64,000 nt of DNA from positions 64,001-128,000 of the forward strand of contig JANNXA010000022.1 of assembly GCA_031409275.1 (NCBI GenBank), given 5' to 3'. Position 1 is the first letter of the stretch; each line of letters begins with the position of its first letter. The notes beneath the pieces are model-generated. The model had not been told where the DNA came from and searched no databases. It saw nothing but the letters and a program-made list of their open reading frames with translations. The DNA is from Planctomycetota bacterium (GTDB lineage Bacteria; Planctomycetota; B15-G4; SIAN01). Below, piece after piece: positions 1 through 64,000 of the stretch. The position numbers and the translations under genes are program-made.

Positions 1-174
1 GAGGCGATCGCGGCGCTGGAGCGGAAGCCGCCGCCGCTGCTGGTCACGGATGGCAGCGAGCCGGCCAACTACCGCTTCGAAGAAGCGGCGCCGCTGCTCG
101 CGGCGTGGTTTGCGCGGCGCTACGCGCCCGTGCAGACGATTGGGCCGTTCACGCTGTTCGAGCGCGTGCGCTGA
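1..174 (+). CDS. 3' end of a hypothetical protein truncated by the window edge
   Basis: Frame 1 is open from base 1 (EAIAALERKPPPLLVTDG...FTLFERVR) to TGA at 172-174, converging on the next gene. Confidence 0.55.
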   Translation, partial: EAIAALERKPPPLLVTDGSEPANYRFEEAAPLLAAWFARRYAPVQTIGPFTLFERVR

Positions 175-198
175 AGCGCGTGGCGCGACGCCGCGCGA

Positions 199-2148
199 TC
201 ACCAGCTCGCTGGCGCGAGCAGCTTCCAGGCGCTGTGGAAGTCATGTTGCTCGATGACGACGATGCACGGTTCGTCGAGGGCGCTGGCCGGGACATCGAA
301 ATCGAGCTCGACGTCGAAGGTGCCGGCCTGCGCATCGCTGAACCACCGCGCGTTCTGCGTTGCGAAGGTCGGCGTGGGAGCGGCGAAGGTGCGTCGCGCC
401 ACGCGGGTGGTTGGCGTGCGCAACTCGATGGTGGCGAGCGGCGCGGTCGCGGCGACCGACACATGGATGCGGCCGCTCTCGCGGCGCGCCGCGAGGCGGA
501 GCCGGGCGCCGGTGGTGCCGTAGACGTCGCCGCGTTCGAGCGCGCGGAAGAGCGCGTCGTGGGTGAGTTGCGGTGCGGCGACGACGGTCACCCCTTGGAA
601 CGCGTAACGCCGCCCTTTGGGCCATTCGATGCCGATCAGTCCGCCCGGCTTGCCGAGGTGATTGTCGCTATCGGCAACGAGGAAGAGGTGATGACCTCGT
701 CGCAGGGCCGAGAGGACGTCGCTCTCCGCTTCGGGAGGCAGCTCCTGTTCGTGGTTGCCGTGCAGCGGATAGTTCGAGTCGTGTTCGAGCGAGCTGCCAT
801 GCCAGGAGAAGACTTCCGCCAGTCGTTGCCGCGGAATGGTGCCTGGCTCGCCCCAGACGAAGCGACGCTGCGCCTGACCGCCGTTCCACAGCGAATGGTG
901 GCCGACGAGGAGGACGTCGGGATCGCTCCCGAGTTGCGCCGCGAGCGCCGGCAGTCCGCTCGGCGCCGGCGGCGGGGCGCATGGCTCGCGGAAGAGCACG
1001 TGGCGGTGGCCCCAATCGGCATCGGTCCATTCGTAGCCGTTGAAGACGATGAACCGCCCGTCGCGGCTCCAATCGACCGCGAGCGATCGCAGCCACTCGG
1101 CGTCGTAGTCGGGGAACTCGCGATGCTCGCTGAGCGAGAGGAAGTCCAGCCGCGTGACGTCGCGCGCGTAGCGCAGCGCCTGCGATGGGACGCCGCTGGC
1201 GTGACCGCCGACTGCGGTGTGCGAGTGGAGCGAGCCGAACCAGAGATGCGGCGCCGCGGCATCGACCGCGATCGGGTTCGAGAGCCCGACGACTTGCGGC
1301 TGCTCACGCCAGGTCACCTGGAGCCGGTGGAGGCCGACGGGTAGCGGTGGCAGCTCGAACTCGAAGGCGCTCGCCAGACGGCCGTCCCCGTTGGCTTCGG
1401 AAGGAAGCGGCACGGTGAAGCTCGTGAAGGGGCCGCTCACGGAGAGCGAACCGGCTGGAATCGGGCTTTCGAGGCTCGATGCGATCGGGCCCGAGAATCC
1501 GCTCATGAAAAGGACGCGCGCTCGGGCGGCGGTTCCGGGCTCAGCCTGCGCCGGTAGCAGGACGCGCAGCCAATCGACGTGGGGGTCGACGATTCGCAGC
1601 GGCACGCGCCCAGGGAGTCGGCGGATCGATCCGTCGCCGGCGCGCACCTGCGCGAAGAGCTCGAGCTCGAGCGGCAACGGGTTCGACGCCACGTCGAGTT
1701 GGATGGTGACATGCGCGGACGCTGGCAGCGGCGCCGCGAGCGGCAGCGCGAACCAGCCGTCGGCACGCGCGATCGGCTGCACCGCCAGCGACGTCACGGC
1801 GCCATTCGCTTCGACGCGCTGCGCCTCGACGCGGCTTTGCGCGTCGAGCTCAGGAAGTTGGTAGCGCAGCTCGATGCCGCGAAAGCAGCGTTCACCGTCG
1901 AAAGCGCCCTGATCGACGAGGAGCGTCGCTCCCGCGGGGAGGTCGCGGTCGGCGCGCAGCGTCAACTCGGCGCGAAGTCGCGCATTGGGGCGATCGGAGG
2001 GCAGCGCGGTGAGCAGAGCCGGGCGGCCCGCGGCCACGGCGAGTCCGATGGGTGGCGGCGCGATCTGGAGGGGCGCGCCGCGGTCACAGGCCGTCGCGAG
2101 ACAGGCGAGCGCTGCAGCGACGATGACGATGGGCGAGCGGGGAAGCAT
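199..2148 (-). CDS. PHP-domain (DUF3604/CehA-McbA-like) metallohydrolase, probable lipoprotein
   Basis: Lipobox-like LATAC; PHP-type metal-ligand motifs FGSLHSHT, DFLSLSEH, GYEWT, GHRHV, DSDNH and YGTTG. Confidence 0.75.
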   Translation of the reverse strand: MLPRSPIVIVAAALACLATACDRGAPLQIAPPPIGLAVAAGRPALLTALPSDRPNARLRAELTLRADRDLPAGATLLVDQGAFDGERCFRGIELRYQLPELDAQSRVEAQRVEANGAVTSLAVQPIARADGWFALPLAAPLPASAHVTIQLDVASNPLPLELELFAQVRAGDGSIRRLPGRVPLRIVDPHVDWLRVLLPAQAEPGTAARARVLFMSGFSGPIASSLESPIPAGSLSVSGPFTSFTVPLPSEANGDGRLASAFEFELPPLPVGLHRLQVTWREQPQVVGLSNPIAVDAAAPHLWFGSLHSHTAVGGHASGVPSQALRYARDVTRLDFLSLSEHREFPDYDAEWLRSLAVDWSRDGRFIVFNGYEWTDADWGHRHVLFREPCAPPPAPSGLPALAAQLGSDPDVLLVGHHSLWNGGQAQRRFVWGEPGTIPRQRLAEVFSWHGSSLEHDSNYPLHGNHEQELPPEAESDVLSALRRGHHLFLVADSDNHLGKPGGLIGIEWPKGRRYAFQGVTVVAAPQLTHDALFRALERGDVYGTTGARLRLAARRESGRIHVSVAATAPLATIELRTPTTRVARRTFAAPTPTFATQNARWFSDAQAGTFDVELDFDVPASALDEPCIVVIEQHDFHSAWKLLAPASW

Positions 2149-2171
2149 GCCGCGACCAGGGAGAGCGCAGC

Positions 2172-2258
2172 TGGTGCCGAAGACAGGACTTGAACCTGCA
2201 CTCCCTTGCGGGAACTAGACCCTGAATCTAGCGCGTCTGCCAATTCCGCCACTTCGGC
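2172..2258 (-). tRNA. tRNA-Leu(CAG)
   Basis: Reverse complement GCCGAAGTGGCGGAATTGGCAGACGCG-CTAGA-TTCAGGG-TCTAG...GGTTCAAGTCC...TTCGGCACCA; CAG anticodon, long variable arm, encoded CCA. Confidence 0.97.
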
Positions 2259-2314
2259 ACGAAATGGAGGGCGGTACTGTAGGCCGCTCCTCGGCGGAGT
2301 CAAGCGAGCGGACG

Positions 2315-2791
2315 ATGACGGCGAAGCCCGACAAAGCAAGGCGCAGCGTCGCCCGGAATCGTCGCGCAACATACGACTACGCGATCCTGGACCGTTTGCA
2401 GGCAGGCCTCGTCCTCACCGGGACCGAGGTGAAGTCGTTGCGCAAGGCGGAGGCGACGCTGGTCGGCTCCTACATCCGGATCGACGACGACAAGCTCTGC
2501 GCCTGGCTGATCGGCTGCCAGATCCCCGAGTACTCGCACGGCACCTACGCCAATCATGAGCCCAAGCGCAAGCGCAAGCTGCTCCTGAACGCCAAGGAGA
2601 TCATCAAGCTGCGGCAGTCGACGAAGACCGACGGGACCACCATCATCCCGCTCGAGATCTACTTCGAAGGGCCGTGGGCGAAGGTCGAGATCGGGCTCGC
2701 GAAGGGCAAGCGGGTGGCGGACAAGCGGCAGTCGATCGCGGCACGCGAGGCCAAGCGCGACATCGACCGGGCGGCGCGCGGACGTCGATGA
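2315..2791 (+). CDS. smpB: SsrA-binding protein
   Basis: NRRATYDY, AGLVLTGTEVKSLR, RKRKLLL and GLAKGK...DKR motifs; tmRNA lies about 1.9 kb downstream. Confidence 0.97.
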   Translation: MTAKPDKARRSVARNRRATYDYAILDRLQAGLVLTGTEVKSLRKAEATLVGSYIRIDDDKLCAWLIGCQIPEYSHGTYANHEPKRKRKLLLNAKEIIKLRQSTKTDGTTIIPLEIYFEGPWAKVEIGLAKGKRVADKRQSIAAREAKRDIDRAARGRR

Positions 2792-4605
2792 ACGACCCGT
2801 CGGCGCGTCGCATCGTCGCGCGCGAAGCGGCGCTCTTCCTGCTGGCGCTGCTGCTCGCCGCCGTCGCGACCTGGCCGCTCGTGCTGCACCTGGGTCCGCT
2901 CGAACGGATGGCGGACCGCACGCTCGACGACCATGTCTATTGGTGGGACTTCTGGTGGGTCCGCGAGGCGCTGTGGGTGCGCCACGTCGACCCGTTCTTC
3001 TGCCCCGACATCTTCGTGCCGCACGGTGCGAGCCTCGTGGCTTCGCCGTTCGCCTTTCCGCTCGGCGTGCTGGCGCTTCCCTTCGAGGCGTGGTGGGGCG
3101 TCCTGCCGGGCGCGATCGTCGCCGTGAAGCTCTTCGGACTCCTCTTGCTCGCGCTTGGCGTGTGGGGGATGTCGCTGTTCGCACGCGCGCTCGGCGCTCC
3201 GCTGTGGGTGAGCTTGCTGGCCGGGATGCTCTTCTCGTTCACGCCATTCCGGATGGTGCAGCTCGGACGAATCCACTACCTCGCGGGCGCGCTCGTGCCG
3301 CTGTTCCTCCACTCGGCGTTGCGCGCCTCGCGGGGCGGCCGCTGGCACTGGTGGGCGGGCGCCGGCTCGATCTTCGCTCTCGCGATCGGCATCGACGCGT
3401 CGCTCGCGCTCGAACTGGTGGTGGCGACGGGGGCGCTGTGGGCGTTCGAGTGGCGCGGTGGCCAGCCGGTGTTGCGAACAGGCCTGCGTCTCTTCGGGTG
3501 CGGCGTGGTCGGGGTCGTGCTGGCGTCGCCGCTGCTGGTGCGGTTCCTCGCTGAAGCGCGCGACAACGCCGGCATCGACGTCGCGAGTCGGCTCACCTAC
3601 GACGACGATCCGAACCTGATGCAACGGCTCTTGTCGGCCGACCTCGACGGTCTGGCGTGGTTCACGGCGCCCGCGTTGCACGAGGCGGTCGTGATGGAGG
3701 CGCAGGAGTGGGAGCGCCCGGTCGTCGCGCGCAGCTCGGCGCGAATCAACGCCGATCTCTACGAGAAGTTCCGGCCGGTCGCGGCCCCGGCGGTGCAGAT
3801 GGCCGCGGCAGTCGTGGACGCCGGCATCGTGTTGCTGGTCGCGATTGCCGTCGGGGTCGCGCTGCGGCGGCGAGGCGGCGGGGCGTTCGTGGGTCTGGCG
3901 CTGGTCGGCTTGTTGCTGGCGCTCGGGCCGCAACGAACCGCGTTCGGTCACCACTTCGAGATGCCCTACGCATGGCTGGCGCGGGTGGTGCCGGGCATGG
4001 CGGCCGGCCGCTACCCGACCGCGCACCTGCGGCTGTTCCAGCTTGGACTGGCCGTCGCTGCGGCGCTTGCGGCGACCGGTGGCGGGCGGCGCTGGGTCGC
4101 CGCCGGCAGCGTGGCGGCGATCGGTTACCTCGCCCTCGCGCCGATGCGGCCGTTCCTGTTCGAGCCGTTCACGGTGGAGCAGATCCACGGGCACATGGCC
4201 GCCGATCCGGTCGCCGGCAATGTCCTCGAACTGCCGCCGCGGACGGAGTTGATGCTTCGGCGCATGGCGCTCGGACAAGTCGTCCACCAGCGGCCGCTGA
4301 TGGCGGGGCCGTTGACCCGGGTACCGCCGGCTGCCTGGGAGTTCTTCGATGGCGAGCCGTTCGTGCGGCGCTGCATGCGGCCGCTCGACCTCGCACTGAT
4401 GACGCCGGGGCAGCTCGAGAGCGAGGTGGCGGAGAATCGCGAGATTCTGGCGCGCTACGGCGTGCGCTACATCGTGTTGCGACGATTCCTGTTCGAGCAC
4501 GACCCGCAGGCGTCGCAGCAGCTCGTCGCCTACTTGCAGGAGCACGGCTTCAGCCTCGAGCGCTCCCGCGAAGGACATGTCCTGGTGAGGATCGACGCGG
4601 AGTAG
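2788..4605 (+). CDS. Polytopic membrane protein, probable GT-C/YfhO-like glycosyltransferase
   Basis: ATGA overlap with the smpB stop; many hydrophobic segments; DDHVYWWDFWW, IFVPHGASL, VLELP and YGVRYIVL motifs. Confidence 0.6.
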   Translation: MNDPSARRIVAREAALFLLALLLAAVATWPLVLHLGPLERMADRTLDDHVYWWDFWWVREALWVRHVDPFFCPDIFVPHGASLVASPFAFPLGVLALPFEAWWGVLPGAIVAVKLFGLLLLALGVWGMSLFARALGAPLWVSLLAGMLFSFTPFRMVQLGRIHYLAGALVPLFLHSALRASRGGRWHWWAGAGSIFALAIGIDASLALELVVATGALWAFEWRGGQPVLRTGLRLFGCGVVGVVLASPLLVRFLAEARDNAGIDVASRLTYDDDPNLMQRLLSADLDGLAWFTAPALHEAVVMEAQEWERPVVARSSARINADLYEKFRPVAAPAVQMAAAVVDAGIVLLVAIAVGVALRRRGGGAFVGLALVGLLLALGPQRTAFGHHFEMPYAWLARVVPGMAAGRYPTAHLRLFQLGLAVAAALAATGGGRRWVAAGSVAAIGYLALAPMRPFLFEPFTVEQIHGHMAADPVAGNVLELPPRTELMLRRMALGQVVHQRPLMAGPLTRVPPAAWEFFDGEPFVRRCMRPLDLALMTPGQLESEVAENREILARYGVRYIVLRRFLFEHDPQASQQLVAYLQEHGFSLERSREGHVLVRIDAE

Positions 4606-4639
4606 CCGCGGCTCGATATACTGCGCCGCGCTTCGAATC

Positions 4640-5001
4640 GGGGGCGCAACGGTTTCGACCGGGTGAACCCTGAAACGGGGATGGCGCTCCGAGGTTTCAG
4701 GCTCCTCGTGAAACCCCTGAAAAAACGTTCAACTGCGAACAACAACCTCGCACTGGCTGCCTAAAAAAAACAGGTAGTCACGACCGGCGTTCCTCGTCTG
4801 CGGGGGCGCCTGTGTCGTCACTTAGCAGGCTGGCCGGCGTTCCCTGGTCCCAGGTGCGCCGGCGAGATTACGGGGCTGATCTGGCGATCGAACCTGTCGA
4901 CCGGTGCCCGCCAGATGACGTTGTCCGTTGATCGACTACGAGCGTAGAGGTCTTCGTTTCGGCACCCTGGGACGCGGGTTCGACTCCCGCCGCCTCCACC
5001 A
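4640..5001 (+). ncRNA. ssrA: tmRNA; tag peptide ANNNLALAA (4735-4764)
   Basis: 5' GGGGGCG pairs with 3' CGCCTCC-ACCA including a G3-U wobble; GGTTTCGAC and GGTTCGACTCC T-arm; internal ORF GCG AAC AAC AAC CTC GCA CTG GCT GCC TAA. Confidence 0.97.
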
Positions 5002-5092
5002 TTCGGAAGCGCAGCGCCGGCAGGCGACCGCAGTTTGGACGACGCCCGCAGCGCACCGACTTGCCTTCCACGGCCAGGTACCACGGGCAGAC

Positions 5093-6244
5093 ATGATCGA
5101 ACATCGTCGCCGGTCGCCAGAGCAGCTGGCTGCGCTCCGAATCCTCGCCCTCCTCCTGCTCGCGCTCGCGAGCGCTTGCGTGACGTCGCGCGATGCGGTC
5201 GCCAATCTCGGCGAGCTCTACACGCGCCGCGATGAGAGCGTCGCCGACTACGCCGCGCTGGTGACCGATCGAGGCTTTTTCGCGCGGCTGGGCCGGACGT
5301 TTGGAACGAACGACGATCCGGCGGCGCTTTACGAGAGCGAGGAGCTCGAGGATCCGATCGCGTTCGCGCTCGACAACCTCGCGCGGCTCGAACTCTCCGA
5401 TGCCGACGACCTCGACCCTTGCGAACGCGTCGCGGCCATCGCCACTCTGGCCGAAATGGCGCGCCTCGATCGCGCGCGGATCGTTCGCGCGCGCGCCATC
5501 GAAGTGCTGCAGTCCCAGCTCGCGCAGCTCGACGGCCCGCGCAAGCCTGCGGCCGTCGCCGCGATTGACGACGCCGAGCTCAATCGCAAGCTCGATCCGT
5601 TGCTGCGATTGGCGGAGGCGGAGCCCGCCGCGATCGCGGCCGTGCTCGCGAACGAGTCGGCGGCGCTGATGGCGGCGTCCGCGGAACTCGCCTCGGTCCA
5701 GCCGGACGCTTTCCTGCTCGCGCTGCGCCTTACTCGCCTCGCTGCCAAGTCGACGCGTCGCGCGATCGATGGAGGCGGGGCAGCGCCGCTGTGCTCCGCC
5801 CTCGACCGCGCGGGATTCGCTGCCGCTCGTCACCTCGCGTTCCTGGTGGCTCGCGCCGACCGTGCGCTGGGGCGCGGCGTCCTTGACGGGGCGTCCGAAG
5901 TGCGATTGGCGTCGGGCGCGTTGCTGCTGTCGATCGATCCGATCGCGGCGACCGTGGAGTTCGGGCGCGCGTGGACCGCTGCGGTCGCGCCCACGGTGCG
6001 CGTGGCCTGGCTGCAGCAACTTGAACTGGCGCCCATCGTCGCGGCCAACGTCCACCCGACGCTGCGAGCGGTGCTGGTGCAGGAGCTTCAGTCGGACGAC
6101 GCTGCCGTCGCCTACGCCGCGCGCCATGCCGTGTGCCACCTGCTGGCGCGCGATCCGCAGGGCGCGAAGCTTCCGGAACTGAAGGCTGCGTGGCTGGCGC
6201 TCGGCGAATGGCAATCGACGCCGACCGCGGGAGAGTCGCGTTGA
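5093..6244 (+). CDS. Hypothetical lipoprotein, helical/HEAT-like
   Basis: ATG at 5093 followed by a signal peptide with lipobox LASAC; Ala/Leu-rich helical body. The longer ORF-track start overlaps tmRNA and was discarded. Confidence 0.6.
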   Translation: MIEHRRRSPEQLAALRILALLLLALASACVTSRDAVANLGELYTRRDESVADYAALVTDRGFFARLGRTFGTNDDPAALYESEELEDPIAFALDNLARLELSDADDLDPCERVAAIATLAEMARLDRARIVRARAIEVLQSQLAQLDGPRKPAAVAAIDDAELNRKLDPLLRLAEAEPAAIAAVLANESAALMAASAELASVQPDAFLLALRLTRLAAKSTRRAIDGGGAAPLCSALDRAGFAAARHLAFLVARADRALGRGVLDGASEVRLASGALLLSIDPIAATVEFGRAWTAAVAPTVRVAWLQQLELAPIVAANVHPTLRAVLVQELQSDDAAVAYAARHAVCHLLARDPQGAKLPELKAAWLALGEWQSTPTAGESR

Positions 6245-6804
6245 CACCGCTCCAGGTGCACTTCAGCCCGCTCGAGCGGGACTACAGCGGCCGCGAACTG
6301 CGTTCTCACTTCGCCTTCGACGAGTTCGCGCTGATCGGCGACTCCGCGGTCGCGTGGATCGGGCCGTGCCGCGTCGACGTCGGTGAACTGGTCGATCTGG
6401 TCGACGCGCGCGCCGGCGCCTTCATCGCCAGTCCGTCGATGGCGCACTTCATCGTCGAGCACTTCGGCGTGGCGCTGGTCGAGGCGGTGTTGCGCCAGCG
6501 GCTCCTCGCGCGGTTGGGGGCCGACTTGCTTCGCGAGGGCGGGGCGCCGGCCGTGCAGGTGCGCGGCAACGATCTCTTCGCGGATGGCCGCAAGGCGAGC
6601 GTGTCGGTGGCGACGCTGTCGCCGACGTCGGCCCTGATCCACTTCGCCGTGAACATTCGCACCGACGGGACGCCCGTTCCGACGTTCGGCCTGTCCGAGA
6701 CAGCGCTGCAACCGGAAAGATTCGCCCGCGAGCTGCTCGGAAGGTACGCCGCGGAACTCGCCGATATCCACCGCGCAGCAGCCAAGGTGCGGGGGGTTCG
6801 TTGA
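6241..6804 (+). CDS. DUF366 family protein
   Basis: TTG start overlapping the previous stop; YSGRELRSHF, GDSAVAWIGPCRV, LVDLVD, HFIVEHF, RQRLL and GNDLF..GRKASVSVAT..HFAVNI match DUF366 as I recall it. Confidence 0.8.
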   Translation: MTPLQVHFSPLERDYSGRELRSHFAFDEFALIGDSAVAWIGPCRVDVGELVDLVDARAGAFIASPSMAHFIVEHFGVALVEAVLRQRLLARLGADLLREGGAPAVQVRGNDLFADGRKASVSVATLSPTSALIHFAVNIRTDGTPVPTFGLSETALQPERFARELLGRYAAELADIHRAAAKVRGVR

Positions 6805-8069
6805 ACGCGACGTCCACAGCGCAGAGCGGCGTGAAGCGACCGGCACCCTGGAAGGGACTGGTCCGCCTGCTGGTTGCCGTCGCGATGGTGGCGCTGCTGC
6901 TGAACCTCGTCTCGTGGCGCGACCACGTGCTGTGGCCGTCCGAGTTCGGGGACGAACCGCTCGTGGGGCAGATCGCGGTCGACCCCGTCACCGGCGCGAC
7001 GCGCTTCGTCGTCGATTCCGGCGAACACGTCGGGACGCAGCTCGATTTCACCGCGGCCGAAGCGGTCGCAGACGCGACCTGGCAGTCCGTGGTGGTGACG
7101 CGTCCGAGCCAGCCGCCGCGAACGATCGAGCTGACGGCCGCGGCGCGACTCGAACTCGACAAGCAGCCGGAAGCGGGGTTGCGCACGACGCTGAAGCGCC
7201 TTGCGAATGCGCCTTCGGCGCTGGTGCAGGCGCTGCTCCTCTATGTCGTCGGAGCGATGCTCTCGTTCCAGCGCTGGCAGGTCCTGTTGCGCGCCGTCGG
7301 CGTCGAGGCCCGCTTCTGGCGCGTGCAGAAGCTCGGCTTCCTTGGCCTTTTCTTCAGCAACATCATTCCCGGCATGACCGGCGGTGACCTGGTGAAGGCG
7401 CTGATGGTCGCTCGCGACCACCCGGAGCAGAAGCCGGCGGCGGTGCTGTCGGTCATCGTCGATCGCGCCATCGGCCTGCTCGGCCTGGCCGTGGTGGCGT
7501 CCGCTGCGCTCGCGTTCCAGCACGGTCGCTTTCCCGAGACCGAGCTCAAACTCAACCTCATCCTCGGCGCCATCGTGGTCGGTGCGTGCGTCGTGATGTC
7601 GCGGCGGCTGCGGCGCGCCATCCGGCTCGACAAGCTGCTGGCGGCGCTGCCGTTCGCGGAGGTCCTGAAGAAGCTCGATCGCGCAGCGCTCCTCTACCGA
7701 GATGCCGGCTGGCAGGTGGTCTACTCGGTCTTCGCGTCGTTCGCGGTCCACGCGATGATCCTCTGGTCGTTCAGCGTGCTGGGCGGGGCGCTCGGGATCA
7801 AGATCGGGCTGCTCGACTACTTCTCGCTGGCGCCATTGGCCCTGATCGCGCAGTCGCTGCCGCTGACGCCGGGCGGGGTCGGAGTCGGCGAGGCGGCGTT
7901 CATCTACTTCTTCGCACCGGCGGGGGTCCCGCGCGCGGCGGCGCTGGCGCTGTCCGTCTCGTACCGCGTGGTGCAGCTGCTGGTGTCGCTGATCGGCGGC
8001 GCGCTCATGCTGGTGCGGCACGAGCCGCCGGTGAGCGAGGCGAGCGAGGCGAGCGAGGCGAGCGAATAG
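6801..8069 (+). CDS. Lysylphosphatidylglycerol-synthase TM-region (UPF0104, flippase-like) membrane protein
   Basis: RWQVLL, FFSNIIPGMTGGDLVKA, SVIVDRAIGL and LPLTPGGVGVGEAA motifs. Confidence 0.85.
   Translation: MNATSTAQSGVKRPAPWKGLVRLLVAVAMVALLLNLVSWRDHVLWPSEFGDEPLVGQIAVDPVTGATRFVVDSGEHVGTQLDFTAAEAVADATWQSVVVTRPSQPPRTIELTAAARLELDKQPEAGLRTTLKRLANAPSALVQALLLYVVGAMLSFQRWQVLLRAVGVEARFWRVQKLGFLGLFFSNIIPGMTGGDLVKALMVARDHPEQKPAAVLSVIVDRAIGLLGLAVVASAALAFQHGRFPETELKLNLILGAIVVGACVVMSRRLRRAIRLDKLLAALPFAEVLKKLDRAALLYRDAGWQVVYSVFASFAVHAMILWSFSVLGGALGIKIGLLDYFSLAPLALIAQSLPLTPGGVGVGEAAFIYFFAPAGVPRAAALALSVSYRVVQLLVSLIGGALMLVRHEPPVSEASEASEASE
8033..8065 (+). repeat. 9-bp tandem repeat (GAGCGAGGC x3 plus a partial copy) encoding the C-terminal SEASEASEASE
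   Basis: Directly visible just before the TAG at 8067-8069. Confidence 0.9.
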
Positions 8070-8132
8070 TCGAGGGCGGGCGCGCCGCAGCTTTGCGCTC
8101 GACTGCTACACTCCTCGCCCTTTCGGCGGGAG

Positions 8133-9041
8133 ATGACGATGGCGCTGCTCGTGCTCGGTTCGGTCGCGTTCGATGATGTGCGCACCCCGTCGGGATTTCG
8201 CGAGCGCGTGCTCGGCGGCTCGGCCACCTACTTCGCATGGGCCGCTTCCACGCTGGTGCAGACCGACCTCATCGCCGCCGTTGGGCGTGACTTCCCGGCG
8301 TCGTTCATGGAGATGCTGCGCGGCCGCAAGATCGGGCTCGACGGGCTGGTCAAGATGGCCGACGTCGACACCTTCCACTGGAGCGGCAATTACGGCGAGG
8401 ACCTGAACGTCGCGCAGACGAACTGGGTCAAGCTCAACGTGCTCGGCAAATGGAAGCCGCAGGTGCCGCCGGCCTGGCGCCATCACTCCTTCGTCTTCCT
8501 CGCCAACGATGCGCCGCAGAATCAGCTGACGGCGCTCGACCAGCTGGCCAAGCCGCGGCTGGTGCTGTGCGACACGCGCGATCTGTGGATCGACCAGGAT
8601 CGAGCCGGCATCGCGGAAGTGATGCGGCGGACCGACGGGATCATCCTGAACGATGGAGAGGCGCGGCAGCTCACCGGCGAACGCAACCTGATTCGAGCCG
8701 CGGTGAAGCTGCACGATCTCGGCAGTCGCATCGCGATCATCAAGAAGGGCGAGCACGGGGCGTTCCTGTCGGTCGACGGCAAGGGCTTCGCCCTGCCGGC
8801 CTACCCCGTCGCGGACGTGGTCGACCCGACCGGCGCGGGCGATTCGTTCGCCGGCGGTCTGATGGGGTACCTCGCACGCCACGCCGAAGTCGATTTCCGC
8901 TCGATGAAGCGCGCGATGCTGGCGGGAACGATCACGGCGTCGTTCTGCGTCGAGGACTTCTCGCTCGACCGCTTGCGGACGCTCGACTTCGCTGCGTTCG
9001 AGCGGCGGATGGGCGAGTTCGAGCAGTTCCTCTCCCCCTGA
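8133..9041 (+). CDS. PfkB/ribokinase-family sugar or nucleoside kinase
   Basis: GSVAFD, LGGSATY, KKGEHGA and the DPTGAGDSFAGG signature. Confidence 0.92.
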   Translation: MTMALLVLGSVAFDDVRTPSGFRERVLGGSATYFAWAASTLVQTDLIAAVGRDFPASFMEMLRGRKIGLDGLVKMADVDTFHWSGNYGEDLNVAQTNWVKLNVLGKWKPQVPPAWRHHSFVFLANDAPQNQLTALDQLAKPRLVLCDTRDLWIDQDRAGIAEVMRRTDGIILNDGEARQLTGERNLIRAAVKLHDLGSRIAIIKKGEHGAFLSVDGKGFALPAYPVADVVDPTGAGDSFAGGLMGYLARHAEVDFRSMKRAMLAGTITASFCVEDFSLDRLRTLDFAAFERRMGEFEQFLSP

Positions 9042-9144
9042 GTCGCGACGATCGCGGCCGTCGCCTCGCTGTCACCCGCAGCAACGAACGACGTCTTCTC
9101 GGGTGGTGGCGGCGCGGCCGCCGCCGGACGCTCGAACGGGGCCC

Positions 9145-9189
9145 TTGAACCAGCCCCGAGGCGTCCCTAGGATCGTTCTACTTTCGTTC
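9145..9189 (+). promoter_or_regulatory. Putative sigma70 promoter of recA (TTGAAC-N17-TAGGAT) followed by a GTTC-N7-GTTC candidate operator
   Basis: -35 at 9145-9150, -10 at 9168-9173, GTTC at 9175-9178 and 9186-9189; AAGGAGG RBS before the GTG start. Confidence 0.6.
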
Positions 9190-9218
9190 GCATTGGCGGG
9201 AACTCAAGGAGGGACCAC

Positions 9219-10457
<1,239 letters not shown>

Positions 10458-10568
10458 TGGCTTGAGCGGCGTGTCACGACGCTGACGCCAAGGCGCCGCT
10501 TCGGCGTCGAGGAACCCTGGCGTCCGTGACGCTGCGACGTGTGGTTGCACTCCTGTGCGGATGATTCG

Positions 10569-10610
10569 CGAGCCCGCGGGCATGACGTTGCCCGCGGGCT
10601 CGTCGCGTTT
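10569..10610 (+). terminator. Probable intrinsic terminator or hairpin after recA
   Basis: Perfect 14-bp stem CGAGCCCGCGGGCA-TGACGT-TGCCCGCGGGCTCG followed by a short T run. Confidence 0.6.
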
Positions 10611-10705
10611 CGGGCGGGCACGCGACCGGTGACGTTCGCGCGAACGGCCGTCGCTTTGGTTGAATGCGCGCTTCGATCGACATCGACTCCATGAGTGGGC
10701 AAGGC

Positions 10706-13384
10706 ATGAACTCCGCGGCGATCCGATCCACCTACCTCGACTTCTTCCGTGCGCGTGGCCACACCGTGATGCCGTCGGCCTCGCTCGTGCCGGACGACGA
10801 TCCGACGCTGCTGTTCACCGGCGCTGGAATGAACCAGTTCAAGGACATGTTCCTTGGACGCGGCAGTCTCAGCTGCAAGCGCGCGACCACGACCCAGAAG
10901 TGCGTGCGCCTGCCCGACCTCGACAATGTCGGTCGCACGCCGAGCCACCACACCTTCTTCGAGATGCTCGGGAACTTCAGCTTCGGCGACTACTTCAAGC
11001 GTGAAGCCATCGAGTGGGCGGACGAATTGCTGCGCGTCGGCTACGGGATCGACCGCTCGCGTCTCGGCATCACCGTCTATCGCGAAGACGATGAAGCGGC
11101 CGCGATCTGGAAGAAGCTCGGCTACCAGCGCATCTGGCGCTTCGGGGAGAAGGACAACTTCTGGCCTTCAGAGGCGCCTTCCAAGGGGCCCAACGGTCCC
11201 TGCGGTCCCTGCTCCGAGATCTACTTCGACTGGGGCGTTCGCGCCGACGGTTCGCCTGGCACCACCGACGATCCGAGTTCGTCCGGCGGCCGTTTCCTCG
11301 AGATCTGGAACCTGGTCTTCACCCAGTACGACCGTCGTGACGGCGGTGTTCTCGAGGCGTTGCCGCAGCGCAACATCGACACTGGAATGGGGTTCGAGCG
11401 CATCGTGCGCGTGCTGCAGGGCAAGCCCACCAACTTCGAGACGGATCTCTTCCTGCCGATCCTCGAGCGCCTCGGCGTGCTCGCGAAACGGCCTTACGGC
11501 GAGCAGCGCTCGCTCGATCGGCCGATGCGTCGAATCGCCGACCACCTGCGCGCCAGCGTCTTCGCGATCGCGGACGGCGTCGTTCCGAGCAACGAGCGGC
11601 AGGGCTACGTCGTGCGCAAGATCATGCGGCGCGCGCTCGCCGACGGTCTCGATGCGCTCGGAATCCGTGGACCGTTCCTCGCCGAGCTGGCCCCGGCCGT
11701 GATCGCGGTGCCCGGGATGGCGGAGTGCTTCCCGGAGATCAAGCGCCACGAGGCGAAGATCGTGCAGGTGATCGGTGAGGAGGAGCGCAAGTTCCTCGAG
11801 ACCTATTCGAAGGGGCGCGAGAAGCTCGCCGAGGAAGTGACGCGCCTCAAGCAGTCCGGCGCGGTCGCGTTGCCCGGACGCACGGCGTTCTTCCTGTGGG
11901 ACACGTCCGGCTTCCCGATCGACCTCACGCTGCGAGTCCTCGAGGATGAAGGGCTTTCGCTCGACGTCGCCGGTTTCGAAGCGGCGATGGAGGAGCAGCG
12001 CGCCCGCTCGCGCGCCGGCTCCACGATGAAGGGGGACATCTTCGCGGGCGGTCCGCTGAAGGAGCTGAAGCGCGACGTCGCGCCCACGCAGTTCACCGGT
12101 TTCGAGCAGTCGGCGCGCCTTGCGCCGCTGCTGGTGCTGCTGCGCGACGGCGTGCGCGCGCGGACCGCGACCGAGGGGCAGGAGGTCGCCCTGGTGTTCG
12201 AGGCGACGCCGTTCTACGCCGAAGGCGGCGGACAGGTCGGCGACCGCGGCGAGTTCGTCTCCGACTCCTTCCGAGTTCGCATCTTCGATACGACCAAGCA
12301 GGACGGCTACTTCCTCCATCACGGCACGGTCACCATTGGGAGCGTGTCGGAAGGGCAGAGCGGTCAGCTCGAGGTCGATGTCACCGCTCATCGCGGGCCG
12401 ACGCGCCGTAATCACACGGCGACTCATCTGCTGCACTGGGCGTTGCGTCGCGTCCTCGGCAACACGGTCGAGCAGCGCGGCTCGCTGGTCAATCCCGACC
12501 GGTTGCGCTTCGACTTCTCCTGGCAGGGCGCGGTGCCTCCCGAGAAGTTGCGCGAAGTCGAGCACCTGGTGAACGAGCAGATCGTCGCGAACCTCGGCGT
12601 CGCGACCCAGGAGTGCGCCTACGACGAGGCGCTTCGATCGGGAGCGATGGCGCTGTTTGGCGAGAAGTACGGCGATCGAGTCCGCGTCGTCGCCGTCGAC
12701 GATGCCCTGCTCGATCGACGCAGCGTCGAACTCTGCGGCGGGACGCATGTGCAGCGCACCGGAGACATCGGCTCGTTCAAGATCGTCGCCGAAGGCGGCG
12801 TCGCGGCCGGTGTGCGGCGCCTCGAAGCGGTGACGGGCCTGCGCTCGTTCGAGTTCTTCCAGGCGCGCGACGAACTGGTGCGCGGCGTCGCGGCGCAGAT
12901 GCGGGCGACGGTCGAGGAGCTTCCGGCCCGCGTCACGGCGTTGCAGGACGAAGTGAAGCGACTGAAGAAGGAGCTCGAAAAGTCGTCGCGTGCGCAGTCG
13001 AGCGGAGTCCTCGACGACCTGCTGGCGAGCGCGGAGACGCTCGGAGGCGTACGGGCGATCGTCGCGGCGCTCGACCTCGCCGGTGACCCGCTGCTTGCGA
13101 TCGTCGATCAGGCGAAGGCGAAGCTCGCCGGCGGCTGCATCGTGCTGGTGGGCCGGGAGGGAGAGCGCGCGCCGATCGTCGTCTCGGTGGACAAGGAGGC
13201 GCAGAGCCGCGGCTTGAAGGCGGGAGATCTCTGCAAGTTGCTGGCGGTCGAACTCGGCGGCGGCGGCGGCGGAAATCCATCGCTCGCGCGCGGGCAGGGG
13301 CGGTCCGACCGCTCTCCGGACGCCGCCTTGGCGAAGGTGAGGGAGGCGATTCGAGCCCAGACCGGCGGCGGCAGCGGCGGTTGA
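10706..13384 (+). CDS. alaS: Alanine--tRNA ligase
   Basis: LLFTGAGMNQFK, HHTFFEMLGNFSFGDYFK, GPCGPCSEI, IDTGMGFER, NHTATHLLH and ELCGGTHV; an alternative ATG lies at 10691. Confidence 0.99.
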   Translation: MNSAAIRSTYLDFFRARGHTVMPSASLVPDDDPTLLFTGAGMNQFKDMFLGRGSLSCKRATTTQKCVRLPDLDNVGRTPSHHTFFEMLGNFSFGDYFKREAIEWADELLRVGYGIDRSRLGITVYREDDEAAAIWKKLGYQRIWRFGEKDNFWPSEAPSKGPNGPCGPCSEIYFDWGVRADGSPGTTDDPSSSGGRFLEIWNLVFTQYDRRDGGVLEALPQRNIDTGMGFERIVRVLQGKPTNFETDLFLPILERLGVLAKRPYGEQRSLDRPMRRIADHLRASVFAIADGVVPSNERQGYVVRKIMRRALADGLDALGIRGPFLAELAPAVIAVPGMAECFPEIKRHEAKIVQVIGEEERKFLETYSKGREKLAEEVTRLKQSGAVALPGRTAFFLWDTSGFPIDLTLRVLEDEGLSLDVAGFEAAMEEQRARSRAGSTMKGDIFAGGPLKELKRDVAPTQFTGFEQSARLAPLLVLLRDGVRARTATEGQEVALVFEATPFYAEGGGQVGDRGEFVSDSFRVRIFDTTKQDGYFLHHGTVTIGSVSEGQSGQLEVDVTAHRGPTRRNHTATHLLHWALRRVLGNTVEQRGSLVNPDRLRFDFSWQGAVPPEKLREVEHLVNEQIVANLGVATQECAYDEALRSGAMALFGEKYGDRVRVVAVDDALLDRRSVELCGGTHVQRTGDIGSFKIVAEGGVAAGVRRLEAVTGLRSFEFFQARDELVRGVAAQMRATVEELPARVTALQDEVKRLKKELEKSSRAQSSGVLDDLLASAETLGGVRAIVAALDLAGDPLLAIVDQAKAKLAGGCIVLVGREGERAPIVVSVDKEAQSRGLKAGDLCKLLAVELGGGGGGNPSLARGQGRSDRSPDAALAKVREAIRAQTGGGSGG

Positions 13385-13431
13385 GCCCGGCGGCGGACGG
13401 AGCGCTCGTTGGCCGGCGCGGCCCCGTGCCA

Positions 13432-13460
13432 TTGATTGCCCGGGGAATGCGCCTTAACGT
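13432..13460 (+). promoter_or_regulatory. Putative sigma70 promoter of the rpmF-plsX-fab operon
   Basis: TTGATT-N17-TAACGT. Confidence 0.5.
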
Positions 13461-13633
13461 GCCCCGCTTCCGCCTGCCTCGCCGGAAGACGTGTCGGGGA
13501 GCCCGAAGGGGGCTCCTTCCAACTCGACTTCAGCGTGGCAGGTTCCGTCCTGGGCGGACTGGCCGTTTCGACGAGCCGCGTCTTCCCCGGCCGGCGTTCG
13601 CGCTGCGACCGCCGACTTGATGAGGCAGATCCC

Positions 13634-13831
13634 ATGGCCGTTCCGAAGAAAAAGACGTCACGTCATCGCAAGGGCAAGCGCCGTTCGCATCACCATCTCG
13701 AGGCACCGGGCATGTCGCGCTGCGGTCGCTGCGGCGGGCCGACCAAGCCGCACGCGGTGTGCGATCGCTGTGGTCACTACGGCAAGCTGCAGGTGTTCGC
13801 CGACGTCGGCCCCGGCGCGACGCCGAGCTGA
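13634..13831 (+). CDS. rpmF: 50S ribosomal protein L32, zinc-ribbon form
   Basis: MAVPKKKTSRHRKGKRRSH, CGRC...PHAVCDRCGHY; canonical position before plsX. Confidence 0.97.
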   Translation: MAVPKKKTSRHRKGKRRSHHHLEAPGMSRCGRCGGPTKPHAVCDRCGHYGKLQVFADVGPGATPS

Positions 13832-13876
13832 CCCGCTCCCCGGAATTCGAGTTCCGGCCTTGAGAGGGAGGGAGGC

Positions 13877-14884
13877 ATGAAGATCGCCGTGGACGCCATG
13901 GGCGGCGATCACGCCCCGGAGGAGATCCTCCTGGGCGTCGCCCGTGCGTTCGAGAAGGGGTTCGTTCGTCCCGACGAGATCATCCTTGTCGGGATGCCGG
14001 ACCGTCTTGAGCCGTTCTTCGCGAAGGCGCCGGTGCTGCGCCAGTGTGAGCTGCGTGTCGCGACCGAAGAGGTCGCGATGGGGGACTCCCCGGTCAAGGT
14101 GCTGCGAAAGCCGCAATCCTCGATCATGGTGGCGATGGACGCGGTGCGAACCGGCGCGGCTGGCGCGTTCGTGTCGGCCGGCAGCACGGGGGCATGCGTG
14201 GCTGCCGCGTGGCGCGTGCTCGGTCCGATCGAGAACGTCGATCGACCGGGCATCGCCGTCACGTTCGAGGGAGCGGCCGGCCCGCTGACGATCCTCGATG
14301 TCGGCGCGAACATTCACGCCACGCCGAATCACCTGCTGCAGTACGGGGTGATGGGCGAGCTCTTCAGCCGCAACGTGCTCGGCGTGGCCAAGCCTCGCGT
14401 CGCGTTGCTCAACATCGGCGAGGAAGAGGAGAAGGGCAACAAGCTCGTCAAGGAGACGCGCGAGCTCTTCGAGTCGGCCGCATTCGACTTCGTCGGCAAC
14501 GTCGAGGGCAACCACCTCCTGTCGGGCAAAGCGGACGTCGTCGTCTGCGAGGGATTCGTCGGGAACGTCGTCCTGAAGGTCTTCGAAGGCGTCGGCCACT
14601 ATTTCTACGGCGCGGTGAAAGCGGCGCTCGTCGAGCCTGCCGCGCAAGCCTCTCCGCTCGGCGTCGCCGTGCGCGGCATCACCAAGAAGCTCGACTACGC
14701 CGAATATGGCGGCGCCCCGCTGCTGGGTGTGAACGGCCTCGTCATGATCATGCACGGACGCTCCGATCGCCGCGCGATGGCCAACGCATTGCACGTTTCG
14801 GCGCAGTTCGTCACCGCCGACGTGAATCGCCAGATCGGCCGCGCGCTCGGGAGCAGCCGCGGCACCGACGGAGCCGCCTCGTGA
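13877..14884 (+). CDS. plsX: Phosphate acyltransferase PlsX
   Basis: IAVDAMGGDHAP, VSAGSTGA, LDVGAN, LLNIGEEEEKG and YGGAPLLGVNG. Confidence 0.97.
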   Translation: MKIAVDAMGGDHAPEEILLGVARAFEKGFVRPDEIILVGMPDRLEPFFAKAPVLRQCELRVATEEVAMGDSPVKVLRKPQSSIMVAMDAVRTGAAGAFVSAGSTGACVAAAWRVLGPIENVDRPGIAVTFEGAAGPLTILDVGANIHATPNHLLQYGVMGELFSRNVLGVAKPRVALLNIGEEEEKGNKLVKETRELFESAAFDFVGNVEGNHLLSGKADVVVCEGFVGNVVLKVFEGVGHYFYGAVKAALVEPAAQASPLGVAVRGITKKLDYAEYGGAPLLGVNGLVMIMHGRSDRRAMANALHVSAQFVTADVNRQIGRALGSSRGTDGAAS

Positions 14885-15870
14885 GCGGTCCGCTGCGTGT
14901 CGGCATTCGCGGCACCGGTTCAGCTCTGCCCTCGAAGGTGCTGCGGAACTCCGACTTCGAGCGGATGGTCGACACCAGCGACGACTGGATCGTCTCGCGC
15001 ACGGGCATCAAGGAACGCCGGATCGTCAGCGACGGCGAGACGACGGCGACGCTGGCCACCGAGGCGGCGCGCCGCGCTCTCGATGCTGCCGGCATCGCGG
15101 CGACGGATCTCGATGCGATCGTGGTCGCGACCGTCACCCCTGACAATCAGTTCCCGTCGACGGCTTGCAAGGTGCAGGCGGCCATCGGAGCCACTCGTGC
15201 CGGCGCCTTCGACATCGGCGCCGCCTGTTCCGGCTTCCTCTACGGAATGAACGTCGGCCGATCGTTGATCGTCGCCGGCTCGGCGCGCAACGTCCTCTTG
15301 ATCGGCGCAGAGACGCTGTCGCGCATCGTCGACTACACCGACCGTTCGGCCTGCATCCTCTTCGGAGACGGTGCAGGGGCCGCGGTGCTCAGCACCGAGT
15401 TCGAGCGGGGCGAAGTGCTTCCGCACCGCATCTACTCGGACGGCGCCGGCTACGAGATCATGTGGCTGCAAGCGGGCGGTTCGGCGCAGCGGCTCACGCC
15501 CGAGGCGATGGCTGCCGGACAGCATTTCCTCCGCATCCGCGGACGCGAGGTCTACAAGTTCGCTGTCAGCCGTTTCGTCGAACTGGTGCAGGAACAGCTG
15601 GCTTCGAACCCGGGCGAGTCGCTTGGATTGGTGATCCCGCACCAGGTGAACCTGCGCATCATCGAAAGCGCCCGCGAGAAGCTCGGCATCCCGATGGAGC
15701 AGATCTTCTGCAACATCGAGAAGTACGGGAACACTTCGGCGGCTTCGATCGCGATCGCGCTCGATGAGGCGGTCCGCTCGAAGGCGATCGACGTTGCGCG
15801 CGGCAAGCTCGTCGTCTTCTGCGCGTTCGGGGCGGGCCTGACGTGGGCTTCCGGCGCTCTGCGCTGGTGA
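14881..15870 (+). CDS. fabH: 3-oxoacyl-ACP synthase III
   Basis: GTG start overlapping the plsX stop; DTSDDWIVSRTGIKERR; catalytic AACSGF, PHQVN and YGNTSAAS. Confidence 0.97.
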   Translation: MSGPLRVGIRGTGSALPSKVLRNSDFERMVDTSDDWIVSRTGIKERRIVSDGETTATLATEAARRALDAAGIAATDLDAIVVATVTPDNQFPSTACKVQAAIGATRAGAFDIGAACSGFLYGMNVGRSLIVAGSARNVLLIGAETLSRIVDYTDRSACILFGDGAGAAVLSTEFERGEVLPHRIYSDGAGYEIMWLQAGGSAQRLTPEAMAAGQHFLRIRGREVYKFAVSRFVELVQEQLASNPGESLGLVIPHQVNLRIIESAREKLGIPMEQIFCNIEKYGNTSAASIAIALDEAVRSKAIDVARGKLVVFCAFGAGLTWASGALRW

Positions 15871-15893
15871 TCGCCAATTCGGAGCGACTGTCG

Positions 15894-16838
15894 ATGCGAG
15901 CGATCCTCTTTCCAGGGCAAGGTGCCCAGCACGTGGGCATGGGCAAGAGCTTCCATGACGCCTCGTTGGCCGCGCGGCAGCTCTTCGCGCGTGCCGAGGC
16001 GGTGCTCGGCGTTCCGCTCGCGAAGCTCTGCTTCGAAGGGCCGGAGTCCGAACTCGAGAAGACCGATCTCTGTCAGCCGGCGATTTTCGTCTGCAGTGCC
16101 GCCATCATCGTGGCGCTCGAAGAGCGTGGCGCGTTGGCGCGTGCGGACTTCACGTACGCGGCGGGGCTGTCGCTGGGCGAGTACACGGCGCTCTGGTTCG
16201 CCGGCGCGCTTTCGTTCGAGGACGCGGTGCGCATCGTCCGCGAGCGGGGACGCGGTATGCAGGCGGCGTCGGAGGCGCGGCCGAGCGGGATGCTCGCGCT
16301 GCTCGGTGCCAACGAGGAACTGGCGCGCGCCGTCTGCGCCAAGCGCGCCGAGGGCGAGGTCCTCACGCCCGCCAATTTCCTCTGTCCGGGCAACATCGCG
16401 ATCTCGGGGAGCAGGGCGGCGCTCGATCGCGTCGTGGCCAACGCGCGCGCGGACGGCGTTCGGAAGGCGATTCCGCTGAAGGTCGCTGGCGCGTTCCACT
16501 CGACGCTGATGGATCCCGGGTTGCCGTTGCTCGCTGCCGCGCTGCGAGCTTCGAAGATCGCGGCGCCGCGGATCCCGGTGATCTCGAACGTGACCGCGCA
16601 GCCGCATGGCACTCCGGCCGAGATCGAGGCAACGCTGCTCGCGCAGGTCACTTCGCCGGTGCTCTGGGAGCGCTCGATGCGTGCACTGATCGGCTTGGGC
16701 GTCACCGATTGTTTCGAGCCAGGCCCCGGCGCCGTGCTTTCCGGCCTGATGGGCAAGATCGACGGCAACGTGCGCTGCCGCAATGTTGCGAAGGTCGAGG
16801 ACCTCGAGCGCGCCGCGACCGAAGGCGGTGGCGCATGA
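15894..16838 (+). CDS. fabD: Malonyl-CoA:ACP transacylase
   Basis: FPGQGAQ, AGLSLGEY, VAGAFHS and EPGPG. Confidence 0.97.
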   Translation: MRAILFPGQGAQHVGMGKSFHDASLAARQLFARAEAVLGVPLAKLCFEGPESELEKTDLCQPAIFVCSAAIIVALEERGALARADFTYAAGLSLGEYTALWFAGALSFEDAVRIVRERGRGMQAASEARPSGMLALLGANEELARAVCAKRAEGEVLTPANFLCPGNIAISGSRAALDRVVANARADGVRKAIPLKVAGAFHSTLMDPGLPLLAAALRASKIAAPRIPVISNVTAQPHGTPAEIEATLLAQVTSPVLWERSMRALIGLGVTDCFEPGPGAVLSGLMGKIDGNVRCRNVAKVEDLERAATEGGGA

Positions 16839-17602
16839 GCGCGGCATCAACGCTCGCCGGGCGCGTCGCCCTCGTGACCGGAGCCTCGCGCGGCATCGGG
16901 CGCGCCATCGCCGTTCGCCTCGCGACGGATGGTGCCGACGTGGCCATCGTTGCGCGCAGCGCGGAGGCGCTCGCGTCGACGCGCGCGGAGATCGAAGCGC
17001 TGGGGCGACGCTGCATCGTCCTCCCGCTCGATGTGGCCGACAGCGGCCAGGTCACTGACGCCGTGAAGAAGACGGTCGCGGAAGCGGGGCGGCTCGACAT
17101 CCTGGTCAACAACGCCGGCGTGACCCGCGATGGCCTGCTGATGAGGATGAGCGACGAGGATTGGGATACCGTCCTCGACATCGACCTGAAGGGCGTGTTC
17201 CTCTTCTGCCGGGCGGCGGCGCGGCCGTTGGCCAAGAGCCCGGCCGGACGGATCGTGAACGTGTCGTCGATCGTCGGCATGATCGGCAACGCGGGGCAGG
17301 CGAACTACGCGGCGGCGAAGGCGGGGCTGTTCGGCTTCACCCGCTCGCTCGCCAAGGAGCTTGCTGGTCGCAAAGTGACGGCCAACGTCGTTTGCCCGGG
17401 TTTCATCGAGACCGACATGACGGCGGGACTGCCCGCCGACATGAAGACGAAGTCGCTTGGCCAGATTCCGCTTGGGCGGTTCGGGGCGGGCGAAGACATC
17501 GCTAGCGTCGTCGGCTTCTTGTGCAGCGACGGGGCGGCCTACGTCACCGGGAGCGTGATTCCGGTGGATGGTGGGCTCGCGATCGGGGGTTTCGGAGGCT
17601 GA
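16835..17602 (+). CDS. fabG: 3-oxoacyl-ACP reductase
   Basis: [22 protein letters not shown] and PGFIETDMT. Confidence 0.97.
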
Positions 17603-17742
17603 TTCATGGCGAGTTCGGGCGCGTCGGCGCCCAGAACGCGCTTGCGACGAGAATTCGAGTTATCATTCCGCCCGCTTTCGGGCGCCGGGACGCATCGCGT
17701 CGTCGGCGCGCCCGGGCGGCAAGGCCAGTCGGAGGACCGAGG

Positions 17743-17982
17743 GTGTCTCAGAGCATCGACGAGCGCGTGATCAACATCATTTGCGAGCAGATGGGTGCCA
17801 GCAAGGACAAGATCACGATGGCGACGTCCTTCGTGAACGACCTTGGCGCCGACTCGCTCGACACGGTCGAGCTGGTGATGGAGTTCGAGGACGAGTTCGA
17901 CGTCAACATCCCCGATGACGACGCCGAGAAGATCCAGACCGTCGGCGACGCCATCAAGTACATCAAGGAGCGCGTGGAGTAA
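17743..17982 (+). CDS. acpP: Acyl carrier protein
   Basis: [28 protein letters not shown] and GTG start. Confidence 0.98.
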
Positions 17983-17990
17983 GCGCCCGG

Positions 17991-19235
17991 ATGGCAAAAC
18001 GTCGAGTCGTCATCACCGGAGTCGGTGCCGTCACGCCTTTGGGTGTCGGCGCCGAGCTGACTTTCGAGCGCCTCCTGCGAGGTGATTCGGGAGTGGCTGC
18101 CATCACGTCGTTCGATGCGGCGGCGTTCGCGACCCGCATCGCGGGCGAGTGCCGCGACTTCGACGTCGAGAAGCACTTCCCCCGCATCGAGGCGAAGAAG
18201 CTCGACCGCTTCACGGCGTTCGCGCTCGTCGCCGCCAAAGAGGCGATCGACGCATCGGGCATCAAGGAAGGTTCGCCGGACACCAGCCGGATCGGCGTGG
18301 TGGTCGGTTCGGGGATCGGCGGGATCAACGAGCTCGAGGCGCAGGACAAGGTCCTCGCTGCGCGCGGGCCCGACCGCATCACGCCCTTCTTCATTCCCAA
18401 GATGATGATGAACGCGGCCGCTGGGCAGATCTCGATCTACCACGGCTTCGAGGGGCCCAACTTCGCGACCGCCTCGGCGTGCGCGTCCGCGTCCCACGCG
18501 ATCGGGATGGCGCTGCGCACGATCCAGTACGACGAAGCCGACGTCGTCATCGCGGGTGGGTCGGAGGCCACGGTCACTCCGCTCGCCATCGGCGGCTTCT
18601 GCGCGCTGAAGGCGATGTCGAAGCGCAACGATGATCCGGCCGGCGCGAGCCGACCGTTCGACCGTGATCGTGACGGCTTCGTGATGGGCGAGGGAGCCGC
18701 GATCCTCGTCCTCGAAGAGGCGGAACGCGCGAAGAAGCGCGGAGCGCGGATCTACGCCGAGCTCTGCGGTTTCGGGACCACCGCCGACGCGCACCACATC
18801 ACGGCGCCGAAGGAAGACGGCATCGGCCCGACACGGGCGATGCAGATCGCGCTGCGCGACGGCGGCCTCGATCCGGCGCAGGTGGACTACGTGAATGCCC
18901 ACGGCACGTCGACGGAGTACAACGACGTCGTCGAGACGCGAGCGCTCAAGATGGTTTTCGGCGAGCACGCGAAGCGCCTAGCGATCTCCTCCTCCAAGTC
19001 GATGATCGGCCACCTGCTCGGGGCGGCGGGAGCGGTCGGCGCGTTCGTCTCGGCGCTGTCCGTGGCGCGCGGCGTCGTCCACCCGACCCGCAATCTCGCG
19101 GTGCCGGATGCCCTTTGCGATCTCGACTACGTTCCGGGCGCCGCCCGCGAAATGCGCGTTCGAGCCGCCCTTTGCAACGCGCTCGGGTTTGGCGGGCACA
19201 ACGCCTGCCTCGCGTTCCGGGCGTTCAGCGGTTGA
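17991..19235 (+). CDS. fabF: 3-oxoacyl-ACP synthase II
   Basis: RRVVITGVG, ASACAS, YVNAHGTST, KSMIGHLLGAAG and GFGGHN. Confidence 0.97.
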   Translation: MAKRRVVITGVGAVTPLGVGAELTFERLLRGDSGVAAITSFDAAAFATRIAGECRDFDVEKHFPRIEAKKLDRFTAFALVAAKEAIDASGIKEGSPDTSRIGVVVGSGIGGINELEAQDKVLAARGPDRITPFFIPKMMMNAAAGQISIYHGFEGPNFATASACASASHAIGMALRTIQYDEADVVIAGGSEATVTPLAIGGFCALKAMSKRNDDPAGASRPFDRDRDGFVMGEGAAILVLEEAERAKKRGARIYAELCGFGTTADAHHITAPKEDGIGPTRAMQIALRDGGLDPAQVDYVNAHGTSTEYNDVVETRALKMVFGEHAKRLAISSSKSMIGHLLGAAGAVGAFVSALSVARGVVHPTRNLAVPDALCDLDYVPGAAREMRVRAALCNALGFGGHNACLAFRAFSG

Positions 19236-19263
19236 CCAACGTGCGGCGGCGGGACGGCTCCTG

Positions 19264-20667
19264 GTGACATCGAAAGACGCCGCGCTGCGGGCTCGCTTCT
19301 GCGAAGCGGAGCAGGGGCACGTCTTCCGTTTCTTCGACGACCTCTCGGCCGAGCAGCAGGCCACGCTGCTCGCGCAGCTTCGCTCGATCGACCTCGCGCT
19401 CGTGAAGCGACTGATCGAGACGCACCTCGCGGTCGACAAGCCACCGCACGTCCCGAAGCTCGATCCGGCGAACGTGATCCCGCTGGCCTCCGACGATCGG
19501 GCACGCGCCGAAGAGCGGGAGTCCCGGCGCGTCGGGGAAGAGGCGTTGCGCGCCGGTCGAGTCGCGGTCCTCGTGGTTGCCGGCGGGCAGGCGACCCGCC
19601 TCGGCTACGACGCGCCGAAAGGCACCTTCCCGATTGCTCCGATCTCCGGCAAGTCGCTGTTCCAGCTCCATGCCGAGAAGCTGAAGGCGCTGTCGATTCG
19701 TTACGGGAAGCCGCTGCCGTTGCTGCTGCTCGTCAGCCCCGACAACCACGCGCCGACTCGCCGCTTCTTCGAGCAGCATGCGTGGTTCGGGCTCGCGCCC
19801 GCCGATGTCGTCTTCTTCGAGCAAGGGATGCTGCCGGCGCTCGATCGCGACGGGCGCCTTCTGCTTGCCGAGCGCGGCCGGATCTTCCTCAGCCCCGATG
19901 GCCACGGCGGCGTCTATCGCGCGCTCGCGGCTGCCGGTCAGATCGAGAAGCTGAAGAAACGCGGCGTCGACACGATCTTCTACTTCCAGGTCGACAACCC
20001 CCTCGTGAAGGTGGCGGATCCGGTGTTCCTCGGGCATCACCTGCGCAACGATTCGGAGTTCTCGCTCAAGGTCGTCGCCAAGCGCGACGCGAACGAGAAG
20101 GTCGGCGTGTACGCGCAGGTCGATGGCCGACCCGGCATCGTCGAGTACTCCGACCTCCCGGAACCGCAGCGTGAAGCGCGCGACGCCGCTGGCCGGCTCG
20201 CGTACGGCGCTGGAAGCATCGCCATCCACGCGTTCAGCCTCGACTTCTTTGCGCGGCTCGGGCGCGGGACGCTCGACCTTCCGCACCACCTCGCCCGCAA
20301 GAAGGTGCCGTTCGTCGACGACACCGGCGATGTCGTCACGCCGACCGAACCCAACGGCATGAAGTTCGAGAGCTTCGTCTTCGACGGGCTCGCCCTCGCG
20401 AAGAAGACCCTCGCGATGGAGGTTCTCCGCAGCGAAGAGTTCGCGCCGGTGAAGAACAAGAGCGGCGAGGATTCGGCCGAAACCTCGCGTGCCGCGCAGT
20501 CGGCGCTGTTCCGCAGCTGGATCGCCGCCGCCGGCCTGCCGATCCCGTCGACGGGCGGCGCCGTCGAGATCGGTCCGCTCCTCGCGCTCGACGCGGAGGA
20601 GCTGCGCGAGCGACTCGCAGGTGGCGCGGGCGGCGGCCCGCTGCGAGTCCTCCTCGACAAGGCGTGA
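19264..20667 (+). CDS. UDPGP type-1 (UAP1-like) UDP-N-acetylglucosamine pyrophosphorylase
   Basis: VAGGQATRLGYDAPKG, SPDGHGG, FQVDNPL, EKVGV, VEYSDL, KFESFVFD and EFAPVKN; start codon uncertain. Confidence 0.9.
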   Translation: MTSKDAALRARFCEAEQGHVFRFFDDLSAEQQATLLAQLRSIDLALVKRLIETHLAVDKPPHVPKLDPANVIPLASDDRARAEERESRRVGEEALRAGRVAVLVVAGGQATRLGYDAPKGTFPIAPISGKSLFQLHAEKLKALSIRYGKPLPLLLLVSPDNHAPTRRFFEQHAWFGLAPADVVFFEQGMLPALDRDGRLLLAERGRIFLSPDGHGGVYRALAAAGQIEKLKKRGVDTIFYFQVDNPLVKVADPVFLGHHLRNDSEFSLKVVAKRDANEKVGVYAQVDGRPGIVEYSDLPEPQREARDAAGRLAYGAGSIAIHAFSLDFFARLGRGTLDLPHHLARKKVPFVDDTGDVVTPTEPNGMKFESFVFDGLALAKKTLAMEVLRSEEFAPVKNKSGEDSAETSRAAQSALFRSWIAAAGLPIPSTGGAVEIGPLLALDAEELRERLAGGAGGGPLRVLLDKA

Positions 20668-20695
20668 TCGAGGCGACGCGCTACACTCGCGGCCC

Positions 20696-21766
20696 ATGGT
20701 GGCAACGAGGGTGGCGGTCTGGTTCGGCGGTCCGTCCGCTGAACACGAAATCTCGATTCGCAGCGCCGACGGCCTGATTGGCTGGCTTTCGGCGGGCGGC
20801 CTCGCCGTCGACGCCTTCCACTGGCGACGCGATGGACTCGTGGCGTGCGCTCGGCTGGAGCCGGGCGCCGCGCGGGAGCAGGAGGCGTCCGCGCTCGCCG
20901 CGGACGCTGCTCCGGCGTTGCCGCTCTTCGCCGCGCTCGAGCGGCTGGCCCGCGACTGCGACGTCGGTTTCCCGATCGTCCATGGCCGAATGGGCGAGGA
21001 TGGCTCGCTGCAGGGATTGCTGCGAGTGATCGGCAAGCCATGCGTCGGCGCCGGCGTGCTCGGGTCGGCGTTGGCGATGGACAAGCAACGCACCAAGGAA
21101 CTGCTGATGGGGGCGACCACGCTGCGCCTGCCGCGTGGCGTCGCCTTCGGCTTGCACGAATGCCGCGAGGGGGCGCGCGTCGTCGAGCGCACGAGCCACC
21201 TGCCGACCCCGCTGATCGTGAAGCCGGTCGACGGCGGCTCGAGCTTCGGGCTGGCGTGCGTCGACGCGCGTTGCGAGTTGCCGGCTGCCGTCGCTCGTGC
21301 GGCGCAGGTCGAGGGCGCGAGCGGTGTGCTTGTCGAGGAGCGCATCGAGGGCGACGAGGTGACTTGCGCGCTGATCGGCGACGCGGAGATCGGCATCGAG
21401 GCGTTCCCGCCGATCCTGATTCGCCCGCGCCACGGGGGAATGTTCGACCTCGAGGCGAAGTACACGCCAGGCGCGAGCGACGAGATCTGCCCCGCACCGC
21501 TGCCGCCCGCCGCGCTTCGTCGGATCGAGGCGGCCGCCACGGAGGCGTACCGTGCGTTGGGGGCGAGCGGCTTCGCGCGCGCGGACTTCATCCTGCGCGA
21601 TGGCGTGCCGTGGTTCCTCGAACTCAACACGCTCCCCGGCCTCACGCGCGAATCGCTCTTCCCGAAGGCGGCGCTCGCGGCCGGTTACCAACTGCCCGCG
21701 CTCTTTCGTCAGCTCGTGGAGCGAGCGCTCCGCGGACGGCGCGCGTTCGTGGCGACGCCGCGATGA
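20696..21766 (+). CDS. ddl: D-alanine--D-alanine ligase
   Basis: FGGPSAEHEIS, HGRMGEDGSLQG, AMDK, VKP..GGSSFG, FDLEAKY and ELNTLPGLT. Confidence 0.93.
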   Translation: MVATRVAVWFGGPSAEHEISIRSADGLIGWLSAGGLAVDAFHWRRDGLVACARLEPGAAREQEASALAADAAPALPLFAALERLARDCDVGFPIVHGRMGEDGSLQGLLRVIGKPCVGAGVLGSALAMDKQRTKELLMGATTLRLPRGVAFGLHECREGARVVERTSHLPTPLIVKPVDGGSSFGLACVDARCELPAAVARAAQVEGASGVLVEERIEGDEVTCALIGDAEIGIEAFPPILIRPRHGGMFDLEAKYTPGASDEICPAPLPPAALRRIEAAATEAYRALGASGFARADFILRDGVPWFLELNTLPGLTRESLFPKAALAAGYQLPALFRQLVERALRGRRAFVATPR

Positions 21767-22500
21767 TTCGCGTCGTCGTCAATGGCGCCGGCGGCCGCAT
21801 GGGGCGCCTCGCGTGCGCCGCGATCGAGTCGTCGGGAGACCTCGCGTTGGCGGGGCGCTGCGGTCGCGGCGATCCGCTGGCGAGGGTCATCGCCGAGAGT
21901 GGCGCGCAGGTGGTGGTCGACTTCACCCTGCCCGCCGTCGCGCTTGCGAATGCGATGGCGATCGTCGAAGCGGGGGCGGCGCCAGTCATCGGGACCAGCG
22001 GACTCGATGCGACGGCCTTGGGCAAGCTCGCCGAGTGCTGTCGCGCGCAGCGACGGGGCGGACTCGTCGCGCCAAACTTCGCGATCGGCGCAGTGTTGAT
22101 GATGCGTTTCGCGACGATCGCCGCGCGCCACCTGGGCCACGCCGAGATCGTCGAGGCGCACCATTCGGGCAAGGTCGACGCCCCGAGCGGTACGGCCGCG
22201 GCGACCGCCGCTGGCATGGCGGCCGCACGCGTGGCGGCCGGGCTCGTGCCTCTGCCGCTCGCAGGCGGCGGCGCGGCGCGCGGCGTTTCGCACGAAGGGA
22301 TCGCCATCCACAGCGTCCGGTTGCCAGGCGTCGTCGCCGAGCAATCCGTGCTGTTTGGCGAAGTCGGGCAGAAGCTCGAGATTCGCCACGTCGCCTACGG
22401 TCGCGAGGCCTACATGCCCGGCGTGCTGCTCGCGTGCCGGCGCGTGGGCGCGCTCGATCGCCTCGTCGTCGGGCTCGACTCGCTGCTCTTCGACGAGTGA
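21763..22500 (+). CDS. dapB: 4-hydroxy-tetrahydrodipicolinate reductase
   Basis: GAGGRMG, DFT, VIGTSG, APNFAIGA, EAHHSGKVDAPSGTA and IHSVRLPG. Confidence 0.96.
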   Translation: MIRVVVNGAGGRMGRLACAAIESSGDLALAGRCGRGDPLARVIAESGAQVVVDFTLPAVALANAMAIVEAGAAPVIGTSGLDATALGKLAECCRAQRRGGLVAPNFAIGAVLMMRFATIAARHLGHAEIVEAHHSGKVDAPSGTAAATAAGMAAARVAAGLVPLPLAGGGAARGVSHEGIAIHSVRLPGVVAEQSVLFGEVGQKLEIRHVAYGREAYMPGVLLACRRVGALDRLVVGLDSLLFDE

Positions 22501-22525
22501 TGCGGCCGGCGCGGCCGCGACACGT

Positions 22526-23530
22526 TCAAGCGGGCGTCCAGCTCCGCAGCACTCGCGCGTAGTTGGCGCGCTCGAATTCGCGCGGCGCGGGGCAGTGGCG
22601 ATGGCTCATCGTCCCGATCATCGGAGCGACGGCGCGCCAGTCGTGTTCCTCGAGCCAGGTCTCGAGCTCGCGGCGCAGCGTCGCGATGCGGCCGACGCCG
22701 TGCATCAGCAGCACCGACACCACCTGGACGACCGCGGCGCCGCATTGCAGTGCCTTGACGACGTCCAGGCCGTGGTGGACGCCGCCCGTCAGCGCCAGCG
22801 CCGCCGAGACGCGGCCATGCAGGATCGCGATCCAGCGCAGCCGCAGGTTCAGTTCCGCCGGTGTCGAGAGCCGCAGCAGCGGAGTCACCTCGAGCGCCGC
22901 CGGGTCCACGTCGGGCTGATAGAAACGATTGAAGAGGACGATCCCGTCCGCACCCGCCGCCGTGACGCGCGCGGCGACGTTGGGCAACGAGGTGAAGAAC
23001 GGGGAGAGCTTGACCGCGAGCGGGATGCGGATGCGACGGCGCACCTCGGCCACCACCGCGACGAGCGCCTCCTCGATGGCGGCGGCCGGTCGTTCGGCCT
23101 CGGTGGCGAGGTCGTAGAGGTTGAGTTCGAGCGCGTCGGCGCCCGCCTGCTCGATCCGGGCGGCGAAGTCGGTCCACCCTTCGGGGGTCGTGCCGTTCAG
23201 CGAAGCGATCACGGGCACGGCGACGGCGCGCTTCACTCGCGCGAGGTGCTCGAGGTACTCCTCCGGCCCGAACACGAACTCGCCGGCGTCGGGGAGGAAG
23301 CTGCCCGCTTCCGCAAAGGAGTTCGAGTGCGAGTCGGCGGCGCGCGAAAGCGCGAGCTGCTCGTTCACCACTTGCTCCTCGAACAGCGAACGCAGCGCGA
23401 TCAGCGGCGCGCCGGCGTCTTCGAGTCTCCGAACGCCGTCGAGGTCGTCGGCGAGCGGCCCGGCGCCCGGCACGATCGGGTGGGGCAGCGTGAATCCGAG
23501 CCAACGGGTCGAGAGGTCCATGTCATTCAT
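22526..23530 (-). CDS. Dihydroorotate dehydrogenase-like flavoprotein (PFOR-associated)
   Basis: SLFEEQ, VIASLNG, ADALELNLY, VKLSPFF, LFNRFYQPD and LRWIAIL; overlaps the nifJ stop. Confidence 0.9.
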   Translation of the reverse strand: MNDMDLSTRWLGFTLPHPIVPGAGPLADDLDGVRRLEDAGAPLIALRSLFEEQVVNEQLALSRAADSHSNSFAEAGSFLPDAGEFVFGPEEYLEHLARVKRAVAVPVIASLNGTTPEGWTDFAARIEQAGADALELNLYDLATEAERPAAAIEEALVAVVAEVRRRIRIPLAVKLSPFFTSLPNVAARVTAAGADGIVLFNRFYQPDVDPAALEVTPLLRLSTPAELNLRLRWIAILHGRVSAALALTGGVHHGLDVVKALQCGAAVVQVVSVLLMHGVGRIATLRRELETWLEEHDWRAVAPMIGTMSHRHCPAPREFERANYARVLRSWTPA

Positions 23531-26500
23531 CCCTGCTTCGCGAGTTCGAGTTTGGCGAGGTGTTCGTACACCTTGAGGCGTCGTTCCATTTCCGCTTGCG
23601 CCGCGACTGCGAGCTTCTGGAAGCGGACCGGATCGGCGCGTTCCACCATGCGGAAGCGCGCCTCGGCCGCCATGTAGTCGCGCACCTTGACCGTCGGCGC
23701 GCCCGAATCGAGCTGCAGCGGCGGCAACCCTTGCGCGACGCGGCGCGGGTCGTAGCGGTAGAGCGGCCAGATGCCGGAAGCGACCGCCTTGTGCTGCTGG
23801 TCGAGGCCGTGCGACAAGTCGTAGCCATGCGCGATGCAGTGGCTGTAGGCGATGACGAGCGCCGGTCCCGGGTAGCTCTCCGCCTCCTGCAGCGCCTGCA
23901 CGGTCTGGGCATCCTTCGCGCCGAAGGCGATCGAGGCGACGTAGACGTTGCCGTAGCTCATCGCGATGAGGCCGAGGTCCTTCTTGTGCGCTTCCTTGCC
24001 AAGGACGGCGAACTTGGCCGATGCGCCGAGCGGCGTCGCCTTGCTCTGCTGGCCGCCGGTGTTGGAGTAGACCTCGGTGTCGAGCACGAGCGCCTTCACC
24101 GCGCGACCGCTGGCGAGGACGTGGTCGAGGCCGCCGAACCCGATGTCGTAGGCCCAGCCGTCGCCGCCGATCAGCCAGACGCTCTTGCGCACGAGGTCGT
24201 CGACGATCGAGGCGAGCAGCGCGGCGTCCGGTGTGGTGAGCCGCGCCAGGGCGGTGCGCAGCGATTCGACCTGAACGCGGCGCTGGCGACGCGCGGACTC
24301 GGTCGGCTCCTCGGCGGCCTGCAGCGCGGCAACCAGCTCGCCGGGCAGCAACGAGGCCAGCCCGGCCAGCTTCTCGCGAGCGAGCGTCGCGCGCGAATCG
24401 AGTGCGAGACGCATTCCGAGGCCGAACTCGGCGTTGTCCTCGAAGAGCGAGTTGCTCCACGCCGGACCGCGCCCATTCGCGTCGGTGCACCACGGGGTCG
24501 TCGGCAGGTTGCCCCCATAGATCGAAGAGCAACCGGTCGCGTTCGCGACGACGAGACGGTCGCCGAAGAGCTGCGAGAGCAGGCGCACGTAGGGCGTCTC
24601 GCCGCAGCCGGCACACGCTCCTGAGAACTCGAACAACGGGGCGAGGAACTGCGAGCCCTTCACGTCGACGCGCTCGATCGATTCGCGCGGCGGCAGCGGC
24701 AGTTTCTCGAAGTAGGCGAATCGCTCGCGTTCCCGCGCGGCGACCTCGTCGTGCGCCGCCATCTCGAGCGCGCGGTGCCGGGGATCGGTGCGGTCCTTGG
24801 CCGGGCAGACGATCGCGCACAGCTTGCAGCCGGTGCAGTCGTCCGGCGTGACCTGGACGGTGTAGCGATGGCCGGGGTGCTCGCGGCCGTGGTAGGGGGT
24901 GGAGAGGAACCCGTCCGGCGGATCGACGAGCGCCGACTCGGGATAGACGTTGACCCGGATGGCCGAATGCGGGCAGACGAAGGCGCACTTGTTGCACTGC
25001 ACGCAGATCGCCGGATCCCACACCGGAACTGCCGTCGCGATGTCGCGCTTCTCGAAGCGCGCGGTGCCGCTCGGCCAGGTGCCGTCGGGCGGAAAGGCGC
25101 TGACGGGAAGCAGGTCGCCTTGATCGGCGAGCATCATCGCGGTGACGCGCTGCACGAAGTCGGGAGCGTGTTCCGGCACCACGGGCGGACGCCAACGATG
25201 CGCCGTCGCCCGCTCCGGCAGCCGCACCTGCTGCAAGTGGGCCAGCGCGGCGCGCGCCGCGACGACGTTCCGGCGCACGATCTCGTCGCCCTTCTTCCCG
25301 TAGCTCTTGGCGATGTCCTGCTCGATCGCCGCGATCGCTTCGTCGATCGGCATGAGTCCGGTGAGGTGGAAGAAGCAGACCTGCATCGGCGTATTGATGC
25401 GACCGTCGATTCCCGCTTCGCGGGCGATCTTGTGGGCGTCGACGACGTAAAAATCTAGGCGCTTCTCGATCAGCTGTTCTTGGACCTCGCGCGGCAGCCG
25501 TTCGAAGACCTCTTCGGCGCCATACGGCGAGTTCAGCAGGAACGTCGCTCCGAGCTCGGCGGTGGCGAGGACGTCGACGCGGTCCAGGAAGTGGAACTGG
25601 TGGCAGGCGACGAATCCAGCGCGCCGGATGAGGCAGGCCGTGCGGATCGGTCGCCGGGAGAAGCGCAGGTGCGAGACGGTGCGAGCGCCCGACTTCTTCG
25701 AGTCGTAGACGAAGTAGCCCTGCACTTCGCGGTCGCTGTGGTCGCCGACGATCTTGATCGTGCCCTTGTTCGCGCCGACCGTCCCATCCGCGCCGAGCCC
25801 GTGGAAGACGCAGCGCACGACGTCGCTCTCGTCGAGCTCGAATTCAGGATCGATGTCGAGCGAGCGCTGGGTCACGTCGTCGACGATGCCGACCGTGAAG
25901 TGGTTCTTCGGCTCCATTCGCGCGGCCTCATCGAGGCACGCCTTCACCATCGCCGGAGTGAACTCCTTGCTCGACAGTCCGTAGCGGCCACCGATCACCC
26001 GTACCGTCGGCGCACCCGCGGGTCGCTCGGACAGCGCGGCGATCACGTCGAGGTAGAGCGGGTCGCCGACGCTTCCGGGCTCCTTGGTGCGATCGAGGAC
26101 GATGAGCGACTTCACGCTGGCCGGAATCGCGGCAACGAACCGCGCGGCCGCGAAGGGGCGGAACAGCCGAACGACGAGCACTCCCACCTTTTCGCCATTG
26201 GCGCAGAGCGCTTCGACGGTCGCGCGCGCCGTCTGTGCGCCCGACCCCATCAGCACCACCACGCGCTGCGCGTCCGGTGCGCCGAAGTACTCGTAGGGGA
26301 GGTAGCGCCGGCCGGTGCGTTCGGCGAAGCGCGCCATCTGCTGCTCGACGATCGCCGGGACGGCGTCGTGAAAGGGGTTCGCGGCTTCGCGCGCCTGGAA
26401 GAAGGTGTCGGGGTTCTGCGCCGTCCCGCGCACCACCGGACGATCGGGAGTGAGGCCGCGCGCGCGGTGCGCAGCGATCGCGCCGTCGGGCAGCAGCGCA

Positions 26501-27078
26501 CGCAGATCATCGTCGGAGAGGAGTGCGATCTTGGTCACCTCGTGCGAGGTGCGAAACCCATCGAAGAAGTGGAGGAACGGCACTCGCGCTTCGAACGTCG
26601 CGGCCTGGGCGATGCAGGCGAAGTCGTGCGCCTCCTGGACCGAGCCGGACGAGAGCATCGCGAAGCCGGTCGCGCGGCACGCCATCACGTCGGAGTGGTC
26701 GCCGAAGATCGAGAGCGCGTGGGTCGCGACGGTGCGCGCGGCGACATGGATGCAGCAGGCGGTGAGCTCGCCCGCGATCTTGTAGAGGTTCGGGATCATC
26801 AGCAGCAGGCCTTGCGACGCGGTGAACGTCGTCGCCAGCGCACCGGCTTGCAGCGCGCCGTGAATGGCGCCGGCAGCGCCCGCCTCCGACTGCATCTCGA
26901 CGACCTGCGGGATGCTGCCCCAGAGGTTGCGACGTGACTTCGCGGACCATTCGTCAGCGAGCTCGCCCATCGTCGAGGAGGGGGTGATCGGGTAGACCGC
27001 GATCACCTCGTTGGTCCGGTAGGCGACCGAGGCGACCGCCTCGTTTCCATCGACCGTCGCTCGCTGCGCTTCGACCAC
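23527..27078 (-). CDS. nifJ: Pyruvate:ferredoxin/flavodoxin oxidoreductase
   Basis: [24 protein letters not shown], two ferredoxin Cys motifs, [23 protein letters not shown] and [14 protein letters not shown] start at 27078 after GGAGG. Confidence 0.98.
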
Positions 27079-27315
27079 CCGATGCCCTCCCTGTCGTGCC
27101 TGCGACGCCCGCGGGGCGCTGCAACGAGTCGCCAACGCAAACGACGGGGGCGCTCGGCTGGCGCCGGGAGTGCCGGTGCTTCGCCCGGCGGATCGCCGGC
27201 GATTCAGGCACACCTTCCCGATCGTCGGGGAAGCGAACGCGCCGGCTTCTTCAGGGCGGCCGCGTCTGCTACAAGCGTTGCCCCAAAGCCGCGCTTCGCG
27301 TGCGGCGGGTCACGT

Positions 27316-27401
27316 GCCGGGGTGGCGGAACGGCAGACGCGGTGGACTCAAAATCCACTGTCCGCAAGGACGTGAGGGTTCAAGTCCCTCCCTCGGCACC
27401 A
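27316..27401 (+). tRNA. tRNA-Leu(CAA)
   Basis: GCCGGGGTGGCGGAACGGCAGACGCG-GTGGA-CTCAAAA-TCCAC...GGTTCAAGTCCC...CGGCACCA. Confidence 0.97.
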
Positions 27402-27555
27402 ACGCATCGAGTCGCGCGGAGTGGCGGGCCACGTTCGCGATCGACAACGCGAACGCTCGTACATGTCGTCGCGGACGTGAGGCGGAGCGAGTGGGGCGCG
27501 CTGGAGCGAATGCTTGCGGACGGCCGCGCGACGACCTAGAGTCGGCCCCCCTCAT

Positions 27556-27630
27556 GGGCGGTTAACTCAGCGGTAGAGTACTATCCTCACACGGTAGGAG
27601 TCACAGGTTCAAATCCTGTACCGCCCACCA
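27556..27630 (+). tRNA. tRNA-Val(CAC)
   Basis: GGGCGGTTAACTCAGCGGTAGAGTA-CTATC-CTCACAC-GGTAG...GGTTCAAATCC...CCGCCCACCA. Confidence 0.96.
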
Positions 27631-27850
27631 ACGGCTGCGCCGGTCGCGCGCACCATTGCGGCTACTTCGGCGCCGCCACCGTTGGCGAAAGATCTTCCGT
27701 CGTTCCGCTGGCGGCTGCGCGGAGGCCCGTCGAACAGTCGACGTCAGAGGTCGACGTGTCGAGCGTGCGCTCCGATCCGTAGCCTTCTGCCGAACGCTCG
27801 GCTGAGTCGACGAGGAAGCTGAGTTCACCGGGAAGTAGGAGCTGTCGCCG

Positions 27851-28840
27851 ATGCCGATGCTTGCAGCTCTATTGGCCTCGCTCTCGCTCGTTCCGCAAGC
27901 GACCGCCTCGGCCGGTGCCGCGACCCCGCCGCCCATCGCCGTCGCCCAGAGCACGCCGAGCGCGACGGTCGCGGCCCCGCGTGGAGCGGCTTTGTTGCGC
28001 TCGACGATCCGTGTCGCCTCGAACAGCCTGTTCGCGAAACCGCGGGTCGCCACTCCGGCGCAGCGGCGTGGCACGCCAAACTCGGCAGCGACGTTTCTGG
28101 CTCCGGCTGGTGCCGCCGTTCCGGCCGGTGCGGCGTCGGCGTTCGCGTCGCTCCTGGCCGGTGCCGGAGGATCCTCGTTGTCGTCGGCGGCCGGTCCGTT
28201 GCACTTCGGTCCCGGCGGATCGCGCTTGCCGGCCGTCGTACTCCAAGCGCTCGAGCGTGGGCCCATCAGCGAGCGCGAGGCCGACGTCCTGGTCGAGCTG
28301 CTGCTCAGCTCTGACTTGAGCTCGGCGTTGGGCGCGAGCGATGGCCGACTCCTCGATGACCTCCCCGACCCCGATCTCAGTCAGGTTGCCGAACTGCTCG
28401 ACGGGGCGCCGGTCGACCTAGCCAGCGCGCCGCTCGACGCGGCTCGGCTGCGCGAGTGGTTCGAGCGACTCGACATCTCGAAGGACCAGGCGGTGTCGTT
28501 CCTGGAGTGGCGCGACGTGACCGCTGCGCCATTGGCCTTGTTCCGCTCGCTCGATGAAGAGCGCGACGGCCTCGTGCGATTCGACGAATTCGCACGCGCG
28601 ATTCTGGTGAACACGGCCCGCGAAGGTCGCCGTGCCGTCGATCCGGAGCTCCTTGCCTGGGCGCGCGCTTCGCTGGACGAGACGTCGGCGACCGTGACCC
28701 CGCTCGACCCTGCCGAGCTCGAGTCCCTGACCGACGCTCAGGTGCTCGCGCGAGCGCGGGCCGAGATCGCGGCAGCCGCGGCGCTTCAGGCGGCGGCGAC
28801 TGCAGCGACGGTGCCTGCTGCCAAGAAGGCTGGCGGCTGA
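27851..28840 (+). CDS. Secreted hypothetical protein with two EF-hand-like motifs
   Basis: Signal-like N-terminus, Ala/Pro-rich linker, FERLDISKDQAVSFLEW and FRSLDEERDGLVRFDEF. Confidence 0.65.
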   Translation: MPMLAALLASLSLVPQATASAGAATPPPIAVAQSTPSATVAAPRGAALLRSTIRVASNSLFAKPRVATPAQRRGTPNSAATFLAPAGAAVPAGAASAFASLLAGAGGSSLSSAAGPLHFGPGGSRLPAVVLQALERGPISEREADVLVELLLSSDLSSALGASDGRLLDDLPDPDLSQVAELLDGAPVDLASAPLDAARLREWFERLDISKDQAVSFLEWRDVTAAPLALFRSLDEERDGLVRFDEFARAILVNTAREGRRAVDPELLAWARASLDETSATVTPLDPAELESLTDAQVLARARAEIAAAAALQAAATAATVPAAKKAGG

Positions 28841-28877
28841 CCACCGCCTTCGTCGCGCGCGCCTGCTCGATCGCGCT

Positions 28878-29627
28878 TCAGGGAGCTTTTCGCTCGCGTT
28901 CGGCGACGATCGCGAGGAATGCTTCCTCGAGGTCGGGTGTGCCGGTGCGAGCGAGCAGCTCCGCTGGCGTCCCTTCGGCGACGAGCCGGCCGTCGAGCAT
29001 GACACCGACGCGATCGGCCAGCTTGGCAGCCTCCGACATCACGTGAGTCGAGAAGAGCACGGTCTTGCCATCGCTGCGGCAACCGCGGATCAGCTCGATG
29101 ATGGCGCGGGCCGCGAGGACGTCGAGGCCCGCCGTCGGCTCATCGAGGATCAGCACCGGCGGATCGTGCACGATGGTGCGCGCGATGCCGACCTTCTGTT
29201 TCTGACCCATCGAGAGCTTGTCGCAGCGGCGATCGAGGAACTCCTCCATCTGCAGGCGCGCGGCGAGCTGCGTGATGCGCACGGGAATGGCCGCTTCGGG
29301 AACGGAGAAAAGTCGCGCGAAGTAGGTCACGACCTCGCGCGCCGTGAGCCTCCCGTACGGTGCGGTGTTTCCCGTAAGGAATCCGATCGAAGCACGGATG
29401 CGCTCCGGAGCGTCAAGGCCGTGGCCGCAGACGCGAAGCGTTCCCGACGTCGGCTCGAGCGTGGTCGCGATCATGCGAAGCGTCGACGTCTTGCCCGCGC
29501 CGTTGGGGCCGAGCAACGCGTACACCTTCGCCGGATCGCAGCGGAAACGGACGCCGTCGACCGCTCGCTTGGCGGCGGTCCGCCGGGAGGCCGCGTACTC
29601 CTTGGTTAGATCCTCGACTTCGATCAT
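28878..29627 (-). CDS. ABC transporter ATP-binding subunit (NatA-like)
   Basis: [28 protein letters not shown] and FSTH. Confidence 0.92.
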
Positions 29628-29731
29628 CTTGGGCTCGCTCTCCGCAAGGCCGCGATACCCTACGCCGGCGCACCCGGGATGCAAAGCATCGAACCGGCCA
29701 ATGGACGGCGATTGAAACAGGAGGCCGCTGG

Positions 29732-30379
29732 ATGGGGCGCGAAGCGGAAGCGAGCGGAGTGGCGCACGAACGCGCGCGTCGCGCGGTGTTCGGGTTCCTC
29801 GGCTCTGCGATCCTCCATGAGACGAACAACGTCCTCACCGTCATGGCCGGTGTGCGGCAGTTGTTGAAGGCGGGTATTTCGCTCTCCGATCGAGTCGGCG
29901 GGATGATCGACCAGCAGCTCAGCCGAATGGAGGAGCTCGTCGGATGGATCCGACGGCTCGGCCCCGACGATGGCGAAGCCGGTGCGCCGGTGCGCGACCT
30001 GGCGTTCGTCCTCGAATCGGTCGAGCGCATCGTCCAGCTCGTTGGCAAGGGGCGCGGGATCAAGGTCGAGCGGGACGCTGAAGTCGGGCGGCGCGCCCTC
30101 GATTCCGAGGCTGCCGGCCTCGCGCTGCTTTGCGTGATGCTGCCGCTGCTGCCGGTGCGAGGCCGCCCGGGCGTCGCCTTCGCGTTGAGTGGAAAAGCAG
30201 CGGCCGGTTCGGTTCGCATCACCATGCGCTGCGCGCCTTCGGCGTTGCCGGCGGGGGACGAACCCGAATGGCGGCGGGCGCGCGAGCTTGCAGTCGCGGC
30301 GCGAGGCGCACTCTCGACGCGGTCGGACGGCGACGCGGTCGTCGCGGAGCTTGATCTTCCGATCGCTGACTCAGTGTAA
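29732..30379 (+). CDS. Histidine-kinase-like protein with an H-box but a degenerate ATPase domain (putative histidine phosphotransferase)
   Basis: AILHETNNVLTVMAG H-box; no N, G1 or G2 boxes; CAGGAGG RBS. Confidence 0.65.
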   Translation: MGREAEASGVAHERARRAVFGFLGSAILHETNNVLTVMAGVRQLLKAGISLSDRVGGMIDQQLSRMEELVGWIRRLGPDDGEAGAPVRDLAFVLESVERIVQLVGKGRGIKVERDAEVGRRALDSEAAGLALLCVMLPLLPVRGRPGVAFALSGKAAAGSVRITMRCAPSALPAGDEPEWRRARELAVAARGALSTRSDGDAVVAELDLPIADSV

Positions 30380-30414
30380 AACGAGGTCCCTTCGACTCTT
30401 GGAGAACGTTCATC

Positions 30415-31575
30415 GTGCGTCTTCCCGCTGCTACGTCGTCGCTCGCGATCGCCGCCACTGCGCTGCTGCTCTCGGCTTGCGGCAGCTCGAATGAGTGTCC
30501 GCTCGGGCCTTGCCCGCTGAGCGAGATTCACGCCGCCGACGCCACGCAGGCTCGCGATCTGATGGCGAAGTACGACCAGGGTCCAGCGAAGCCGGTCGAG
30601 GCGCACCCGAAGGAGACGCACCTCAAGAACGTGCGTCAGCTGACCTTCGCCGGTCAGAACGCGGAGTGCTACTTCTCGTTCGATGGGACCGAGTTCATCT
30701 TCCAGTCGACGCGAGGCGATCTTGCGGCCGACCAGATGTTCACCATGGATCTCGCCGCGGGACATCTGCGCCTGGTGAGTTCGGGTCTCGGCAAGACGAC
30801 CTGCGGCTATTTCCTGCCTGGCGCCAAGCGGATCATCTACGCGTCGACGCACGCCGATTCGCCGACGCCGCCGGCGCCGCCCGACTACCAGAAGTACGGC
30901 TACGTCTGGAAGTTCAACGCCGGCTTCGACCTCTTCGAGGCGGACCGCGATGGCCGCGACGTCCGTCGTCTCACCGCGACGCCGGGGTACGACGCCGAAG
31001 GCACGATTTCGAACGATGGGAAGTGGATCGTCTTCACCTCGATGCGCGACGGCGACCTCGATCTCTACAAGATGCGCATCGACGGCAGCGACGTCACGCG
31101 CCTGACGCACGAGCTCGGCTATGACGGCGGCGCCTTCTTCACGCCCGACGGCAAGCGCATCGTCTACCGCGGTTTCACGCCCACGACGCCCGAAGAGCAG
31201 AAGGGCTACCGCGACATGATGGAACTCGGGATGTGGCGGCCGGGCCCGCTCGAGCTGCGGATCATGGATGCCGACGGCGGCAACAAGCGCACCTTCTTCG
31301 CCAACGTCGCGTCGAACTGGGCGCCGTTCATGTTGCCGGACGGGGAGCGCGTGGTCTTCTCCTCGAACCTCCACGACCCGAACCCGAAGAACCGCAACTT
31401 CGACCTCTACATGGTGCGCGTCGACGGCAGCGGGCTGGAGCGCATCACCTACGACGAGCAGTTCGACGGCTTCCCGATGTTCAGCCCGAACGGCAAGCAG
31501 CTCGTGTGGGCCGCGAATCGCCACGGCGCGCAGCCGCGCGATACCAACCTCTTCCTGGCCGACTGGGTCGAATGA
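30415..31575 (+). CDS. TolB-like PD40 beta-propeller lipoprotein
   Basis: Lipobox LSAC; repeated FSxDGxxI(V/I)F blades (NAECYFSFDG, YDAEGTISNDG, YDGGAFFTPDG, FDGFPMFSPNG). Confidence 0.88.
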   Translation: MRLPAATSSLAIAATALLLSACGSSNECPLGPCPLSEIHAADATQARDLMAKYDQGPAKPVEAHPKETHLKNVRQLTFAGQNAECYFSFDGTEFIFQSTRGDLAADQMFTMDLAAGHLRLVSSGLGKTTCGYFLPGAKRIIYASTHADSPTPPAPPDYQKYGYVWKFNAGFDLFEADRDGRDVRRLTATPGYDAEGTISNDGKWIVFTSMRDGDLDLYKMRIDGSDVTRLTHELGYDGGAFFTPDGKRIVYRGFTPTTPEEQKGYRDMMELGMWRPGPLELRIMDADGGNKRTFFANVASNWAPFMLPDGERVVFSSNLHDPNPKNRNFDLYMVRVDGSGLERITYDEQFDGFPMFSPNGKQLVWAANRHGAQPRDTNLFLADWVE

Positions 31576-31615
31576 TCGGCGCGACCCGGTCCGCAGCCGG
31601 ATCAGCTCCCGAGGA

Positions 31616-33007
31616 TCAGCTGCCGCCGGCGGGGGCGGCGCGAAAGAGCTCGCCCTGTTCGGAGGCGCGATCCACGATCGAGCGTGCGGCGCGGACGAGC
31701 TGATCGAGCTCGAGCGGCTTGCGAAGGACTGCCGCGCGTGAGCGACGCAGGAAGGCGGCGGTCTCCTCGCCGAGCGCGTCGCCCGTCACGAAGATGAAGC
31801 GTCGCAAGAGCGCCGGGCGCGTGCGCGCGAGCTGCTCGTAGAGCTGCATGCCGTCGAGCCCGGGACGGTGGATGTCGCTCACGACGACGTCGACCGGCTC
31901 GCCGGCGAGGTAGGAGAGCGCGTCTTCGCCGTGCTCGAAGGTGATGACGTGGTTGCCGTGACCAGAAAACGTGCGCGTGATCACCTCGCGCAACGCCGGC
32001 TCGTCCTCCACCACGACGACGCGGCGATTCTCGATCATCTCGGGCGGCGGCGGCGGCGCCGGCGGACGCTCGGGAAGGGTCACGCCGGCCGTGACCGGAA
32101 GTGACACCCGCATCGAGGCGCCCGGTGGCCGGCGCCGTGCCGCCCGGATCTCGCCGCCGTGGTCGTGCAGGATCTCGCGGCACAGCGTCAACCCGAGTCC
32201 CGTCCCCGAGCCGTCGCTGCGCGAGGTGAAGAACGGGTCGAAGATGCGTTCGCGGATCTGCTCCGGAATGCCCGGGCCATCGTCGCTGACGTCGATGACG
32301 ATCCGCCGGCGAGTGGAGCGGGCCTTCACGACGACGTTGCCGTGGTCCTTCATCGAGCTGATGCCCTGCTGGGCATTGGTGAGCAGGTTGATGAAGACCT
32401 GCGAGAGGAGCGCATCGTCGGCCTCGAACGGCGGCAGGCTCGGCGCGATGTCGAGCTCGAGCTTGATCGAGCGCAATGCGAAGTCGCGCCGCTTGAGTTC
32501 GACGCAGCGCAACAACAGCTCATCCATGCGAACCACGACCCGTTCGCCGCGACCGCTGCGACTGAAACGCAGCAGATTCTGCGCGACGCGCGCGGTTCGG
32601 AGCGCCTCCTCGTGGATGCGCTGCAGGTCACGTCGCGCATCGTCGGCGAGCGGCTGCGCCAGCAGGAACTGCGCGTAGCCGACGATTCCCGACAGCGCGT
32701 TGTTGATCTCGTGGACGACGACGGCGACGAGGCGCCCCGCGGAGGCGAGACGAGACAGGTGGTAGACCTGCTGCTGCAACCGCTCGACGAGACTCTGGTC
32801 GGAGTAGAGGAGCAGAACCCCGTCGGCGAGCGGGATGGACGTCGTCGGGCGGAGGAGTCGTCCGTGCGTGCCGTGCTCGATCGACTTGCCGACGATCTCG
32901 GAGGCGGAGCGATCGAGGAGCTTCAGCGCGAGTCGGTTGGCTTCGACAACGAGGCCATCTGCGCCAAGGCGCAGGGCCGGCAACGGAATGGAGTCGACCC
33001 AGGACAT
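31616..33007 (-). CDS. Cytoplasmic hybrid sensor histidine kinase (PAS-like, HisKA, HATPase, REC)
   Basis: HEINNAL, QVFINLLTNA, DDGPG, FDPFFTS, GTGLGL; receiver VVEDE...VSDIHRPG...FVTG...KP; no transmembrane segment. Confidence 0.93.
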   Translation of the reverse strand: MSWVDSIPLPALRLGADGLVVEANRLALKLLDRSASEIVGKSIEHGTHGRLLRPTTSIPLADGVLLLYSDQSLVERLQQQVYHLSRLASAGRLVAVVVHEINNALSGIVGYAQFLLAQPLADDARRDLQRIHEEALRTARVAQNLLRFSRSGRGERVVVRMDELLLRCVELKRRDFALRSIKLELDIAPSLPPFEADDALLSQVFINLLTNAQQGISSMKDHGNVVVKARSTRRRIVIDVSDDGPGIPEQIRERIFDPFFTSRSDGSGTGLGLTLCREILHDHGGEIRAARRRPPGASMRVSLPVTAGVTLPERPPAPPPPPEMIENRRVVVVEDEPALREVITRTFSGHGNHVITFEHGEDALSYLAGEPVDVVVSDIHRPGLDGMQLYEQLARTRPALLRRFIFVTGDALGEETAAFLRRSRAAVLRKPLELDQLVRAARSIVDRASEQGELFRAAPAGGS

Positions 33008-33063
33008 TGCCGAGCTTCCCCTCGCAATCCCGCCCGGTCAGACGACCGCGATTCAGGCGGCAG

Positions 33064-33093
33064 ATTGTAGGGGCGGCGATGGAGCGACCGCAA
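33064..33093 (-). promoter_or_regulatory. Putative sigma70 promoter of the hybrid kinase
   Basis: Minus-strand TTGCGG-N18-TACAAT. Confidence 0.45.
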
Positions 33094-33259
33094 TCGAGGG
33101 AATGACCGAAAACGGTCGGAAAAGAGCTCCTGAAGCAGTGCGACGACCGGACGAACGGCATCGCGAACAGGCGCCGGCGCCGGTTGCCTCCCGAAATCGA
33201 CTTCAAGTCATGAGCGCGCCGCGTCGATGGATCCCCTTCGGTAGGGGAGCGCACTGGAA

Positions 33260-34054
33260 ATGGCGACCGACTCGTTCAGCGACGTCCGCAGCGAGCTGCA
33301 ATCACGCTCGACACGGACCACCATCGACGAACTCAAGAAGAAGGGCCTCGACCAGGTCCGCGTGATCCGTTCGAGCCAGATCCTCGAGCTGATCGAGAAG
33401 GCGGTCGATCGCGCACTCGCGCGCCGCGGCGTTCCCGAGAATCCGGCCGAGCGCCAGGAACTCCTCACGGATTCGACGGCCATCTTCCGCGACATGCTGC
33501 GCACCGAGATGCAGCAGCAGCAAGGCACAGCTCAGCGCAACTTCGAGGAACTGAAAGCACGGCTCGAGCAGGACGCCGTCGAGATGCAGGCGCTCGAGCA
33601 GCGGTTGTCGCAGCGCGACACTCAGCTCTCCGAGGCGCTCGCGCGGCAGGCCGAACTCGACGCGGAGCTGCGCGTGCTTCGCCAGCGCTCGCAGGCCGGT
33701 TCGCCGCAGGATCTGCTCGAGGAGCTCCGATCGCTGCGCAAGGAGATCGCCCGTCCGCCGGCGCCGGTCGCGATCGCCGCGCCGCCGGTGGCGCCGGCCG
33801 CGAACGGGGCGCTCGAGAAGAGCATCCAGTCGCTCGGGGCCGAGCTCGCCTCGCAGATCGAGCGCATCGGCCGCAAGGTCGGCGTCTCGAGCGCGGCGGA
33901 AGAGTCTCAGGCGGAGCTGTCCGGACTGTTCCAGTCGATCCCAGAGCTCGAGGGCAACCTCGACGCCGTCGAAGCCAAGGAGCGCAAGGCCAGCGACGTC
34001 TCCGATGCGCTGGCTCGCATGAAGTCCCTACGCGGAAGCAAGGGCGGCACTTGA
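33260..34054 (+). CDS. Coiled-coil protein, putative partner of the downstream actin-like ATPase
   Basis: E/Q/L/R-rich heptad region, Pro/Ala linker, C-terminal amphipathic helix DVSDALARMKSLRG; GGGGAG RBS. Confidence 0.8.
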   Translation: MATDSFSDVRSELQSRSTRTTIDELKKKGLDQVRVIRSSQILELIEKAVDRALARRGVPENPAERQELLTDSTAIFRDMLRTEMQQQQGTAQRNFEELKARLEQDAVEMQALEQRLSQRDTQLSEALARQAELDAELRVLRQRSQAGSPQDLLEELRSLRKEIARPPAPVAIAAPPVAPAANGALEKSIQSLGAELASQIERIGRKVGVSSAAEESQAELSGLFQSIPELEGNLDAVEAKERKASDVSDALARMKSLRGSKGGT

Positions 34055-34126
34055 GGTCGAGCCCTTTGCATGCCGATCGGAGTGGGTCCTTAGTCCCTTC
34101 AAACACTGACGAGGCAGGAACGCGAC

Positions 34127-35206
34127 ATGGGTAGCGCAGATCAAGGCAACCACGAGAACGGCACGCGTCCGGCGGTCGGCACCACCGGCGTCGCAGAGCG
34201 CCCGTCGAGCGTCGCCAAGATGGCGGGCAAAGGCCTCGACATCGGCACGGCGAACATCCTCGCCGCGGTGCGCGACCAGAAGGGCGGCATCGTCGTCCGC
34301 TGCGAGCGCAACGCCTTCCTCGACATCCAAGGTGACGTGCACAGCCGCTCGATGCTGACTCGGCTGAACGTCCCCTACGTGGTGCACGAGAATTCGCTGA
34401 TCGTGCTCGGCGGTTCCGCCTTCGAGCTCGCCAACGTCTTCGGCCGGCCGACGCGCCGACCGATGAAGGACGGCCTCATCTCCTCGCTGGAGAAGGAGGC
34501 GCTCCCGATGATGCAGATGATCATCAAGAAGGTGCTCGGTGACCCGGCGCAGCCGAACGAGCCGTGCTTCTTCTCCGTGCCGGCCGAGTCGGTCGACAAG
34601 GAGAACAACATCGTCTACCACCAGGGCCTCTTCGCCGGGATGCTCCAGAAGCTGGGCTACAACGCCACGCCGATGAACGAGGGCCACGCGGTGACGTTCG
34701 CCGAGCTCGCAGCCGAGGATTTCACCGGCATCGGCATCAGCTTCGGCGGCGGCATGGTCAACGTCTGCGTCGCCTACAAGACGATCCCGGCGCTCACCTT
34801 CTCGGTGGCGCGCGGCGGCGACTGGATCGACGACAACGCCTCGAAGGTGCTGGGCCTGCCGTCCTCGAAGGTGACGTACATCAAGGAGAGCGGCATGGAC
34901 ATCCGCTCGCCGAAGGGACGCGAGCAGGAAGCGATCGCGATCTACTACCGCAACCTCATCTCCTACACGCTCCAGAACATCCGCAACCGCCTCAACATGG
35001 GGCGTGACCTGCCGAGCTTCACCGATCCGGTCGAGATCGTCTGCGCCGGTGGCACGTCGATGATCCACGGCTTCATCGAGGTGTTCCGCGAAGAGGTGCA
35101 GAAGATCAAGTTCCCGATCGCCATCAAGGGCGTGCGGCTGGGCAAGGAGCCGCTCAACTCCGTCTCGCAGGGCTGCCTCGTCGCCGCCGTCTCGTCGATG
35201 GAATGA
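34127..35206 (+). CDS. Actin-like ATPase (volactin-like; not MreB or FtsA)
   Basis: Actin-fold motifs GLDIGT, FSVPA, NEGHAV, GISFGGGMVNV, ARGGDWID, CAGGTS and NSVSQG; an alternative ATG lies at 34220. Confidence 0.85.
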   Translation: MGSADQGNHENGTRPAVGTTGVAERPSSVAKMAGKGLDIGTANILAAVRDQKGGIVVRCERNAFLDIQGDVHSRSMLTRLNVPYVVHENSLIVLGGSAFELANVFGRPTRRPMKDGLISSLEKEALPMMQMIIKKVLGDPAQPNEPCFFSVPAESVDKENNIVYHQGLFAGMLQKLGYNATPMNEGHAVTFAELAAEDFTGIGISFGGGMVNVCVAYKTIPALTFSVARGGDWIDDNASKVLGLPSSKVTYIKESGMDIRSPKGREQEAIAIYYRNLISYTLQNIRNRLNMGRDLPSFTDPVEIVCAGGTSMIHGFIEVFREEVQKIKFPIAIKGVRLGKEPLNSVSQGCLVAAVSSME

Positions 35207-35278
35207 GCGAACCGCGGATCGGAGGCGACGCTGCGCGTCACATGACGAGCGGCGTCGCCTCCGCCCGCGTTCCAGCCA

Positions 35279-38275
35279 TCAGTCGAAACGAGATCGCGGC
35301 GGCAACGCCGCGCGCGCGCCATTCGCGAGGTCGCCGAGCAGGAACTCGTGGTTCGTCGTCGCGCCACCGACGAGTTCTCCGCGCCACTGCTGCGACTGCG
35401 TTCCGTCGTCGACCTCGAGGTCGATCGGGCCAGGGTGCAGCGCCGGCAGCGTGACCACCGGCTGGATCGGGACTTCGAACGGCGCGCTCTCCGACGGATG
35501 GACGCGCACCGTCCCGGACAGCGTCGCACCGTCGCTCCGAGCGAACGTCAGGCGCAGCGCGCACGGGCGCTGCAGGTCGACGAAGCCGCTGCCGCGCGCG
35601 ATGCCGACCGATGCATCGACGCGTGTCCGCAGATGACCATCGGCGTCGGCCTGCAGCCACCAGCCATTCGGCGCGGGTGTGCCGCAACACTCGAAGAGCC
35701 CGGCGTCCGAGGTCTCGATGCGGGCGAAGGGCGGCCCATCCCCACAGTGGAGCTCGATCGTTCCTGCCGCGACGGGAGCGGAGGAGGCCATGTCGCGCAG
35801 CTGAATGGAGCTGATGTCGGCGCCGGCGTCGAGCTCCATCGGGGGCATCTCCACGCCGCTTACGACGCGCGCGACCTTCGATGCCAGCAGCAGCCGATTC
35901 GCGGTCGTCGCAAACGCCGTGATCTCCCAGCTACCGGGTTCCATTCCAAGCAGCACGAAGCGGCCGTCGAGCTCGACCGAGGCGCAGCGCCAGTCCGCGC
36001 GTGCGTCCGAGTCGACGCGGCGCGCGACGACGCGAGCATTCCCCGACGCCACGCGTAGCGACGGCCCGATTCGGCCCTCGACGCGGCTGGCCGACGCCGA
36101 CGCGAATGGCACCTCGACGACCGTTCCGGCCTCCACCGTGACGACGCGCTCCTGAGCGGCGTAGTTGTGCCAGGTCGAGGAGAGCCACTCGTCCAGGAGC
36201 CGCAGTCGCACGCATCCGACCGGCCACTGGGGGATGACGATGTGCGCGTCGGACGAGAATCTCAGCGCCAGCTCGGCGCCGTCCGCGCCGTCGATCAGCA
36301 GATGAAGCGCGGTTGCGCGGCGGGCCAGCGCGTCGTCGAGCGTCACGGAGATCGAACCGACGCGCGGCCAGCGCCAGACAGCGTCTTCGGTCGGTGGAGG
36401 CAATTCGAAGCGGACTGGCGGGTCGCTCCCGCGCTCGCAGATCCAGCTCGAGTCGCTGTCGACGGGGACCTCGAGTCGGAACATTCCGTCGCGATCGCTG
36501 ATCGCGGGCGCGGCGAGCGGATGGGGGAGCCAGCGACCGTGCGCGGCGGGAACGGCTGGCCGAGCGATGACACCGGCGATGGGGAGCGAGTTGCCATCGA
36601 CGAGCTGCACGCGGCGAGGGGTCGCACGTCGCAGCACGATCGTGTCGAGCCCGCCCGTACCTTCCGCCGAGCCGGGACGTCGCTCGAACGCGGCAGCGTC
36701 GAAGCCCTGCGCCGCGATCAGCACGCGATGGGGGATCGGCGCGAGGTCACAGCACGTCGCCTGCCCGCTCGCGTCGGTGACGGTGGCGCGCGGTGCCGAC
36801 TGGTTCCAGTCGATCGACTCGTGCTCACGGATCGCGTGCAGCGGGATTGCGATGACCCGTGCGCCGGCGATCGGCGCGCCGATCGGATCGACGATCCGAA
36901 CGGCGAGATCGGCGAGCCGCTCCAACGGGAGCAGCAGCGAGTCGGCCGGGGCGCGGTAGGGGCCGGCATCGAGTGGAGCGAAACCTGGTGCGCGCACCTC
37001 GACGTGGTAGAGGCGGCCATCGGCGGTCCACGGCAACGCGAAGTTCCCGCGTTCGTCGCTCATGACCCAGCCGACCACGAGATGGTCGGTCAATGAGCCG
37101 ACGATGACTTCGGCCCCTGCGATGGGCCGGGTCTCGGCATCAACGACTCGCCCGTTGAAGCGTGACTCGTGGTCGAGCCGGATCAAGAAGGTCCCGGCGC
37201 GCAACTCGTCGGGCTCGACTTCGCGCCGCGTGGCGGCGAAGCCGTCGCATTGGACCGAGAGGACCACCGCCGCGAGCGGGATCTCGGCGGCGGTGAAGAA
37301 ACCGTCCGCGTCGCTGCGCGACACCTCGCGTTCGTCGACCGGCAGCACTCCGAGACGGCCGCAGCGGATCGACGCGCCGACGATCGGTCGGTCGTCGGCG
37401 GTCACCACTCGGCCGCAAAGCTCGATCGGCCGTGCGAGCTCGAGCTGCAACGGGAGGCGATCGTCGACCGCGGTTCGCTCGCTTGGACAGTAACCCGTGG
37501 ATTCGCATTCGACCGACCAGGGTGGCGGAAAGTCCGGGCGCAACGAGAAGGCGCCGTCGACCGCGCACCGAAGCTCCTGGTCGGGCGAACGCTCCGAACG
37601 AACCACGAGCTTCGCTGGCAGCGGTCGCCGCGGCTCATCGAGCTCGCGCACTTGTCCGCGGAGAGTCGCGCGCGCGACGAGGGGCAGGGCAAGACGACCG
37701 CGCGCGACGATGACACCATCGATCTCGACGTGTTGCGTCAGAAGATCGGCGCCGCGAAGCCACAGTTCGTCGCCGACAGCGACCTCGATCGTGAACGGAG
37801 CGACATGTTCATCGAGTCGATGGCGGGCCGACTCCACATTCGCAGCGCTGCGCGCGCCGAGGTTCGCCGCTTTACGGTGCTCCAGCACGTGGTCGGGTGG
37901 AGGCGCCGCCGACGCGTCTCGAACTGCTCGAGTCGATGGTCCGCGGACGAACTCGACGAGGAGGCGGTGCCTTGCGCCGCTCCCCGCTTCGGGCGCAGCT
38001 GGGGGGCTCGCCTCCAGACTTCGAATCGCGCCCGAGCTTGAACTCGAGTCGGGCGCGGAGTTGGCGTCGCCCCGCGCCCCTGCGATCTCGGTGGCGAACT
38101 CGTCCGGTGCCGCAGGCTCACTCGCAACGTCGCGCAGCGCCGGCAGTCGGCTACCGTCGCCATCAGCGCGCTCTCGGTCATTGAGCAAGCCACGGACGGC
38201 GAACCACAACGCGAGCGTTGCGATCGCGACCGCTGCGCGCTGCAGCCATTCATGTCCGCTCCTGCGTGTACTCAC
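35279..38275 (-). CDS. Membrane-anchored protein with multiple carboxypeptidase-regulatory-like (beta-sandwich) domains
   Basis: N-terminal transmembrane helix; repeated GRVV(D/T)xxxxPIxGAxV...(S/T)DxxGxF units; GTG start overlapping the upstream stop. Confidence 0.78.
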   Translation of the reverse strand: MSTRRSGHEWLQRAAVAIATLALWFAVRGLLNDRERADGDGSRLPALRDVASEPAAPDEFATEIAGARGDANSAPDSSSSSGAIRSLEASPPAAPEAGSGARHRLLVEFVRGPSTRAVRDASAAPPPDHVLEHRKAANLGARSAANVESARHRLDEHVAPFTIEVAVGDELWLRGADLLTQHVEIDGVIVARGRLALPLVARATLRGQVRELDEPRRPLPAKLVVRSERSPDQELRCAVDGAFSLRPDFPPPWSVECESTGYCPSERTAVDDRLPLQLELARPIELCGRVVTADDRPIVGASIRCGRLGVLPVDEREVSRSDADGFFTAAEIPLAAVVLSVQCDGFAATRREVEPDELRAGTFLIRLDHESRFNGRVVDAETRPIAGAEVIVGSLTDHLVVGWVMSDERGNFALPWTADGRLYHVEVRAPGFAPLDAGPYRAPADSLLLPLERLADLAVRIVDPIGAPIAGARVIAIPLHAIREHESIDWNQSAPRATVTDASGQATCCDLAPIPHRVLIAAQGFDAAAFERRPGSAEGTGGLDTIVLRRATPRRVQLVDGNSLPIAGVIARPAVPAAHGRWLPHPLAAPAISDRDGMFRLEVPVDSDSSWICERGSDPPVRFELPPPTEDAVWRWPRVGSISVTLDDALARRATALHLLIDGADGAELALRFSSDAHIVIPQWPVGCVRLRLLDEWLSSTWHNYAAQERVVTVEAGTVVEVPFASASASRVEGRIGPSLRVASGNARVVARRVDSDARADWRCASVELDGRFVLLGMEPGSWEITAFATTANRLLLASKVARVVSGVEMPPMELDAGADISSIQLRDMASSAPVAAGTIELHCGDGPPFARIETSDAGLFECCGTPAPNGWWLQADADGHLRTRVDASVGIARGSGFVDLQRPCALRLTFARSDGATLSGTVRVHPSESAPFEVPIQPVVTLPALHPGPIDLEVDDGTQSQQWRGELVGGATTNHEFLLGDLANGARAALPPRSRFD

Positions 38276-38502
38276 TGTGCGGGTTGGACGGGCGGGGGCG
38301 GGACGATGGCTGGTGCGGGCGGTGGTGGCGGGAGCGCCCCGCGAGTCACGTCCGTCGTTCCCGTTCCCGTCTGCGGACCGCCACGCGTTGCGGTGGCCGC
38401 GGTGCCGCCGCCGGCGCGTGCCGCCGCCTCCAGGATGCAAAGACCAAGCGCCGAGGCGAGGGCGGCACCAAGGAGCCATCGCCAGTTTCGCGGAGGCTTC
38501 AA
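38272..38502 (-). CDS. Small (76 aa) secreted Gly/Thr/Pro-rich protein
   Basis: TTG start overlaps the upstream stop and its own stop overlaps the downstream GTG; signal peptide ending AAARA; poly-Pro C-terminus. Confidence 0.55.
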   Translation of the reverse strand: MKPPRNWRWLLGAALASALGLCILEAAARAGGGTAATATRGGPQTGTGTTDVTRGALPPPPPAPAIVPPPPVQPAQ

Positions 38503-39299
38503 GCGACAACTCCAGAGGAAAGGAGAACGGTGGTTTGAGTCAGCATTCGCGCCGCGATCTGGCGCGCTCGCGCCGGGGCGCCGACGCCGCGATCCGCGAG
38601 AGCGAGGAGCTGGCCTTCGAGCGCGAGGGCCCGCCGGCGCACGTCGTGGGGTGCGCCGACCTGCAGCGCTGCACGGAAATGGAACTCGGCAAGCGCCGGT
38701 CGACGCAGCGACATCGCGTAGACGGCGCACGTCCAATGTGAGGCGAGCTGCCGCGGATCGAGCGAGGTGGCGCGCTCCAGCAATTGCACGGCGTCCTCGA
38801 CGCGCGCGTCGTCCGCTTGAAGGATGGCTCGATGCAGCAGCGCCCGCGCCGCCGCGCCGCGCGCCCGAGCCGATGCGAACGCCTGGGCGAATCCTCGATC
38901 GGCGGCGTCGTTGTGTCCTTCCAACCAATCGAGCTGGGCCATCGCGAGATGAGCCGACGAGGCGTGATCACTCATCTGTGCCGCTGCGCGGAGGAGATCG
39001 CGCGCCAGCGCGGCGCGCGAGGGCGTCGTCGGGAGGTGGTCGTTCCTGGCGCAGGGCGCGAGCAGCGCTTCGAGGCGCGAACGCAGGTGGGGCGGCAACC
39101 CGTGCCGAAGGTGCGGATCGGCCAGGCAGTCATGGATGCGCGACTCGAGCGACGCCGATTCGACCGAGTTCGACCGCCGTTCGCACGGAAACGCGTTCCG
39201 AAAGCCGGCGTCGAGCTGCAGCAACTCGACCGCGACGCGAGTCAGTCGATGGGCTGAACGCTGTTCGAGCATCGTGGTGACGTGGGTCGCAACGCTCAT
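38499..39299 (-). CDS. TPR-containing hypothetical protein
   Basis: ATGA coupling; TPR-like helices AHLAMAQLDWLEG...A, ALLHRAIL...AVQLLERATSLDP and AEFHFRAAL. Confidence 0.6.
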   Translation of the reverse strand: MSVATHVTTMLEQRSAHRLTRVAVELLQLDAGFRNAFPCERRSNSVESASLESRIHDCLADPHLRHGLPPHLRSRLEALLAPCARNDHLPTTPSRAALARDLLRAAAQMSDHASSAHLAMAQLDWLEGHNDAADRGFAQAFASARARGAAARALLHRAILQADDARVEDAVQLLERATSLDPRQLASHWTCAVYAMSLRRPALAEFHFRAALQVGAPHDVRRRALALEGQLLALADRGVGAPARARQIAARMLTQTTVLLSSGVVA

Positions 39300-40102
39300 G
39301 GTTGGCTCCTTCCGTGCGTGAGCGCCGGTCGACGCAGGCAGGCCTGCGCCCACGCCATCGAATGGTCGATCTCGAGTCGATATCGCTCCACCGCGCTCGC
39401 ATGCGAAAGAAGATGTGCGACCGAAGGCGACTGCGGCGAGGTCTCGGGTGCGTGATGGGGCGCGCAATCCTCCAGAAGCATCGAGCGGTCGTGCCGGGAT
39501 AGCTGCAGCAGCGTCTGCGCGGCGACGACGCGCGCCGCGGCGGCCGAGATGTCGCTGCGCGCGAATGCCAGGAGCGATTCAGGAAGCTCAATGCGTTCGG
39601 CGAGCGCCTCGACGAGCAGCTCCGGCGCCTCGTGCTCGTTGAGGATCGGAACGAAACCTCGGCACTCGTCGGTGAACGCGATCATCACGCGGCGGCAGCG
39701 ACGGTGGATCGACTGGTACTCGCGTTCGATGGAACGCGATGCGATCGAGCGCACGGCATCGAGCGTCTCGGCGAGCACTTCAGCCGTGAGCGGCTCGATG
39801 CTCGCAGGCAGCGCTTGTTCATCGGCGATACGACGCAGCTCGTCCGCGACTTCGCGGCGATTGAGCTGGCAGAACAGCAGCAAAAGGTCCGGGTCGTCGC
39901 GCACGCGCAGCCGCTCAAGGAGCGCGATCGACGCGTCGCCGACGGTTTGGCCGGAATCGAGATCCGGACAACTTCGAGCGAGCAGCGCCTGCTCGTCCGT
40001 GGAAATTGGACGCAAGCCGCAGGCGGCTTGACCTTGATCGGTGCGATGGGCGGCCATTCGCTTCGTCCGTGAATGCGCGACCGCCGTGCACGCGCCTTCC
40101 AA
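39296..40102 (-). CDS. Hypothetical protein, possibly a degenerate ECF-sigma-factor-like protein
   Basis: TTG start with GGGGAAGGG RBS; weak sigma region-2-like (LLERLRVRDDPDLLLLFCQLNRREV...LTAEVL) and region-4-like (LLQLSRHDRSMLLE) segments. Confidence 0.45.
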   Translation of the reverse strand: MEGACTAVAHSRTKRMAAHRTDQGQAACGLRPISTDEQALLARSCPDLDSGQTVGDASIALLERLRVRDDPDLLLLFCQLNRREVADELRRIADEQALPASIEPLTAEVLAETLDAVRSIASRSIEREYQSIHRRCRRVMIAFTDECRGFVPILNEHEAPELLVEALAERIELPESLLAFARSDISAAAARVVAAQTLLQLSRHDRSMLLEDCAPHHAPETSPQSPSVAHLLSHASAVERYRLEIDHSMAWAQACLRRPALTHGRSQP

Positions 40103-40126
40103 CCGATCCCTTCCCCGTGGAAGAGA

Positions 40127-40155
40127 AGTATTGAAGTTGTGGCCAACCTGCGCAA
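40127..40155 (-). promoter_or_regulatory. Putative sigma70 promoter of the 40.1-35.3 kb operon, in a relatively AT-rich spacer
   Basis: Minus-strand TTGCGC-N17-AATACT. Confidence 0.4.
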
Positions 40156-40358
40156 CTAGGACAAAGTATGTAATTTGATCGGGTGACTACTCATGGGGTG
40201 GCTGCGGACGGGCGGGCTGGGGCTCTCGATCATCATGGACTTAACGTCTGATAATAAATGTTCTGATGACATTAGCCTGGGGAGCAGCTGGACCTGTTGG
40301 CCCGAACTCGTCCTCGACGTTCGAAACGCGCCTTTGCGAGGCGGCCCGGCCGACTTCG

Positions 40359-41585
40359 CTACGGATTTCGCGCCGGCTTCGACTGGCGTGCGGCCGTGTA
40401 GTCGTGAAGTCGAGCGAGCTGGCGATACAGGTCGTGCTCGTGCGCGTGCATCGGGTTCTTGAAGAACGATGCGAGTTGCGTCATCGGTCCGCTCTCGCCA
40501 CGCGCCAACGCTCCGGCGGCGAAGCGCGCGAGGTCGAGGACGAGCGGTGCCGCCAGGATCGAGTCGCAGCCTTGCCAGGTGAACTGCATCGCCATCGGGT
40601 GGCCGAGGAACCCGCGGAAATGGATGTAGTCCCAGGCCACCTTGCTGTCGCCGAGCGATTCGACGTAGTCGATGCCCACGCGCGTGCGTACCGGCTGGCC
40701 GAGGATGCTGGCGAGGACGCTGTCCTTGGTGGCGATCTTCGAACTTTTGTTCTCGCCCTCGGCCAACACCTGGCCGTCGCGGTTGCCGAGGATGTTGTAG
40801 CCCACCCACGACATCACCTCGAGCTGGCGCGCACGGAACATGGGCGCCAAGCCCGATTTCACCAGCGTTTCGCCGGTTTTGCCGTCGTTCCCCATGTAGG
40901 GAAGTCCGCGCCTCGCGGCGAGCTCCTCGATCGCTCCGCAGAGGCACGACGGTGAGGCCGTGAAATTGATGAACGCCGCACCGCTCGCCATCGCGGCGTA
41001 GGCGTACAGCACGCCGGGACGAAACGCCGAGGCGGGCAGCTGGTCGAGCGCGCGATCGAGTCGATCGAGGTCGGACATGACCTCCGGGTTGGTCGGTGGC
41101 GGTTCGGTCGAGGCGACGTTCACGACGACAAGTGCCGAGAGTCCGCGCCGATTGCGAAAATCGCGAAGGTGCGACGCGAGAGTCTCGATGCACGTCCGGC
41201 CGGTTTCCGATGGGACGAGATGGGTAGGGTCGGCGATCGCCTCGATCGCCCCACCACCGCCGCGGGCCTGGCCGGGCCGGATCTCGCGATCGATCGCCGC
41301 GAGCTCGTCGCCGAGTCGGTCGATCCACTCGCTTCGAATGGAGCCATTCTCGTGGCCGATCAGGCGGGCCGCCTCGGCCAGCGCAACGGGGCGGATGTCG
41401 TGTCCGCCGAACACGAGTTGCGGGAGATCGGGGAGGCCGAGGCTCGCGAATTCCGGCGCGTCGCTGACCAGCGCCGTTCGACCCGCCAGTCCGTTCACGA
41501 TCGCGCGCGCTCCCACGATGGCGGTCGTGGCGAGCGTCCCTCCGGCGCCGACGAGCCAGACGCCGACCGATGGATTCGCACTCAT
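40359..41585 (-). CDS. ino1: myo-inositol-1-phosphate synthase
   Basis: FGGHDI, VVNVASTE, GNDGKTGETLVK, NILGNRDG, SKIATK, GDSKVAWD and GCDSILAAPLVLDL. Confidence 0.93.
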   Translation of the reverse strand: MSANPSVGVWLVGAGGTLATTAIVGARAIVNGLAGRTALVSDAPEFASLGLPDLPQLVFGGHDIRPVALAEAARLIGHENGSIRSEWIDRLGDELAAIDREIRPGQARGGGGAIEAIADPTHLVPSETGRTCIETLASHLRDFRNRRGLSALVVVNVASTEPPPTNPEVMSDLDRLDRALDQLPASAFRPGVLYAYAAMASGAAFINFTASPSCLCGAIEELAARRGLPYMGNDGKTGETLVKSGLAPMFRARQLEVMSWVGYNILGNRDGQVLAEGENKSSKIATKDSVLASILGQPVRTRVGIDYVESLGDSKVAWDYIHFRGFLGHPMAMQFTWQGCDSILAAPLVLDLARFAAGALARGESGPMTQLASFFKNPMHAHEHDLYRQLARLHDYTAARQSKPARNP

Positions 41586-41796
41586 AGGTGAGTATTCCGC
41601 GCGCTTCGAGGACCGGAGTGAAGTGGTACCAGTCGTGCTGGTGTCGATCTCAAGGAGAGTAACGCGGCGCAGCGTTTGGAGTTGCGTCGGTTGCCGCCGC
41701 TCGCCACGCAGGGCGTCCTCTTGCGCGCTCTACCGGCTGTGTCTAACATCTCCTGAAGCCCAAGCTCTAGTGATCGGGACGAAAAAGGAGGGTCGA

Positions 41797-42138
41797 TTGG
41801 CCGTCACCGCCAAGGAGCGCGAGACGCGTACGTCGCGGAAGAAGCGCTCCCCGAATATCCTTGAGCAACTCGTCGCCGGCTGCGATGCCGATCGCGTCGC
41901 GGTGCAGTTTGTCGACGGACGCACGCTCGAGGGGGCGCTGCTGTTCAACCCCATCAAGCGCAGTGGCAAGCTGATCAACGTCGAGCAGGAGTTCTCGCTC
42001 GACTTCGATCCACTTGAGGTCAAAGAGATCAAGATCGTGGTGGCGCGGCTGCCGTCCGCGCCCGTGGACCGTGTCGAGGCTCGGCCCGAGCGCGAGCCGA
42101 AGTACGTCGAACCGGTGGAAGACGCCGACGACGACTGA
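41797..42138 (+). CDS. Small protein with a possible Sm/LSm/Hfq-like fold
   Basis: AAGGAGGG RBS and TTG start; helix followed by RVAVQFVDGRTLEGALL; basic N-terminus and acidic C-terminus. Confidence 0.6.
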   Translation: MAVTAKERETRTSRKKRSPNILEQLVAGCDADRVAVQFVDGRTLEGALLFNPIKRSGKLINVEQEFSLDFDPLEVKEIKIVVARLPSAPVDRVEARPEREPKYVEPVEDADDD

Positions 42139-42285
42139 TTCGGTCGGTCGGCACCGGTCGTCGCCCCCCCACCGGGTTGCCGCTTGAGCGGGTCGCGAGT
42201 CGTAGCGTCGCGGTAACCGAAACGGCCTCGACTCATGGTCAACGCGCCCCCCAGGGCTTTTTCCGGGGGGCGCCGCCGTTTCAAG

Positions 42286-42301
42286 TGGAATGGCGGTTGC
42301 T
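42286..42301 (+). promoter_or_regulatory. Putative sigma54 (-24/-12) promoter of the HEAT-repeat gene
   Basis: TGGAATGGCGGTTGCT has exact GG-N10-GC spacing and ends in TTGCT. Confidence 0.5.
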
Positions 42302-42399
42302 TTAGGATTGGATCGTCCTTGTTCTCCCGGCACCTCGGGGGCTTCTCTCCCGAAAGTTCCGGTTCGCTTCTCACTCGTGATTCTTGGAGAGCCACTCCC

Positions 42400-44391
42400 A
42401 TGTCAACGGCTTGGCTGAAGACCGGCCTATCGGCAGCGATCGCGCTGCTCACGTGCGCCCCGGTGTGGGCGCATGGCGGCAACTACAAGGGGCCGACCGA
42501 CACCGTCCCGCCGAACCTTGGCGGTGGCGGTGACACGACCCCACCGGGCAACCCCGGTGGCCCCGGTACGCCCGGGCCTGGCGCTCCGACCACCGGTGGC
42601 CAGAAGGGCCCCGCGACCGGCGGCGTTCCGACCGGGCCGACGGGCGGCGCGGGCGCTGGCATGCGTCCGTCCACCGGCGGCATCGGCAGCAAGCGCGGCG
42701 GCGGCGAAGGATTCGAGCGCTGGGAGTTCTGGTGGGAGCACAACAAGGATCCGTTCCTGGACCTGAAGGCACGCCTTGCGAAGGGCGCGGTCTCTTCGGG
42801 TACCGGCGGCTTCCTCACCGGCCGTACCAAGCTCATCGAAGCGGTCAGCGCCAACCGGCCGACTGCGAGCGAGATCAAGGACAACCTGATTCCGGCGTTC
42901 ATCGAAGCGCTCGGCGAGAAGCATCCTGACATCGTCGACTCCGCGGCCCTCGCCATCGGGCGCACGCTGCGGTTCGAAGACGCGCAGCTCGTGATGCAGA
43001 CGCTGACGGGCGCGCTTGGACACTCGGAGAAGACCGGTCGCGAAGCCGCCACGCTCGCCATGGGCGTGCTCGGTTCGCCGAGCGCGGTCGAGACCTTGCG
43101 CGAATTGCTGAACGACACCAGCAAGGGACGGCAGCTCACCGGCCAGTCGGCGGGCGTCGAGGACATGGTCCGCGGGTTCGCGGCCGCTTCGCTCGGAATG
43201 ATCGGCGAGCCGGGCGCGATCGACGACCTGAAGAAGATCATCTCCGACGAGACGTTGGCATCGAAGCTCGACGTCAAGGCCCTCTCGATCCTCGCGCTGG
43301 GGATGATGAGGGAGCGTCATGAGGAGGTCGCTTCCTTCCTGCTTGGCGTGATGGAAGATCGCTCGCTGAACATCTACGTTCGCGCGCAGGCTCCGATCGC
43401 GCTTGGCCGGCTGAATCGTCAGTCGGACGCCGGATCCCCCGCGGCGCACCTGGTGCTCGCGCCGAAGATCGTGCCGATGTTCCAGGACGACAAGGCCGAC
43501 AACGACCTGCGCCGTTCGCTCGCGATCTGCATCGGCATGCTTGCGACCGTCGAAGACACCGAGTCGATCGAGGCGCTCCTGAACGCGGTCGCCAAGGGCA
43601 GCGATGACCAGACGCGTCACTTCTCGATCATGGCGCTCGCTCAGATCGGCGCGCGCGATGCCGAGCCCGCCAAGCACGAGGATGCGCACACGAAGCTGCG
43701 CGAGTTCTTCCTGCGCGAGCTGACCCAGCCGAAGAAGATCACGCACCAGCCGTTCGGTGCACTCGGCCTCGCGGTCTATGCGCGCAACGAGAAGCTCACG
43801 CCCGAAGTGAAGGCGCAGGCGCAGACCAAGCTGCTCGAAGCCTTCGAGCAGACCAGCAACCCCTCCTATCAGGGCGCGATGGCCATCGGGCTCGGCTTGC
43901 TCGACTACAAGCTCGGCGGCGAGAAGCTGTGGGCGAAGTTCGAGGACTCGAACGATCAGCCGCTCAAGGGCTACATCGCGGTTTCCCTCGGCCTCATGCG
44001 TGTCAATTCGAAGGCGGAGACGCTGCGCAAGCTCATCACGAGCAAGGGCCTCGAGCAGAAGTTCAAGCTGCAGCTGGCGCGGTCGCTCGGCCTCATGGGC
44101 GACACGGCGGCGGTGCAGACGCTGATCGAGTACCTCCAGTCGGCAGAGACGCTGGCGGAGTCGTCCTCGGCGGCGCAGGCCCTCGGCCTGATCGGCGATC
44201 GCAGCGCGGTCGATCCGCTGCTCGCCATCTTGCGCAACAAGTCGAAGCAGCCGCTCCAGCGCGGTTTCGCGGCGGTCGCGCTCGGCATCATCGCCGAGAA
44301 GACGACGCTGCCGTGGAATGCGTGCTTCTCGGTCAACGCGAACTACCGTGCCAAGGTGAACGCGCTGTCCGAGATCCTCGACATCCTCTGA
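42400..44391 (+). CDS. Secreted HEAT-repeat protein with a Gly/Pro-rich N-terminal region
   Basis: Signal peptide ...APVWA|HGGNYKGP, WEFWWEHNKDPF, and many AAxALG-type HEAT units. Confidence 0.88.
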   Translation: MSTAWLKTGLSAAIALLTCAPVWAHGGNYKGPTDTVPPNLGGGGDTTPPGNPGGPGTPGPGAPTTGGQKGPATGGVPTGPTGGAGAGMRPSTGGIGSKRGGGEGFERWEFWWEHNKDPFLDLKARLAKGAVSSGTGGFLTGRTKLIEAVSANRPTASEIKDNLIPAFIEALGEKHPDIVDSAALAIGRTLRFEDAQLVMQTLTGALGHSEKTGREAATLAMGVLGSPSAVETLRELLNDTSKGRQLTGQSAGVEDMVRGFAAASLGMIGEPGAIDDLKKIISDETLASKLDVKALSILALGMMRERHEEVASFLLGVMEDRSLNIYVRAQAPIALGRLNRQSDAGSPAAHLVLAPKIVPMFQDDKADNDLRRSLAICIGMLATVEDTESIEALLNAVAKGSDDQTRHFSIMALAQIGARDAEPAKHEDAHTKLREFFLRELTQPKKITHQPFGALGLAVYARNEKLTPEVKAQAQTKLLEAFEQTSNPSYQGAMAIGLGLLDYKLGGEKLWAKFEDSNDQPLKGYIAVSLGLMRVNSKAETLRKLITSKGLEQKFKLQLARSLGLMGDTAAVQTLIEYLQSAETLAESSSAAQALGLIGDRSAVDPLLAILRNKSKQPLQRGFAAVALGIIAEKTTLPWNACFSVNANYRAKVNALSEILDIL

Positions 44392-44420
44392 GAGTCGACT
44401 CCGGTTCCTGAATGATCCTC

Positions 44421-44459
44421 ACCGGCCCGCCCCGTGACTCGGGGCGGGCCGGTTCATTT
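44421..44459 (+). terminator. Intrinsic terminator between convergent genes
   Basis: Perfect 14-bp stem ACCGGCCCGCCCCG-TGACT-CGGGGCGGGCCGGT followed by TCATTT. Confidence 0.75.
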
Positions 44460-44506
44460 CCAGCGAGCCGGCTCCCGTCCGTTGCGCCGTGGGTCGACGC
44501 CGCCAG

Positions 44507-45022
44507 TCAGCGTCCGGCGCGAGTGGCCCGCCAGCCCAACCACACGGCGCCCGCGAGCAGCAAGACGCTGCCCCACTCGATCGTCGTGAGCATCGTCAGC
44601 TGGCGTGCCACCGGGTCGAGATCGAGCCGCTGCGAGCGGAGCCCGTCGGCATCGGCGCGCGCGCGAATCCTCAGCGGCTCGGCGTCCGCGTTCGAGCGCG
44701 ATTCGATGGTCGCGAAGTCGGCCGCAGCGGCCGCGAGGTCGCCGGCCATCCAGCGGGTGTAGGCGCGCTGCAGCAGGAGTTGCGGCTCGTCGACGTGGCG
44801 CTCGAGCAAATGGGTCAGCGTCCTTTCGCTTGCCTCGAAGTGGCCGCGCTGGCGTTCGAGGAAGGCGCGAAACGTTCCCGCATCGAGGGCGTCCGCAGGC
44901 GCATGGTTCAAGCGCTCGATCGCCGCGTCGAGCTCCCCCGCAGCGACCTCGTTTTCGGCGCTCTCGACGAGCGTGCGGACGGCAGCGTCCTGCGCCTGCT
45001 CGTGCGTGGCCCGCGGATTCAT
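44507..45022 (-). CDS. Small TPR protein with a C-terminal membrane anchor
   Basis: ATGA coupling to the upstream gene; TPR-like helices; C-terminal hydrophobic segment. Confidence 0.6.
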   Translation of the reverse strand: MNPRATHEQAQDAAVRTLVESAENEVAAGELDAAIERLNHAPADALDAGTFRAFLERQRGHFEASERTLTHLLERHVDEPQLLLQRAYTRWMAGDLAAAAADFATIESRSNADAEPLRIRARADADGLRSQRLDLDPVARQLTMLTTIEWGSVLLLAGAVWLGWRATRAGR

Positions 45023-46620
45023 CGCGACGAGTCCGTCTGCGCCGCGAGCAGTCGCTGCGCCCTCTGCGACAGGCGCAGCTCCTGCTCGCGATCGAACCAG
45101 CCGCCGTCGTCGTCGATGACTCGATCGGTCGCCGCGGCGCGCCGCACGAAAAACTGCCCCGGTGCCGTGAGCTGTCGCGCGAGCGCCGCAAGTTCCGCCG
45201 GCCAGCTTTCGACGTCCCAATCGCGCGGGTGACGCGTGGGTTCGCCCTTGCGCGCCCAGATGATCTGGTTGGCGGTGCGCGGCAGCGTGGCGACCACGAC
45301 GCCGTGCTCGAAGAGCGATGCGAGCGTTCCTGCGAGCGCTTCCGTCACGCGATCGGCGGCGCCGTAGCCGAAGGCATTCAGCGCAACCACGCCGCCCGGT
45401 TCGAGCCGCTCGATCAGCGCCTCGAAGAACTCGCGCGACGCGACGTGGGACGGCACGAACGACTGGCGCGCGTAGCAGTCGACGATGATGAGATCGAAGC
45501 GCGAGCGCGAGTGGTCGACGAAGGTGCGAGCGTCGAGGTCGGTCCAGATCACCAGGCGCGGATCTTCGGGGAGCCCGAGGTGCGTGCGGCCGAGCGCCAC
45601 GGCTTCCGGGTCGAGCTCGACTCCTTCGATCCGCAGATCGCAACGCGGACCGACCAGCGCGAGCAGCTGGCGCGCGTGCGTCCCCGCTCCGAGGCCCAAC
45701 ACGGCGACGGCGAGCTTGCCGTCATGGATCGCGTCGAGCGCCAGCAGGTTGAAGTAGTCGTAGTAGAGGCCGCCGGTCAGCACTCCGTTCACCGGCGTGA
45801 GCGATTGGAACGAGTCGTGGCCTTCGTCGATCGCGAGCACGCGTGCGCCGTCGAGGTCGTTGCGCTGCCGGATTTCGAGGTGCTGGTAGCGACTGTCGCG
45901 TGCGGTGACGAGCTCGCCGAGCGCTGCGCCCGGAGTCGCCGAGCGGATGGCGTCGAGCGAGAGGCTCGCGATCGCCAGCGCCCCGATCAGCGCGCCCGCG
46001 AGCGCCGCTTGCTGCCGTCGCGCGGCCCACCAGGCCGGTACCGAGGCCAACGCGACCAGTCCGGCCGCGAGCAACAGGGTGCCCCGGGTGCCGAACGTCG
46101 GCACCAGCCAGTAGCTCGTCGCGAACGAGCCGACGATCGAGCCGGTGGTGGCGCTGCCATAGAGCAGGCCGCTCTTGCGCCCCACGTCCTCCAGTCGCGT
46201 CGCGGCGCATCGGACCAGGAACGGCGGCACGGCGCCGAGCAGGAGCACGGGCGGCACGAAACAGAGCAGCGTTGCGACGAACGAACCGCGCAGCAGGAAC
46301 GGGTAAGCCGCTTCGAGGGGCAACGCGTCCGGCAGCAGAGCGCGCGCCACCGGGCCGGGCAGGAACGCGGCGGCGGCGATCAGCCCCGCAGCGCACAGCA
46401 GCAGTGCACCGAGCCAGGCCGCCGGCCGCGCTTTGCGATCGGCAAGCCGGCCGCCAATCGTGCTGCCGATCGCGAGGCCGGCCAGGACCAGCCCGATGAC
46501 GTTGCACCAGACGAACTGCGCCTGTCCGAACCACGGCGCGAGCGCACGCGTCGCGGTCATCTCGACCACGAGGACGCCGGCGCCGGAGAGGAACGCGGTG
46601 AGCCAGTAGGCGAGCAGCAC
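45019..46620 (-). CDS. Fused MFS-like membrane domain and spermidine-synthase-like SAM-binding domain
   Basis: VEMTATRALAPWFG, GLLYGSATTGSIVG, SRYQHL, VLGLGAGT, GVELDP, DARTF and FDLIIVDCY. Confidence 0.88.
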   Translation of the reverse strand: MLLAYWLTAFLSGAGVLVVEMTATRALAPWFGQAQFVWCNVIGLVLAGLAIGSTIGGRLADRKARPAAWLGALLLCAAGLIAAAAFLPGPVARALLPDALPLEAAYPFLLRGSFVATLLCFVPPVLLLGAVPPFLVRCAATRLEDVGRKSGLLYGSATTGSIVGSFATSYWLVPTFGTRGTLLLAAGLVALASVPAWWAARRQQAALAGALIGALAIASLSLDAIRSATPGAALGELVTARDSRYQHLEIRQRNDLDGARVLAIDEGHDSFQSLTPVNGVLTGGLYYDYFNLLALDAIHDGKLAVAVLGLGAGTHARQLLALVGPRCDLRIEGVELDPEAVALGRTHLGLPEDPRLVIWTDLDARTFVDHSRSRFDLIIVDCYARQSFVPSHVASREFFEALIERLEPGGVVALNAFGYGAADRVTEALAGTLASLFEHGVVVATLPRTANQIIWARKGEPTRHPRDWDVESWPAELAALARQLTAPGQFFVRRAAATDRVIDDDGGWFDREQELRLSQRAQRLLAAQTDSSR

Positions 46621-46623
46621 CGC

Positions 46624-48072
46624 TCAGCCGAGCTCGACCGAGATCATCGCCACGTAGACCTCACCGGTGTTGCAGAACGGCCGGAACCAGGCCCACTGCA
46701 GCGTCTGCTCGAGGACGCGCTTCACCGTTCCTTCGAAGCGGACGGTCTCCTTCGGCGCCTCCGTCTCCTTGGGCGCTTCGGCTTCGTCGGCAGCCTTCTT
46801 GTCGGCGACCAATCGATGGAGCACTCGCACGGGCTTCGACAGGTCGAGCACCTCGTCGTTCAGGTAGATCTCGAAGCTCGTCACCTTCTCGTTGGACACG
46901 ACGGTGATCTCGTTCTTGGCCGGGTCGACCACGGCGTTGATCTTGAGCGAGAGCTTCTCTTTGGTCGGGTCTTCGCCCGTGACGCGCAACCAGAAGCTCG
47001 AGGCGTAGCGCAGGTCCTGAGTCTCGATCACCAGCTTCTTCGGGGCGAACTGCTTGGGGTGGTCCGCCATCCAGGCGAGCAATGCGGCGTCGTCGAGAAC
47101 GTCCTTCTGCTCGATCACGAAGCCGTCCTTGCCCGTCCACTCGTCGTTGAACTCCTTGGTCTCGGCGCCGACGAAGAGCACCGGGGTGCCGATGCAGTTG
47201 CCGAAGTCGATCTGCTGCGGCGGCGGGCCGCGCACGATCGCGCCGGTCTGCGCGCCCGGGAAGCGCGCGCAGAAGAGCAGCGCCGCCATCGCCCCGGCGC
47301 CGTGTCCGTCGATGAAGATGCGGCGAGAGTCGAAGTTGGCGTTCTTCGAGATGATCTCGGAGAAGCTGCGGAACACCCACAAGGCGCCGTTGTCGCTGTC
47401 CCACCGCGGTCGCGAGAAGGAGACGTTGTCGCTGCCGCGCAGCGCGAGGTCCATGATCGGGCAGATCACGATGGCTTTCGCGAGCAGCTCCTTCGAGTAG
47501 GTCGCCGTCGCCCACGCCTTCACCTTGTCTTCGATCGCCTTGCTCTTGGTCAACTCCTTCAGGGAGCGGACCTCGTCCTCCATCGGATGCAACCCGATGA
47601 TCACCGGGTAGGCCACCTTGGCGAAGTCGGTCGGCAAGGAGACGAACGCCTTCATCCGATTGTCGAACGCACCGCCGAGCTCCTTCTCATCAGAGCCGGT
47701 GTCGATCGGGCACGGGACGTCGACGCGGCGCAGGTCGGTGCGCCACGAAATATTGACGGTCGGCTTCTCGACCGACAGTCCACGTCGGACGATCTCGCGC
47801 CAATCGTCGACGGCGATCAGCGGATCGGTGAACTTCGCCTGCTTGGCGCTCTTCCCGGCATCGTCGAGGAGCTTCAACAACTCCTTGTTCGCCTTGGTCA
47901 GCTCCTCCTTCTCGAAGCTCGCGTAGTAGTTGCGCACGAGCTTGCCGAGCCGTTCGTAGCTGCTCGCCCCGAGGGTCGGCGCTTGCTCCTGAGCGGGCGC
48001 GACCGCAAGCGAACCGGCGAGCGCAACGGCGCCGACGCGAGTGAGCAGCGCGAGGATCGAGGCGCGAATCAT
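46624..48072 (-). CDS. Secreted alpha/beta-hydrolase-fold protein lacking the nucleophile Ser
   Basis: Signal peptide; YPVIIGLH, RIFIDGHGAGAMAAL..ARFP and FWLRV. Confidence 0.65.
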   Translation of the reverse strand: MIRASILALLTRVGAVALAGSLAVAPAQEQAPTLGASSYERLGKLVRNYYASFEKEELTKANKELLKLLDDAGKSAKQAKFTDPLIAVDDWREIVRRGLSVEKPTVNISWRTDLRRVDVPCPIDTGSDEKELGGAFDNRMKAFVSLPTDFAKVAYPVIIGLHPMEDEVRSLKELTKSKAIEDKVKAWATATYSKELLAKAIVICPIMDLALRGSDNVSFSRPRWDSDNGALWVFRSFSEIISKNANFDSRRIFIDGHGAGAMAALLFCARFPGAQTGAIVRGPPPQQIDFGNCIGTPVLFVGAETKEFNDEWTGKDGFVIEQKDVLDDAALLAWMADHPKQFAPKKLVIETQDLRYASSFWLRVTGEDPTKEKLSLKINAVVDPAKNEITVVSNEKVTSFEIYLNDEVLDLSKPVRVLHRLVADKKAADEAEAPKETEAPKETVRFEGTVKRVLEQTLQWAWFRPFCNTGEVYVAMISVELG

Positions 48073-48211
48073 CGACGTCTCCAGTGGCGCGGTGCGCCGC
48101 TCCGTTCCGAGGGAGAGAGAGCGGACGAGCATCCGCTCTCTTGTCCGCAACGGCGGGCCCATTCGAAGCTTCGGGAAAGATGGCAAAGCCAGACCCATCA
48201 AGGAGTTGCGG

Positions 48212-48240
48212 AGCCTAGGAGGCGCCGCAGGGGGTGTCAA
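48212..48240 (-). promoter_or_regulatory. Putative sigma70 promoter of the 48.07-44.5 kb operon
   Basis: Minus-strand TTGACA-N17-TAGGCT. Confidence 0.6.
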
Positions 48241-48305
48241 CGCGCCCACGATCGAGGAGCCCGCCCGAGGCGCAGCCGTTGCACGGCGATCGGTGGCGCG
48301 TGCGC

Positions 48306-49775
48306 TCATGGCGGTGCGTCGGCGAGACAAAGCTCTCGATAGAAGCGCACCCGAGCGCGCGACGGGTCGAGCGCCAGAGTGCGGGCGAAGTACCCGGCCG
48401 CGACTCGCGGATCGTGGTCGTCTTGGAAGGCGAAGATCCCGAGGTTCTCGCCCCCGTCTGCCGAACCGCCCGCGAGCGCCCGCTCGAACAACTGGCGCGC
48501 GCGCGCTCGCTCGCCTTGCGCATGCAAGAGCAGGCCGAAGTCGTTCAGCAGCTGCGGCTCGTCCGGACGCGCCGCGAGCCCAGCTTCATAGGCGGCGATG
48601 GCGCGCTCGACGTTGCCGAGCGACTTGTGGCAGAGCGGTCGCCCGACGTGCGACCAGAAGTTGGTCGGGTCACGGACGAGGACCCGCTCGTAGAGCTCGA
48701 GCGCTTCGGTGAAGCGGCGCGCCCGGGCGCGCGCGACGGCGACGCCGACGATCCCGTCGAGCGCTTCCTGTGTCAGCTCGCCGCGCGTCTTGAGGAGCTC
48801 ATCAAAATGCGGCAACGCGGCTTCGGCCTTACCGGAGGTCAGCAGGGCGCGGCCGAGGTAGGAGCGTGCGCGCGGCCCAAAGCGCGGATCGAGGATGCAG
48901 GGCTCGAGGTCGCTGACGGCGCCGGCTGCATCCCCCATGAGCAGCCGCGTCGCGCCGCGGTAGTAGCGGTAGGCCAGTTCGCTCGGGACGCGTTCGAGCA
49001 GCGCGGAATAGAGGAAGAGCTTCTTTTCGAACTCGCCGTCGCCGCTCGCATTCCACGCGAGGTAGCTCAGCTCGAACGGGTCGGCGCCGTCGGCCGCCGC
49101 CTGCAGCACCGCCGCGTGGAGTCCCTCCCGATCGCCGCGCGCCGCCCGAACGCGCATGCGCTCGATCACGACCTGAGCGTCGTCGAGGTCGTTCGCGGAA
49201 CGGGCCGAGTCGATCACGGCCTGCGCCTCATCGACGCGGTCGCGCAACGCGAGGAAACGGACGAGCTCACCGAGGAGCAGCCTGCGGGTGCTGCGCGCCG
49301 CGGCATCCTCGCAGGGTCTCGCGATTGCATCGCGAAGAGTTGCTTCCGCCTCCTGCTCTCGCTGGAGGAGGACATGGCAGGTCGCAGCGCCGATCGCCGC
49401 GTGGACCCGTTGGGCGACGTCCGTCTCGGCCTCGCGATGGAGCGCGAGCGCCTCTTCGAGGATGCCGCGTCGCAGCGAGCGGCCCAGATCGGACGTTGCT
49501 TCGAGAGCGTTGGCTCGCTCGATCAGCACGTTGCCGAGTGCGACGAGCAGCACGGGATCGCGCTTCGTCGCGACGGCGTCGCGCAGCAGATCCTCGGCTT
49601 CGCCCGCGCGCCCGTTCGCGACCAGCTCGACCGCCTGCGCCGCGGCCTCCGTCTCGCGGCCCGCGGGCACCACCTGCGCCGTCGACGGCGCCGCCAACGG
49701 CCCCATCGATCCAATCGCCACGGCGAGGAGCCACGCCAGCGCGCAGCGGCCCCTGCCTCGCGGTCCCATGTTCAC
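48306..49775 (-). CDS. Secreted TPR-repeat protein
   Basis: Signal peptide (STA|QVV); many TPR units (YYRGATRLLMGD, YLGRALLTSGK, LNDFGLLL..QGE). Confidence 0.82.
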   Translation of the reverse strand: MNMGPRGRGRCALAWLLAVAIGSMGPLAAPSTAQVVPAGRETEAAAQAVELVANGRAGEAEDLLRDAVATKRDPVLLVALGNVLIERANALEATSDLGRSLRRGILEEALALHREAETDVAQRVHAAIGAATCHVLLQREQEAEATLRDAIARPCEDAAARSTRRLLLGELVRFLALRDRVDEAQAVIDSARSANDLDDAQVVIERMRVRAARGDREGLHAAVLQAAADGADPFELSYLAWNASGDGEFEKKLFLYSALLERVPSELAYRYYRGATRLLMGDAAGAVSDLEPCILDPRFGPRARSYLGRALLTSGKAEAALPHFDELLKTRGELTQEALDGIVGVAVARARARRFTEALELYERVLVRDPTNFWSHVGRPLCHKSLGNVERAIAAYEAGLAARPDEPQLLNDFGLLLHAQGERARARQLFERALAGGSADGGENLGIFAFQDDHDPRVAAGYFARTLALDPSRARVRFYRELCLADAPP

Positions 49776-50299
49776 GTCGGCATCCTCCCGGCTTGCCCCC
49801 GCCGGACGAGTGCTTCGAGCAGGCGGCGATTATTCGCGAAACCGAGCTGTTCCGGCAACTGGTCGAGCCGAAAGAAGCGCGCCTCCTCCGCGTCGTCACC
49901 CGCGCGCAACGTTCCGCTGAGGGGCCGCGCGAGGTAGGCGACCACGAGGCCGCGCCGCCGAGGGTCGTCTTCGTTGCAAAGCACGTCGAGCAGCTCCAGC
50001 ACCTCCACCGTCAACCCGGTCTCTTCGATGACTTCACGCTGCAATGCGGAGGCCGGAGTCTCGTCGATCTCCACATAGCCGGCGGGAAGGGTCCAGTGGC
50101 CCTGGAACGGCGGGATTCGGCGGCGAATCAGCAGGATCTCCGCACCCTGGATGACGGCGGCGACGGCACCGACCGTCGGGTGGAGCCAGACGACGTGGGG
50201 ACAACTCGGGCACGCTCGGCGCAAGCGCCCCTCGATCTCGCGATCGGCGAGCGGCGTGCCGCAGCGTGCGCAGAAGCGTTCGAGCTCGTGGTGCCGCAC
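49772..50299 (-). CDS. NUDIX hydrolase with an N-terminal zinc ribbon
   Basis: FCARCG...ACPSC; Nudix box GYVEIDETPASALQREVIEETGL; start approximate. Confidence 0.9.
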   Translation of the reverse strand: MRHHELERFCARCGTPLADREIEGRLRRACPSCPHVVWLHPTVGAVAAVIQGAEILLIRRRIPPFQGHWTLPAGYVEIDETPASALQREVIEETGLTVEVLELLDVLCNEDDPRRRGLVVAYLARPLSGTLRAGDDAEEARFFRLDQLPEQLGFANNRRLLEALVRRGQAGRMPT

Positions 50300-50374
50300 G
50301 TGGAGCGCCTTGACAGGGAAGTTGACGAGCAGAGCCTTCGGACCAGCGCGCAGTCGAACTATCATCCCGCGGCG

Positions 50375-51526
50375 ATGAAGCGCGTCCACCTCCTCGGATC
50401 GACTGGAAGCATCGGGCAGACGTCAGAGCGCGTGCTCGGCGAGTTGGTGGCCACCCACCGCGTCGTCGGGCTCGCGAGCGGACGTGGCGGCCCAGCTTTC
50501 CTGGCGCAAGTCGCGCGGATGATGCCCGAAGCGGTCGCGATCGCCGACGATGATGCCGCGGAGATGGCCGCGCGCGCGCTTCGCGACCAACCGGTCCGGG
50601 TCTTCGGTGGCAACGACTCGGCCGCGCGCATGGTCGAAGCGGTGCCGTCGGAAGTGGTCCTGAACGGGATCACCGGCGCGCGCGGCCTCGCCGCGAGCTT
50701 TGCGGCCGTCCGTCGCGGCGCCGACCTCGCGCTCGCCAACAAGGAGTCGATGGTGATGGCGGGGCCGCTGCTCGCCCGCGCCGCGACCGACCACGGCGCT
50801 CGCATCCTCCCCGTCGACAGCGAACACAGCGCGATCTTCCAGTGCCTGCACCGCGACTCGCTCGCTTCGGTGCGTCGGATCCTGCTCACGGCTTCGGGCG
50901 GTCCGTTCCGCGCGACGCCCGCCGACGAACTCGCGCACGTCACGCCGCAGCAGGCGCTGCGCCACCCCACCTGGTCGATGGGCGCAAAGATCAGCATCGA
51001 CTCGGCGACGTTGCTCAACAAGGCGCTCGAAGTCGTCGAAGCACGCTGGCTCTTCTCGCTGCCGGCGGCGCAGATCGCCGTCGTCGTCCATCCGCAGTCG
51101 ATCGTCCACTCGATGGTCGAGTTCTGCGATGGCTCGATCCTGGCGCAGCTGGGCGTCCCCGACATGGCCGTGCCGATCCGTTTCGCGCTCGCCTATCCGG
51201 AACGCAGCGTGACCAGCGACTCCTACTTCGACCTTGCGCGCTTCCAGACGCTCACGTTCGAGGAGCCTGACCTGGCGCGCTTTCCTGGTCTCGGACTCGG
51301 ATTTCGCGCTGCACGTGCCGGTGGCACGGCAGGCGCCGTCCTCAACGCCGCCAACGAAGTGGCCGTGGCCGCCTTCCTCGAAGGCGGCCTGTCGTTCCAG
51401 CGGATCGCGACGACCGTCGCCGCGGTGCTCGATCAGGTTCCCCACGTCGCCGAACCGACGTTGGAGCAGGTGCTCGCCGCCGACGCGGCCGCGCGTGCGG
51501 AGGCGATTGCATGCTGTTGCTCATGA
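50375..51526 (+). CDS. dxr: 1-deoxy-D-xylulose-5-phosphate reductoisomerase
   Basis: LGSTGSIG, LANKESMV, PVDSEHSAIFQ, LTASGGPF and HPTWSMGAKISIDSA. Confidence 0.98.
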   Translation: MKRVHLLGSTGSIGQTSERVLGELVATHRVVGLASGRGGPAFLAQVARMMPEAVAIADDDAAEMAARALRDQPVRVFGGNDSAARMVEAVPSEVVLNGITGARGLAASFAAVRRGADLALANKESMVMAGPLLARAATDHGARILPVDSEHSAIFQCLHRDSLASVRRILLTASGGPFRATPADELAHVTPQQALRHPTWSMGAKISIDSATLLNKALEVVEARWLFSLPAAQIAVVVHPQSIVHSMVEFCDGSILAQLGVPDMAVPIRFALAYPERSVTSDSYFDLARFQTLTFEEPDLARFPGLGLGFRAARAGGTAGAVLNAANEVAVAAFLEGGLSFQRIATTVAAVLDQVPHVAEPTLEQVLAADAAARAEAIACCCS

Positions 51527-53421
51527 CGTGGCTTGCGACGATCGGTAGCTGGCTCGCCGACACCGCTGGCAGCGTCGGCTTCTGGCTGCTCGCCATCGGT
51601 GGCATCGGGCTCGTGATCTTCGTCCACGAGCTCGGTCACTTCCTCGTCGCGAAGCGCTGCGGCGTGCGGGTCGAGGCGTTCGCGATCGGCTTCGGTCCGA
51701 AGCTCATCGGATTCCGCCGCGGCGACACCGAGTACCGACTCGGGCTGCTGCCGATCGGCGGCTACGTGAAGATGGCCGGCGACAACCCCGGCGACGCGCT
51801 GCAGGGAGACGGCGGCGATCTGCCGAGCAAGAGCGTCGGGCAGCGTTTCGCGATCTTCTCGGCCGGCGTAGTGATGAACCTCATCTTCGCGCTAGTGGCC
51901 TTGCCCATCGCGCTCTCCGTCGGCGTCCAGTTCCACAGCACTCGCGTGGGCTCGGTACAGGCGGGCGGTCCGGCGTGGAAGTCGGGGCTGGCCAAGGGTG
52001 ACGAGATCGTCGCGGTCGACGCCCACCGCGTCGATGACTTCAACGACATCATCGCCGAGGTCGCCCTCTCCGGTGCCGATGGCGTCGAGATCGAGGTGAT
52101 CCGCGCGGCCGACGTCGAGGGCGCCCGCACCAGCGAGAAGCTCTTCGTGCAGCCGGAGTACGACCGCTCGCAGGGTCGCTACGTCATCGGGATCGGCCCG
52201 TCGCTCGCGGCCACCTTCGAGGTCGTCAAGTCCGGGCCGGCCGAGCGCGCTGGCATCCAGGCGACCGATCGCGTCATCGGCTTCGACGGGCGGCCGGTCG
52301 CCAACGTCGAAGCGTTCGAGCCACTGCGTGCGGAGAATCGCGCGCCGATCGTGACGTTGCGCGTCGCGGCCGCCGATGGTGTCGAGCGCGACGTCGTCGT
52401 CGAGCCGATCCCGTTCGAGCGAGCGAGCTGCGTGGTCGGCATCAAGCCGTTCCTGAACAAGGTCAAGGCAGTGCGCGGCCGCGCGGCGATCGCCGACTTC
52501 CTGCGCCCCGAGGACGAAGTCCTCGCGCTCGGCCGACGCGAAGAAGACGGTCGCGTCACCCCGGTCGTCTCGATCGCCGATGCCGACGAACTCGCCGCCG
52601 CGTTCAAGCAATCGACGGCACTCGGCGCCGCGGCTCGCTTCGTGGTGCGCCGCGGGGAGCAGACGATCGAACTCGCTCCGCCGGCCGGTCTCGACGAGGC
52701 GTTCGCGGCGGACGTCGCGCTCGGCCGCGAACCTCCGGGTCGGCGGATTCGCCTCGTGCCCGATTACCCAGCGGCGCGCGCCGGACTGCCCGATGGCGGC
52801 GAAGTCGTGAAGGTCGATCAGGTTGCGGTCGCCGGATGGGGCGACATCTCCGAGCGCGTGCAGAAGGCGGCCCCGCAGGGGGATGGCGGCCGCGCGTCGC
52901 CGCTGACGTTCACGATGCTGGTCGAAGGCCAGTCGCAGGAAGTCACCGTGGCGCCGCGGGTCGAGCGACCGCCGGTCGACTTCGGTCTGCTGCCCAGCAT
53001 CGCGATGGTCGAGCGCTCCTACCCCTTCTTCGAAGCGGTCGGCGTCGGCGTGTCATCGGCCGGCTACATGATCAAGAACGTCTACCTCACGCTGAAGAAG
53101 ATCCTCGTGCGCGAGGTGAGCGCCAGCAACCTTTCGGGCATCTTCACCATCGCCTATGTCTCGCGCTCGTTCGCCGAATCGGGCATCGCGACCCTCTTTT
53201 TCTTCCTGTCGGTGCTTTCGCTGAACCTCGCCTTCCTGAACCTCCTGCCCATCCCGGTGCTCGACGGTGGGCATCTCTTCTTCCTGCTGGTGGAGAAGGT
53301 CAAGGGTTCGCCGGTCAGCGAGCGAGTCATGGGCTTCTCGCAACTGGTCGGACTAGTCCTGGTGCTTGCCCTGCTCTTGTTCGTGACCTACAACGACCTG
53401 CATCGGTTCTTCTTCCTGTGA
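51511..53421 (+). CDS. rseP: RseP/M50 site-2 protease with multiple PDZ-like domains
   Basis: HELGH, FAIGFGP, GGYVKM and LNLLPIPVLDGGH; lies downstream of dxr; start may be 51523. Confidence 0.93.
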   Translation: MLLLMTWLATIGSWLADTAGSVGFWLLAIGGIGLVIFVHELGHFLVAKRCGVRVEAFAIGFGPKLIGFRRGDTEYRLGLLPIGGYVKMAGDNPGDALQGDGGDLPSKSVGQRFAIFSAGVVMNLIFALVALPIALSVGVQFHSTRVGSVQAGGPAWKSGLAKGDEIVAVDAHRVDDFNDIIAEVALSGADGVEIEVIRAADVEGARTSEKLFVQPEYDRSQGRYVIGIGPSLAATFEVVKSGPAERAGIQATDRVIGFDGRPVANVEAFEPLRAENRAPIVTLRVAAADGVERDVVVEPIPFERASCVVGIKPFLNKVKAVRGRAAIADFLRPEDEVLALGRREEDGRVTPVVSIADADELAAAFKQSTALGAAARFVVRRGEQTIELAPPAGLDEAFAADVALGREPPGRRIRLVPDYPAARAGLPDGGEVVKVDQVAVAGWGDISERVQKAAPQGDGGRASPLTFTMLVEGQSQEVTVAPRVERPPVDFGLLPSIAMVERSYPFFEAVGVGVSSAGYMIKNVYLTLKKILVREVSASNLSGIFTIAYVSRSFAESGIATLFFFLSVLSLNLAFLNLLPIPVLDGGHLFFLLVEKVKGSPVSERVMGFSQLVGLVLVLALLLFVTYNDLHRFFFL

Positions 53422-53437
53422 GCGGGTGCACGGCGCG

Positions 53438-54349
53438 ATGAACGCGCGCCTGGCTGCCCTGGCGGCGCTGCTGCGCCTGTCGTTGGCTCCCACCGTCCTC
53501 GCCGACCTCGCGGCAGGCGTGGCGTTGGCGAGTGGTGCGCCTGGCGGAGTGGCGATCGTCGCGCGCCTGGCGGGCGTCTCCTTGCTGCTCTTCTGCGGTG
53601 GCATGGCGCTGAATGGCTTCGTCGATCGCGCTCACGACGCGCTCGTGCGACCCACGCGACCACTGCCGAGCGGGCGCATCTCCCCCGCCGCGGCACTGAC
53701 GCTCGCGCTGTGCGGACTCGGCGGAGCGCCGCTGCTGGCGCTGCTGGTCGGCGGGGATCAGGCGCGACCGACCGCGTGGGCGGCGACGCTGCTGGCGGGA
53801 GTGATCGCGCTCTACCACACGCCGCTCAAACGCCACGGGCTGCTCGGCCCGTTGCTGCTCGGTGCCGTTCGTGCCGGGGATCTGCTGCTAGGCGCGATCG
53901 CCTGCGTCGGCCTCGAGCGCGGGATCGCGGTCGCGTGGCCTTTCGCCATCGTGCATGGGCTCTACGTGGTCGGCGCGTCGCTCGTCGCGCACGAAGAGGA
54001 TCGCGCGCCGCGGATCGGGCGCGCGCGCGCCGGCGCAGCGCTCTGCTTTGCGTCGATCGGCGCCGCCGGTGCGCTGGCTCTGCTCGGGCGCGGAGAGGGC
54101 ATGTCGACGCAGATCGCCTGCATCCTCGCGTTGTGGCAATGCATGACGCTGCGGCGCGCGCTGCTGCTCTTTCGCGCGGGAGCGCCAGGCGACATCCCGC
54201 TCTCCGCGTTCGCTCGCCTGTTCCTCTCGCGCCTGCCGCTGATCCCAGCCGTCGCCTGTTTCGCGGCCGGCGCCGGCGACCTCGGACTGGCGGCGATCGG
54301 CATCTACTGGGTCGTTTTCGTGCTGGTGCGTTTCATCCCACCGACTTGA
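53438..54349 (+). CDS. UbiA-family prenyltransferase (EboC-like)
   Basis: PTVLADLAAG and GGMALNGFVDRAHDALVRPTRPLPSGRIS; polytopic membrane protein. Confidence 0.8.
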   Translation: MNARLAALAALLRLSLAPTVLADLAAGVALASGAPGGVAIVARLAGVSLLLFCGGMALNGFVDRAHDALVRPTRPLPSGRISPAAALTLALCGLGGAPLLALLVGGDQARPTAWAATLLAGVIALYHTPLKRHGLLGPLLLGAVRAGDLLLGAIACVGLERGIAVAWPFAIVHGLYVVGASLVAHEEDRAPRIGRARAGAALCFASIGAAGALALLGRGEGMSTQIACILALWQCMTLRRALLLFRAGAPGDIPLSAFARLFLSRLPLIPAVACFAAGAGDLGLAAIGIYWVVFVLVRFIPPT

Positions 54350-54377
54350 GGGGCTGCTCCTGCGTCACACCATCGTC

Positions 54378-54956
54378 GTGCTGGTGTTCGTTGCGCTCGC
54401 CCTGCTCGGCGTCCGGATCGCCACCGTGGTGGCGAGCGGTGCCGCGCTGCATCAGAGCGAGGTTGCGGGGCGCGAGATGGCGCAGCGGATCGTCGTGGCC
54501 GAGCTGAAGCGCCGCGCGGACGCCCCCGCCGGCGACCCGATCACGCCCTACGCTTTCTTGTCGACGCTGGTCGCGGAGGGGCGGCTCACCGGACTGCTCC
54601 CCGTCGCGCACGGCAAGGAGCGCGACCTCTGGCGCAACGAGAGCTACGTCTTCCACGTTCGCCTGCTGAACAAGCTCGGGCGGCCGCTCACCTCGCGCCC
54701 GGAGCGGCCCGAACTCGAGCCGGGCCTTGGCGCGAACTTCGAGCTGTGGGCCTGGCCTTTCGATCGCAAGCACACGACGCTGTCGCTGTTCTTCGCGAGC
54801 GATGTCGGTGCGCTCCTGCAGGGCGACAACGGCGTGTTCGCCGGCATCGGTGCGCGGCCGGAGGAGGTGCAACCGTTGCCACCGCGCACCTTGGAGAAGG
54901 AACTCGACGGCGCCGGAAAACAGTGGATCGTGGTGAGCGACCACGGAGCTCCCTGA
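54378..54956 (+). CDS. Membrane-anchored hypothetical protein, pilin-like/DUF2950-like
   Basis: N-terminal hydrophobic helix; YVFHV...FELWAWP...FFASDVG pattern; start uncertain. Confidence 0.5.
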   Translation: MLVFVALALLGVRIATVVASGAALHQSEVAGREMAQRIVVAELKRRADAPAGDPITPYAFLSTLVAEGRLTGLLPVAHGKERDLWRNESYVFHVRLLNKLGRPLTSRPERPELEPGLGANFELWAWPFDRKHTTLSLFFASDVGALLQGDNGVFAGIGARPEEVQPLPPRTLEKELDGAGKQWIVVSDHGAP

Positions 54957-55004
54957 GCCCGATCGAGCGAGGTTCCGCGTGCATGCGCCACGGCGCGTCG
55001 TCGA

Positions 55005-56675
55005 TCAGAAGAACGACGCGAAGAGCTCGACGATGCGGTCGGTGAGCGGCTTGTTTTCCAGCGTCAGTCGCAGCGCATAGAGCTCCGCGCCGAGCGCCAT
55101 GTCGTCGAAGTAGGCGACGGTGTCGACCGCGGCAAGGCGCAGTTCGAGCGCGGCGTCGGCGTCGCGCACGAGCTTGAAGAGCTGCTCGGCGCAGCTTCGC
55201 TGGTCGGGAGCGGACATTCCGCCGAGAACCCCTCGCAACGCGTCGAGCAGCGCGAGCTGCGCGCGCAACGTCGGCGCGCTGGTGAGCGCCGCGGCGAGCA
55301 GCGGTCCCGCGCTCGCTCCGTACTGTTGCACATGAGTCGCCGCGAGCTCGCTCAAGTAGGTGCGTTCGCCGGCGCGCGGGTCCTCGGCGCTGCCGGCGCG
55401 GACGATGCGCGCAACGAAACGCGGGATGTCGCCTGGCTCCGTGAAGCTCTTCAGCCCGGAAAGCAGGTTGCCGAGATCGCTGCCGTCGAGGGGCTCCTGG
55501 TCGAGTCGGCGGCGCAAGAGCGGGACGACGGCGGGATCGCGCAGCCCCTCGCAGAGGAAGCTCACCGCTTCGCGCAGCGCGGTCCCGCGTCCGCGGTCGA
55601 TCGTGTCGCGCCACGACTGCACGACATCGGTGCGGCCGCGCCGAAACAGCGGCTCGGCGGCGGCGCGCGCGACGACCGGATCCGCGTCGGCGGCAAGCCG
55701 GGAAAGCAGCGCGTCGACGGCGTCGTTCGGCGCCTTGCCGAGCCCGGCCCCGAGCGCGATCGCCAGCTGCTTGCGCACCTCGCCGGTCGGATGGTCGACC
55801 AACCGCCGCGCCTGTTCGATCGGCATCAACCGTGCGGCATCGCGCCAGAGCGTGAGCCCTTCGAGGAGGCGCCGCTCGTCGCCGCTCTCGATCTCGGCGA
55901 TCGCCGCGGCGTGGCCGCGCGCGTCATCGTTGGCGAGCAGCGCGAAGATCGCGTTCTGGCGCACGATCGTCGCCGGCGAGTCGAGATGGCGGACGCAGGC
56001 ATCGGCGCAGCCGGCGAGGTGGCGGAAGCCGACTTGTTGCAGGAACGGGATCGCCTCGCCACCGTCGTACTGCACGAGGAAGCTGTTCATCGCTTCGACG
56101 TCGCCGAAGTCCTCGCTGTGAACGATCTCCTGCAGCGCGGCACCGGCGATGGCTCGGCGCGCGTCGCTCGAAAGGCGGATCAGGAGATCCTCAGTCTCGT
56201 CGCTGCGCGGGAACTTGGCCAATGCGCGGATGGCCGCCACCTGCAGGTGCTCGTGCTCGGGCGGGGAGACGGCCGCGATGCGGCGCAGGAATCCGAGCGC
56301 GCTCGGGTCGCCGACGACGGCCAGCGCGTCGATCAGCCGTTGCGCGAGGTAGGCCGATCCGACCACGATCTTCTCGTAGCGCTCCATCAAGCGCGCGGCG
56401 AGCGCGGCGCGGTCCGCCGGCAGGTGCCGCGCGGTCCAATAGAAGACGTCCGGCGGCCCCCACTCGATTCGGGCGGCCACCCGCAAGACCGGATCCGCCA
56501 GCACGTTCGCCGCGAGCGCTTCGAGCGGCGGGTGGATCTCAGGCAGGCGGTTGGCGAATTCGTACGCCTCGAAATCGTTGGGCAGCAGCGTCCGCACGGC
56601 ACGCTTCGGCCACAGCGCGACGGCAACGAGGGCGAGCGCGACCAGGATCACCAGGAATGGCAGGCGTCGTTTCAT
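55005..56675 (-). CDS. Membrane-anchored HEAT-repeat protein
   Basis: MKRRLPFLVILVALALVAVALWP anchor; HEAT units (AAIRALAKF, VRQNAIFAL, VRKQLAIALG). Confidence 0.78.
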   Translation of the reverse strand: MKRRLPFLVILVALALVAVALWPKRAVRTLLPNDFEAYEFANRLPEIHPPLEALAANVLADPVLRVAARIEWGPPDVFYWTARHLPADRAALAARLMERYEKIVVGSAYLAQRLIDALAVVGDPSALGFLRRIAAVSPPEHEHLQVAAIRALAKFPRSDETEDLLIRLSSDARRAIAGAALQEIVHSEDFGDVEAMNSFLVQYDGGEAIPFLQQVGFRHLAGCADACVRHLDSPATIVRQNAIFALLANDDARGHAAAIAEIESGDERRLLEGLTLWRDAARLMPIEQARRLVDHPTGEVRKQLAIALGAGLGKAPNDAVDALLSRLAADADPVVARAAAEPLFRRGRTDVVQSWRDTIDRGRGTALREAVSFLCEGLRDPAVVPLLRRRLDQEPLDGSDLGNLLSGLKSFTEPGDIPRFVARIVRAGSAEDPRAGERTYLSELAATHVQQYGASAGPLLAAALTSAPTLRAQLALLDALRGVLGGMSAPDQRSCAEQLFKLVRDADAALELRLAAVDTVAYFDDMALGAELYALRLTLENKPLTDRIVELFASFF

Positions 56676-56742
56676 GAGCGGAGGCGCATCGTAGACTGCG
56701 CGCCCGCGCTCGCTTGCTCCCGTCAGTGCTGAGGTCCCGTCC

Positions 56743-57843
56743 ATGTTTGACCACTCCTCTCCTGCCCGCGTCGGTGCCGGATCGCGCCGCGGATCGCGCG
56801 TCGGCGCCCTTGCCGGTGGCTGGCTTCTGATGGCGGCTGCGACGGCGAGCGCTGCAACCGTCGCGCCGCGTTGGCAAGCGGCCCCGCAAGGGACGCCGCC
56901 GCTCCCGCAGACCGCTCCGGCCACTCCATCGGAGGAGGCGACCCCGGCCGAGGTCGAGTGGCAGAAGATCAGCGACGAGCTCACCCCGAAGCTGGTTCGG
57001 CTGCGCGAGCTGCCGCCCGAGGAGCGCAAGCAGGAGAGCTTCCGCGCCGAGCTGGCGCGCATCGGCGAGTTCGTACGCAAGTACCAGAAGAGCGAGCCAG
57101 ACGTCGCGGCGTCGGCGCGCGTCTTCATGGCGACGCAGGTGCTTTGGAAGGGGCTTGGCCGCGATGCGCAGGCGGTCGACGTCTTGCGCGACGTCACCTC
57201 GACCGCGCCCAGCGGCCTCGTGGCAGGCCTTGCAGCGCTGAATGCCGGCGAGATCCTCCTGCGCGCCGGCGACGAACCGGGCCTGCGCCAGCTGTTCGAT
57301 CTCTACGCGAGTCGCGCCGACGCCGAAGCGCTGTTTCGTGACGCTCTCGAGGGGTTGTGTCGGCAAGTGCGGCTGCAACCGGGGCGCCCGTTTCCGGCGA
57401 TCGAACTGCACGATCTGGCCGGGCGGCGGCTCGAAACCGAGGCGCTCCGCGGGAAGCTGGTCGTGCTGCTGGTCTTCAGCGTGGAGGCTCCAGCGGCCCG
57501 CGAGGCGCTGGCGGAAATGGTGCGGACGACGTCAGCGCTCGCTGATCCTGGCCTCGCGCCCGTCGGTCTTTCCCTCGACCTCGATCGCAAGAAGCTGCTG
57601 GCCGTGGTCGAGGAGCTCGGAGCGAAGTTTCCGATCGACTGCAGTGAGAAGGGTTGGGAGTCGGCAGCCATCCAGGAGCTCGGCCTGACCCGGATTCCAG
57701 CCATCATCGTGCTCGACCCCAAGGGGACGATCCTGTTCAACCGAGTCGGCGGGCTCGGCTCCGAGTTGCGGCCGATCCTGGTCGACTTCCTGGAGACCCT
57801 GCGTGCAAGCGGCGAACTGCCGCCGCGACGGCCCGGCGGTTGA
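56743..57843 (+). CDS. TlpA/redoxin-fold protein lacking CXXC
   Basis: PGRPFPAIELHDLAG, LRGKLVVLLVF, VGLSLD and IPAIIVLDPKG; EAPAA occupies the WCXXC position. Confidence 0.75.
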   Translation: MFDHSSPARVGAGSRRGSRVGALAGGWLLMAAATASAATVAPRWQAAPQGTPPLPQTAPATPSEEATPAEVEWQKISDELTPKLVRLRELPPEERKQESFRAELARIGEFVRKYQKSEPDVAASARVFMATQVLWKGLGRDAQAVDVLRDVTSTAPSGLVAGLAALNAGEILLRAGDEPGLRQLFDLYASRADAEALFRDALEGLCRQVRLQPGRPFPAIELHDLAGRRLETEALRGKLVVLLVFSVEAPAAREALAEMVRTTSALADPGLAPVGLSLDLDRKKLLAVVEELGAKFPIDCSEKGWESAAIQELGLTRIPAIIVLDPKGTILFNRVGGLGSELRPILVDFLETLRASGELPPRRPGG

Positions 57844-57996
57844 GCGCCGCCCGCCACCTGCTCCCTGGAAATCCTCGGCGACCGCGATACCATCCCGCCC
57901 CTTCGTGCTAGAGCCTCGTGCAACGACGGACCGCAGGCCGTGGACGTGCGCTGGTCCGTTGTCGATTCCTCCACCCGCCCCCGGAGCGGCGCCGAC

Positions 57997-58218
57997 ATGA
58001 AGAACGTTCGCAATCTCCTCTGCGCGGTCCTCGCTGCCTCGTCGCTCGCCGCTTGCGGCTCGACGGTGGCCGGCGACAAGCAGTCGTACACCGGGACCTG
58101 GTGGAAGAACAACCTCCGCGGTTACTGGTACGTGCTGAAGCGTGACGCGACCGACATCTATCGCGGCGTCGACCGTCACTTCTTCAACTACGACTGGGAC
58201 GACCCGAACCTCCAGTGA
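57997..58218 (+). CDS. Small (73 aa) aromatic-rich lipoprotein
   Basis: Lipobox LAAC; W/Y/F-rich mature part ending DRHFFNYDWDDPNLQ. Confidence 0.75.
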   Translation: MKNVRNLLCAVLAASSLAACGSTVAGDKQSYTGTWWKNNLRGYWYVLKRDATDIYRGVDRHFFNYDWDDPNLQ

Positions 58219-58356
58219 GGCTGCACTGGCCTGCGCCGGGCCCGCAACGGGCTGGCGCTGCGCCTGCGGTGGCTTGGCTGCGGCTGCGACGATCTCCCCT
58301 CCGCTGACCCATCGGGTCACGGCGCTTGACCCATCGGGTCGACGCGCCGGCGAAGG

Positions 58357-59325
58357 TCAAACGGGCGATCGACCGCCGGGTCGTTGAATCATCCGCTCGT
58401 AAACCGCCGTGACGCGGTCGGTCAGTTCGTCGCCAGCGGCGGCCGCGTCGATCCAGGCGATCTCCGGGAACTGCCGGAACCAGTGGTCTTGGCGGCGAAC
58501 GAACGTCGTCGTGTCGCTGATGACTCGCTGCCGGCATTCCGCGAGCGTCCCCTGCCCCTGCAGGAAGTCGACCACCTGGCGGTAGCCGATCGCCAGGCCC
58601 GCGACAGGGCCAAGCCGACCGCTTTCGAGCAGCGCCCGCACTTCGTCGACGAGTCCGTCGCGGAACATCCGGTCCACTCGCGCAGTGACCCGATCGCGCA
58701 GCGCCGCCCTCGACCAGTGGATGCCGACGAGGTGCGGCGTGCCGTCGATGGCGCACCGGGTCGCGCGGCGTTGCCAGACGCTGAGCGCCTCTCCGGTCTG
58801 CGCCGCCACCTCGAGGGCGCGCACGATTCGCTTGCGATCGTTGGGATGGAGCCGCGTGGCGATCTCAGGGTCCTTCACCGCGAGGGTGGCGTGCGCAGCG
58901 GCCAGCCCGTCGCGATCGACCGAGAGCGCCACCGCCGCGCGGACCGCCGGGTCGATGGCGGGCACTTCGAAGAGTCCCCGCACCAGCGCGCGCAGGTAGA
59001 GCCCGGTGCCGCCGACGAAGAGCGGCAGCCGTCCGCGCGCTCGCACCGACGCGACCGCCGCCTGCGCATGACGCACGTAGTCGCCGACCGAGAAGCGCTC
59101 CGTCGGCTCGACGAGGTTGGTCAACGCGAAGCGAGCGGGCGCCTGCTTGTCGGTGCCGCGGTCCATGCCGCGGTAGACCTTCATCGAGTCCAGCGAGAGC
59201 AGTTCGAACGGCAGCCGCGATGCGAGCTGCAGCGCCACCGCCTTCTTGCCCGACGCCGTCGCCCCCACCAGGAAGCAGAGCGCAGCGTCGTGGTCCCCCT
59301 GGCGATCCTCAGTCGTCGTCGCCAT
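58357..59325 (-). CDS. miaA: tRNA dimethylallyltransferase
   Basis: GATASGK, DSMKVYRGMD.GT, VGGTGLYLRAL, HPNDRKRIVRALEV, AIGY and RQ..WF. Confidence 0.93.
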   Translation of the reverse strand: MATTTEDRQGDHDAALCFLVGATASGKKAVALQLASRLPFELLSLDSMKVYRGMDRGTDKQAPARFALTNLVEPTERFSVGDYVRHAQAAVASVRARGRLPLFVGGTGLYLRALVRGLFEVPAIDPAVRAAVALSVDRDGLAAAHATLAVKDPEIATRLHPNDRKRIVRALEVAAQTGEALSVWQRRATRCAIDGTPHLVGIHWSRAALRDRVTARVDRMFRDGLVDEVRALLESGRLGPVAGLAIGYRQVVDFLQGQGTLAECRQRVISDTTTFVRRQDHWFRQFPEIAWIDAAAAGDELTDRVTAVYERMIQRPGGRSPV

Positions 59326-60634
59326 CCGCGTCGTCTTCCGCCTCGCCATCATCCTTCGGGATCAGGATCGACACGGCGCTCAGCTCCTCGCGCAGGTGTC
59401 CGTCGAGTCGCGCTGCGAGGTCGGCCGCCGTCAACGACATCGCCGCCTCGATCAAGTCGTCGAGGCTGACGCCGCGGAAATGGCCCGACACGAGCGCACT
59501 TGCCAGCGACTCGGCCGAGTTGAAGGCGCGGACGTAGCGACCGAGGAATCGATTGCGGGCCAGCTCGAAGTCGGCGAGCGCGATTCCCTGCTGGCGTGCG
59601 TTCGCGAGCGTCTGGAACAGCTGCGTCACGAGGCGATCGGGCTCGTCGGTCTCGCCGGCGAGGATGGTGAAGCCGAAGTCGTGCTCGCCCGAGTAGGAGG
59701 CGTCGAACGAGTCGTCGATGAGTCCGCTCTCGTACAGGCGCGCGTGATGGAGCGAACTCGAGGAGAACAGCACGTCGAGCAGCAGCCGGGACGCGAGGTC
59801 GCGCCGCAGCCACGCCTTCGGGGCCACGGGCAGGTCGATGTCCTTGAAGCCGAGCGCGAGTTGCGGTCGCGACACGGCGAACGGCTGTTCGTGGCGCTTG
59901 CGCAGGATGGTCGTCGGCTCGTCGCAGCGCGGGCGCTGCCAGGCGCTGCCCGGTTCGAAGTGCAGCGACTCCATGGTCCGCTGGGCGACTTCGGCGGCGC
60001 GCGCTGCATCGAAGCCGCCGGCCACCGCCAGCACCATGTTGCGCGGGTGATAGAACGATCGGTGGCAGCGGTAGAGCAGCTCCGGAGTGATCTGCTGGAT
60101 CGACTGGACCGTGCCCGCGATGTTGATGCGGACCGGATGGCGCTGGTAGAGCGATTCGAGGAGGTTGAAGAAGACGATCCAGTCGGGATCGTCGTCGTAC
60201 ATCCGGATCTCCTGCTCGATGATCCCCTGCTCCTTCGCGACGCTCTCCTTGGTGAACCACGGGTCGTAGACGAAGCGGATCAGCGTCTCGAGGTTCTCCT
60301 CGAGCTGGCCAGCGCACGAGAAGTGGTACGAGGTCTTGCCGAACTCGGTGCCAGCGTTGCAGCTCGCGCCGCGTTGCGAGAAGCGCAGCGAGACGTCACC
60401 GTGCTGATCCTCGAAGAGCTTGTGCTCGAGGAAGTGGGCGATGCCGTCGGGCACCGCTTCGAGCGCACCGCTGGCGCTCGGCACGCGCGAATCGAGCGAG
60501 CCATAGCGCGTCGCCAGCATCCCGAAGGCTCGCGAGAAACCGGGACGGGGGTTCATCAGAAGCGTGAGGCCGTGCGCGAGCTCCCCGCGCAGCAGCGTTT
60601 CGCCGATCGCGTTGTCGATGGTCGAGAGGTTCAT
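59309..60634 (-). CDS. M16 (pitrilysin) family zinc peptidase, YmfH-like
   Basis: PDGIAHFLEHKLFE, KEQGIIEQEI.MYDDDP and FYHPRNM. Confidence 0.92.
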   Translation of the reverse strand: MNLSTIDNAIGETLLRGELAHGLTLLMNPRPGFSRAFGMLATRYGSLDSRVPSASGALEAVPDGIAHFLEHKLFEDQHGDVSLRFSQRGASCNAGTEFGKTSYHFSCAGQLEENLETLIRFVYDPWFTKESVAKEQGIIEQEIRMYDDDPDWIVFFNLLESLYQRHPVRINIAGTVQSIQQITPELLYRCHRSFYHPRNMVLAVAGGFDAARAAEVAQRTMESLHFEPGSAWQRPRCDEPTTILRKRHEQPFAVSRPQLALGFKDIDLPVAPKAWLRRDLASRLLLDVLFSSSSLHHARLYESGLIDDSFDASYSGEHDFGFTILAGETDEPDRLVTQLFQTLANARQQGIALADFELARNRFLGRYVRAFNSAESLASALVSGHFRGVSLDDLIEAAMSLTAADLAARLDGHLREELSAVSILIPKDDGEAEDDADGDDD

Positions 60635-61953
60635 GGTGTTCCGGCGCCTTCGGCGTGCGCCTCGCCTTCGAGGCAGAAGATGAGGTCGGGCGGCAGCACG
60701 CGCTGCGCCACCGCCTGGACGTCGGCTGCGGTCACCGCCGCGACCGCCTCGCACACCTGCTCGAGCGTGCGGAGCCGGCCGGTGGCGAGGTTCGCTTCGA
60801 GCGTCTCCACCATGCCGCCCGGCGAATCGAGCATGCTGCGACTGCCGCTGACGATCAGGTTCCGGGTCTGGTCGAGTTCATCGGCGCGCACCGGCGCCTG
60901 CCGCAGCGACTCGATCTCGGCTTCGACGAGCGCGGTCACCTTCTCCCGCGCGGCCGCATCGATCCCGCACGACGTGTAGAGGACGCCGCGCAGTCGATCG
61001 AGCGACGCGGAGGCGAAATAGGCGAGGCTGTGCTTCTCGCGGATCGTCTGGAAGAGCCGCGAGTGGAAGCCGCCGCCGAGGATGCCGGCGTAGACGCGCA
61101 ACGCGTCGAACTCGCGCTCGGTCAGGTTCGCGAGATCGACCCTGCGTCCGGTGACGAGCTTGCTCTGCGACACGGATTCCGATTCGACGAGGACGCGCGG
61201 CGCCGCCGGAGCGCGATGGGGTCGTGCGCCACTCGGAAAGGGCGCCGACGAAGCGGCCGTCGGGACGAGCTCTTCGAGGATGCGCACCACTTCCGCCGGC
61301 TCGAAGTCGCCGACGGCGAAGGCGCGCATCGGCAGGCGCGTGGTGATCTCGCGGTGGGCATCGAGCGCAGTGGCAGCAGTCAGCGCATCGGTCTGCGCGA
61401 CGGTGCCGAGCACCGGGCGACCATATGGATCGTCGCGGAACATCTCGTCGAGCAGTCGTTGGAACGAGTAGGAGAGCTTGTCGTTGAACTGCGCCTCGAT
61501 GTCGCGTCGGTGGTTCAACCGCTCCTGCTCGAAGATCGCCGCCGGGAAGCCGCCGTCGACGAGGAACGGCTCGAAGAGCAGTTCGCGAGCGAGCTTCAGC
61601 GCCGGCCCGAAGATCGGCGGCTTCCCCGGCAGGAATCGCTCCTCCACCGTCTCGAGGCGGAAGGTCAGGATCTGCTCGTCGCCGAGCTTGTACGCCGAGG
61701 ACGACCAGGTCGTCCCGTAGAGGCCTTCCAGCGCGCGCGAGACGGCGACCATGTTGGGCAGGCGCCGCGTGCCGCGTCGCAGCAGATTCGGCACCAGAGC
61801 TCGCGCCGCGTTGCGTTCCGACTGCGGCGCACGGACGTGCAGGCGCAGCAGCTTCGTCTTCCACTTTCGAGTCGGCAGGACGAAAACGTCGAGTCCGGAG
61901 CGGGTGCGCCGATGCTCGAAGTCGCCGGCCTTCTCGGTGTTTCCTGAAGTCAT
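60631..61953 (-). CDS. M16 family non-catalytic subunit, YmfF-like
   Basis: No HXXEH; LEGLYG and GILGGGFHSRLFQTIREKHSLAY; coupled to the YmfH-like gene. Confidence 0.88.
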   Translation of the reverse strand: MTSGNTEKAGDFEHRRTRSGLDVFVLPTRKWKTKLLRLHVRAPQSERNAARALVPNLLRRGTRRLPNMVAVSRALEGLYGTTWSSSAYKLGDEQILTFRLETVEERFLPGKPPIFGPALKLARELLFEPFLVDGGFPAAIFEQERLNHRRDIEAQFNDKLSYSFQRLLDEMFRDDPYGRPVLGTVAQTDALTAATALDAHREITTRLPMRAFAVGDFEPAEVVRILEELVPTAASSAPFPSGARPHRAPAAPRVLVESESVSQSKLVTGRRVDLANLTEREFDALRVYAGILGGGFHSRLFQTIREKHSLAYFASASLDRLRGVLYTSCGIDAAAREKVTALVEAEIESLRQAPVRADELDQTRNLIVSGSRSMLDSPGGMVETLEANLATGRLRTLEQVCEAVAAVTAADVQAVAQRVLPPDLIFCLEGEAHAEGAGTP

Positions 61954-62058
61954 CGGGAAGGGAGCTTCCTCGGAGAGCGGAAGGCGAGGATCATAGGCAC
62001 CGTTGCGTCGTCGGCCGCGCCTCTTCCGGCGCGTCGCCACGCGCGTCGCGGAGGATCG

Positions 62059-62850
62059 GTGGTGTGGAAGCTCGAACGGGGCCGGCCGCGCTTGATCGGC
62101 ATGGTCCACCTGCTGGCGCTGCCCGGTGCGCCGCGGCCGGCGAACTGGCCGCGCCTGCTCGCGCGCGCCGTCGCCGACGCGCAAGCGTGGGCGCGCGGCG
62201 GCGCCGACGCGGTCCTGATCGAGAACTTCGGTGATCGTCCGTTCCATCCCGAGCGCGTGCCCCCCATCACGATCGCCGCCATGGCGCGAGCCATCGGCGC
62301 GGTGCGCGCGGCGGTCGACCTGCCGCTGGGCGTGAACGTGTTGCGCAACGACGCGCTCGCCGCCATCGCGCTCGCCGCGGCGTTCGAACTCGACTTCGTG
62401 CGCGTCAATGTCCACGCCGGCGTCGCGGTCACCGACCAAGGCGTGCTGGCCGGTCGCGCCGATGAAACGCTGCGATTGCGCGCGACCCTGCGTTCGCGGA
62501 CTCAGATCTGGGCCGACCTGCGCGTCAAGCATGCGCGTCCGCTGGTCGAGCGACCGCTGCTCGACGAAGCGCGCGAACTCTGCGAGCGGGCCGGGGCCGA
62601 TGCGCTGCTGATCACGGGTACCGCCACCGGCGCCTCGCCCGACCTTGCGCCTCTCGCTGGGCTGGTGCGCGCGCTGCCGCGCTGTCCCTTCCTGGTGGCG
62701 AGCGGCGCAGAGCCGAGCCTGATCGCCGCGAGTCGGGACCACCTCGCCGGGGTCATCGCCGGCACCTTCGCCAAAGTCGGGGGACGGCTTGCCGCGCCCG
62801 TCGACGTCGCCCGCGTGCGCGCGCTCGCGGCCGCCTGTCGCCGCCGTTGA
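62059..62850 (+). CDS. BtpA/SgcQ family protein
   Basis: GMVHL, IENFGD.PF, GVNVLRND, VKHA and ITGTATG. Confidence 0.9.
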   Translation: MVWKLERGRPRLIGMVHLLALPGAPRPANWPRLLARAVADAQAWARGGADAVLIENFGDRPFHPERVPPITIAAMARAIGAVRAAVDLPLGVNVLRNDALAAIALAAAFELDFVRVNVHAGVAVTDQGVLAGRADETLRLRATLRSRTQIWADLRVKHARPLVERPLLDEARELCERAGADALLITGTATGASPDLAPLAGLVRALPRCPFLVASGAEPSLIAASRDHLAGVIAGTFAKVGGRLAAPVDVARVRALAAACRRR

Positions 62851-62932
62851 CGGCGGCGCTCTCCTTGCGTCGGCCGCGAGAGCGCGGTATTCGAGGCAGT
62901 TTGAACGCCCTCCTGGAACCCCTTCCCCTGTG

Positions 62933-64000
62933 ATGAGCGACGCCGAGCCAGCCATCTTCGACGCCCGCCAAGTCGGAGGCGACGTCTGCGCGATCCTGCC
63001 GACGGCGATCGATCCGGACGCCATGTCGGTCGTTCGGCGCCTGAACGCCTCTGGCCACCGCGCCTATTTCGTCGGCGGTTGCGTGCGCGATCTCCTGCTC
63101 GGCGGCACGCCGAAGGATTTCGACATCGCCACTTCGGCGCGACCGCGCCAGGTGAAGAAGCTCTTCCGCAACGCACGCATCATCGGCCGCCGCTTCCGCC
63201 TCGTGCATGTGCTGTTCCAGGGCAACAAGCAGATCGAAGTGTCGACGTTTCGCCGCGATCCAGGCGACGGCCCCGGCGATGCGGCGCTTGCCGGGTCGGC
63301 CGACGCCGCTGCGCGCGACTTCGGCGACGAGCAGCGCGACGTCCCGCGCGAAGACGAGCCGGAGTTCGCGCGCGACAGCGGGGATGGCGTCGGCGGCGGG
63401 TCGGATGGCGACGCCGACGAGGACCTCCTGATCCGCGAGGACAACGTCTACGGGACCGAGGCGGAGGACGCCGTTCGCCGCGACTTCACCATCAACGGGC
63501 TCTTCTACGACGTCGAACGCGAGCAGGTGATCGACTACGTCGGCGGCGTGCCCGACCTGCGGCGCCGCACGCTGCGCACCATCGGTGATCCGTCGCGCCG
63601 GCTGCGCGAGGACCCGGTCCGAATCCTGCGTGCGGTGAAGTTCGCGACACGGCTCAAGCTCGCGCTCGACCCGCTGCTCGCGTCGGCGATGGCCGACCAT
63701 CACGAAGATCTCACTCGCAGCGCGCCGCCGCGCGTCTTCGAGGAGATCTTGCGCATCCTGGGCGGCGCCGCACCCGATCGCGCGGTCGAGGTGCTCGTCG
63801 GCCTCGGCGTCTTTCGCGTGCTGTTTCCCGAGATGCCTCTGCGCGCGCCTCACGGCGAGCCCGATCCGCGTCTCGCCCGGCTGCTCGGACGGCTGCGCGC
63901 GATGGCGGCGATCGATCGCGGCCGCCGCTCGCTGCCGACCTTCGCCTACATTGCCGTGCTCTTCTGGGACGAGCTCCTCGAGCGCCTGCTCGGCGCCGAC
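62933..64000 (+). CDS. pcnB: Poly(A) polymerase I, truncated at the window end (absent from the ORF track)
   Basis: Hand translation gives VGGCVRDLLLG..PKDFDIAT, the PAP signature IIGRRFRLVHV, RRDFTINGL and EDPVRILRAVKF. Confidence 0.93.
   Translation, partial: MSDAEPAIFDARQVGGDVCAILPTAIDPDAMSVVRRLNASGHRAYFVGGCVRDLLLGGTPKDFDIATSARPRQVKKLFRNARIIGRRFRLVHVLFQGNKQIEVSTFRRDPGDGPGDAALAGSADAAARDFGDEQRDVPREDEPEFARDSGDGVGGGSDGDADEDLLIREDNVYGTEAEDAVRRDFTINGLFYDVEREQVIDYVGGVPDLRRRTLRTIGDPSRRLREDPVRILRAVKFATRLKLALDPLLASAMADHHEDLTRSAPPRVFEEILRILGGAAPDRAVEVLVGLGVFRVLFPEMPLRAPHGEPDPRLARLLGRLRAMAAIDRGRRSLPTFAYIAVLFWDELLERLLGAD

Follow-up and report, generated by a model that had tools for sequence, protein, structure and literature searches.

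A volactin-family actin and a conserved modular partner gene in an uncultured planctomycete

The locus described here raises two questions: to which actin family does its actin-like gene belong, and what does the gene that precedes it do? The pair lies in a 64,000-nucleotide window (the whole stretch of DNA that was analysed) of a 300-kb contig, with metabolic and signalling genes around it. The initial annotation had proposed an undescribed cytoskeletal system of a probable planctomycete, consisting of a volactin-like actin and a dedicated coiled-coil partner. The features to which we refer are listed below.

33260..34054, + strand: partner (adaptor) gene, 264-aa ORF, soluble, without a Pfam or NCBIfam family
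33272..33499, + strand: partner head domain (about residues 5-80), common to the partners of MamK-like actins and sometimes fused to volactin
33500..33754, + strand: variable spacer, likely coiled-coil (about residues 81-165), with a Pro/Ala linker after it
33914..34033, + strand: conserved C-terminal tail, proposed actin-binding peptide, LF...E-x-N-L...V-x-x-x-L-x-(K/R)-(L/M)-K-x-L
34127..35206, + strand: gene of a volactin-family (PF25216) actin-like ATPase, 359-aa ORF
31616..33007, - strand: hybrid histidine kinase/response regulator, a divergent local neighbour outside the module
35220..35263, no strand assigned: GC-rich hairpin, 14 nt past the actin stop codon, between convergent genes

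The actin-fold motifs first noticed in the 34127-35206 ORF are all present (GLDIGT at 34232, NEGH at 34676, GISFGGG at 34733, RGGDWID at 34811 and AGGTS at 35045), and the nucleotide-binding motifs are intact, with Ser for Asp in phosphate 2, a residue that is invariant in an alignment of 25 planctomycete, haloarchaeal and phage members. The Pfam model Volactin (PF25216) matched the protein at positions 3-321 of 321 with 284 bits (cut-off 35; E 2e-84), while MreB_Mbl reached only 27.5 bits and FtsA stayed under its Pfam cut-off. The NCBIfam matches to MreB, FtsA and EutJ were all far under their cut-offs (26 bits for TIGR00904, an MreB model with a cut-off of 365.75), and the family HMMs of MamK, BeeR and salactin gave no match at E values up to 1. 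The similarity to haloarchaeal volactin homologues was 41-42% identity (three homologues; five haloarchaeal replicon records). A PDB search with the single sequence of the protein gave no significant match; the profile of the actin family found the actin-like ATPases 5jyg and 5ljv, which we take to be MamK (E 4e-15), and MreB (E 2e-8).

In a tree of 49 taxa with only two outgroups, MreB and MamK, the volactin family was split from both with a UFBoot value of 94. Haloarchaeal members (UFBoot 99) and a Mad28/Acidobacteriota-type group (UFBoot 96) formed separate clades, the planctomycete clade was weak (UFBoot 62), and deep branching inside the family had no firm order. The HMM comparison and the phylogeny thus place the studied protein beside haloarchaeal volactins and away from MreB and MamK, and its assignment to the volactin family rather than to MreB, MamK, ParM or FtsA, as originally suggested, is supported at the level of sequence. 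The actin lies outside the haloarchaeal and Mad28-type clades; it is therefore a member of the family and the orthologue of neither studied form.

Is the volactin family itself new to bacteria? At locus L293, mamK, several coiled-coil genes and a HEAT-repeat gene precede a gene whose product matches PF25216 (E 1.5e-77) and shares 38% identity with the studied actin. This arrangement fits the MamK/Mad20-26/Mad28 module described in the accessible part of 10.1101/2025.02.24.639979, with what is presumably the same gene order. The L293 protein was called Mad28 from its position in a magnetosome-type cluster, the tree containing no named Mad28, and no named Mad28 occurred among the family cluster members or homologue names. 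According to the available sections of PMC10653835, Mad28 has Ser for Asp in phosphate 2 (xxxSxGxGxx) and xExx in connect 1, and both motifs are matched by the studied actin, which falls outside the clade holding L293. Judging by sequence features, volactin and Mad28 seem to be members of a single family. The description of the system as undescribed therefore holds for the planctomycete pair and its adaptor and probably fails for bacterial volactin-family actins in general, because Mad28 seems to be one of them.

The family comprises 803 clusters at E values up to 1e-10 and has members also in Acidobacteriota, Desulfobacterota, Omnitrophota and Verrucomicrobiota, as well as in two huge phages. 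A scan of viral contigs with a single protein confirmed none of nine candidates, and a later, partial scan with an alignment found many, 545 of 600 candidate stretches being confirmed as volactin family. Large phage-like contigs with such a gene (L016, LR745208.1; L017, LR756511.1; L061-L140) often carry it behind an ORF that ends in a tail-like motif, and in L016 the pair is found amid long genes of virion-structural appearance. Several other peculiarities were seen in the family. An intein interrupts the actin domain at its middle in nine of 30 long members scanned (P0192, P0217, P0232, P0237, P0247, P0252, P0267, P0295 and P0300); two of these sequences were read, and in both it sits close to the phosphate-2 motif. 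Volactin is fused to a weak ParB-like HTH in P0176, P0178, P0182 and P0183, to HU in P0412 and relatives, to a response regulator in P0304, to a zinc ribbon in P0287 and P0321 and to a PRC barrel in P0282. P0172 is a tandem double volactin, and L047 and L055 hold volactin paralogues in tandem, one of which is extended by a long stretch at its N-terminus. A recurring cluster (L237, also L224, L229, L232 and L236) combines a Clp-type ATPase, a response-regulator-like gene, a volactin-family gene, a MinD-like ATPase and often FeoB, along with two unassigned genes that are actin-like by eye, and at L246:7794-10575 a bactofilin-looking ORF (by eye) lies two genes on from a volactin-family gene.

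The next issue is how far the unit extends. The partner and actin ORFs are both on the + strand with a gap of 72 bp, and the actin gene is single-copy in the genome. No mre, fts, pil, mam or par gene was recognised in the flanking ORFs, in line with the initial annotation. The kinase upstream and the convergent gene downstream of the actin, which encodes a carboxypeptidase-regulatory-like-domain protein, were considered as module members and rejected: their orthologues adjoin the actin in only 2 of 80 GTDB loci (the best 80 of 578), and the unit is therefore two genes. The hairpin that follows (arms of 21 nt, 90% complementary, without a U-tract) is exceptionally stable (z = -5.7; none of 200 shuffles equally stable) and is likely a 3' end or terminator element. 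A promoter scan returned no sigma-70 site against 0.1 expected. In one RNA run (7% of words), two 151-nt contigs of ~97-98% identity fell on the actin gene and no contig of note on the partner gene, so that expression is neither supported nor contradicted. Elsewhere in the window, frame translations suggest tRNA genes at 27200-27350 and about 27600-27700.

The partner consists of a head of ~80 residues, a spacer and a tail of ~40 residues. Compared with 20 distant partners, mean identity is 27% in the head, 16% in the spacer and 36% in the tail, which makes the tail the best-conserved segment. Homologues range from about 230 to 800 aa, and their spacers differ about threefold in length. The size, spacing and solubility first described for this gene were borne out, the highest 19-residue hydropathy being 1.0 with no transmembrane segment. 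Its coiled-coil nature is indicated by generic matches only, both in the middle part (Pfam, NCBIfam) and in the search of the partner profile against the PDB, and the spacer is accordingly best termed a likely coiled coil. Pfam and NCBIfam detected no HTH, RHH or other DNA-binding domain in the head, whose net charge is 0 (residues 1-85), and Pfam gave no DUF7139 match in the partner. An ESM Atlas search with the head of homologue P0122 peaked at a score of 0.77, which is the level of chance.

Is this partner a constant companion of the actin? Profiles built from 28 heads and 39 tails, whose training species partly overlap the tested loci, found the head in 69, the tail in 67 and both in 67 of the 73 GTDB loci whose upstream DNA spans 1.2 kb or more; L145 and L186 had the head only, and L210, L215, L218 and L219 had neither part. 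The partner gene is thus the conserved neighbour that had been postulated. The 80 GTDB loci from which these counts derive rank highest among the 578 that a scan over 28 of 64 parts confirmed; 73 of them are titled Planctomycetota or a subgroup and seven only 'bacterium', and every record is a MAG or uncultured. By its named close homologues, the host is a Planctomycetota MAG, as had been supposed.

Across loci, the tail goes with volactin and not with the head. At the held-out planctomycete locus L026, where the partner has no head, the tail profile still matched with E 2.7e-8. This 128-aa partner (L026:1011-1397, G341) has a hydrophobic N-terminus replacing the head, an architecture that is intermediate between the archaeal form and the common planctomycete form. 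In phage loci, the head was found in 0 of 71 and the tail, at 10 bits or more, in 9 of 71. At 5 bits or more, the tail was detected in 18 of 54 phage upstream C-termini (last 60 residues); the control counts were 1 of 54 for windows from the middle of the proteins and 1 of 540 for shuffles. Profile-profile comparison gave a probability of 92.9% for the tail against 26 phage tails, which were picked from 62 by a motif chosen after viewing the list; for three haloarchaeal partners the probability was 48.8%, and for the tails of MamK partners 0.9%. The match to haloarchaeal tails was a weak one, the three sequences of a small held-out set giving E values of 6.5e-5, 0.006 and 0.1. The upstream partners of haloarchaeal volactins are DUF7139 membrane proteins, and in H. 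volcanii volA adjoins a CdpA-like gene with four transmembrane segments, as stated in the part of PMC12126565 available. Neither the tail nor the head profile matched the 79 loci of the Mad28/Acidobacteriota-type clade (best tail E 0.47); the tail is therefore not universal in the volactin family.

The head leads to a second actin of the same genome. When its profile was run over 47,261 six-frame ORFs of the genome, the partner itself was followed by the gene upstream of a MamK-like actin (E 0.0023), and the third-best ORF had E 0.47. This actin, on contig C55, scores 399.6 bits on NF040964 (cut-off 400). The MamK/saltatorellin-like actin locus (C55:166522-168458; L022:581-2517) has an upstream partner of 286 aa with the head in common and another tail, and a CpsD/CapB-like gene (by eye) lies divergently upstream of that partner. 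The head is present at 28 of 30 MamK-like loci of the order, the two misses being cut by contig ends, while the volactin tail occurs at none of the 30 and a different tail motif at all of them. Nine of 270 scanned proteins carry the head as an N-terminal fusion to volactin, one of the nine being seemingly frameshifted. These fusions keep the head and not the tail, which also fits a head that may act on actin itself.

Could the pair stand in for MreB or FtsZ, as the initial annotation implied for a phylum said to lack FtsZ and often MreB? The first half of that premise agrees with our data, no tubulin/FtsZ having been found in the 93% complete genome. The second half does not, for a true MreB is encoded on contig C55, with genes behind it that look PBP2-like and RodA-like by eye, and a PilM-like protein is present as well. 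Among 41 near relatives, MreB and a MamK-like actin were each found in 39; the volactin was detected in 12 and not found in 29, and all 12 carriers have MreB and ten of them a MamK-like actin. Its distribution by family is patchy (f1 6/7, f2 0/12, f4 2/15). Since every volactin carrier keeps MreB and the pair is patchy, it is an addition, not a replacement, and the implied role as a substitute is not supported. This agrees with the accessible part of 10.1101/817700, in which MreB and saltatorellin alone are reported for three Saltatorellota isolates. In the phylum as a whole, PF25216 exceeds the Pfam cut-off in 147 of 401 genomes. All 24 genomes of family f8 match PF25216; f8 was rejected as the same system, the six aligned loci being 19-26% identical to the studied actin, with altered motifs and a different upstream gene. 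The f8 loci L027, L039 and L056-L059 represent a divergent volactin-like subfamily in near-complete genomes and are possibly inactive.

What, then, would the pair do? In the reading that we prefer, which we consider just as apt to be right as wrong, a volactin-family filament is combined with a tail-binding adaptor whose head sits on an anchor shared with the MamK-like actin, and cargo is tethered or positioned. The actin would polymerise into ATP-dependent filaments, the C-terminal peptide of the partner would grip the actin, and the head would dock on an anchor or hub in common with the MamK-like actin system; given such docking, the pair would tether and position internal cargo by means of the filament. 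Polymerisation is strongly expected by analogy with volactin and Mad28. The available portions of the sources report that Mad28 polymerises in vitro with ATP-gamma-S (PMC10653835), that it assembles into filaments, attaches to liposomes and controls the position of magnetosome chains (PMC12713370), that Mad28 and the coiled-coil protein Mad25 interact in two-hybrid tests (10.1101/2025.02.24.639979) and that the filaments of volactin are dynamic and attach to the membrane through their tips (PMC10869688). Binding of the partner tail to actin is predicted with good confidence, and a tether role for the partner is what we infer, with moderate confidence; if there is a tether, membrane-associated cargo is slightly favoured over DNA. 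The pair is best read as an accessory, optional internal scaffold and not as a core machine of shape or division. A more ambitious version assumes a modular cytoskeleton of two actins in Planctomycetota, with one adaptor family that has a common head and interchangeable actin-specific tails, a volactin/Mad28-type and a MamK/saltatorellin-type filament attached to one hub, and a volactin-binding tail that is an ancient docking peptide reused by haloarchaeal membrane anchors and large phages; we offer it tentatively, as possible though doubtful.

The main rival to the tether is positioning of DNA in the manner of ParMR, in which the head would bind DNA or a nucleoid protein and the filament would move or space chromosomes. 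The resemblance of volactin dynamics to those of ParM, noted in the part of PMC10869688 at hand, speaks for it, as do 11 proteins, out of 120 listed for another clade, that are fused to an HU domain, weak ParB-HTH matches in four fused proteins (only one above the Pfam cut-off) and the abundance of the family in the large viral contigs counted above. However, no parC-like repeat array occurs in the 351 bp scanned upstream (32950-33300; a more distant site is possible), the head, with its net charge of 0, has no HTH or RHH match, the locus lies on a 300-kb contig amid metabolic and signalling genes, and the pair was not found in 29 of 41 relatives; we regard this explanation as unlikely. Actin-binding peptides, for instance the ParR tail and WH2, typically consist of a short extended segment and then an amphipathic helix, a form that the partner tail would match. 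The partner might only regulate the filament, nucleating, capping or sequestering actin through the tail helix, with a head that oligomerises and nothing tethered, and PMC10869688, in its available part, suggests that further factors are needed for volactin depolymerisation. Yet phages carry the same tail on unrelated N-terminal domains and haloarchaea carry it on a membrane domain, and the spacers differ about threefold in length; for these reasons a tether fits better, and pure regulation appears improbable.

A core cytoskeleton of shape or division, replacing MreB or FtsZ in Planctomycetota, is a very poor prospect. The lack of a detected tubulin/FtsZ, the occurrence of PF25216 in over a third of the sampled genomes of the phylum and the finding that volA is not fully deletable in H. 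volcanii (PMC10869688, available in part) are compatible with it, but MreB accompanies volactin in all 12 carriers, volactin was found in none of the 12 f2 genomes and not found in 13 of 15 f4 genomes, and the archaeal volactin is described in the same portion of that paper as independent of the division site. As regards a magnetosome-chain gene of a magnetotactic planctomycete, that is, an orthologue of Mad28, family and motifs are those of Mad28 and a MamK-like actin is also encoded; nevertheless, neither MamB nor MamP scored above cut-off in the 93% complete genome, no mam or mad neighbours exist and the actin lies outside the Mad28-type clade. At this completeness a magnetosome role is essentially refuted for this genome, and the chance that it applies is negligible.

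The tethering scaffold can be set against the systems already studied. With VolA of Haloferax volcanii (HVO_2015), whose hallmarks are tip-anchored dynamic membrane filaments and a role in shape change, the studied pair shares a full-length PF25216 domain, Ser in phosphate 2, a co-oriented upstream partner and a weakly similar C-terminal helix motif, HVO_2015 itself being compared only through the Pfam model and homologues. It differs in its bacterial host, which has MreB and a MamK-like actin, in an actin that is not nested in the haloarchaeal clade, and in a soluble partner with a head unrelated to the VolA neighbour HVO_2016 (CdpA-like, four TM helices). It resembles Mad28 in motifs, PF25216 membership and coexistence with a MamK-type actin and coiled-coil partners, but its locus has no magnetosome genes, its clade is separate and it has a single upstream adaptor of its own. 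Like saltatorellin of Saltatorellus and relatives, it is a non-MreB actin in non-magnetic Planctomycetota, and upstream of the likely saltatorellin orthologue in the genome there is a partner whose head is the same; unlike it, the volactin is patchy, whereas the saltatorellin-type actin is near-universal in the order (39/41), and the two belong to different actin families, with 17% identity, Asp in phosphate 2 of the saltatorellin type and another partner tail. The ParR adaptor has conserved ends and a variable middle. An actin and an adjacent adaptor of this build are likewise seen here and in MamK/MamJ, the anatomy of MamJ being given in the accessible part of PMC10653835. Unlike the case of ParR and MamJ, no centromere-like repeats were found in the 351 bp upstream and there are no magnetosomes, and no sequence similarity of either to the partner was detected.

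In the literature covered (mainly open-access, with preprint supplements outside the scope), no paper turned up that deals with planctomycete or phage volactins, with the adaptor, or with a common family of volactin and Mad28; planctomycete and phage volactins and the adaptor are not covered in PMC9522336, nor in the available parts of PMC12050087 and PMC11032199. Thus, the pair is real, conserved and undescribed: its actin is a variant within a family already known, and its modular adaptor is new. The weight of the finding is limited by an uncultured host, a system that is dispensable in most of the order and a function deduced indirectly. It links the archaeal volactin and the magnetosome protein Mad28, which have been studied apart, as apparent members of one family, which is widespread in large phages too, and it names a short tail peptide as a candidate link between filament and anchor. 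If the two-actin version is true, it would explain the tip anchoring of volactin and the origin of a magnetoskeleton of MamK and Mad28. Some Planctomycetota change shape or engulf cells by means that are undefined, and to our knowledge the phylum lacks FtsZ; an actin with its adaptor in about one third of the sampled genomes is therefore a concrete candidate.
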